Below, piece by piece: positions 1 through 64,000 of a stretch of 64,000 nt of DNA. The stretch is from Chrysemys picta bellii. Its lineage: Eukaryota. Under the pieces are notes generated by a model. The model had not been told where the DNA came from and ran no database searches. It worked only from the letters and a program-made list of their open reading frames with translations. Each line of letters starts with the position of its first letter. The first letter of the stretch is position 1. Location of the stretch: NCBI RefSeq assembly GCF_011386835.1, contig NC_088793.1, forward strand, positions 163,246,001 through 163,310,000, read 5' to 3'. Both the position numbers and the translations under genes were made by a program.

Positions 1-399
1 GGTGCCCGCCTTAGAAATCAAATTTCACGTGGAGGGAATAGGGATTTTAGTGGGGTGGCTGAGGGGTGGTTTAGAGTTTGTTCCCCGATCTGTCCGGTGT
101 CTTGCCTTGCCTCTTCCGATAGGTGAGGCTTTTCAGGCAGTCACAAAGCTCAGGGTGACACAATAAGTCAAGTGAAATCAAGCCACACACCGCATGCAGG
201 GCAGAGTATGTGCGTTTCAGATAGTGCACGGATGACTCTTTGGAGCAAAATGCAACCTGTAATAGGAAATGTGACTCTTGAAAAGGTAGGTATGTTGCTT
301 TATGCAATACTGGAAGAACCTAAGGCTGGGAGACCCTCAGCTGGGGAATGCGGGGCGTGGGAGAGTGAATTCGCTTCCAGCGTTTCTAAACCAATACTT

Positions 400-1140
400 G
401 AGCTCCAATCATACACTCCCAGGTTAGTGTGGCATTAAATTAACAGTCGGGGTGATCCAGGGCGTCAGGCTGTGTGCCCGGGGTGGAAACTCTCTTCGTT
501 TAGACACAAAGAAGAGAGCGAGAAGGAGTTACCCTGGAAAGCCAAAGAGCACGGTGAGTGTCTGTATTTGTTCTCCCGCCTCACCCCACCCCCATGATCA
601 AAGTGCAGTGAAAACCAGCGCGTGTTTGTGTTTGAGCCCTTCGGAATCCCCCGATCACTTGCGGGTTTTAGCGCACTCGTGGTCATGCCTGGGCTTTAAA
701 CACAGAGGATTTAGACTCGAGCGCGCGTACAATAGCAGGGAGAACTTGCAGTGCCTTGGCTAGAACTTTGCTGCCTCGTGTGGAAAAAGTGACTTGGATC
801 CAAGGCCATTTATAGGTGGCCGTGAAGCCTCCTTTTCAATAAGCAGCCGTGGAAAAGCGGCAGCGGCAAGCCGGCTGCCTTATTGCTTCAAGACGTTGGA
901 CCGTCAGATCCCCACTCCCCGCACTGCACCTACAAAGCCACAGCTCTTGTTGGCTGGGGCAACTGTCAAAAGCGGGAGGGCATCATGGTTTGCTGACCCC
1001 TAGTTCGGACACGTTTACTTGACAATCACAGGCATAGGGCACAAGAGTGCTAGATGCAAGACTTTCCCCTTGCCTTTCAGGACTACACACAATACAGGGC
1101 ACCTGCAGGGCTGAAAGTGGGCCAGGGCCACACGGTAGGT
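400..1140. promoter_or_regulatory. CpG-enriched segment with no recognisable TE (possible CpG island / regulatory region)
   Basis: Visibly more CpG than the AT-rich flanks; contains splice-like signals at 504-553 and 1081-1134. Confidence 0.35.
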
Positions 1141-2699
1141 ATCAGATCACACACAGCAGAAGAAAGAAATTCAGTTAAAAATATATTAGTTCATATCAAA
1201 GGGCGAGCTTGATTTTTTTTTTAAACAAAGGTGCACATTAGAACAAGCTAGAAGCGTTTTGTGTCTGATACTCTCTCCACGCCCACTGGAAATAAAGCAC
1301 AGCCTGCTCTTTCTTTGCGTCTTTTAAACTCCCTTTTAATTAGAATTGCTAAAGTAGGACACCCCGGTGGAAGATGTTTTCAGTATCCACCTACATCTCT
1401 GCTACAAGCAGAATTAGTGCCTGTTAAATCCACTGTTTGAAACCCAGCCCTCCTGCAAAACTCTTCCCCACCCCACGCGCTGTTTTGCCACCTTCTCATC
1501 CCCACAAATTGCAGGGTATTGAGGGAAAGGTTACTCTATTTAAAACAATCTCTAAAGCAACAATGAGGAGGCTGGATTCAAAAAGCCTTGCCTTGTTGCA
1601 CGCACATCAGAAAGCCTGCGGTTGGGAGTATCCCTTAGAACTCATTTATTTTTTTTAAAAAGTTCAAACGTAGGTGTGCCCCTTCACACGTCTACTTTAA
1701 TTTATTTGATTACATCATAAAAAAGATAAAATCGTCTGCTTCTGGTTATGTGCCTCCACCGAACTAAAAGCTGAAGCTGGGCTGAGCTGTGGCATCGGCA
1801 CTAGTTAACTAATGGCAATGACCGAAATGAAGTTTTAGCCCTTGCTTCACTCGAAGCGGGATTACCACGGAACCTCATGCACTTCTCCTAATTTGCGCAT
1901 CTTAGTTTCTTGCTACTTCCCCCCCCCCCCTTGCTCTGATGTTTCTGATGATGGCGGAGGCTGATCACATTTCTGCTGATGAAAGTGTCTGCCGAAACCA
2001 TTCTTTTTGCTTCTGTTATCAATGGCTTCAGAGAAAAAATGAAATCCTTTTGATAATGAAACACCTTGAACGTGTTAAGTTTAGAACCACTGCTGGGCCA
2101 ATGCAGGCTAACATGTAGTTTACATTTTCTATACCAAGATGACTATTTATTTCCAATGCTAAATAAGTACTAGGTTATATTCGCCTTCAAGGAAAGTTGT
2201 CCTTGTTAGAGCGCTAAAAACATTTTTAAAACCTTCCCCTTTAAAGCCTGGATCCCCCTTTAATTATTATCTATGTACAGATGAGTCTAAATTAACCCTT
2301 TAATATGAAGACGCCTGTCCACAAAGAATGATAATTCTCTTTCCTTCTTTCAAAGATAATTACAGGGAAGCATGCATTTTTTTACAGTTCATCAGTAATT
2401 TAACTGAACTATTATCCCCAGCATTCAGTCTGTTCAAAACGGTTTACCCTCTCCCCTACATTTTCTTTAAATACATTAAAACATGTTTGAAGTTGTGAAA
2501 AATAGTTTAGAATGTAGCTTTAGAATTAGCATGTGATCGCAATTACTGATCTGCCCTAACATGATCCGAATTATCTGAGCATAATTTAAAGTCTAACATT
2601 TGCTGACACAAATATGTAGCAAGCAAATAAAAACCACCCCCACAACAAATGCATAACAAACAGGAAGGAAAACCCCATCTTCTGCATAGCAACAGGTAA

Positions 2700-3800
2700 C
2701 ACACCTGCAGAGTTAAAGGGCTAAATGCCGGTCTTTAGCGGGCTAAAAACCGCCGGTATGTTTAAAACAAACAACTAGCGCACTTTCAACCATAGGATAC
2801 CAACAGAAAAATATAGCTAATGCCCAACGAAATTCAAGAAGTTTTAAGCTACCAGTGCGATGAATAGGAAATCTGCCAGGAAATCAAAAAGATCAGCGAA
2901 TAGCGACATAGTCTTGTTTGCAACTCACACCGCACCGCTAGCTTGTCAGTCGGCAGGAAGAAGAGGGCTTGCTTTTAAGCGGCACAGACACGTGTTGATA
3001 GTGAGCTGTCAAAGAATAACACGGTCTTCATAATGCCCCACCAGGCTAAGGACCCGTCAGGACTGAACCTCATAATGTCCATCTTGCCGGGACCTGGTAT
3101 TTTATTAAAGCGTCTGTAGCGAATCCGTGGCTCGGCCGTGCTTCCCACGGGGCAGTAATGCAGCAAAGGGGCACTTCAGTTTGAGGGGGCGATGCACAGT
3201 CTGTAGCTGGTTACTTAAACGTTGGGGTCAGATGGGGTGGGGCGGGCGCTGAGTAACCCTGACAAAAGTAACGGGTCTCCATCACTGTGCAAACAGACCC
3301 CCCCCCCCCAGGGTTTGTGTGCGGGGCGTGCCCAGGTAAGAAATATCGGCCACTCTCCTGGCTCAGCCACCAAAAACTTCCCGAGAGCCGCCCGGTTTAG
3401 GGACAGCTCCTTGCTACCAAATCCAAACACACCGGCCCGGGAAATAACTGCCCAGGGAGAGTGTGGGTATTGGCTGGGACAGTGCACCTGCATAGTGGGG
3501 CTGATTCTCCCGTCCTTACCCGGCAAAACTGTCGCTGAAGTCAATGGGAGTTTTGCCGGAGTAAAGCCTGCAATCCCTGGCTGCTAGGAAAGGGCCTGAG
3601 ATGTTCCGACAGGTCTTCCCTCGCCCTCCTTCCTCGCCACCCCTGGCTGGGTTTACGGGTTCACACACTTTGGAGGGCGCTCGGGAATGAAGATAAACGA
3701 GCAGCGTTCCCTTGCCTGATTCACTGAACTTCTTCCAAAACTCTATCCCGGCTATTAAAAGTTGTGTCACTCTTGCAAAGAACCGGTGCGCCGACTGGGA
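2700..3800. promoter_or_regulatory. CpG-enriched segment (possible CpG island / enhancer)
   Basis: GC- and CpG-rich relative to flanks; TAAT motifs at 3.0-3.2 kb; only a small palindromic repeat at about 3500-3575. Confidence 0.35.
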
Positions 3801-4384
3801 ACGGGGCTACAATTGCGATGAATACTAATCCAGAAAGGGAAACTGTTTGAGAGAGACCTTAAAGATCCTCTTGGCCACAGGAGCCCCCATTATATATTGT
3901 ATGCATTTTCTCTCTAATTAAAATCAGTTATTATTGCTGCTACAAAAAGAGAGTGCAACCCACAATAATATCTACAACAGACAGGGTGTATATTTCAATA
4001 ATGAGCAGAGAAGGCAAGTTGCACAGTTGCCGAACTTTTTGAACATCATACCTTGCATTTTCAGAGTTCGGCTGTTTGAGCTGTACAGAGTCAGAATATA
4101 TTTGGCCTAATCCGTTTCTTCTGGGTGTCCTCTTGGTTATACATAACAGCCCAATATTAAATGACCATGCAGTTTAAACACTTTGAGGAGATATTGAAAA
4201 TTCTCATTGAGAAACAGAGCAGCTAAAAACAAAGCCATAGCATTGTTAAGGAGGGATGATGCAGTCCTAAATAACATTGACAATATTAATGTGACTTCTT
4301 TGGAATATGGAAACCTTTTCAAACAGCAATACTATAGCCATACTTTGACTTAAAAAATCAAAATTAATTGTAATGATACTTTGC

Positions 4385-4615
4385 AACTGTATTGCACCTT
4401 TCATCCATGGATCTCAAAGCACTTTGCAAGCATTAATTAACCAGCCATCACATACCCATGTGAAATAGGTAAGTATTATTACATTTATTTGAGTGTTGTG
4501 GAAACTGAGGCACAGAATGGTTATGTGGGACATTGGGCAGGGCACAATGAGTCACTGGCAGATGTGAGCATAAAACTTCTGAGTCCTGAACCCCAGTTCC
4601 ATGCTCTGATAGATT
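4385..4615 (-). mobile_element. MIR-like CORE-SINE
   Basis: Reverse CORE motif ggaaactgaggcacaga plus tail ctcaaagcactttgc. Confidence 0.6.
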
Positions 4616-5033
4616 ATGCTTCCTTCCTTGTAACAAATAATAAAAGACAAGGACATTGTATTTTGAGATTCTGTGGAAATACTAATTTAATTCTCATATT
4701 TTATATCACCAGAACCCCTAAATGGATTTATATAAATGTATTACATAGTTACTTATTTTGTGTGTGTCTCTCTAACACATGCACAAACACATAAATATTG
4801 CAATACAATATTTTCACAATATTGACATATTATACAAATAATATATAACTTTATCAAAATGAACCAAATTTCATAAAGCCTGTACGGAATTTAATTGCAC
4901 TAAACTTCCCGAGACAAGGAAAGATTAAATACACAGTATATGACATTCACCTGTTTTACAGTAAACTCTTTTTTTTAATATACATTTATTAATACAAGTT
5001 ACACTAATGTCTACTGCATATGATAAACTTTGT

Positions 5034-5228
5034 GGCCAACATTTTCACACTGGCCTTTAGTTATGGGTGCCCAATTTAAAATTTTTTGGGCTTTTTTTCC
5101 CCAATGTTGAGCATTCAACTCCAAATTAAGTCAATGGAAGCAGTAATTCTCAGCATCTCTGAAAACCAGCCTCAAGGTGTCTCAGACTAGAAACTCAAAA
5201 TCTGAGATTGTTCTTGAAAATGTTGGCC
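5034..5228. mobile_element. Palindromic MITE (probably PIF/Harbinger-like)
   Basis: Perfect 14-bp TIR GGCCAACATTTTCA (5034-5047 / 5215-5228). Confidence 0.6.
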
Positions 5229-5769
5229 TGTGTTATTTAGGAGCCTTGACTCCTAATTTACTCTGAAGTTACAAGATCAGGTCCTAGAAGAGGCTCAGAG
5301 AAAGATGCAGGTATCCGATTAGGTAACTTGATTATACTTCACTGCTTCTAGCTCAGTATCTCTCTGCATTTGTCATCTTTATTAGCTTCTTGTTTAAATC
5401 CAACCAAGGATCAAATAATCAGTATGATATTAGTATTAGTATTTCAAAAATATTAATATGCCATATCTGGGTAAAATACATTCAGTACAATTTATAAAGG
5501 GAAGTCTCCCTTACACAAATACAATAATCAATAATGGCTAGCACAACCGAACAGCTGAAAATGTAAGTTTTGAAAGATGAAATATCATCACAGAAGTTGG
5601 TGAAGGTACCTCTTTCATTCTGCTGAAAACTGTCTGAAATAGAAACAGACTTTCAAGGAAAACAGTATACAGCTAGCTGAAACAAAGGGATTAATCAAGA
5701 CAAACCAGTACCTTGCTGATCTCACAGGATGCTGTATTTAATGAATGGAAGCTGCTTCTGTGTTTGGTT

Positions 5770-6130
5770 GGGAGACCAGGTAATACTATTGGTGATGTTG
5801 GCCCAACAGAGGGTTTCCACAGTTTGGGATAAATTTCTGATGCAAATAGATACAACTCTACTGAAGACAATGGAGTTGCACCTATTTACATGTTGGTTAA
5901 TTTGGCTCTTTTTGACTAATACCTTTTCATGAATCATACATATTACTTCCTGATGGATGAGAAAGTCATAAAAACTCTGCTCCACCTCTTGGAACCTTTA
6001 ACATTATCAAATCCAGACATAACAAGGGATTACATCAGGCAATGCCTAAATCTACCACTGATTTTTCTTTTTTCTTTTTTTAAGAAAGGAAGATGTTCAT
6101 GGCCAATTGATCCCTTGAATGAAACCTTTT
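5770..6130 (+). mobile_element. Highly decayed non-LTR retrotransposon RT fragment (L1/Tx1-like)
   Basis: Collinear degenerate motifs across frameshifts: VSTVWDKFL (cf. AFDxVxWxFL), GLHQ..PLIF (cf. GxRQGCPLSPLLF), PIDPL (cf. AIEPL). Confidence 0.4.
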
Positions 6131-6302
6131 ATCTCAAGAGTTTTTATTACTTTCATCTACCAATAGATACTCAAAACAAAACCAAGAACCCCCTCACACC
6201 TGGGATTAAGTCTGATTTCATTTGCAGTGGTTTCCCATCTGTGTAACACCACCGACCGAGTTCACCTGATTTACTCCTGATTTACACTTATGCAACTGAA
6301 AG

Positions 6303-6715
6303 CAGGGCCGGCTTTAGGCCAATTCCACCAATTCCCCCGAATCGGGCCCCGCGCTTAAGAGGGCCCCGCGCCCAGTGGCAGGGCTGCCCAGAGTGGGGGG
6401 CAAGTGGCAGAGAATCCCTTCCCTGGCTAGAAGCATCTTTTTAATTTTTACTCACCCAGCGGCGCTCTAGGTCTTTGGCAGCAGGTCCTTCACTCGCTCC
6501 GGATCTTTGGGGGCACTTTGGCGGCGGGTCCTTCAGTGCCGCAGAAGACCCGGAGTGAGTGAAGGACCCGCCGCCAAAGACTAGGAGTGCGGCCTGGTGA
6601 GTACAAGCCCCACGTGGTTTTTTTACGTGGTTTTTTTTTTTTTTTTTAGTCATCCCTGTCGGGGCCCCGTCGAAACTGTTCAAATCGGGCCCCGCACTTC
6701 CTAAAGCCGGCCCTG
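6303..6715. mobile_element. hAT MITE (Tip100/MER45-type ends)
   Basis: TIR CAGGGCCGGCTTTAGG; perfect 8-bp TSD ACTGAAAG at 6295-6302 and 6716-6723. Confidence 0.9.
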
Positions 6716-8669
6716 ACTGAAAGTAATATTCGGCCATAAGAAAATGACATAAACCAGCAACAAAGAGGAAATTTAAAAACTGAGGCTGACACTGTCTGTA
6801 ACTTTGTTTTGTAATGTGCCAACCAAAGCACAGACACAAATAAACACACTGATCCAAACATTGATACAATTCCTAATTGAGGGAACACAAAGTTAATGAC
6901 AAAGGTAAACTGTGAGTCATAATATAATTAGCAAATGATGATGTGCTAACTTCAGAAAAGTGTATAGGGGAAGGTAAAGGGGACTTTCCCTGCCTTCCCT
7001 ATAGAGAAATCAGATCTTAGCTACATAAGAAAGAGAGAGAGAACAGAGAACAATGTGAGCTATTTTGAGGATGTACGGTTAACAGCTTTCATATGGTATT
7101 TCTTTTCTTTCATCAGTTTATCTTGGATTCTTAACATTATCAAAACATTTTTTCTATTGAATTTCCTTGTTTTATTGTATTGGAATTTACTCAAAAAACA
7201 AAGAGGGCTTCTTCAAAATAATGTAACTCTCTCTCAGACATACAAGCATTACAAGGGCCATATCATGTCATCACTACATATGTAGATTTCCCACTAATGT
7301 CAATAGTTAGCATGCATGTTGGCCATGACTCAAGAGCATGATAGTCCATAGATTATTTCTGCAAATACATATGGTCTGTTATATAATTTATCGGCTCTCC
7401 TATGTGCACTTTCACCTGAGGGATTATACACACTTTTCTTCAAAATTGTTCCGTGTCTATTCATTTAGGCAATTAAAAAAAAAGATTCTATATTCAATAG
7501 ATAGCAACAGCTAAACTGATCTCCTGAATAAATACAGAGCTAGATAATTTTTTTAAAATGTATCGGGTGGTCTGGGACAGGTTTCATAGCATACTGTTTT
7601 AAAATGTACTTAGGATGTAGCTTGTGCATAGTAACCACATTTAGAAAAATAATTTGCAATAATGGCAAATATCTAATCTGTTTTGAATTTTTTTTTTTCA
7701 AAATGGACAGAGCAGTAAAGTCATACTAAGAATTGAAGACTTCCTAAATTTTATATTTTGAAATAAAATATATTTGGGGGCACATTATTATTATAATTTA
7801 TTTGTAATTTGTTAGTGTCTCCAGGCCCTAATTCACACGCAAAAGAAAAAGACAGTTCCTCCCCTAAAGAGCTTGCAAGAGCAGTAAGCCATAGTCTAGG
7901 TGACTTTTTGCATATTTAAACCAGTAATGTAAAAGTGGCTGCTACAGTCATGCAGTTAATGAAAGCTGAGTAACACAAGATGACAAATTAGTATAAGCAC
8001 CCTAAATAACTTCACTAATTGAGCTAAGGGCTCAGTCCTGCTTCCAATGCCAGAACTCCCATGGGCTTTAAGAGCCTGCTCTCATTGTTGGTTGTATTAT
8101 GGTACCAGAGCATTGTGGCTCCATTGTGCAGAGCATCATACAAACACATAAATAAGACACGGAAAAGCTTATGGTTTCAGGCTTCAATTTTTCATACACT
8201 TTCTTAGTATTGTGGTGCTCTCGTCATGTTACACTGAATGCAAATTGTTAGATTGGTACCATATCTGAGAAGCTGCCAATGACATGTTACTAAGCTTAAC
8301 ATCTGTCAGCAACGACTTTTACATAGCATGGTGTCTTCATATATTGTTCTCGATGTAATTAAAAGTTATGTATATTGTTAAACCTATGAAAAACCCAAGC
8401 CCATAAACAAGAAAAACTCACTAACATGGAAACTGATGCCTAAATGAAATCATTCTGTGTACGTGTATATACTTATGAGTCAAAACATTTTCAATAGAGT
8501 CAATCACACTCCTTTTTATTTTATATCCCCCCGTTATAAATATTTTAATATTCATGAGAAAAGAACAAGACTTTTAAAAAGAAAAAAATGTAGATTCTAA
8601 AATTTGGATGGGGAATGATAATAGTATCGTGAAAGCACAGGATGGGATGACCTATTTTCTATTTCTACC

Positions 8670-8770
8670 TGGATCAGTAAGTTCTTATGTCACTGTGGGT
8701 AATTTCCTTTATCTCGCTCTATGCCTCAGTTTATCCATCTGTAAAATGGGTAGAATAATAGTTTCTTACT
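8670..8770 (+). mobile_element. MIR-like CORE-SINE fragment
   Basis: gcctcagtttatccatctgtaaaatgggtagaataat matches the CORE motif. Confidence 0.65.
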
Positions 8771-9004
8771 TAGGTTATGGCTATAGAGCAGCTGGGAAAG
8801 TGCTTATGGTGTGGGTACACAGACGTACTAGCTCTGCTTGAGCTAGCATGGTAAAAATAGATGAGTGGCCACAGCAACATGCATGGCAGCTCAGGTTAGC
8901 CACTCTAGTACAAACTCCATGGGACTGTACTGCAGTGTAACCCCATAATAGCTTATATGATATAAAGGAGCCAAAGCAATTTACAGCTCTACCCATACAG
9001 TACT

Positions 9005-9170
9005 ATTGAAATGCAGCCACCTCTGGGGTGAAAGATCACAACCAACTGGATACAGTAGTGTAGAGAGGGAAAATTTTAGCCAAGGATAGCAGGAAAAACT
9101 CTTTTTAAGGGAAGTGTCATGGAAAAAGACTCCTGTATAGTAAACTGCATGGACCTCAATTTGTCTATGT
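9005..9170 (-). mobile_element. AmnSINE1/DeuSINE-like fragment
   Basis: gaaatgcagccacctctggggtg ... aattttagccaagga ... aagtgtcatgg ... ggacctc, collinear with the recalled reverse-strand AmnSINE1 consensus. Confidence 0.5.
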
Positions 9171-9729
9171 TGGTAGAATGAAGAAATGGATAAGCCTGCA
9201 GGATCCTGCCCTCCTCATGTGTTCGTAATTAACACGGATGTAAGTGAGGATGACAGGTGGTGTGGCTATGTCGATGAAAGAGACCGTAGTACACAGCTGA
9301 TCACTGAGGTCACACCCCCATTATCCAGCAAAGAGATCTTCATAAGTGTTGAAATCAAACTCTAGTTTTTTAAATACTTAAATGAAATCTTCTGCTTTTC
9401 TCTAACAAACAAACACATAAATATGCCGGATGGGGATTATGGGATTATGATTGGACCAACATAGATCTTTCCTAGATTAATACCAGGTGAAGGCCACATC
9501 AATTGTCATTAGAAAGGTGAAGGAAAGTCCTTAGCTTTGCAGTGAGGTGTCATTTGACCTCTGACCCTGATGTCATGATAATGTGGATTCTTAAGATTCA
9601 TGTTCTTCAAACAGGAATATCTTCTAGTGTGTATGACTCTAAATCAAACTTGTTTTTTTATTATATTATCTATTAAGCTAGCCTCAGATGCTTTATAGAA
9701 AACAGACACAGCAAACCTGAGACTGGTAA

Positions 9730-9920
9730 TAATACTAAAACACTTACATAGTAAACTTCATCTGTTGATCTCAAACGGCTTAACAAAGGAGGGTAAGTAT
9801 CACTATCGCCCTGTGTATACAAAGATGCGGAGTCACAGAGTGGTGAAGTGATTTGTCCAGGGTCATATTGTAAGTCAGTGACAGAGCTGGCAACAGAACC
9901 CAGGTCGCTTGGCTCCCCTA
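9730..9920 (-). mobile_element. MIR-like CORE-SINE
   Basis: gaagtgatttgtccagggtcata...gacagagctgg...agaacccaggtc (reverse CORE and tRNA-like head). Confidence 0.6.
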
Positions 9921-10062
9921 CAAACACATTATCTGTTAGGATTCCTATTGCATCTCAAAGCGCAAGAATTTTCTGGTAACATCATAAACTACTCAAACAT
10001 TGCTCCAGTTTTCTTCAATGGGAGCTTTGCACATGCATCCAATGACAGCATTTCATTCAGTA

Positions 10063-10376
10063 TCATAGAATCATAGAAATGAGGTCATCAAGTCCAGCCC
10101 CCTGTGCTGTGGCAGGACCAAGTAAACCTAAACCATCCCTGACAGTTGTTTGTCCAGGCTGCGCTTAAAAATCCTCCAGTGATGGGGATTCCACAATCTC
10201 CCTTGGAAGCATATTCCAGAACTTAACTACCCTTACAGGTAGAAAGCTTTTCCTAATATTGAACCTAAATCTCCCTTCCTACAGATCAAACCCATTACTT
10301 CTTGTCCTACATTCAGTGGCCCTGGAGAACAATTGATCACCGTCCTCTTTATAACAGCCCTTAACATGTTTGAAGT
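10063..10376 (-). mobile_element. CR1 LINE 3' end (5'-truncated)
   Basis: Reverse terminal repeat tcatagaatcatagaa; the reverse strand encodes the degenerate ORF2 end GRFRFNIRKSFLPVRVVKFWNMLPREIVESPSLE. Confidence 0.9.
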
Positions 10377-10421
10377 ATACATCTGTACAGTATATGTATG
10401 TGTCTGTACCTGGGTGTTAAC

Positions 10422-10493
10422 TAGAGATGGTTGATAAATTCCCCCAAATATTTTCGACTGAAATTAAAATTTAGAAAATTTCAACCATCTCTA
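10422..10493. mobile_element. 72-bp hAT-type mini-MITE
   Basis: 13-bp TIR TAGAGATGGTTGA; 8-bp TSD GTGTTAAC/ATGTTAAC (7/8). Confidence 0.75.
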
Positions 10494-11636
10494 ATGTTAA
10501 CCTCTATATTTCCATGGTTTTGATTATGCAAGCCCTTCGTGGGTGGAAGTACCTTTTGAAGTCAATAGGAGTTGCTTCAACATAGATGGCTTGTTGGACT
10601 GAGATATAGAAAGGATATCTAGCATCTGATTATTTGTTGCACCTCCCGGACAGCCCAGGGGGAAGGGACAAAGGTCTGGCTCTGGGGAAATAGCAAACGG
10701 ACACGTATGTTGTGCCAGCACCAGTAGAAGTCTCCATGGAAGCAACGTATAGGGCTGGAGCAGAGGACAGAATCTGTCCTATAATATTTTAGCTTTAAAT
10801 AGTGCACTCAGTTAGAGAATGATATAACATCCCATCAGTATAGGCATTAATATATGGGGATAGTTTTCTAGCAACGAGATATTAATGCTCCAGAAAATAG
10901 TAAGCTCTTAAATGCAGTATGATTCATACAGAAAAGGTGTAAAAACTAAAAAGGGTCAGTCAAAATGGTGGCCTATTGTACACATGGCCAATATGGCTGG
11001 TGATTAGGGATGTGGTTTTATAATGGGAATTTTTGTGAAAAAAATCATTGGATATTCGTTGCGTAAAAGATAAAGGTTTTGGAAATACAGAGGCACCAGG
11101 CTAAATCTCATTTAACTGATGTGCAAACCTGATGTCTCCCAGCATGTCTCACTGAAGTCAATGGAAAGGCTCTGACTGACTTCACCTGGGAGCTTGAATA
11201 AGCAGGCTCCAATAACCCAGTGATCCCATTTCTTGGCAATGATTTAGCGGCAAAATGCCCATTGAAGTCTCCTCCTAGGTAGATTGCTTTGATTTTACAC
11301 AATATACAGTAGTGATGATGCAGAGTATTACCTTAAGTAATTAAAGTTATACATGTCAAAATAAATGAACATGGCAGATTGGGCATGATTGTGATCTGAC
11401 TGGCTCATAAAAAGTGTAACTCCAATGAAGTCAGTGGAATTAAGCAAGTGTGAAAATTGGGGTGAGATCAGAATCAGGTTTACTAAGCTCACTTCTGCAT
11501 TCCTCTCACATCCAAACACTGATTGACTTCAGTAAGAGTTCTGGGTGTGAGGGAATGCAGGACTGGGCTGTTTCGTGATGCATTATCCCTTGAGTCTTTT
11601 TGCTGTACTTGTGAACATAGCCACTAATTCACTAAA

Positions 11637-12058
11637 GGCTAGATTGTAACTTTACACCCTGAGTAGGAGGCAGCCGGTAGCTGCACTTGCCACCCAGGGC
11701 AGACCAGAGAAGGAATACGGCAATAACAGTGTTACAATTCCGCTCCTGCTCCCCCTTTTGCTATGGGGGGGAGTCAAGGGAAAGTAAGTTACTTCACCCC
11801 TTTCCTTGGAACAGCTTACTCCCCTGTGTGTGTCCAGCCACTCCGGAGCTCCTTCCACTTCCCATACTTTCCCAACCCTTCCCTGCCCCACTTGATTGCA
11901 GCAGGGGAATACTGGGTGACTAGCCCCCATTCTTCCTCCTTGCCCCCTGTGGCTGGAGTTGAGCTGAGTTGAATGAGGAGAGCTGAACGGAGGGGTAGAA
12001 GGAGTGGGGGGGGGCTCTACTCCCCTTTGCGGTCAACAAGGGCTGTGCCAATCTAGCC
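11637..12058. mobile_element. MITE-like element with GGCTAGATTG ends
   Basis: 10-bp inverted ends; GC-richer interior; no clean TSD. Confidence 0.4.
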
Positions 12059-12584
12059 CCAAATTCACAATGGGTCTCCCTGGTATTAAAGTGTATTAGT
12101 GAGTTTCTACCATATAATTACAAAAAGGGTCAAAAGTCATGGGCATTATGTTGATCACCAAACAACCTTTATTTTTCCAGTTTTAGTGACATTAATCAGA
12201 ACTATACTTGTGTGGTTTTGGGGTTTGTTTTTTCCTAATTTTGTATGAAGGAGAAACTCCCAGATCTGACCTGTACTAGAGAAGTTGCATCTGTTTAACT
12301 AAACTGATTCCCGATTAATCTAATTAAATGGGTGCAAATCCCTAATCTAGATAAATTTTAAATCAATTTAATTAAACCAGCACAAAAATTCTAATATAAA
12401 CAAGACCTTGGCTTCTATGATGATGGATGCAGTGGATACAGCTTGACAGGAGATAAACAATTTGTCACCCCAAGAATTAACATCAAGTTGTATGCATAGG
12501 TAGTTTATGTAACCAAGCATTTCTGTTGCAATTATTCTTTCCCCCTTACTTCCTATTGTTTGTTACACTCAGTTGTGGCATCTT

Positions 12585-12690
12585 TTTTTAGCTTGTAGGC
12601 TCTTTGGTGCAGAGACCTTGCCTTATCATGCGTTTATACAGTGCCTGGCTAAGTGAGGCCACAAGGTGCTACCCTAATACAAATCAATAA
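12585..12690 (+). mobile_element. L2-type 3' tail fragment
   Basis: tgtaggctctttggtgcagagacc...tacagtgcctggc...aatacaaatcaataata resembles the L2/L2-SINE 3' end. Confidence 0.5.
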
Positions 12691-13937
12691 TAGTCCGTTC
12701 TCAGCTATGTTGGTATAAATCTGAAGCAGTTGCACTGATTTCAGTGGAGTTGCTTTGGATAGACACTGGTACACCTGAGATGAGAATCTGGCCTGGAAAG
12801 TTTACTTGTCTGGTCCTTTGTGATACAGGGGACTTGCTGCTAAGTACCTGCTGTCTTTACCTGCTCATTTCTGCGAGGTACTGAGCACCATCTGTTTCCA
12901 CTTAAGTGTTGGAGTTGAGGGCACTCAGCACCTCAGAACACTGAGCCCCACAAGCCTTTTGTACCACCCAGAAATTACCTTGGAAGCTCTCAAAATTCTC
13001 ATTAAAATCCCATTGTTTACTTTCACATCCATACACTCACATGTAACTCCCCCTCCCCCCTGCAAAAAAACCCCAACATGTTAAAAATCAGGGTTATTGG
13101 TTTTTTAAAACCTGAAAATCAAGGAATCCGTATCACTCATGATGGGGATGACACAGCTGCAGCCCTAATGATGATGTACCAACGACTGAAACAGTAGGGA
13201 CAGCTAAAATGAGCACTCTTTTCTCTTTGCAAGTTTAACGGTATTCCATCTGGGTGCTGTGCTGAAATATGTGATATGTGATTGTAGAATCTGCCAAAGA
13301 TTCTGCATTGGTGCTCACTTCTTCCTTCACTGCTGCATAAGTGTTTATTACCAATCATTTTATAGCATTGCTAGTGCTCTATGATTGTCACTGCCCTGGT
13401 TCCATGACAGAAACAGCAACTTCTCCATTTTTTCCCATAAACAGTCAGATGGCCAGATCCTCAGCTGGTATAAATTGGCACGGCTCCAGTGACTTCACTA
13501 GAGCCACGCCAACTTTCACCAGCTGCAGATCTGGTTCCCAGGCTGTCACCCTGACCAGCAGCTACTGAACAAGCCTCTTCCATGAATGCATGCAGCCTTG
13601 CAAATTTGTCTGTTTGTGTCTAGTATAACAGCATATGGGATTTTGAATGGGTTTAATTAGTTAAATATGATTAAATATAGTTAACATCTATTTTATAATA
13701 AAGCATTTTTTACTTTTCTCACAATTTCCCATGATACACAACTTAATTAAAATATTTTGCTGTTATTTTCCTTTTTTCTTTAAACTACTAGAATTAATTC
13801 TGTTAGAGTCCTAGCGATGTAAAAATCTGGCCCATTTTTTTAACACCCTGAGATGGACCATTTCACATCGGCACCAAAGGCAAATTTACGATGGGAAGTT
13901 CCTTGCCAACATTCCAAACTGATGAATACAGCTATGG

Positions 13938-14141
13938 TTTGTTTGCAGTGTTGTTGTAGCCATGTTGGTCGCAGAATATGAGAGACAAGGTGGGTGAGAT
14001 AATATCTTTTACTGGACCAACTACTGTTGGTGAAAGAGATGGGTCTGACCTGAAGAAGAGCTCTGTGGAGCTCAAAAACTTGTCTCTTTCACCAACCCAA
14101 GTTGGTCCAGTAAAAGATATTACCTTACCCATCTTGTCTTG
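13938..14141 (+). mobile_element. Penelope-like element terminal remnant with inverted duplication and degenerate hammerhead
   Basis: About 60-bp inverted arms (13980-14039 / 14082-14141); GAC-CTGAAGA-A-GAGC..GCTC-AAAA-ACTT-GTC core; 9-bp TSD CAGCTATGG (13929-13937 / 14142-14150). Confidence 0.75.
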
Positions 14142-14894
14142 CAGCTATGGATTCTCAGTCAAACATTTCTTGTAACACTGACTATTAGGAAGCCTGAAAC
14201 GTAGAGTCAAATTTTCAGTAATGCACATACAGCATTTGCCGTCCATATCTAGGCTTATCCTTGAAAACACAGGTTTTTGTGCATGTCAGTGGATGAGCTT
14301 GCAAATTCTGTGGACTAGGAAGACTGGCTGAAAATTTAGCTCTTTACAATGGACTTTTACAATTGCTGAAGATAGAAAATATTGTACAGCCTTGCGAACA
14401 GCATGCCTGAGCAGAATATGCCTTTTGTTCTACTTGTTAGATCAGCTTGCCACTTCTGACTTTGACACAGAATCTCTTATTATCTGCCTATTAACCTTTT
14501 GTGGGATAGAAGGACAGCTTATTTTGCATCATGGACATCCACAGAAGTCCCATCAGTAGAAATCCTTGGGAGCTGTCTAGTGGGTGCTCTGGCCACACGA
14601 CCTCTCTAACTGGTCATACCCATTTGCTGTACCAGCTGGTTCTGATACTCCCTGGCGGAGTGGCAGTTTTGGAAAGCTTGCAGGGGCTTGTGCTTTAAAC
14701 TGGGAATGAGTCATGATCATGGAGTGCTATATCTGTACATGCAAGAACAATATACCTTTGCACATACAACACTAGTTACAAATCATTGTCTATTCTGATG
14801 TATGTGTCCTTCACAGTGTGATAGATATCAGGTCCTATTCTGTATTCGTGTTTTAGAGGCTATGTGCTAGTAGTTTCATAATTCAGAACAGCTG

Positions 14895-15396
14895 GGGCCA
14901 GATTGTGACAGAGCCATAGGCTGCTATGGACCCTATGTGACAGACGCTTATACCTAGGGTTACCAGATAGCAACTGTGAAAAAACGGAACAGGGGTGGAG
15001 GGTAATAGGCGCCTACATTAAAAAAAAAGTCCCCAAAAAACAGGACTGTCCCTTTAAAAACGGGACATCTGGTCACCCTACTTATGCCAACCCTATGTGC
15101 AAAGTCCTTCTTGGTAACCCACACAAGGCCTCGTCACAATTGCAATCCCCCCTGCGCCAAGGGAAATGCAAAGACGACTCCATCAGTGTGTCCCAAAGAG
15201 AGCAAGAGGAGGTGGGGAGCTGGTCTCTGCACTTGCATGTGGAATGAGCTGGCCATATTAGGGGGCATACCCTGAGCAGTCCCTGGGCACACCAAGCAGT
15301 TCAGGGAGGGAATCACTCACTGAGCTCCCGATGAGGTGGTGTAACATTGCACTGGGCTCATTCTTGGGCCAATGGCTAGATGCCACAATCTGGCCC
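14895..15396. mobile_element. MITE with GGGCCAGATTGTG ends (Harbinger-like), host of a nested hAT MITE
   Basis: 13-bp TIR at 14895-14907 / 15384-15396. Confidence 0.6.
14955..15080. mobile_element. hAT-Blackjack-type MITE
   Basis: TAGGGT(T/G)ACCAGAT ends; 8-bp TSD CTTATACC/CTTATGCC. Confidence 0.85.
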
Positions 15397-15494
15397 TCTG
15401 TAACCAACATCCAGCTTAATAGCTTGGTTTTCTATTTAAGTGAATTTTAGTGTTCAGGAATGATGCCAGATTGACTACTAGAAACTGGATTTAG

Positions 15495-15605
15495 AAGAAC
15501 CATCTCTAGAAGTGGAAACAAATCAGTCTCAGTACCAGTTTGGTCCTCAGCCTATCTGCCAAGAATATCAGAAAGAGTGCCAGTTAGTGCCAACTGGGAT
15601 AGTAG
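15495..15605 (-). mobile_element. LF-SINE-like fragment
   Basis: Reverse strand ttggcactaactggcactc...gcagataggctgaggac...gagactga...ctagagatggttc, collinear with the recalled LF-SINE consensus. Confidence 0.5.
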
Positions 15606-17139
15606 ACTTTGTCTACTATGAATGAGTCCAATACCATTACATTTATGTTGTATTACTACTTCCTGATGGCAATTTGGCAACTTTTATCATTATCAAACTG
15701 AGCAGCTTCTAATCTCTGTACAAATTCACTGAGCTATCCAGTTCTCCTAAGAACAGACTCTGTTCTTATCAAAGATGGGCCCAAACTGTGAAGTTTAGAT
15801 CTGACTCGCAACTTTTTCAGTTTGAGGAGGCTTGGATCCAGTATTTTGGTGGGGGTCCCAACTCTAATTCTGTACTATGATAAATAGTTGCTACAGCATC
15901 TGTACCATATTTTTTCACATAGTATTGCAGGAAGTGTAGAAGTCAAATAGCTAAGAAACATGCTTATGTATGTAAGATCAAATGCAATCCCACTCTCTCT
16001 GATTTACAGGTATGCTTATTCTGCATATGCATTAAAAATGCATGCATCTCATCCCCTACAGCTATAAACCAAAGTAAATTTGCATGACTCAGGGATTTCT
16101 TAATGCCTAGGTGTAAACTCCGGTTAGAGATGGTTATGGCCAAAGATTAAAACAAGACTATACTCTTTAGTATTAATACTATTGTTCTCATTTAATGCGT
16201 AATTCACACTATTGGTACAAAAAGAAAAAAAGCAGTCAGTGGTTTGTTATGGCGAGTGTTAGGCATTGGCCTTACCAGCATACCCCTCCAAAAGATTCTT
16301 CACTCATTTTATTGCATTGACTGTGTGCTGTGGTTGGTTAGGTTTGTTTGTCTGTATATGTTGTGCCATCATTTCATTGTCTTCGGTGGTCTCCTGGTGT
16401 TATTGACATCCATTTCAGCCATGTTTTCCCAATTTGTTCTTCTGTCCTTTCCCTCTCACATACAGGGCTGGCCCTGAGCACATGGATACCCTGCAGCTGC
16501 AGGTGGCTCCACTTCTTAGGGGTTCCTCATTGGGAACACAGCTTAAGATAAATCTAGTTGTCATGACCTCATGAACCATGCCAGGGTCTATTCAGTTGTT
16601 TGCAGGAAAGCATATGACCTCAGACCAGGCCCACTCATGTAGACCCCAAACTCCCATTGTCTTCACTGTTACTCTTGCTTGAGTCAGGCCAGAGAGCATA
16701 GCTGATACCTAAACTGCCCAACAGTAATATTTTGATTCTTTTTCGGAACCCTCTGTTTTACCTCTCCTCCATTACTCAGTGTAGAGAGAAGCTAATTTTC
16801 TTCCAGAAAGTAAGGCTGTATGTGGGAGAAGTATCGATAGGTGAAAATCCCTTCCCCTCACCTGTCAAGGTCTAGGGCTGCAGAGCAGAGCCCTGCCATG
16901 ACCATCAGTCAAGCTTATGGTTTAGGGTACCATCTGAAGGCCATCATTGCCTTTTGCATGGGATGTGGGGCCATTCAATCTGCTTAAATGTGGATCTCTG
17001 TCCACGCTCCAGTCTGCTCCCACTGTAGCATCAAAGCAGAGGAGAGACCCTTTTCACAGCATATAGTAGTGGCTCAGCTCCTCCATGCAGGCTGTGTTTT
17101 TGTTAGGAAAAAAAACTTGCATTCATAACTCAAGTTAGC

Positions 17140-17260
17140 TAACTATCCCAGAATGATTAGTCCAGTTCAGGTCCCTGCTCTGCCTGATTTGGAATTCAGA
17201 CTTGAACCTGCATCTCCCAGATTAATGCCTTAACCACTGGGCTACTGACTGTTCTGGGGT
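17140..17260 (-). mobile_element. tRNA-derived SINE head
   Basis: Reverse strand tagcccagtggttaagg (A box) ... ggttcaagtc (B box). Confidence 0.5.
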
Positions 17261-18307
17261 GGGTTTTTCTCCTCCCCCGAGTATTCGTGTTTTAGAGGCT
17301 ATGTTTTGTCAAAAAGAGTCCCTATCAGCTCTAGTCAGAATGACTTTTGAACAGTTTTCTGCTTAGCATTAAACTATAGGATATTTTGGTTAGACTCTCA
17401 TTTTCATAATGTTCCTATAAACCAGTTATGCTACAGGTGCCTGATTCTGATCTCACTCACACTGATTTTATACTGACATTACTGTACTGACTTCCGTGGA
17501 GTTCCTCCTGACTTAGAACTGTATGAGTTCTGAATCAGAACCTTATTCTTAAAGTGTCTTCTAAATGCCATATTAATTCTGCAACCCATTCTGTGGAAGT
17601 TTATTAGAAATTCCTCTTTAAGGTAATATGATTAACTTTTAATGGTGTTTCAGTTAGACCTACTGCTCTAAATGGAGCAGAGAATAAAGTAAAAATGGAT
17701 CCTGAGTATTTAAAAGGATATGGCCAATCTATTTTTCATAGTTTTAAAATGTTTTTTTTTGCTTTTGTTTCTCATAACCCATTGGACATTCTTGCAGTTA
17801 AGGACCTAAGACTGCTTCCAATGAAACCCAATGGCAAAACTTGTACTGGAATTCAAACAGGAGTAAGAATGGGCTCTATAAAATCTAATTGTTTTCCATT
17901 GTGGCATATACCTGGGTATGTTATTGTAGAGTTGATCATAAATCCATGGCTGCTATTAGTGATTTTAAGAAAATACATTATTTTGAGAAAGAAAAACCTG
18001 CAATGAATTAACTGGGCTTCATAAACAGATAAAAGAAAAGTCGGTCAAATATTGGGCTAAAATACCTTTAGAGTATCCCTTGAGACCCAGTCCTGCATTG
18101 TTTCCTTGTGCAGAACTGTCTGCCACTGAAGCCAGACTAAGTTTTACATGTGAACGGTCTGCAGGACTGGGCTAAGTGGAAAAGGGTTGAATTTAACTTC
18201 ATATTCTAATCACACTGGAGAAGACTTAGTAGGCCTACATTATGCACACATTTTTAAGCTATGCTCCTTTGACAACTGGGTAAACTGTCTGCTGTATGAC
18301 TCTATAG

Positions 18308-18609
18308 CAGGGGTTGGCAACGTTCGGCACGCGGCTCGCCAGGGTAAGCACCCTGGCGGGCCAGGCCAGTTTTATTTACCTGCTGATGTGGTAGGTTCGG
18401 CCGATCGCGGCCCCCGCTGGCCGCGGTTCGCCGTCCCGGGCCAGACGGGGGTGGCGAGAAGCCGCGGCCAGCACATCGCTCGCCCGTGCCGCTTCTCACC
18501 GCCCCCACTGGCCTGGGACGGCGAACCGCGGCCAGTGGGGGCCGCGATCGGCCAAACCTGCTGCGTCAGCAGGTAAATAAAACTGGCCCGTCCCGTCAGG
18601 GTGCTTACC
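18308..18609. mobile_element. hAT-Charlie-type MITE, internally palindromic, right end missing
   Basis: Left end CAGGGGTTGGCAA; long internal inverted repeat; CpG-rich. Confidence 0.75.
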
Positions 18610-19921
18610 AGCTAAATTCTTACTTGCAGAGTTAGACTGAATTCTCTGTTGTTGGTTTAGGAAAGGCCTGATTACTCATTTATTTTATGGAAATTTAATA
18701 TATTTTAAATACATAGACTTCTTTAAAGATACTTAATTTAAAAATTAGTTTGTAAATATTCACTCCCACAATCACAATCCATCCTTTCTTCTCACAGGGC
18801 TAGACAGTGAGAAGTGTTGAGCAACTGCAATTTACCTCTCAGGCAGCCATATCATGCCCTTAATTGTTAAGGAGAACTCTCCACTGCAATCAACTGGCAG
18901 TTCTGCTTAAAAACTGATGGCACACTATAGCCAAACATACAATATATTCAAATCCTTTAAGTAATGCATTCTGTTGCTCCAAGAAATGTTACATGCAGGA
19001 GAGTGTAGAAGTCTTATTTCAATCAGCAACAAAATGTTTTAAAAAAATAACAAATCACCAAACAAACAAAAAACAGATCCTGCAATTTTAGAGTCTGGCT
19101 ATATCCTACCATATTCTAAAAATTCTAGGTTTTCATTTAAAAAACCCAATTCTCTTTCTTTCAAATTGAAAGATACAGACATCACAATGTAAATCAATGT
19201 GGTGTTGCCCTATTAACCCAGCCTTGCAGAAAATTGTCCAGTCAAACAACAGCAGCAGGAAAAGTGGGAATTTACCTCTGCTTGACCCCATCTTCTCAAT
19301 AAAGTGCGAATGCCAACACCTAATTAGGACCATTTACGTGCTAATAACATGAAGCACAGACCATTTTTCCTTTTTTTCTTTACATATAAAAAACCCGGGA
19401 AATTAAATGGAAAGAAAAGTTTGTTAATCTAATCTTAAGGTTGCATAGCTGAAATCACAGGAATGCAAAAAGTAAAGTTCCAGCAATAACTTTACATCAG
19501 CCACATTGCTCACATGCAGTATTTGCGATTCCGGTTTTTCTGGTTAAATGTGACGCTTAGCATATTATGATTTATTATTAAAAGTAGGTAATAAAGCATA
19601 CAGGAAGGTGCAAATGAGCAGAGTTAGCTCTTCTGTAGGACCCTTCATTTTTGCATTCCCTGAATTCTGCGATTTGAGTGTGCAGATTTAATATGCATTA
19701 GCACAGTTTTGGTATTTAAGGTGTATGTGTGTGTAAAATAATTAGTCTTTAGTTCTATAGTGCAAAAACCTAAGTTACTGCTGAGGTTGCAAAGTTAGTG
19801 TCACTTCTGCAAACACTTAAGCATGTGAGTAACTTCACAGATGTGAGAAGTTGCTTGAGTTTAGTGTAACTACTTATGTGTCAAGTTGGTCCACCCTTAA
19901 AAGTTAGGTTGACATAACTAG

Positions 19922-20574
19922 GGCCTGGTCTGCACTACAGGGTTAGGTCGATGTAAGCTGCCTTGCATCAACCTCGCTGCGGAAGTGTCATCACTTAAAT
20001 TTGGCTCCAGCTGACATAAGTGCCTCTCTACACCAATTTAGTAACATAATCTCCCTGAGCAGCGCAGGGTCACGGTCGAGGTAATTAGGTTGACTCAGTG
20101 TCAATGTAGACACTGCGTTGCTTATGTCAACTGTTACTGGCCACCAGAAGCCATCCCACAATGTCCGACACTAACAATACAATCGATACAAGCGCTCCAG
20201 GTGAGCACGCACACCGTTGACACAAGGAGCCAAGTGTACACACACACGACCGATTTAATAACTGCAGTGGCTGTATGCCAACATAAGTTAGGTTCACACA
20301 ATTTTGGCCTTCATCGGTCAAGGGTGTCAAAAACCCTGACATAACTATGCCCACCTAGCCCCAGTGTAGACACAGCTGTCTCAACAGAAGAATGCTTCTG
20401 TTGATGTAGCTAGCTTCATTTGAGAGGTAGTGTTCCTACACCGATGGAAAACCCCCTTCTGTCACTGTAGGCTGCATCTACATTACAGGGTCATGCCTGC
20501 ATAGCTACGCTGACATAGCTATGCTGATATAATCACTGTAGTGTAGACACAGCCTAAGTGTTTTCAGGATGCAG
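19922..20574. mobile_element. PIF/Harbinger-like MITE (probably composite)
   Basis: Ends ggcctggtctgcactacag / ctgtagtgtagacacagcc, followed by TAA; internal additional gtgtagac ends. Confidence 0.65.
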
Positions 20575-20851
20575 CCTAAAACTTGCAAAAGTCAGAGAAT
20601 GAAAAGCTAAGCTTCTTGTTGCAACTTTAATCCATTCAGACTGCACATATTATGTGCATTAAGGCAAACACTAAACTGACTAAGTAGATTTTTTTTAAAA
20701 AGTACATATGTGCAGTGCGAGCAAATTGACTTTAATGGTAGTTGCAGGATTAAGCCTATCTATCTATATAAAACACTTTATTACATTTTCAGAAATAAAT
20801 AGTTTGGAAGCTTTGCAACAGATGTAGTGAAAGATAATCTTAAATAATAAT

Positions 20852-20961
20852 GACAGGTTTCAGAGTAGCATCCGAAGAAGTGGGCTGTAGTCCACGAAAG
20901 CTTATGCTCTAATAAATTTGTTAGTCTCTAAGGTGCCACAAGTACTCCTGTTCTTCTTTTT
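20852..20961 (+). mobile_element. Penelope-like element terminal insertion (110 bp)
   Basis: 12-bp TSD TTAAATAATAAT (20840-20851 / 20962-20973); terminal motif aagcttatgctctaataaatttgttagtctctaaggtgccacaag. Confidence 0.8.
20867..20908 (+). ncRNA. Minimal type-I hammerhead ribozyme motif (PLE-associated, core variant CCGAAGA)
   Basis: AGCAT / CCGAAGA-A / GTGG..CCAC / GAAA-GC-TT / ATGCT; stems I and II pair; palindromic AAGCTT stem III. Confidence 0.6.
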
Positions 20962-21749
20962 TTAAATAATAATATTTGAGGAAAATGTTGTTCAAGGCTT
21001 TTTTTTTTTTCGAGACACCATTATACTGGTGAATTTTAAAAGTATTGGTTATACCTTCCTTTCTGCCCTGCTGTGTTCACTCTAAAATGAACACTAGGCA
21101 ATCCCTAAATTTAATACTGTACCATATGGATACACTCAGCTGGGGGCTTTCCCCCTCCCCATCCTCCCAAGGAGCTCTGAAGCAAATTTCTGAGATACAG
21201 AAATATCCCTTGTGCAAGGCCTATACACTGTGTGTCTGCTAGAGGCAATTCAGACAGTGCAAAGCAAGAACATTATTGGACTAGCATTTCTGTTGCTCTT
21301 TCCCTTTGGCCCCCGATGGCTTAGAAAATGGCTTGTTTTCCTATGTGTGAGTGGGAGAAGCGTCCCGTTTGTTGTAGGAGGAATTTACTACCCAGCATCC
21401 GGGCTGGCTGAGGGTTCGCACCCCCTTTCCCCCACCCTTTTTTTTTTCCAGGTGGAACTTGGCGATGATCAGAAAAGAGCACGTTGGCACTGAATGTCAC
21501 CCTGAAGGTAAAATGAAAGACAAAAAGATGAACGCATGCTTGATTCCTTCACAGCAGCGAAAAACACACACAGCGACTCCATCAACGCAAATACAGCAGA
21601 GCCGTCCGCTAACGACCACCACCATATGATTATGTATTTCTATAGAAAGTGTCAATTCCCCCCCCCCCCAATGCATGCAAAGAAACGTGCACATACCAGG
21701 TAATGAGCCCAGGGAAAACCTGGCAGCTTCCCCCTTCTCCTGCCAAGTT

Positions 21750-22900
21750 ATCATTGAGAAAACAGACAGGCAGAGTGACGTCCTGGGTCAGACTGAGTGC
21801 GGATCGACTCTACCAAGGAAACAGGGAGGCCTCCGCATCCTCCGAGCACCCGCCGCTCCGTGGATCCCCTTAGAACCCGCCTCGCCCGGTGCAGAGCAGC
21901 CGCTTAGGGGGCCCCGGTGCCGCGGGGCAGCCCGCTGATCCCCTGGTCAGGGCATGGGGAAATGGCCTGGGCCTGCCTCGGGTAAGCCTCCCCCCTTCGC
22001 CGGCTGAGGTCGCGGGAGCCCAGTTAAAGGAGGCGTGTGTAAAGATTTTGCAATGTCCCTGCATGGTGTTGTAGACTTTCCTAGCAAAGAAACCGGCTTC
22101 GGCTTCTTTAAAATCCCCGACGACTCACCTGATTAACCTGCCTGCGGTTCTGACCTGACCAGGTAAACCGAGTCCCAACCTTACCATCATGCACATCTGC
22201 AGACTGACACCGCATCTGGGGCATGTTTTTGATTTGAGACTAGCAGCTGAGAGAAGCTCTATTACCTCCCCCCTTTCCACCTTCAGACCTTGTCAATTTC
22301 ACTTGCTTAGAGTCAGTCCCTTAAAAAAATAAAATAAAATAAAAATCACACAACAAAGCCCAGGCCCCAGGGATAATCGATTTTCAGCTCTTTGGCGTTT
22401 TTTAAAGACTATATTATATATAGATTGTTATTTTTTCTGCTGAGAGATCCAAACCCGGCAGGTTTTGTCCTGCTCTACCCTCCCTCCCCCCCCCCTTTCC
22501 CTTCTTTCCAAAGGACCAAGAGTGCTGTGAAAGTGACAAGGTTTTAACGAGCCGGAGTTAGGGGACAGGGTCCTTGGGGCGGCTTTTGCTTTTGCGAAAG
22601 GGGTAGGGGGACTTGACTTTACAGCTGTTGTCACTGTGTGTGGTGGCCGCTGCTGCCCCGAGTGTGTCTCGCAGCCTTCCTTAGCGCCCCTCGCAGGGAG
22701 CTCAGAAGTTCCGCGGTCCCCGGGCTTCCTGGCTCGCTGCTGCTTTGCTGTCTCGGTCCCCGGGTTGCCAAGAGCAGCCCCCATCGGCCCAACACGATGC
22801 AGTGGTTCCCTCTAGATTCAGCTTCGTTAGGCTCCTAAGGAAAGAGCGACGGACCCAGAGAGAGAGACGCTTCCCTTTCCTCCCCCCTCCCCTTCTTCTT
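21750..22900 (+). promoter_or_regulatory. CpG island-like promoter region of an unidentified gene
   Basis: High GC and CpG, no recognisable TE; donor G|GTAAGC at 21981/21982; GTGACGTC half-CRE near 21775. Confidence 0.55.
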
Positions 22901-37617: not shown

Positions 37618-37848
37618 GGGTCATCAGAGGTGTTATGTTCTCCAGGACACAAAATTGTCTTGTGGTCTAGAAACAGAGTGATAATCAGAACCAGCTGGAT
37701 TAAAATTAACTTCTTCTGACTTGAGCGCGCGTTTGATTATGCTGAAATATTCTTCCATTGTTTGTCTGTACCAGATGGTAGACTGGTACAGACAAACCGT
37801 GCCAGACTGGCCATCAGGATTCTGCATGCACACGCTTTCTCTTTCCTG
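37618..37848 (+). other. Candidate spliced exon (231 nt; non-coding or start-codon-bearing)
   Basis: About 40-nt pyrimidine tract ending TTTCAG at 37617; donor CTG|GTAAGG at 37848/37849; stops in all three frames in the 5' half. Confidence 0.4.
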
Positions 37849-37913
37849 GTAAGGCTTTAGTGTTTTGTAGTTAAAATTGGGCTGTTGGACCTGTTTAGTG
37901 TTATGCTAAGAAT

Positions 37914-38986
37914 TTCAAAAGTGACTAGTGATTTTTGGACACCTCTGTTATCAGGTGCCCAACTTGAGAGCCCTTTAAAGGGGCTTGATTTTTCTGAGGA
38001 TGGGTGCTTAGCACTTTCTGAGAATCAGTCCCCTTTAAGGGGTCTCAAGTTGGGGACTGTAGCGAGGCGGTGGGCTACCCCACAGCCCCGCTGAGGGCCG
38101 AACCTCCCCTACTACCAACGTGGGCGGAGCCACCGGGTCCGGCACCCGCCCCTCCGAGCATGGCCCCGACCCGGAAGTATAAAAGCCCGCCTGCAGAGCT
38201 CAGTGGAGCCTGGGCTGGCGGAGAGAGCAGACGTCCCTGGCCGAGCTCCCGCTTGGGAAACAGCCGCAGGCCGCGAGCAGCCTGCTGACTCACCGGGCCG
38301 GTCGAGCCTACCTCTCGCCAGGTACCCCAAGGAGGACTGGCCAAGCCTGCCCTATGCCAGCTACCCCGAGGAGGAGCCGAGCCTGCCCCGTGCCAGCTAC
38401 CCCGAGGAGGAGCCAATGCTGGTGGAGAGCACCGACGACACTAAGACGGCCCAGGTACCATACGAGGGGGAGTGTGGAAGTAGCCCGGGGGCAGCCGACC
38501 CCAGTCTGGCTGCTGCACTGCCAGAGCCAATGTCAGTGTGTTGTGGCCAGGATCCCCACTGACAGCAGCGAGTTTCCACCGCTGCTAGGGCCCTGGCTGG
38601 GACGCTGTGGAGTGGCAGGGCCTGCGCGCCCTCCTGCCACCCACTCCTTGGGTGGCAGACTCCCCCTGTTCCCCCTGGCCTAGAGAGGCTGGGTACCTGA
38701 TTGACTATTTGCTACTGACCCAGCCCCTGCTACAAGGCCTGGGCCGCTGTTTGACTATTGATTATTACCCCGCCCTGACCTAGGGCCTGGGCTGCTACAA
38801 ACTCTGACCCAGCCCTTGCTTAAAGGCCTGGGTATTTGCCTGACTGTGTGATTACTGCCCCGCCCTGATTGAGGGCTCGGGGCTCTTTTCTGACTAGCAA
38901 GGCGGTGGGCTACCCCACAGCCCCGCTGAGGGCCGAACCGCGGCCCAAAACTACTACACTGACTCAAATCACTAGTCACTTTTGAA
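37914..38986. mobile_element. Palindromic MITE split by the LTR-like insertion
   Basis: Perfect 21-bp inverted ends TTCAAAAGTGACTAGTGATTT (37914-37934 / 38966-38986). Confidence 0.7.
38058..38958 (+). mobile_element. Solo-LTR-like element (about 900 bp, Gypsy-like)
   Basis: TGTAG...CTACA ends; TATAAAA at 38178; GC/CpG-rich; 36-bp tandem repeat at 38344-38415; no TSD found. Confidence 0.65.
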
Positions 38987-39632
38987 GATCTTCGCCTTAA
39001 GCTTTTTCAGAGCTGTAGTTGGATGATGACTTGGCTTGGAGTGGTGTTTTGTGAAGGCAAAATGAAACAGTGGCTCAGAAGTAGCTGAGTCGGTGATCCT
39101 ATGCCATCACTAATTTTTAGCTGTACTTGTGCTATTTCATGTGTTCTAGCAATATCTATTATTTTATTTAAATCCAGCTTAGTTTCTTGAGTTATCAGCT
39201 TTTCATGTATTTTTGGTCAAATAGGCCCAGATCCTGTCCTGTCCCAAACTGATGTCTCCTTAAACTGTCTTTAGCTAATAGCTTTACCTCTATCACATAC
39301 TGCTCTGAGTTCATTTGGACCTTCTACTTTTATACATTTTTCTAGCTTTTGTGGTGTCATATATATTGTAATGTCTTTCTCTTTCTTTCTTTCAACTGAC
39401 ACTTTTTATCCAAATTTTTATAAATGTCTTTACTTTTCTCTCCAGTCCAGATTAACAGTAACAGACTTTTTCCACCTCATTTCTAGATTTCAGGTGACCC
39501 TGAAAAATGAACTTTTCCCACTCCTCGTGAGGGATCCTGCTTTTTTAGTTCATCTTGAGTAGCTGAACTGAGTAGATATATATATATTTTTCCTTAGGTT
39601 GCATCTACACTTCTAGAACTTCTTATAGCTGT

Positions 39633-40170
39633 GGCCTTGTCTACGCTCCCACAGTAAGTCGACCTAAGTTATGCTACTCTAGTTATGTGAATAATGTATC
39701 TGGAGTTGACGTAGCTTAGATCGATTTATTGCGGTGTCTATACTGCGCTGCGTCGATGGCAGATGCTCTCCTGTCGACTTACCTTACTCTTCTTGTTCTG
39801 GTGGAGTACTGGAGTCGACCGGAGAGCGCTCTGCCGTTGATTTAGCGGGTCTTCACTAGACCCACTAACAGGGCCGGCTCCAGCATTTCTGCCGCCCCAA
39901 GCAAAAAAAAAAAAAAGCCTCGATTGGCGGCAGAAATTGGGGGGAGGAGGGGAAGCTGCAATTGGCAGCGGCAGTTCAGCGGCAGGTCCTTCGCTCCTAG
40001 AGGGAGTGAGGGACCTGCCGCCCCCGAATTGCCACAGGTGCTGCCCCTCTCCCTTGGCCGCCCCAAGCACCTGCTTGTTAAGCTGGTGCCTGGAGCCGGC
40101 CCTGCCCGCTAAATTGATCCTGCTGCATCGATTGCAGTAGTGACGATCTACCGGTAGTGTAGACCTGGCC
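39633..40170. mobile_element. PIF/Harbinger-like MITE (related to 25951-26236) carrying a nested hAT MITE
   Basis: Ends ggccttgtctac / gtagacctggcc. Confidence 0.75.
39869..40104. mobile_element. hAT MITE (CAGGGCCGGC ends)
   Basis: TIR CAGGGCCGGCTCCAG; 8-bp TSD CCCACTAA/CCCGCTAA. Confidence 0.9.
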
Positions 40171-40288
40171 ATACAGTGTTATTGTTTACTTCCATGGGTA
40201 TAATCCTGTGAACGATAGTGCTGAACCTAAGAAATTATTCCATTTGTACTAGGGTAGTGCCCGCTGGACTAGAAGTTATACAAACAGA

Positions 40289-40416
40289 CAGGGGTGCTGG
40301 AACAATTTGTATAGTGGGATGCTGATAATGGAAACCATGTGTTTGGGGTTTGTTATTACTACGTTAAGTCCGGGGGTGTGGCTGCAGCCCCAGCATCCCT
40401 AGTTCTAGCACCACTG
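40289..40416. mobile_element. Small hAT-type MITE
   Basis: Ends caggggtgctggaac / gttctagcaccactg; degraded TSD CAAACAGA/CAGACAAA. Confidence 0.6.
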
Positions 40417-42729
40417 CAGACAAATAGTCTTTGTACCTAACAGCTTGCAATTTTACAAAATTCTAGCTAGAGAGATTCTCAGGTAGTGAACAAACTTTAC
40501 TTGTAATAGCAGCTACTAAAAAGAATTGCACCATTTCTACCGAAATCTAACTGCCTATACATTAAGTTAAACAAAATTTGTAAGATGGTCTATAATAGCA
40601 CCAGCTGGTGACTTCTAGTTATATTACACATGTATTTCTAGAACAACTGTTTTATCTATCTATCTATAGATCAGTTAGTTTAAGGGGTAGTGTATGTATT
40701 GTAAACTGGCCTGTAGATTTCAATTCAATAAACTCCTCTTTACAAAATAGCATATATGAACTCTAATGGGTTAATTTTGGTATCGTAAGACTATGAAAAT
40801 TGATACGAGTCAAAAGAAATATTTCATTTTTGGTTATTTTAATGGACTAAAGTACAGCATTTCAAGGACAAACTATCTTGTAAAGTCCCTCAGTGTGGTG
40901 TGTTGTATGTGATGCTCATTTTAGAATGGATTTGGATTTTCCAAATCACCCCTTTTGTTGGTGAAATACATGCTGCAATTAGCCAAATATGTTTAGACTT
41001 TTGTTGCAGAAAGTCTTTTTCTCGTTTTCCCTGAAGATGTTAAAATTCTACATTCAGTGGCACAAATTAGATGGAGTGATATAGATTGCATCAAAACAGC
41101 AATTGCAGGCCAAGAGCAGCAGAAATCTGGTCATTGCTTTTAGAATGTCAAAGTAATGGTTAATGTATGTATGGTTAATGTATGTAGCCAACAGAAAATG
41201 CATGCTGGTCAGCAGATGCTCTGTCTTGGTGGCTGCCAGAACACTTACTGCAGCATGTTTGCTAAACCCTATATACAGGACCTCTGTTCATTGGGTTACT
41301 CATTGAGCTTTTAATAGTCAACTTAATTTTAGTTAAGGTTCAGTTTAGTAACTCTAGAAATTAATGGAAAATATTCTCCGTGTTAAACTGGTAAACTGTA
41401 TTAAACACAATATGCACAGACACAGTATCTTTGGAGGTAGAAGATAAAAGATCAATTCCTATGGATCTTATAGTCACAAGCTTTTAAGGATAAATTACAG
41501 AAACTTTGTAATTATTGTGGGTAATCTTGCAGAAAATTAAATCTTGAGTTTGCATGTGTGAGGAAGTTTGGTCTCCTTTGCTCACCATAGCTGTGTAGTG
41601 TAAAAGCAGCTCACTGTAGTGTGGGCTCCTTGGTTACCTGTCAGGCTTTGTGTTTCACTTCACTGCAGGTAAAATGCTGTTTCTAAGACTGGCTAAATCC
41701 CTGGCAAAAGCAAGAGGTCTTATTGTCAAGGCATGTTTCTGAGACCTGTAGTTCTTACTTTCTCTGTCTCTTTGAAAGTGGCTTTAGAACCTGCTGAAGT
41801 TTACAAGGTAAGAGGGAAAGTCTGTTTGACTCTTTTCAGATATTTTTTATTTATTGGTTGTTTCATGGTTTCAGACTCCTGGTGGAGTACAAATACAGAC
41901 CCCAGGCAAGACATTTTGTCCTACTTAAATAAGGTCTAATTTAACTGAAGAGGGCCAGTTATTACCCTATAGATTGAAACACCAGGGACTATAAATATAC
42001 CGTAATTAAAAACTGTTAAAAAAAAAAGACAAGGGTACAGTATGGTAACAACAAAATGCAGCAAGAGGTTTTTCTATTAATTTTAGGGAATGTTTTAAAG
42101 TGCTCAGGAAAGATGTCTGATGTCCCTGGAGAATAAAAGCCTCTGTTTACCCACAGGACAGGTATTACAAGGAGATTTGCAGTGCAGACTTTCTCACATT
42201 GTCCTTTATGGCCTTGTCTACATTAGGGGTTTTCAGCCCCATTAATCCGAAAAGGTGCAGACCCATTGTGGGAGAGGCATACTATAAATTTGTCAGGGCT
42301 TAGGTTTGACCATTCCAAGCTGGTCTAGCATCAAATACTTAGGTTGTTACCAAAACTGAAATGGAAGATATCAAGGAGTTTAAAAATCTTACTAGAAATA
42401 AATGTTCTTAGCACCAAAAGAAAGCATATATTAGCAGTAAGGGGTACTCCAGACTTACCAAGGGGTGGGGTAGTCTTTCCCACAATAGCAGATGCAATTC
42501 TGCTTCAGATAGCTGAAAAGAGAATTCACTTGGGAAGGGCTGCATGGTCCCCAAATCAGAGCAGCATGCCTTACAAATGCCATAGACAGTCTTCAGATTC
42601 TTCTATTTTATAATCTTGCCCATCACATTATGTGATTTCAGCACAGCAATTGAGATATCTGTGGTGATTTTATTAACTATTAAAAGTATTTTCTTTGACT
42701 AACAAGGAGAGAATGTGTTTTAGTTCTAA

Positions 42730-42900
42730 TGATCAGCGGATAGGGAGTCAAGACTCTTGGACACTAATCATAAAATAGATCTATAAATAGGGACGATAAT
42801 AATAATAAATACCTACCTTGTAGGAGTATTGTGCAGTATGTTTGTAAAGTGCTTTGAGCGTCTTGAGTGAAAGGTCTTATAGACATACAAAGTATTTCTC
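42730..42900 (+). mobile_element. MIR-like SINE (partly deleted)
   Basis: ctataaatagggacgataat...tgtttgtaaagtgctttgag tail. Confidence 0.5.
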
Positions 42901-45829
42901 ACTGATATAGGGCTCTTACTTAGGCTCCCCTTTTAATCACTTTTATTTATAACAAAACCTTGAATATCAGTTCCAACATGGTTAGCCACCATAAATGATG
43001 TGATAATGAGGATGGAGTATAGGTCACAAGCCTGTAAATATGTGTGAGGAGATGGTGAGCTTAACCTACCAGGTGAAAGAAAGGTTAGTATACCAACTGC
43101 ATGAACACTTCAAAGCATGTAGATAGTTTGCTGCACTAACTTAATTATCTGTGCTATAGATATGTTTGACAAACATATCTATAGCCCAGATACTATTACT
43201 TCACAGTGGGAGATAGCAGAGTGCTTCTGTTTGGTTGGCAGTTTACTGAATCCTTCCTTCTGCTTCCCTGCATTACTCTTTTCAAGGACTTTCCCCCCTC
43301 CTCTTAATCCATTTGATGAATGGAAACTTATTCCTTTCTTGGTAATGGCAGAAAATATTTTAAGGAAGAGGCAGTGTGCGGCCAGATAGGATGGATTTAA
43401 ATGATTCTTAACTGAGACTGATAAGATTTCACTCTTTTTTTTATAAAATCCATTGATAACTGAGCACCTAAGTAGAAGCTGTCTCTCTCTTTTTCCTCTC
43501 TCCCCCCCCCCCCACTTTATTTCTTCACTGAATTGTGTTTTGGAGCCAGTTTTCTTTCTCCATGAAAGAATGCCTCCGATAATTATATAATGCTATAGTG
43601 TGCTTTTGAGCAACTGAATGTTGTGGACTTTTCTGCAAATGGTGTGATCTGAAATGTAAAAAGGGAGCATTACCAACACCACTCATCCCAGCAAAATTGA
43701 TTGAAGAGACCTGTTCTTTGTCACCAAAATGTGGCCTGCTGTAAGGCTGTTGGTAAGCTGTGGGCTTTAATAGGTAGAGACTATGGGGAACCTCTCAGCT
43801 TTTTATCCTTTCCTCTTCTGTAAGGTCTCTTACACAGGAAGGTACAGTTTTTAGATATGGTTATTTTAATACTGATCCTCTGAGGTTGGCAGGTAGATGG
43901 GGAAAGAGAGAAGATCATGACGATATGCTAAAAAAAGCCAAAATGTTCTATATCAATAAAAATGGAGTAATAAAACAAATGAAATGAAATGAATTCATAC
44001 ACAAGGGGACTCCATTTTAGGAAGGCTCTTAATTCCAATGCTAGATTATCCATTATGGAAAAATGAAAAGCATTAACTAAGAGGCACTACAAGTATTCCT
44101 TTAATTCAGTGAATTCACTTGAATTAATTCAGTTGCCAACACTTCTAACCAGAGATAGCCACAGGTAAAATCTAGATTTTTTTTTTTTTCTTTCCCCTGT
44201 ACAACTATGCCTTAGTTACAAACACAGACACAGAGGTTGGATATGTACTCGTCTTTGTACATACAATATATATATATATATAGGTTATATCTGTTGTGTC
44301 AGTAGCCCATGTATACTTAATACTGAATTTTGTTATTCAACAAAGACTCAAAATCCAGAGACACAGGCCAAATTCTGATCTCCGTTACAGTGGTGTAAAT
44401 CTGGAGTAACTCCATTGCCGTTAGTGGAATTACTCCAGATTTCCACAGGTGTAGCTGAGACCAGAACTCGGCTAATGATCAAGTCAGTAATTTTCTGATC
44501 TGAAGATGCAGTTGATAAGGCATGTTTTACTTATATGTTCTGTACTAAATCTAGTGCCTGCCAGTTCTTAAGGAAAGCCTCAGCTAAAATGAAAGTGAAA
44601 CTTTCAGTTTATCCAAGTTTTTTTTTATTTGTTGTGGTTTTTTGTGAGATTGAATTCATAAAGAAACTATTGTATTGTAATAATTCCTACGAGCTTTGGC
44701 TATTTCTTTGGGGGGAAAGTACTGACCTTTCCCTATTTTTAATAAAACCTTTATGGTTTTCAGTTTGCCTCCTCTATGATAGTGCAGGAATTTTTATTTT
44801 GTGTTGATGGTCAGGGAAATTCTATTTATTTCTTCTGTATATAAGAGATCTGAAAAGTCTTAGGGAGGAGGAAAGTAAATCAAATTTATAGGCCTGATTA
44901 TCCTCTCACACTTGTGTAACTGAAAGGAAGATTATGTCTTATGTACTATATTGCCTATACATGCAATGTTACATGGAACAAAATAAGTACATTGTGATCT
45001 ATTAATTTAAGCACAAGACATTTGGAACAAGTTAATAAAAGCAAGCAGTCAATGGTAAATTTATGAGGGGAAATATTGCCCTTTGGTGAACATGTGCCTC
45101 TTCCCTTGCCAGTTAATAGAAGATGTGCATACACCTAAAGGAAGCAGTGTGGTCCCGTGGATGGGACAAAGGACTGAGTTGTGGTTCTGCCACTGATGTT
45201 TTGTAAAGGGCTTTGAGCTCTCTGGATGAAAAGCATTATAAAAGAGTTAAGTAGTATTAAGCCTGCTTTGTTAGATGGTGGGCTTTATTGGTTTTATTTT
45301 TTTATTTTATTTTATGGTTTGTGCTTTGTATGAAAAGAGACTACTAGGAAAGCCCTTTGAGCTTTAGCACTGGCATTTTCCTTTGGCCTCCTTTTTCTTT
45401 CTCATGCCCGAGCTACTGAAAGTTAAAGGACATGGCATTTATTTACACAGAGTAAAGTTACATAAATAACCAGCATATTGTAATAGATCATCATTAACAT
45501 GAACAAATAATTTTATGGATACCTTCAAATACCTCTGAAATAACTCCAGTCCCATCCAATGTCACTATGCAGATGTGACAGGAACAAACACTCTCCCCCC
45601 CTTAGCATTCATTTGTCTGGGACTACTCCTGTGTACTGGAAAAGATCCATCCCAGTCCCTTTTCCAGATCAAGGCTACTTCAGTGACAAACAGACAGAAC
45701 TTCATGGAGGTGACATAAAACTAATGGATAGCACCTAAATTCCATCCACCACAGATCTGACCAGCAATTCCTTACTGTGTCACCCCACATGGCATTGAAA
45801 AGCATAATCTCCAGGGAGTTCTATAAATA

Positions 45830-46160
45830 CAAGCTGAGATCTCTGAGAGCTGATCACTATCTGGAAGGAATAATATGTGCAGTGTATTGTAAGAAATTAC
45901 CAGCTCCCTGGAAAGCTCACAACACAATCTTTCTGCATAGATTTCTCTTCTGTTCTTCTGTATGAACCTTATGCACTTCACCTATCTCCTTGTTTCCTAC
46001 AATATGATGTTGTTGGTCAATGCAGTTTTTTCAAACACCTTCCTAGTAGTCATAGTTTTCTTCTCATTCCTTCCTTAAATGTCAGCCATCATGTCGGAAG
46101 ATAGACTTAGAAAGCAGTGTGTATAATTGATCCCCCATCATTCCCCCTTTTCCTGTAGTT
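45830..46160 (-). pseudogene. SGNH/GDSL hydrolase remnant
   Basis: GKGGMMGDQL (46124-46153), HL/GRNE (46063-46081, cf. HLGGND), LFLPDSDQLS (about 45840-45875, cf. LFRxDGVHLS). Confidence 0.55.
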
Positions 46161-46339
46161 TGGTTTTCTCCAGCTGTGCACCATCATTTTGAAAACTACT
46201 TTTCTATTGCACCCAGGACTCAAACAAATGCCCACAAATCTATTTCTGCTTCCTTGCCTATTGGGTATCTGCTGTAGAGAGAACATAAACATGGAAATAA
46301 CTGCCTGACCTTGTTCCTATTCTGTGCCTCCATTTGTGG

Positions 46340-47010
46340 TTTAACATTGTATAAATTCACCAGAATGCCACCTGTTTTTGCTTAATCCTCTCTTTGGCAA
46401 GTCCAGCTGTGAACTTGAGGAACCAGTATTGTGCCAAAATCTGCTGGGTCAGAACATGTATGGGGGAAAAAAATCCTTTCCTAAAACATTAAATATAAGA
46501 ACCGGATATTGTTCTGGTTCTGACTTGCAGAAGAGGGCCATTCTCCTTTTTAGAATTGCTTAGGAATAGTGAATGTGTAGGCTAATGAGTCATTGAATGT
46601 TATATTATCCTGCAGTTGCATGAGTTCAGCTACTCATTTTTGAAGGAGGCAGTCCATATCAGTGGTCAAGTAGCTCCTCCAAAATGCTATTTGACTAATC
46701 TGAAAAGAAATTGGTCTTGAAAATACCCTTGTCCAGAGTTTCCAGAAAGTCCATAAGCACTTGATGCATGATGGATTCTTTCTTTATCAGGCATCTGCTT
46801 CCCTTTCCTAGCTCAATTCTCCAGCAATTTTTTTTCTTCTGTAGTAAGAGACAAGCAATATATTCCATATGCCACCAAGCTTTGTAAAGAAGCTTACTGC
46901 TGACAATCTCACAGCTGCTAAGGAATAGTCCAGGCCTTGCTTGTAAAGTGACACTAAGCACAAGAGTATGTATTCCATTGGGATTGACCATGTATTTTCA
47001 TTCACCTTTT
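46340..47010 (-). pseudogene. Tyrosine recombinase remnant
   Basis: LVSLYKQGLDYSLAAVRLSAVSFFTKLGG (N-terminal region); DFGT...AGLAKERIK...RWHS at 46350-46442 (cf. FGTHSFRIG..GL....IK..GRWxS), across frameshifts. Confidence 0.65.
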
Positions 47011-47936
47011 TTCCTTCTTGAAGGAAATATGTTAGTGCCTCCTAACTACATGCCTAACAGATGATGGCAGCCACCAATTTCCATAGCAAAGCCCCTTGGC
47101 CACAAAGCATCTAAAAGAAATCTGGAATTGGACAAGTTCATCTTTGCTGCGAGCTCAGCAGCAGATCATCTCAATCAAGAGCAGTGGAAATGACAGACTG
47201 AGCAATTGGCTTAGCAACACTTAAAACCTGTTTGGCCCCGAAGGAAATATGCAGGCGTAAACACTTCAGAATCTAAAACCTTTGATACTTAGGGACAGGT
47301 TTCAAAGGTGGTCAGTGTTCTGGGTGTTCTGCACCTCTGAAAATAACATCCTTAGTTTCTGACCACGGATTGCTTGAACAGCTACTGAAAGAGCACCCTT
47401 CAAAATATGCAGAATGACCTCCAGCTGAGACAAACTTAATATAGCTCCTGCTGGCTCAGCCAGGTGGAACCTTTCCTTTTGGCTCACCCGATTTGCTGCC
47501 CACAGACCATGAAAGTCCCTGGGACTTGGCTGTGACAATGTGCGGGGACACATGACCAATACAGAAACAGGATGGGACACCCTCCTAATTGGTTAAGTCT
47601 AGTCTAGTGTGTGGCCACAAGTTGTCAGATACAACATATTCCTCAGGTGATTCCAGTGGGTGGCCAAATTTGCTTTATAGACAATAGTTTAACGAACATA
47701 ATGTACTTCAGATACGCTCTTTTTAAAACCGTAGCCAGGCCTCTGCATGCTATGGATGCCTGAAATAAACAGCAATGCTGCTTCCTCCTGAAGTATTCTC
47801 ACATAAGTTCACTGATAGATTTTTATCAGCTCCTACAATGCCCTATATTGGAAAGTAACAGTAGCTTGTGAAAAATATGGTTGGGGCTTGTGTGACTTCC
47901 AGGAGGATCTCCCCTATATATGGGATATGAAGAGAT

Positions 47937-49010
47937 ACTTGCAGAACCAGCAGGTTTCATGCACATTTTGTCAGAAACACCTACCAAAATATAGCATGGT
48001 ATCACATCTCCAGAAGCACAGAGCAGCTGGAAATATCTTCTTGTATATTGACTTGTGTTACTCTGATTAAAGGCATTGTTTCTCTCCTGCTGTCAAGCCA
48101 GCTAGCCCCCAGCAGCTGACAAAAATCTCAATCTGCAGCACGTTACCAATGAAGTTAAAATGACCACATGCTTTAAAGGAAAACCTATTGGCTGTTACAA
48201 CCTGCACCAGCAACTGCTTGAACTCACTGGTCCAAGCTCACCCCTAGTGTAACACAACTGAAGTCAATGGTGTTCTGGCAGGTTGAATTCAGTCCACTGA
48301 GTTTATCCATGGGGAGGTTAGAATTCATTTTCCAAGAAAGAACTCAAGACCCTAGTGTCTGTGCTGGACTTGGACCATCTGTTTTTATTTTTTTACTCCA
48401 AATTCATTAGCTACTTCACCAGTGTCTTCTACTTCACTTTCTGATGTGATGGGCCCTCCAGAAACTAACCCAAATTCAAGCCCCAGAGTTGTATACTCTG
48501 ATAAAAGAAGTGGTTATAGAAGGTGCTGCAAAATATTACAGTCCAGGAGTCTGTTTTTATCCAAAAAAATGTAGTTTGTAAATTCAGATTGTCAATGCAA
48601 TCCTGAGAACTAAAACCATATACGTGTTCCAGCAGCAATTGAAAAGCAGATTCCATATGGACCCTTGTCCTGATTGGGATGTTTGACTGCAAGAGCATGC
48701 ACTTGCTTGATTGGAAAGATGCATATGAAACCGAACTCAAAAGAGAGTCGATGTAATCATTAACTGACTCACCTTCTGGATGTGACAAGTGATGAATCAG
48801 CGTAAACTTGCCTGAAGCTTTCTTCGGGACAATACCCACAGGGGAAACCCTCATATGCTCAAGTGGAGCGTTATCAAACAGGCCCATTATTCTCCCCACA
48901 TGCCAGTTCTTTTCTATCTTGCCTCTAACCACCTGAGGACATATAACTGCTGATCTCAGCTTCCTTGCCAACATTTCATCTTGGGGCCTGAGTAAGATGG
49001 TTTAAACCCT
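47937..49010 (-). pseudogene. Ngaro/DIRS-type reverse transcriptase remnant
   Basis: ORF 48465-48974 GLFDNAPLEHMRVSPVGIVPKKASGKFTLIHHLSHPEGESVNDYID...ESAFQLL; downstream GHFNFIGNV (48139-48165), IRVT (48056-48067) and PAGSAS (47937-47954, cf. RNase H DAAGS). Confidence 0.85.
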
Positions 49011-49499
49011 CCACAAAACCTGTACACAGCAATTGGGTGTGTTGTCAGCCGATTTCAACAACCAGGAAAACATTTTATCTGCCCTCACTGGAATTTATGC
49101 TCTTTGCAGGCCCCTTTAATCAACTCTTGGCTTTTTCCACTGTCTTGCTTTGATTTGGATGACTGCTTGAAGCACCTGCTAATGGCCTGGAGCATTTATG
49201 CCTAAATTTGCAGTTTCTGTACCACTCACAATCAAACTGTTAGTAAACAGCCTTCTGGAGCACCTGCTGCATTATTTGGGGCTAGGAGTCTGTTCTGTTT
49301 GCTGATGAAAGCATTTTGTACAATGCTGTCTTTCTCTACCCCATCCCAGTCCATCCCATCCTCCACCTAAATTGCACGCTGTACCTCAGCCACACATTGG
49401 CCTTAAAAGTAACATCAGAATTCTTGATCTTCTCCAGATACTTGAATAATGCGCAGGATTTTTCCAGGATATTAGGGTAATGGGAGTGGTACAACTATA

Positions 49500-49720
49500 T
49501 AATAACAATCTAGGTCTTATACTTGTCATCAGTAGATTGCTAAGCACTTTACAAAGGCGGTCAGTATCTTTATTCCCATTTTACTTATAGGGAAACCGAG
49601 GCACAGAGCAGAGAATAACTTTCCGAAGGTGATGCTCTAGGCCAGTGGCAGTTCCAGGAACAGAACCTAGATCTCCTGATTCTCAGTTCATTGCTCTATT
49701 CACTAGGCAACACTGCCTCT
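49500..49720 (-). mobile_element. MIR-like CORE-SINE, near full length
   Basis: Tail aagcactttacaaagg, core cccattttacttatagggaaaccgaggcacagag, reverse tRNA-like head. Confidence 0.7.
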
Positions 49721-50385
49721 AGATAGACATGCAGTGAAGGAAAGAAAAAAAAATCCTAGAAGCCTATAGAAAATCCCTGGTCTCTTTTCCCCAGGTAATG
49801 ATCGCTCACATCAAAGCTGCTGTCTATTGGTGATTATCTTCACTGCTTTTGGGATTCTTTTGTGCCAGTCTCCTACATGTATCTGCTAGATCTTTTACCT
49901 CCTCTTTATCATGCATAAGCAAGAATATATGGTTGAGCTGCGTACACTGTATTTTCTCATTCATATCACCTGGCAACCCTAAGTTGGACTAACTATGCAC
50001 AAGACTTCACAGGTATCATGGTCCAACAGGGCAACTGAAACTGTGCTCCTTGTTCTTTCTCTAGTGCATCAGGTTTCCTAGAACCCTGTTCTATGCCTAC
50101 AACATTGACATGGGATTTCTCCCTCTAAAAGAATCATTTATTTCCTCTGTTAGAATAACTGCTAACAGCAGTTACTGAAGAAGCACAAGCATTGGGTTTG
50201 TCTGTTTACACCTACGTTACCTGCCAGTCTCATTATCAGAAAGATTATGCTTTTCCCCATCAAGTTTTATTCCTTAATTCAGTCGCATCATGCCTGCCTC
50301 CTACCTTCTATGTTGATGGAAGTGCCATTAGTGCAATGTAGGAGTCCCCTCAGTACCTACATAATATCTTCCCACCTTCTTGTTA

Positions 50386-50571
50386 TTCCTGGGGGAATTC
50401 TGCACCAAAAAAATTAAAAATTCTGTGCACAATATTTTAAAATTCTGCATATTTTATTTGTCAAAATAACAGAACATCATCACACTGGTTTCAATTATTT
50501 TGGAAATTTATTTCAAATACTTGACATCAAGTATGTCTGTAATAATAAACAACAAAAAAGATTCAGAAAAT

Positions 50572-50603
<32 letters not shown>

Positions 50604-51632
50604 ATAAATGGATTCTTTACTAGGCATATTAATACAGAACTTTGAGCAATAATTCATTTAAACTACAATACAGAAATGTATTTTCCACATGCCTCAGAAA
50701 CAGTGCAAAGGCTTGGGGGAGTCAGGGATACAGGGCCGGCTACAGGCACCAGCTTACCAAGCAGGTGCTTGGGGCGGCCACTTCGGAGAGGGGCGGCACA
50801 TTCAGCTGTTCGGCAGCAATTCGGCGGACGGTCCCTCACTCCTGCTCGGAGCGAAGGACCTCCCGCTGAATTGCCGCCGCAGATCGCGATCGCAGCTTTT
50901 TTGTTTTGTTTTTTTGTTTGTTTGTTTGTTTGTTTGGCTGCTTGGGGCGGCCAAAACCCTGGAGCCAGCCCTGCAGGGGTAATAGAGGAGCTGAGGGAGA
51001 GGGAAGTAATTGCTAGGAAGGAGCCTGGGAGTGAACCTGGAGGATTGTTGGGTGTGGGTGGGAGAAGTATGGAGCAGGGCTTTTTTGGGAGGTGGGGAGG
51101 GATTCTGAGGGAGTTAAATAACCTCCCCCATGCAGACCCTTGCTGACCCCTACCTTCCCCCATTCTATCAGGTGCATCTGCCTTGTCCCCATGTGGTCCT
51201 GCACCCCCATTCAGCCACCCTCTTCCCCCCCCATTCCCATGTGGCCCTGTACCTCTACTCCCATTCAGCCCCGGCTCAGTGCTGTCACCCCACTAGTTGT
51301 TCTGAACCTCAGTTGATGTGCCCCCTTCCCCGTAGCCCTGTGTGCCTCACTCTGTCTATCTTCCCCATATCCTGTGCCTCCTCACCTGGCCCCGTGAGCA
51401 GGGCGCTGTGAGGAATGCAGCCACTGCCCCCTCCCTGTCCACGGCTGGCTGCTCTGGCCAGTGAGCCAACAGCCCTCTCTTTTGGTGACACAGCAGCCCC
51501 TGATGAGCGAAAAGTGTAACTGCAGCATCTCTCTGACAGAATCTATTTTCTGCAGAGAAAAAAATCTGGGGTGGGGTGGGGGGACGGACATGAATTCTGC
51601 ACGTGTGCAATGGCACAGAATTCCCCCAGGAG
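50386..51632. mobile_element. TA-flanked non-autonomous DNA transposon (Tc1/mariner-like)
   Basis: 17-bp TIR (C/T)TCCTGGGGGAATTCTG; TA at 50384-50385 and 51633-51634. Confidence 0.7.
50731..50973. mobile_element. hAT MITE (same family as 39869-40104, opposite orientation), nested
   Basis: Ends cagggccggct / agccagccctg; TSD CAGGGATA/CAGGGGTA. Confidence 0.85.
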
Positions 51633-51849
51633 TATCTTGTGCTGCAGACCATGTGCTCCTCCACAGTAGAGGTATCTGCTCTCATAAGATAAGGCAGCAT
51701 CCACCATGCTGTTTGATTTCTCTCATTGTTATCTGCTGGTATTCTCAAAATAACCTTAATTCATATTGTTGAAAAGGAACATGTTGTCTACTCCCCTAGT
51801 GGGATTGCCCTCGATGTTGATCTCTTACATGTCTTTTGGAACACTTTGT

Positions 51850-52010
51850 GGCCTGAGCTTGATGACTATTGAGTTTCTCATCCTGTCTTTGACACTGTCT
51901 TCTGCTGTGGCTTTGGGTCTTTTGGGGTTTGTTTCCCTATTTGTAGAATGGGGATAATATTTACCTACCTATCTCACAAGGATATTGTGAGGATTAATTA
52001 ACATTTAAGG
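51850..52010 (+). mobile_element. MIR-like CORE-SINE
   Basis: gtttccctatttgtagaatggggataatatttacctacctatctcacaaggatattgtgagg. Confidence 0.6.
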
Positions 52011-54574
52011 TGTTTAGGTCTTAAATATAATTTCCCCATATCTGTTGTATATTTCTGGTGGTTTAGTTTTAGAAAATTACTCTGTTTTAACCACCCTTAA
52101 TCTCTTTAGCCAGTTCCTCATCCTCATGTGTATAGGTCTGAGGAAGAGCATAAACTCCATTACTTCCTGTCCCACTCTAGCTCCCTTCCATCATTTGCTG
52201 ACTGGACCCTCATCATACTTTCCGAAGTATCAGGTCAGCCGGTCTAGTCTTCCCCAAACCTTATTCTGAATGTCATTGATTCTGTATCAGCCATATTGCT
52301 GTCCCTGCAATTGATCAACAGCCTGAAGCTTGGACTTATAGTACCCCATCTAAAGCTAGTTTTATCATTCCTTTACTGGAGGAGGGCAGAGGACTGCTCC
52401 TTAATCCTTCACCTGGTATTTTTCTGCATCTTTATCCAGTGCTTGCTTGCTGCTGCTAAGGGATTGCATTGAACTGGGCTAGATTTGGATCTTTTTGACT
52501 TTGCCATCCTTCTTCCACAAGGCATTTTCTCTTTGTCTCTCTTGTGTCCTTAGCTGAGACCTTGTTTCTTGGCTTCTTAGTGCTGTGAATTGTGGCACAG
52601 CCACCCCAACTCTTTCAGAGTAACTTTTCCTGCCCTAGCCCGTAGGCCCTTTGGCAGGCAGGGCATCCTTAAGTCACGACATAAGTCTACTCTGGCCATT
52701 TAATCAAATAAAGAAAAGGGAAGTCCCCAGGATAAAACATCCTGCTTTCAATCCCTCAAGAGGTATGGGGCTGAGAGGAAGAGGACCTTATTTTTTTTTC
52801 TAAGATATTGCAAGTCTGTGATCTATCCTATTTGTGAATGCTAAAATCCTTTTACCTTAGGATTTAAAAAATGATCTATTACCAAATTCTAATTTCCCCC
52901 CTTATAATAGTTTAAATACTCGCCCCCCAAATCTGACTCTTAAAAATTAAGATAAATATTTGTCAAAAGAAACACTGTGTAATATTTCTCTGGAGGGTGG
53001 GTGAACATTCTTGTAGTTGAATCTCTGAAATGTAACTGCACCAGTCTAGTTGGGGAAAATTTTGTTTGAAGACGTATTACGTTCCACGATCAAATGGAAA
53101 ATATGGCACCTGTCATCATATTTAGAAAACAGCTGGGTAACATGGCCAAGTGCCACAGTCTCTTTTCACATGGCCTTTATGATGAAACCATCCAAGCTCC
53201 AGTCTCAGCAACTGGAGAAACCCTGTGCCTTTAAATGGTTACAGAAACATCTACTTAAGGGACAGCTCTTATTGCAGCAAAGTTTGCTTCTGATGCTTCT
53301 AATTAGCAGTTAATGGCTTACACTTTACTTTTGTAACCCAGTAGGCTTTCTTCTATGGTCTTTTTCAGCTATTTGTGGCAGTCAGATATATGCATTTTGT
53401 GCTGCTTTCATGCTCTCAGAATATATTTGAAATCCGTCTCAAGCCAAGATTTCTTTAGTACTCAGATATTTAATTTAAATGAGTCAGAATTTCCTGTGTG
53501 TAGATTTTTCTTTTATCTAAGATATTAAAAAAACAAAAAAACCCCACCACCCTCTAATGGGTTAATTGCCCTTGCTGATCTAGTCTTTGATGCAAAATCT
53601 CCTAAATACATACATATATTTTTAATTAAAATATTTATATACACAAAGAAAACCTTGGCCTTTTTTTATATTTGCAAACATAGCTCCAACACAATCTCAT
53701 TTAAGAAAATATTTTTCCAGCTGAACACAGTAAGGGAACATGCTGAAACTCCATTGCTATTTCAAAAAGCAGGTGTGTTGGTAGAGATTAGCAGTCTTCA
53801 TACTGATTTTCAATTAAATGACAATGGGATTACTAACAAAGAATATATATTACAGTGTCTGAGTGTGTGTATATCATGTATGATAATGCATCTATAGCTG
53901 AATTTTAAAAAACCCTTTTTTAGAAATATCGCTTAATGGCATAATAACTTCATAACTGAATGAATCTTTAAAGGTGCCATTTTGCTGTTCCTTTCCAGCA
54001 GCAAGCCTATCCCATTGACCTAGGGTTCGAACCTGCTGTCTTTACTCACTTCCAATGAAGTGGTCTTTAACACAGACTATACTGAATGGAAGGGGGAGCT
54101 TTCAATGCACCAGCCAAGGAGGAGGAGCTGTGGGGAAGCACCTCTTTCCCAAGCCAGGGAGAAGAGGGGCAGCTTCCCTCTGCTTTGATCAGAGGTAGGT
54201 GAGCTGTGCTCTCACCCCGCTCCCTGTTACTGTAACCCCTGCATTGAAGTCATAGGGCCCAATCCTCCATCTCTTACTCATACAGGTAATCACAGGGTTC
54301 GTAAGGAATTACCGGCATAGACTCATTTGGAGGAAGTGATTATAATGCTTTAAAAGTTATTGTCATTTAACTTCTTTAAAGAAATCATGTGAACATGGAA
54401 AGGACCAACATGTACCTTTTTACTAAAAATAATTATGCCCCTGATTTGGATGAGAATGCTCAGTTAGAGATAAAATCCAGCTTTTCACCTGGCCAGCTCT
54501 CTCATGACACACGCAGGGCTCAGTCACAGCTGTGCAAGGACTACAGGATCAGCCTCTATCTGATATGTATCTCT

Positions 54575-54787
54575 GGGTATGGCTCCACAGGAATAAAAAA
54601 CCCACAGCAGGCCCCGCTCAGCTGACTTGGGCTCATGCGGCTTGGGTTCCTGGCAGAAATATTGCTATATAGACATTCAGTGGCCCAGAGCTTGGTCTCT
54701 AGCCTGAGCCCGAACAGCTACACAGCAATTTGTAGCCCCACAGGCCAAGTCAGCTGATGGGGCTTTTATCCCCATGTAGACATATCC
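54575..54787. mobile_element. PIF/Harbinger-like MITE
   Basis: Ends gggtatggctccac / gtagacatatcc followed by TAA; internal palindrome. Confidence 0.55.
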
Positions 54788-56799
54788 TAAGATGCAAATC
54801 CTCTTGCAGCTGCATTTCCAGGTATGGGCTGGAGTGGTGGTCACAGGCCCTCTATGCCACTTATTCATTGTGTTGGGGCCACCAAGCCCACATCAATTTT
54901 GAATTCCATGACCCGTCCCTGGTTCCATCCCAGGGAAGTTATGCAGGGCCAGCCCCAAGGTAGGATACAGTGGCTTGGAAGGCCTTTTGGGAGCCTTCCA
55001 CGTCATAGATGAATTATACCCAGACAGAATCCCTCTCATCCACAATTTACCAAAAATCTTACCGCGAATCTGTCTTGTGGGATTAATTTCGAGCTCCGTA
55101 TCCACAAATATGAGGCTCCCTCAAGTCATCTGTGTCTCCCAATGGATGGTCAGATTCATTAGTGAACACTTCATAAATAGTTCTATTTGTTTTTTAGGAT
55201 TGCCAAGAAACATTGGCTGTTCAGAATCAAAACTCAACTTGATGCTGGAGGCAAAGAGAAATTCAGAACTTATGAGAGTATATTTTTAACATTTCTAATA
55301 GAATATATGGGAGAAATGAGGCCATGAATAATGGATGTCTTATTAATATCGCATGTCAAAGTGTACAGCGTCCTAACACGAGAGCGGACTGAAACTGTGA
55401 CTTTCTTCACGAGCAAATAAAAAGATAAGTCATTCTAGAGTGGAAAGTCTGAGGGAGAGCAGCACATCACTCTGTGTCACAGGAGTGCTACTCTTGCCAT
55501 TAAATTAAACCCCACTGACTGATCTCACTTGATGAACCCTTTTGGAAGTTCTTTTTTTAAAGCTAACAGATTGGACTTCTAATTTTAGTTCTGATGGCTT
55601 ATAATTAGAAATATTTCCAAACTTGTTTACAAACACCTGCACTGGGAGCGTGTGCCTGCAATTTTAGAAGGACTCACTTGTCACCTCTAGCAGGGGGTGA
55701 AAGTGCATTTCAGTTCTCTGTGCTTGTACAGTTGCTTGACACTGGAGCAAAAGTTGCTGCTTTAAAAAAAACAAACACACTCTTACAGTGACGTTTTGAG
55801 TGGGATTCTACACGCTGAACTGACATCAATTTTTTTTTTCTTAAAGGAGCTTTTTACTGCTTTGAGATCAAAAGGATGGTTGGTCAGTGGCTAGATTTAA
55901 AGGAGAAAGTCCAGTGACTAATTTTAGCAGCTCTATTCTGCACTGGAGAGGATGATTTTTATGTTTTTTCTCTATTTATCCATAATATAAACATATTCCT
56001 TCCTTGGATACAGTCTTTCAGTAACGGGTTTGGAAACAGTTGTAAGAGACCATACTACAAGAAGCTGAAGATTAGAAATGAATACCTGTAGTTGAGCATG
56101 CAAAGCAATGATATCCTAAGATCTTGAGTGGGGCTTCAGCGGCATGTATCTCCTTATGTGGAATTTCTGTGCTAGGGTGAATTTCATGCTTGGCTCACTG
56201 ACAACCATTTTTATCTTTCTAAAGAACAAAAATTTAATTTTGCCTACTGAGGACGGTATAAAATAATCAAGAACACACAACATTAACATTTATAGAATCA
56301 CTTACATTGGCATTAGAACTGCGAGCTTAGCATGGCATATTGTGACAATAATTCTTTGGCTCATCATTCTTGCCCTTATACCCATTACACATGGATGCTA
56401 GCGTCTGTATTTAGATTTAATAATGTTGCTGGTGAATTTTCAAAAAAACAAAACAAAACCTGCCCCATTTTATGTGTCCCCAAGGGCCTTTTATGCTGCT
56501 AAAGGGGGCAGAAGGAACTCTGAGAAAATAGCCCTACTATGGGGTGGGGCAGTGATGGCATAAGCAGCCCTATTGGCTGCTCTCTGCAGTAGCTATTCCT
56601 AGCTGCTGTGCAGCCCATTGTTAGCTTTGGGGAAGCACCTATCCTGGGAGCCACATAAGCCCTAGAAGGAGCATTTAAACTGGAAGGGGTAAAGGTGCCA
56701 TAAAGCAACTTTCCTTTACTCCCACCTCCTGTGCTGTGCCATATGAGTGGCCCAGATCCTGTGCTGAGCCTACATGTTCATGTTTAACACAGTAGAAGC

Positions 56800-56960
56800 A
56801 AGGTGAGTGTGGTCAAAGAAGTTACTTAGCCTTTCTGTATCTCTAGATCCATATATGTAAAGTGGGGGTGATAATTCTCACCTCTCAGTGGTGCTGTGAG
56901 GCTTAATTATTTAGTGTTTCTAAAGCACTTTGAGATCCTGGGCTAGAGGACACTGTAGGA
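56800..56960 (+). mobile_element. MIR-like CORE-SINE
   Basis: aagttacttagcctttctgtatctc...tgtaaagtggggg...aaagcactttgagatcc. Confidence 0.6.
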
Positions 56961-58453
56961 TACTCTGAGTTTTTATTATTTATTCTTGCACCCTTACAAC
57001 AAATGTGCTTGACAACTGTTTTCCAACATGCTTTTAGGTGACATCATTTTAATAAGGCTTCCCTGTCAGTGTTGGACAGGTATTTATTTATTTATTTTAA
57101 ACCATACTAGCCACAACTGTGCTTCAGATATGGCCCTTAGGAAGTCTAAAGAATAGTTTCTTAACAAGTGAAGATGCAAATCATGTTACAACCTTATTAG
57201 GCTGTGAACGTGTTTGAAAATAGCTTCGAACACGATTACAACCCTTAATGTGGTCAGTCTGAGCTGATCAGAATTAGAAATAACTGACATTCTAGAAATC
57301 ACTGCTTATGATTCAAGGTTGACTGTAGACATTAGAGAAAAATAAAATCTCTTACCTTGCTGGAACTCGCACTTTTTGTATTTTATTGAGGGTTCCTCTG
57401 TTCAATGGGAGAAAAGAAACCACCTTCCAAATTGATGCGTGAACGGAAATGTTGCTTCATTCCAGCGTTATCAGTTTTCCTCTATTTTTGTTTGCTTGTG
57501 TCAGCTCTGTGCCCACTTTACTAAGTGTTAATATGTAGAAATGTTTCCAAAAGGTTAAGGGAGGCTCAGAAAGCCAGAACTATGCAAGTATGGAAAAATC
57601 CACCTCGCCAGCATGGTCTTTTTTTAAACAAAACCATACACTAAAGCTTTAGGCGTTCTTTGAGATTATGAGAGTAGAATGATTACAATTAAAATGACTG
57701 GCAAGATCTTAGATTTGCAAGATAAAGAGGAAAATAGGTGACTGAGATGCAACAGTTGCAATGCTATCCCATCAACTTCCCCTTCAGTCTGACCTAGTCT
57801 CTTATATGAAGGCTCATCATCTTTGGATGACTGAATGGACTGTGTGTGTTTAAGCAGTAACTTTTCCGGGGACTCTCATTCTGCAAGATGAGCAACCTTT
57901 CTTATGTGGTTTTCCGAGAGAGAGAGAGAGTGAATCTAGGAAACTATTAATTGAAATGAATGGAGTAGTCTCTAAAAGAAAGAATAAGCGCTTCAGTGTT
58001 CTGTTTTGGTTCTGTGCTCAGAATATCTTTTAGTTCCTTTTGTAGATGGGTTCTCTTTCTATGTTTAATAAGGGAAGGATTGCTATCCCTAAGAATTATG
58101 TGTAACTGAGTGCATAAGCTTGATGCATGTTGTACACTTGCATTCATATGCAGCTACACATAGGAAGCTTGGGGGAGGCAATCTGTGGTTGTTTTAATAT
58201 CAAATATGATGGTTGCCAAAGGGAATTCACACAGATTCCCAGTCTGTGAAGTACCAGTATCTAAGCTAGAGCTGCATTCTCAGTGCAAGAACGAAATATC
58301 AACATGATAAAAAAAAAAATGGACTACCTGATGCAAATCCACTCACCTGTCCCATTTTCCATACCTGTTAACCAGTTCAGCTTTTTTTTTTCTCTCTCAA
58401 GGAAGTAAAGAAGAAAGCTAAGCAATTTTATTTACTGTAAAGAAGCAAAGATG

Positions 58454-58682
58454 AAGCGGGTCTCAAACTTTTTTACTGGTGACCCCTTTCACATTGCAAG
58501 CCCCTGAGTGCGACCCCCCCCACCCCCCATAAATTAAACACACTTGTTAATATATTTAACAGCATTATAAATGCTGGAGGCAAGCGGGGCTTGGGGTGGA
58601 GGTTGACTGCTTGTAACACCCCCGCCATGTAATGCCCTCACAACCCCCTGAGGGGTCCCAAGCCCCAGTTTGAGAACCCCTG
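58454..58682. mobile_element. hAT-Charlie-type MITE
   Basis: Ends agcgggtctcaaac / gtttgagaacccctg. Confidence 0.7.
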
Positions 58683-60799
58683 GACTATGACAACCTGTTA
58701 CCTATGAGAGTGACATTGACTACTGGAAATGATCATAATTTTTCACCTTTAATGCTTGGCACCTTCACATTATATATAGGTAAATGCAGTCATTTAAGAA
58801 AGTATTTGCATCTTTGAAATAGCTCCATGCTATGGTAAATACTCATTTTTGTTTGTTTGTTTTGTTTTTGTTTAATTGCATGTTAGATACTGGTTGTGCA
58901 ACCAAGCTGAAGGGATAGTGCATGAGGTTGGGTTGTTCTCAAGCCACATCAGCACATATGCCTCTAGTTCACCAGAAATTTAAGGCTGAACTTTCCTTTC
59001 TGTGCAAAAAAGCCAGGACAAGACCCATGTATCATTTAAATCCAACTCAAGTCCTATTTGGAGGGCTTAAGTGGTACACCCTTAAATGTGAGGGTGGAGG
59101 GGGACCCTTTGTACAGGGTATGGATTTCACTCTCAGTGAGTACCAAAACCACCTCTGTCCTTAGCTTGGCATAAATGTGTGGCTGGAACGGCTTTTTTTC
59201 TGAGTAAAGTGTGGGAGTACTTTGGCTCAAGCATATGTACTTTTTAATGAATTGGCCTTGCTATAGTAGCGGAAGCCAAATAAGGTGCTCAAGCCTAGAA
59301 CACTGGGGAGGAAACTGAATTGACACAAAGCACAGTCATAGTTTTTAACTTTATATAATGTATTTCGCAATATATTAGAAAATTAACTTTGTGACAAGTG
59401 GCAAGACCTGTTATGTAAGTAATCCAACTGTAGAGCTGGTTGGTGTTCTTACTTTCATTTGAGCTTCCCTGCAATGTGAGTCTTGAAGGAATGAATGCCT
59501 GACACAGTCCCTGCTTGGTTCTCTGGTAAGTCATTTGAATCTGTCTTTCCACATAGTCACTTTCCAAGCTACTGAATAAAAAATAAGGAAATTTTTCATG
59601 GAGTACTTTAAAAGAGAGCTGTTAATCAATTTTTCTTATTATTTTATGCCTTGTGATTTTTACACCACCCCCACCAGCTGGTTAATCATGCAAAAGCTGA
59701 ACACTTCATTAGCCAGAACATGTTTGCCCATGGGCATTTCTGTAGTAAATTAGTTCTTTCTATTTATACAGGTAAGTCATGGCCAAAAGACTTTAAGGTG
59801 CCAAAGGTAAGGGTTGGAATTAATTCCTTTTCTGAGTCTTCAAGAGAACTTGTTTTTACTCTGAGCACCAGTGGTTTGAAAAAATTACTTTTGAATTAAA
59901 GATGATATGGAGAAAAGATCATTCTCAGGCTGGTCCAAAAAAATTGTGTCTTTCTGGATGTCTAATGTGGCCTCTGCTGCATATTCTCTCTCTCTCTCTC
60001 TCTCTTTTTTTTTTTTTTTAAAGTGTGTGTATGTGTGTGTGTGTAGGAGGCAGGGGGGCATATTGACCACTGTTAGAGCACTTTTTTTTTTTTCATAGTA
60101 GGTGCCTTTTAAACCATTAATTGAAAAGATGTGGTTTATAGATGCTTTGTTCCCTCGAATCAAATGATACTGTCTGAAAGCATAGAATAGCCCAACAATG
60201 AATTTAGCTTTCAGTCAAAGGCTGATATAGTCTTGCTGTATATCACCATTTCCTGGAATCAATGTCATTTTATGTCCACCTAGAATAGAAAGTCTAGATG
60301 GTGGTTGCCTTAATTTAACCGATCATCACATTCATTACAGAGCCAATCATGAATTCCTCACATGCCCACAACTCCCATTGATTTCAGTAGCTCCTTTGGG
60401 TGGATAAGGTGTGCAGGATCTAGCCCTAAGCCTCTAAAAAGTTGCCATTTTTTGTGACTAGTGAATAAACACTAAAATTCCTGCTAAGTTTAAGCTGTGG
60501 CTCATGTCAGCTTCCTTTTCTAAATGACTATAAGAGCATCCCAGAAATATATATTTGTCACCATATCTCTTGGGCTTGCTTTGCAGTATTTTACTAAAGT
60601 TTTGCAAATGAATTTGGTGCTTGGTACGCAGAAGGTGAAAATTACATTGTTGTGGGGGCGCCATTAACTCCTAGCTGGTGGGGAGCCATTTATAAAAATT
60701 CTGGGATTGGGTGATGTTTCAGTCAAGTTTGTTTTGTTGCATATTTACTAATTAAGGTGCTATTCTTACTCATGCTGAATAGCACTATGTCATGCAAAT

Positions 60800-61019
60800 A
60801 GTGTGGCCCCCGTGGGTAGAGTGCCTGACTAGGACTCAGGAGGACCTGGGTTTTATTCCCAGCTCTGCCCCGGCCTGCTGTGTGAGCTTGGGCATGTTAC
60901 TTCTCTTCTCTTCTCCTCTCTTCTCTTCTCTTCTCCTCTGTTTTCAGTTTACATTTCTGTAAAATGGGGGTAGTAATACTGACCTCCTCTGTAAAGTGCT
61001 TTGAGATCTGCTGATTAAA
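60800..61019 (+). mobile_element. MIR-like SINE with an internal (CTCTT)n expansion; tail interrupted by a PLE
   Basis: tRNA-like head gtggccccgtgggtagag..ggacctgggttttattccc, CORE motif, tail gtaaagtgctttgagatc. Confidence 0.75.
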
Positions 61020-61178
61020 GCGACAAATTGTCCCGTGGCACCTTCTAGACTAACAGACGAAATTGGAGCATAAGCTTTTGAAAGCTCATGCTCCAATACA
61101 TCTGTTAGTCTATAAGGTGCCACAGGACTCTTAGTCTGGATCTGTAAAAAGTGACAAACACGGCTACCCCTCTGATAC
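61020..61178. mobile_element. Penelope-like terminal remnant, fold-back
   Basis: About 49-bp inverted arms (61030-61079 / 61081-61128); 9-bp TSD CTGATTAAA (61011-61019 / 61179-61187). Confidence 0.75.
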
Positions 61179-61344
61179 CTGATTAAAAGTACTGTATAAG
61201 AACTAGGTGGTGATGGCAGTGTTATTACTTGAGGAATAAGGTATCCCTCAATATCCGGAACAACGGCACAATCTTGGCTTTGCAGATTTCTAAAATAAAA
61301 TGAAGTATCCGAGACTGCCACAAAAGCACCTGGGCACTTTACAT

Positions 61345-61758
61345 CGGTAGTTCTCAACCTTTCCAGACTACTGTACCCCCTCCAGGAGTCTGATTTGTCT
61401 TGGGGACCCCCCAAGTTTCACCTCACTTAAAAACTACTTACTTACAAAATCAGATATAAAAATAAAAAAATGTCACAGCACACTACTACTGAAACATTAT
61501 TTACTTTCTCATTTTTACCATATAATTATACAATGAATCAATGGGAATATAAATATTGTACTTACATTTTCAGTGTTTAGTATAGAGAACAGTATAAACA
61601 AGCCATTGTTTGTATGAAATTTTAGTTTGTACTGACTTCACTAAAGCTTTTTACGTAGCCTGTTGTAAAACTAGGCAAATATCTAGATGAGTCGAGTACC
61701 CCCTTGAAGATCTCTGCGTACCCCCATGGGTACGCGTAACCCTGGTTGAGAACCACTG
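61345..61758. mobile_element. hAT-Charlie-type MITE
   Basis: Ends cggtagttctcaacc / ggttgagaaccactg; perfect 8-bp TSD CTTTACAT (61337-61344 / 61759-61766). Confidence 0.9.
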
Positions 61759-61854
61759 CTTTACATCAATAAAGCAATCAATTTTAAAATTGTATAGTGG
61801 AATTCCCTGCTCACTAAGAAAACCCCCATTCCCTGTTATGCCTAATGGTTGGTC

Positions 61855-62000
61855 CAATGGCTGGCCGAACAAATAGGTCTTACATTGTGCCTGTAAGCTT
61901 GGCAGACTTGGGCTCTGGCGGAACACCACAGGGAGCAGGTTCCAGACAGCTGTGTCCTCTACTAAGAATGTCTTGCCACTGCCCATGGAGAGATTAACTC
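61855..62000 (-). mobile_element. L2 LINE 3' fragment
   Basis: GKTFLVEDTAVWNLLPVVFRQSPSLPSLQAQCKTYLFGQ resembles the L2 ORF2 end. Confidence 0.7.
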
Positions 62001-62008
62001 CTTGAGTG

Positions 62009-62143
62009 TGACTCAATGGACTGCTGGACCTTGGCTGAGAGAGATTCGCTCAGATGACTGGGTCCCAGTTAATAAGGGGCTTAACCCAGTTGTAACCAAC
62101 CCACTGAGCTGCTTCTGACGTCACACAGGCAGGCAGTATAAAA
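62009..62143 (+). promoter_or_regulatory. Candidate Pol II core promoter: AP-1, CRE, TATA
   Basis: TGACTCA 62009-62015; TGACGTCA 62116-62123; TATAAAA 62137-62143; donor CCT|GTGAGT at 62356/62357. Confidence 0.55.
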
Positions 62144-62569
62144 TGCGCTGCCAGAGTTTGAATTTTGCAGTGTAGCTATAAAGACCCTTGTACTGAAAAG
62201 GGTGTAAAAGGTGTCTTTCCCCGAGAAATGTTATTGATAATAAATCTCCTTTTGGGCAGCCTGGTGAATCCTCTACCTATAAATCTGCCCGTGTGTGTGT
62301 GTGTGTGTGTGTGTGATGCTAATTTCAGTGGTTCTTATGCATTAATCCTGCAACCTGTGAGTAAGAACTGCAGGATTTGTTCTCAAGCAGTCTTTAAAGA
62401 TGGATATTGGCTACCACTAAGAAGTGAAATCACCTACTTCACCTTCCTCATAATATTACACAACATTTTGGTATTACGAGATTGGATTTTTTTCTAATTT
62501 TTAAACGTTATATTTATTTGGTTATACAATGCTGCATCTTATTTTCACTTTTTATGCATGTTTATATCT

Positions 62570-62680
62570 TTGGGGCAAGAACTATGTGTTTGCAGTGCCT
62601 TGCACAGTGGGCAGTGGTCTTGATTTGGGGATTCTGGACACTGCTGTAATATTTATATTAAATAAAAATAATATATCTTG
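62570..62680 (+). mobile_element. L2-type 3' tail fragment
   Basis: tctttggggcaaga...gcagtgccttgcacagtggg...cactgctgtaata..aaataaaaata. Confidence 0.45.
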
Positions 62681-64000
62681 ATGTCCTCAAATCCACTTGA
62701 ACTCAAGATGAGCTTAAAAATCCAGGGTCTGATTCAGGAGAATTCAGTCCCATCTGGTTCGTGGGTAGCAGGTGTGTGTGAGTTTGTACACACATGTGTG
62801 GTGGGTTGACGATTACAGGGACTTTTGCTTTACACGTAAAGATTTAATTCTGATTTAATACTGTGGTTTCAGGCTCTCTGGTTGCAGCTTAAGTTCCTCT
62901 TTAAGGGCCAAAATCTACTATTTGTCTCCATATCTAGACAAAATAATTGTGTTGGCAAATGGCAGGAGCAATTAAGTGTACACCATTATGAAGAAATAAA
63001 GGTTCTAGGCCTTAAGATTTGACTTGATTTCTAATTCTACCCAGTCATCTCTCTATATGGGTATATGATTCTGAGACTTGAAGAATGTGTATGTTACAGA
63101 GATCAGGGGTATATAAAAGACAGGAAGATGTTTCATGTGGACTTTAGTGTGCAGATCTATTGTGTTATCGCACAGCAGCATAGTGAGAATTTCTTCTATT
63201 TATTTTTATACTATGGGCAGAATATTTGTAATTTCATCTTCATCGTCAGCAGGTGGTAAAAGAATAGTCACACTTTTTTTTTTTTTATCATTCTGATTTG
63301 GTACAAGGAAGGAATTTTGTCATTTTAAACAGCACCTTAGAAAAGTAAGTAAATCTAATAAACATAGCAAGAAGCATGACCACATTAACCCACTGGTTCC
63401 CTGTTCATTTCTTGTATTTCGTATAACCTTCATACATTTGTTCCCAGCCATCAGTATGGACCCTTTCTTTCTTTCTTCTTTTCTTTTTCTCCTCCATCTG
63501 CTCAATTTACATCAGCCTCCTGGTCTGCTTCTTCCTATCATCTGTATGTTTAGCAAGTTTAAGAACTTCCTCCACAACTTCTAGCATTGGGGGAACAGAT
63601 TTCCTGTGTGTCTCTTTCAGTGATTCCATCTCTTTTAAAAAGGTTTACACTTTTATTTTTCTGTTTGTTTTTGCCACTGTATAATTTCAGTTTGTAAAGT
63701 GGTGTGTGTGTGTGGGGGGGGGAGGGTAAAGTTTGTATGTTGCACAAAATAAAAGGTAATAAAAAAAGCCCCCACATGCTTTCCATATCCTATCTCTATC
63801 TATATATAATTCTACCTCATGCAGTTTTCCTGGAGAACTGGGGTATGTTTGTAAGGAAGAGTGGATGAGGATGGAGGCTGCATTGTAAGGGAAAGTCTGT
63901 CTGTTTGGCAGAGTGAGCAATAAAGTGTTTATCTGGACATCTCTTTAAGGACTCCTCCTTTTATTTGTTTGCCTTACAAAGGTGAATGGGGAAGGCATCC

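Follow-up and report, generated by a model that had tools for sequence, protein, structure and literature searches.

The minus strand of the analysed window (64,000 nt of Chrysemys picta bellii contig NC_088793.1) carries, with a probability that we put at about 0.9, one copy, long since dead, of a retrotransposon of Ngaro type (DIRS order), from the animal branch that usually includes an SGNH hydrolase ORF. The element spans approximately 49.5–45.8 kb (~3.7 kb, four to five domains), with a proposed layout of gag, reverse transcriptase (RT)/RNase H, an overlapping tyrosine recombinase (YR) and a probable SGNH hydrolase (Table 1). Its kind is an ordinary one, but its completeness is unusual, and one end has decayed much less than the rest; the element is broken by stops, frameshifts and later insertions, and catalytic motifs have been lost. 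The initial annotation had described an old, near-complete Ngaro copy, which agrees with the near-complete coding span, the position of the RT on the Ngaro side and the fit of order and spacing. Its upstream limit of 49,260 was too short, the element reaching farther to include the gag piece.

Table 1. Features assigned to the element and its surroundings (window positions).
Feature	Position	Strand	Basis or remark
Possible further N-terminal gag remnant	49827..49976	-	Highest gag-N score (14.4 bits) on the upstream side of the insertion
High-copy SINE-like repeat inside gag, limits approximate	49515..49710		75% match and contig depth
Gag-like ORF1 C-terminus, degenerate Cys/His finger	49156..49513	-	tblastn and decoy tests
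RT N-terminus and fingers, best-preserved part	48624..49091	-	127.7 bits, 0/332 decoys (49,091-48,633)
RT palm and start of thumb	48272..48638	-	Decoy tests
RT thumb/connection, collinear by eye	47980..48228	-	Not significant alone
Candidate RNase H N-terminal motif PAGSAS	47937..47966	-	Rival site 47,795-47,706
~400 nt excess over intact relatives within RNase H, limits undefined	47460..47900		Landmark spacing
C-terminal part of RNase H with core at 47,272-47,192 (ISFGAKQV..IAQS)	47120..47423	-	tblastn and decoys
YR	46347..47139	-	SAM-like N-terminal half firm, core 46,999-46,859
Probable SGNH/GDSL hydrolase remnant	45788..46239	-	Position and spacing; score not significant
Weak direct-repeat pair at the expected B1/B2 position (45,304-45,513 / 44,819-45,023)	44819..45513		55%, AT-rich

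Inside the element the only ORF >110 aa lies at 48,465–49,001 and belongs to the RT, the one piece that the initial annotation had found obvious among the ORFs; it gave seven matches with a best E value of 1.2e-22. In decoy tests, in which segment limits were picked after the data had been seen (counts throughout are decoys scoring as high), four parts were firmly shown, namely the gag C-terminus, the RT fingers, the RT palm with the start of the thumb, and the YR N-terminal half, whereas the C-terminal ends of RNase H and YR were marginal when taken singly. The RT fingers comprise 118 codons free of stop or frameshift, starting at 48,986, and share 47% identity across 119 aa (E 9e-26). The palm/thumb start was matched by 0/332 decoys in one setting, 0 and 2/332, 3/572, and 3, 5 and 0/616 in others, and by 0/60 column shuffles, and the catalytic YLDD of the palm is no longer recognisable. 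For the RT thumb/connection the corresponding counts were 18/228, 121/228, 123, 100 and 10/616, and 147/488, with 8/60 column shuffles.

The ordered chain downstream of the RT fingers scored 180.0 compared with 127.0 ± 8.9 in decoys (0/144 as high), and the expected domain order was the best of 24 permutations, with a runner-up at 160.6. The same succession of RT/RH then YR, often followed by SGNH, was found at 89 loci of intact relatives. An isolated RT piece adjacent to unrelated fragments, with the downstream motifs arising by chance or from separate insertions, would agree with the weakness of several downstream parts on their own and with the very uneven preservation, but gag, RT palm and YR N-terminal half are each significant and lie on one strand in the order and spacing of the family, so that such an assemblage is very improbable. 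Pfam recognised no piece of the window as RT, YR or SGNH; its search of 10 natural ORFs returned only HELP and DUF591, both sub-threshold, and that of six stop-read-through frames nothing, and Rfam gave no match. No relative was present among 110 pattern matches in viral contigs, where another pattern search had no matches. A codon-level fossil model was discarded, as it was swamped by base composition, with decoys reaching 100 bits.

At the upstream end, a gag-like ORF1 precedes the RT, as in Ngaro elements. Its C-terminus matched ORF1 of intact relatives by tblastn (E 0.001–0.05) and scored 44.0 bits, with 0/332, 0/332 and 0/508 decoys as high. The adjoining high-copy SINE-like repeat matched 60,932–61,015 at 75% over 85 nt (E 1e-8), and contig depth in the bin 49,374–49,640 was 5,421x and 7,195x against a unique depth of ~33x (run X15). 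Beyond the repeat, a gag-N match that 29/332 and 138/332 decoys equalled is possibly a remnant separated from the remaining gag by the SINE-like insertion.

The order RT, RNase H, YR and SGNH given in the initial annotation held firmly for the RT and the YR N-terminal half, while its PAGSAS motif and SGNH stretch stayed statistically unproven. All three RNase H motifs that it had listed are present on the minus strand where it had put them (PAGSAS at 47,954, ISFGAKQV at 47,248–47,225, IAQS at 47,206). For the RNase H C-terminal piece, a tblastn match to an intact relative (L029) had an E value of 0.014; decoys as high numbered 0, 2 and 18/572 with a closer profile, and 16/332, 59/332, 180/332 and 70/708 with a broad one (column shuffles 3/60). 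The signal, significant with the closer profile only, is weak to moderate. The RNase H N-terminal part was equalled by 81/228 decoys, PAGSAS had a block score of only 2.0, and a motif-only profile favoured the rival site. PAGSAS lies ~428 nt from the KT.GP motif compared with 387–390 nt in intact relatives; by score it is indistinguishable from chance, though its distance from the RT fits, and it is a plausible candidate. Landmark spacing within RNase H is ~757 nt versus 345 nt in intact relatives, and the excess probably consists of old insertions. Contig depth was raised in the bins 47,238–47,771 and 48,039–48,305, the sole support for suspected hairpin insertions at 48,220–48,296 and 47,285–47,365; their folding was no stronger than that of shuffled sequence (z 0.59 and -0.52), and no second copy was found in the window at 3 mismatches.

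Of the two domains expected to align with DIRS-order profiles, YR did so in its N-terminal half and RNase H only marginally through its C-terminus. The YR N-terminal half was equalled by 0/332 decoys in two settings and had an hhalign probability of 86% (E 4.9e-6), and the whole domain by 0/204 and 0/272. Its C-terminal half was equalled by 6/320 to 109/332 decoys across settings, the catalytic half being heavily decayed and ~115 nt short. In the ESM Atlas, the third match of YR (0.95) belonged to a cluster in which 26% of members carry PF02899. The YR piece, used in a word search, gave 117 candidates, none at E ≤ 1. YR directly follows and overlaps RT/RH, with 210 nt from the RNase H end to the YR landmark compared with 215 nt in intact relatives (in the spacing table, motifs were mis-picked in L008 and L036 for some intervals). 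This leaves no room for a methyltransferase and bears out the Ngaro layout initially proposed. A methyltransferase sought downstream of RNase H was equalled by 261/332 and 143/164 decoys, a methyltransferase block inserted into the chain scored 180.9 versus 183.7 when shuffled, and the domain was missing in 64/64 relatives with a YR end. Since a decayed domain is hard to see, spacing is the stronger argument against its presence.

Placement of the RT was examined against reference groups set by architecture, not by named Repbase entries (Ngaro-type, split direct repeats and no methyltransferase; DIRS1-type, a methyltransferase-like tail and inverted repeats), and the window RT scored 127.5, 141.0 and 129.6 bits on Ngaro-type profiles compared with 20.0 bits on the DIRS1-type profile. 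Identity was 26–47% to Ngaro-type rows and 12–21% to DIRS1-like rows. The ORF matched Ngaro-type proteins at 1e-22, and the RT profile of the relatives matched Ty3 RT in the PDB at E 1e-6; a first DIRS1-type DNA pattern had no matches. In a tree of 118 columns, built without named reference elements or PAT, VIPER, LTR or non-LTR rows, the RT grouped with Ngaro-type and not DIRS1-type RTs, the split being supported at 100/99. AU tests on 26 of 60 rows (L090 was left out of the 61-row alignment for its gaps) rejected nesting inside the DIRS1-like rows (p-AU 0.014 and 0.00013). The test did not reject a tree in which the window joins the 8 DIRS1-like rows as a whole (p 0.235), so the element may be basal on the Ngaro side.

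Terminal structure was less informative. The initial annotation had proposed a search for split direct repeats (A1..B1-A2-B2), which yielded one weak pair and no A1/A2. The pair was identical in 124/224 columns, a score reached by 2–5/200 Markov controls and, among 93 real pairs from the neighbourhood, by 4, 29 and 22. Split direct repeats were found in 16/31 relatives with long flanks, all 16 from one record series (WLWD) and without SGNH, and in the present copy they could have been erased by decay. With split or inverted repeats unreadable, terminal structure does not discriminate an Ngaro from a DIRS1-like or PAT-like element. This, together with the AU result for all DIRS1-like rows and a sampling that did not include PAT-like elements by name, is what can be said for an element of DIRS1-like or PAT-like kind that has lost its methyltransferase by deletion; given the difference in profile scores and identities, the rejected nesting and an RNase H–YR spacing within 5 nt of Ngaro-type relatives, that origin is largely refuted and extremely improbable.

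The putative SGNH domain has its best matches where expected and is plausible, although its score is not significant alone. Decoys as high numbered 16/292, 17/292, 25/292, 4/364, 68/340 and 55/340 (1% to 20%), with 9/60 column shuffles; the hhalign probability was 0.2%, Pfam gave no match, and the best-scoring 25 of 58 SGNH proteins had no convincing match in place. These values, and the lack of SGNH in 35/39 more distant relatives, would suit a fossil ending after YR, in which the SGNH-like stretch is a chance similarity. SGNH follows YR in 13/14 of the closest assessable relatives, most settings put the end of the best match at the expected place and column (45,823–45,788), and the YR end lies 515 nt from SGNH compared with 526–751 nt in relatives; an element without SGNH is a possibility of some weight, but the less likely one.

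The 3' half of the element is single copy at 80% identity, and contig depth was flat at 33–36x over 45,369–47,237. The additional depth seen at 48,573–48,839 may come from a paralogous RT piece. The element is common to at least six labelled organisms and is fixed in several related organisms; a 5,162-nt contig of organism E covers 44,385–49,555 with 56 differing letters. A per-region likelihood estimate of divergence ran to its lower bound and was discarded, hence no age in years is given. In run X16, of which the RNA nature was guessed, contigs cover element and flanks alike and give evidence neither way on expression. From published work on the family, an active ancestor would have been transcribed, its RNA packaged by the gag-like protein and reverse transcribed by RT/RNase H, strand transfer taking place between the split direct repeats, and the product inserted by its own YR. 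The present copy would make no working enzyme, and most of its sequence would be in neutral decay.

Preservation is uneven along the element. Near-invariant residues were kept at 35/47 positions in the RT fingers versus 40/124 downstream (palm 17/40; further regions 8/23, 4/21 and 11/40), and at 11/17 in the gag C-terminus. The observed retention gap of 0.42 compares with ≤0.24 in simulations of uniform decay (0/48 as large at all three levels of decay), and neutral decay does not account for it. The host may have kept the better-preserved end for its own use, as a local exaptation. In its fullest form, a near-full-length Ngaro insertion predating the reptile radiation would have had ~0.9 kb (gag C-terminus and RT fingers, ~49.5–48.6 kb) co-opted as a constrained non-coding regulatory element or exon, with the other 2.8 kb neutral. 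Constrained ancient DIRS and Ngaro fossils are on record in PMC9004415. Such selection is nevertheless unlikely. The region boundary was chosen after the fact, and the simulated elements were themselves in the profiles, and in none of them had decay gone as deep as in the 3' part. Because retention downstream comes close to that of decoys (13.5/40 for YR), the gap is inflated by misalignment. Among close organisms conservation of the stretch is not significantly higher, with 3/42 differences in the 655 of 4,499 nt concerned (p 0.12), and a scan of 145/598 ORFs for a nearby host gene gave two matches, both sub-threshold, and no host exon.

Comparison with known systems, by published description only, places the element close to DIRS-53_XT and DIRS-54_XT, two elements of Xenopus that are Ngaro-like and, according to PMC9210276, have a gag-like ORF, RT/RH, an overlapping YR, no methyltransferase and an SGNH ORF after YR. 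The window copy resembles them in layout up to YR and in the absence of methyltransferase; their ORFs are intact and the split direct repeats of DIRS-53 are 100% identical, whereas here the copy is broken throughout, SGNH is putative and repeats are undetectable. DIRS1-like elements (Dictyostelium DIRS-1 type) share the order gag, RT/RH and YR and, according to PMC3783388 and PMC6681497, have inverted repeats and a methyltransferase that follows RNase H. Among single proteins, those matching the window RT best or nearly so were amphibian, with 42–44% identity in the fingers to proteins from Bombina bombina (XP_053563915.1, P0010, 147 bits), Lissotriton helveticus (XP_078537286.1, P0014, 139 bits) and Ranitomeya imitator (CAJ0941279.1, P0051), the first two being the top matches and the last having a YR part behind RT/RH. 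All three are largely open reading frames, unlike the window copy, and the tree does not support an exact sister relation. That the closest named matches are amphibian would fit vertical inheritance, which the tree does not resolve.

Ngaro elements with SGNH in amphibians (PMC9210276) and Ngaro fossils in amniotes (PMC9004415, bioRxiv 10.1101/2021.01.25.428050) are already known. For human, the latter sources give 28 Ngaro fossils of pre-amniote age along with 37 of DIRS, and for the painted turtle 63,301 new TE fossils; like those DIRS/Ngaro fossils, the window copy is a decayed, unannotated YR-retrotransposon remnant, and the amniote DIRS fossils tabulated there are fragments of 144–235 bp compared with ~3.7 kb and four to five domains here. 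None of the papers listed in literature searches described the locus or a multi-domain reptile Ngaro fossil. The element is a further, multi-domain example of a TE superfamily known in amniotes mostly from short pieces, and lends support to the published view in which the ancestors of tetrapods had YR retrotransposons that died out later. Its importance would be greater only with proof of host selection on the better-preserved 5' part; co-option, if true, would offer a natural internal control to date and measure exaptation within a single element, and would connect a whole element with the short Ngaro fragments of mammals.

The decayed minus-strand element between about 49.5 and 45.8 kb is a real fossil that has kept an unusual share of its parts; it belongs to a known kind, the Ngaro-type tyrosine-recombinase (YR) retrotransposons. 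Literature searches listed no description of this locus, which paper supplements may still contain. The minus-strand motifs named in the initial annotation were found at their positions, and apart from the RT ORF that it singled out the element contains no long ORF (see table). A search with this ORF matched seven RT proteins (best E 1.2e-22, identity up to 47%), and among 171 proteins tested against the window RT the top matches were amphibian (P0010, 147 bits; P0014, 139 bits). P0014, from a newt, has an endonuclease/exonuclease/phosphatase domain fused to an Ngaro-type RT and is probably a chimeric gene model. Pfam recognised none of the element pieces.

Features of the element and its surroundings (window coordinates)
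Feature	Position	Strand	Remark
Gag C-terminus	49,513-49,156	-	Overlooked initially
RT ORF	48,465-49,001	-	
RT protein hits	48,986-48,633	-	
PAGSAS	47,954	-	
ISFGAKQV	47,248-47,225	-	
IAQS	47,206	-	
Excess contig depth	48,573-48,839		RT fingers/palm border; runs X14 and X15
X15 contig	44,385-49,555		
Steady X15 depth	45,369-47,237		
Nested repeats	50,380-51,500		Very high copy number; contig depth up to 8.6e5; related copy inverted near 40 kb
Nested repeats	39,869-40,104		Contig depth up to 8.6e5
Hairpin repeat	44,367-44,472		Long, MITE-like; 79% complementarity between its arms; z of folding -6.2; contig depth of its bin in the thousands
155-codon ORF	38,095-38,562	+	Short internal repeats; most protein-like composition of window; no Pfam match; probably part of another repeat
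Assembly gap	34,363-34,543		181 N

Profiles made from intact relatives were aligned to the window DNA with frameshifts allowed, and scores were compared with decoys of the same length taken from the remaining window on both strands and reversed. The gag C-terminus (0/332, 0/332 and 0/508 decoys as high), RT fingers (0/332), the RT palm as far as the beginning of the thumb (0 to 5 decoys of 332-616) and YR N-half (0/332; hhalign probability 86%; ESM Atlas cluster match 0.95, with PF02899 on 26% of cluster members) are firmly present. The RNase H C-terminus (0, 2 and 18 of 572 with a closer profile, 16/332 to 180/332 with other settings) and YR C-half (6/320 to 109/332) give marginal signals, and these values are generous because segment limits were set after viewing the data. 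No signal was established in these comparisons for the thumb, the RNase H N-terminal motif or a more N-terminal gag piece. The SGNH stretch was equalled by 4/364 decoys at best and 68/340 at worst (hhalign 0.2%). The proposed four-domain series was upheld for RT fingers, RT palm and YR N-half and marginal for the RNase H C-terminus and YR C-half; SGNH and the PAGSAS motif are plausible but fell short of significance.

A chained profile leaving out the obvious RT fingers scored 180.0 on the element against 127.0 +/- 8.9 on decoys (0/144 as high), with the expected domain order top of 24 permutations. Block-wise column shuffles, which located this joint signal, scored as high in 0/60 cases for both RT palm and YR N-half, 3/60 for RNase H C, 4/60 each for RNase H N and YR C, 8/60 for thumb and 9/60 for SGNH. 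Successive landmark spacings in the element and intact relatives were 409 vs 444-447, ~428 vs 387-390, ~757 vs 345, 210 vs 215, 614 vs 723-735 and 515 vs 526-751 nt; the third implies ~400 extra bases within RNase H, and the fourth means that no methyltransferase fits ahead of the YR.

The relatives (80 metagenome and 9 genome-bin loci, retrieved with an alignment of five RT hits) carry long ORFs in the order RT/RNase H, YR and, in many, SGNH, identities confirmed by Pfam on three loci (RVT_1, Phage_integrase, Lipase_GDSL_2). A methyltransferase-like match was found in 0/64 loci with a YR end. Of the assessable loci, the 14 nearest to the window RT include 13 with SGNH behind the YR, compared with 4 of the 39 that are more distant. 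Among 31 loci whose flanks are long, 16 show split direct repeats arranged A1..B1-A2-B2; all 16 belong to one record series, which lacks SGNH. Such features are those ascribed to Ngaro elements in PMC9210276 and PMC3783388, the former describing SGNH-bearing elements in amphibians and SGNH function as unproven. Three salamander proteins (P0210, P0211 and P0213, from Lissotriton and Pleurodeles; 79% identical across 358 aa) carry an SGNH domain, picked up by the Ngaro-type alignment, behind an N-terminal region of unrelated sequence. They lack the catalytic His motif and may represent an Ngaro SGNH gene that was domesticated. Complete retrotransposons of the Ngaro and DIRS1-like types also occur in bacterial genome bins such as Sedimenticola MAGs (loci L081-L089 and L090-L109), most likely as eukaryotic host contamination, and account for the annotation of P0002 as a bacterial RT protein.

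A motif scan gave 20 loci, and 11 ORFs with a long tail behind RNase H were taken as DIRS1-like, a label assigned here from architecture. Of 17 listed ORFs, 9 have a DLFA motif; 4 of the 20 loci have inverted repeats, and 2 of 11 scanned proteins match Pfam Dam. The window RT scored 20.0 bits on the DIRS1-like profile vs 127.5-141.0 on three equal-size Ngaro-type profiles. In an RT tree built from Ngaro-type and DIRS1-like rows only (118 columns), a branch with 100/99 support places it with the Ngaro-type rows, its sister being without support. Nesting among DIRS1-like rows was rejected (p-AU 0.014 and 0.00013); a position as sister of all eight such rows was not (p 0.235). Tree and spacing support the annotated Ngaro layout, RT/RH followed by YR without a methyltransferase.

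The split direct repeats sought at the element's ends were not seen in the window. One AT-rich direct pair (55% identity) occupies the expected B1/B2 place; of 93 real pairs from the neighbourhood, 4 to 29 score as high, and there is no A1 partner in the window. Gag is interrupted by a high-copy repeat, and the nested, very high-copy repeats beyond it may have removed or masked the 5' end.

The family's ORF1 is described as gag-like, RT as making cDNA, RNase H as removing the template and YR as inserting the product (PMC3783388); Ngaro repeat copies are modelled as annealing with each other (PMC6681497), and DIRS-1 is reported to yield linear single-stranded cDNA (PMC7192593). The window copy is dead: every domain has stops or frameshifts, and its alignments do not retain the RT YLDD, YR HSFR and SGNH D-x-x-H motifs. 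Near-invariant columns were kept at 35/47 in RT fingers, 17/40 in palm and 8/23, 4/21 and 11/40 in the later segments (means for decoys 13.3, 9.0, 6.6, 5.4 and 13.5). The finger-vs-downstream gap was reached in 0/48 uniform-decay simulations at each of three levels, which points to gene conversion from a younger copy, regional mutation differences or local constraint. Local constraint, meaning exaptation of the 5' part by the host, seems improbable given that downstream misalignment enlarges the gap and that differences from organism F were not significantly fewer over the fingers (3 of 42, p 0.12).

The window is vertebrate-like non-coding DNA, with 0 Rfam matches and no convincing Pfam match on 145 of 598 ORFs; its short repeats seem to resemble turtle ones. 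The stretch 45.3-49.7 kb was partly present in 20 of 24 listed sequencing runs (six organism labels, eight studies), with at least half its words in 16. The excess depth at the fingers/palm border reflects either a paralogous Ngaro piece (at least 80%) or a small repeat. In run X15 a single 5,162-nt contig covers the element with 56 differing letters and 23 in gaps. With the likeness threshold set at 80%, depth holds at 33-36x, so that the 3' half is without a close paralogue in the organism sampled, and the insertion predates the divergence of these organisms.
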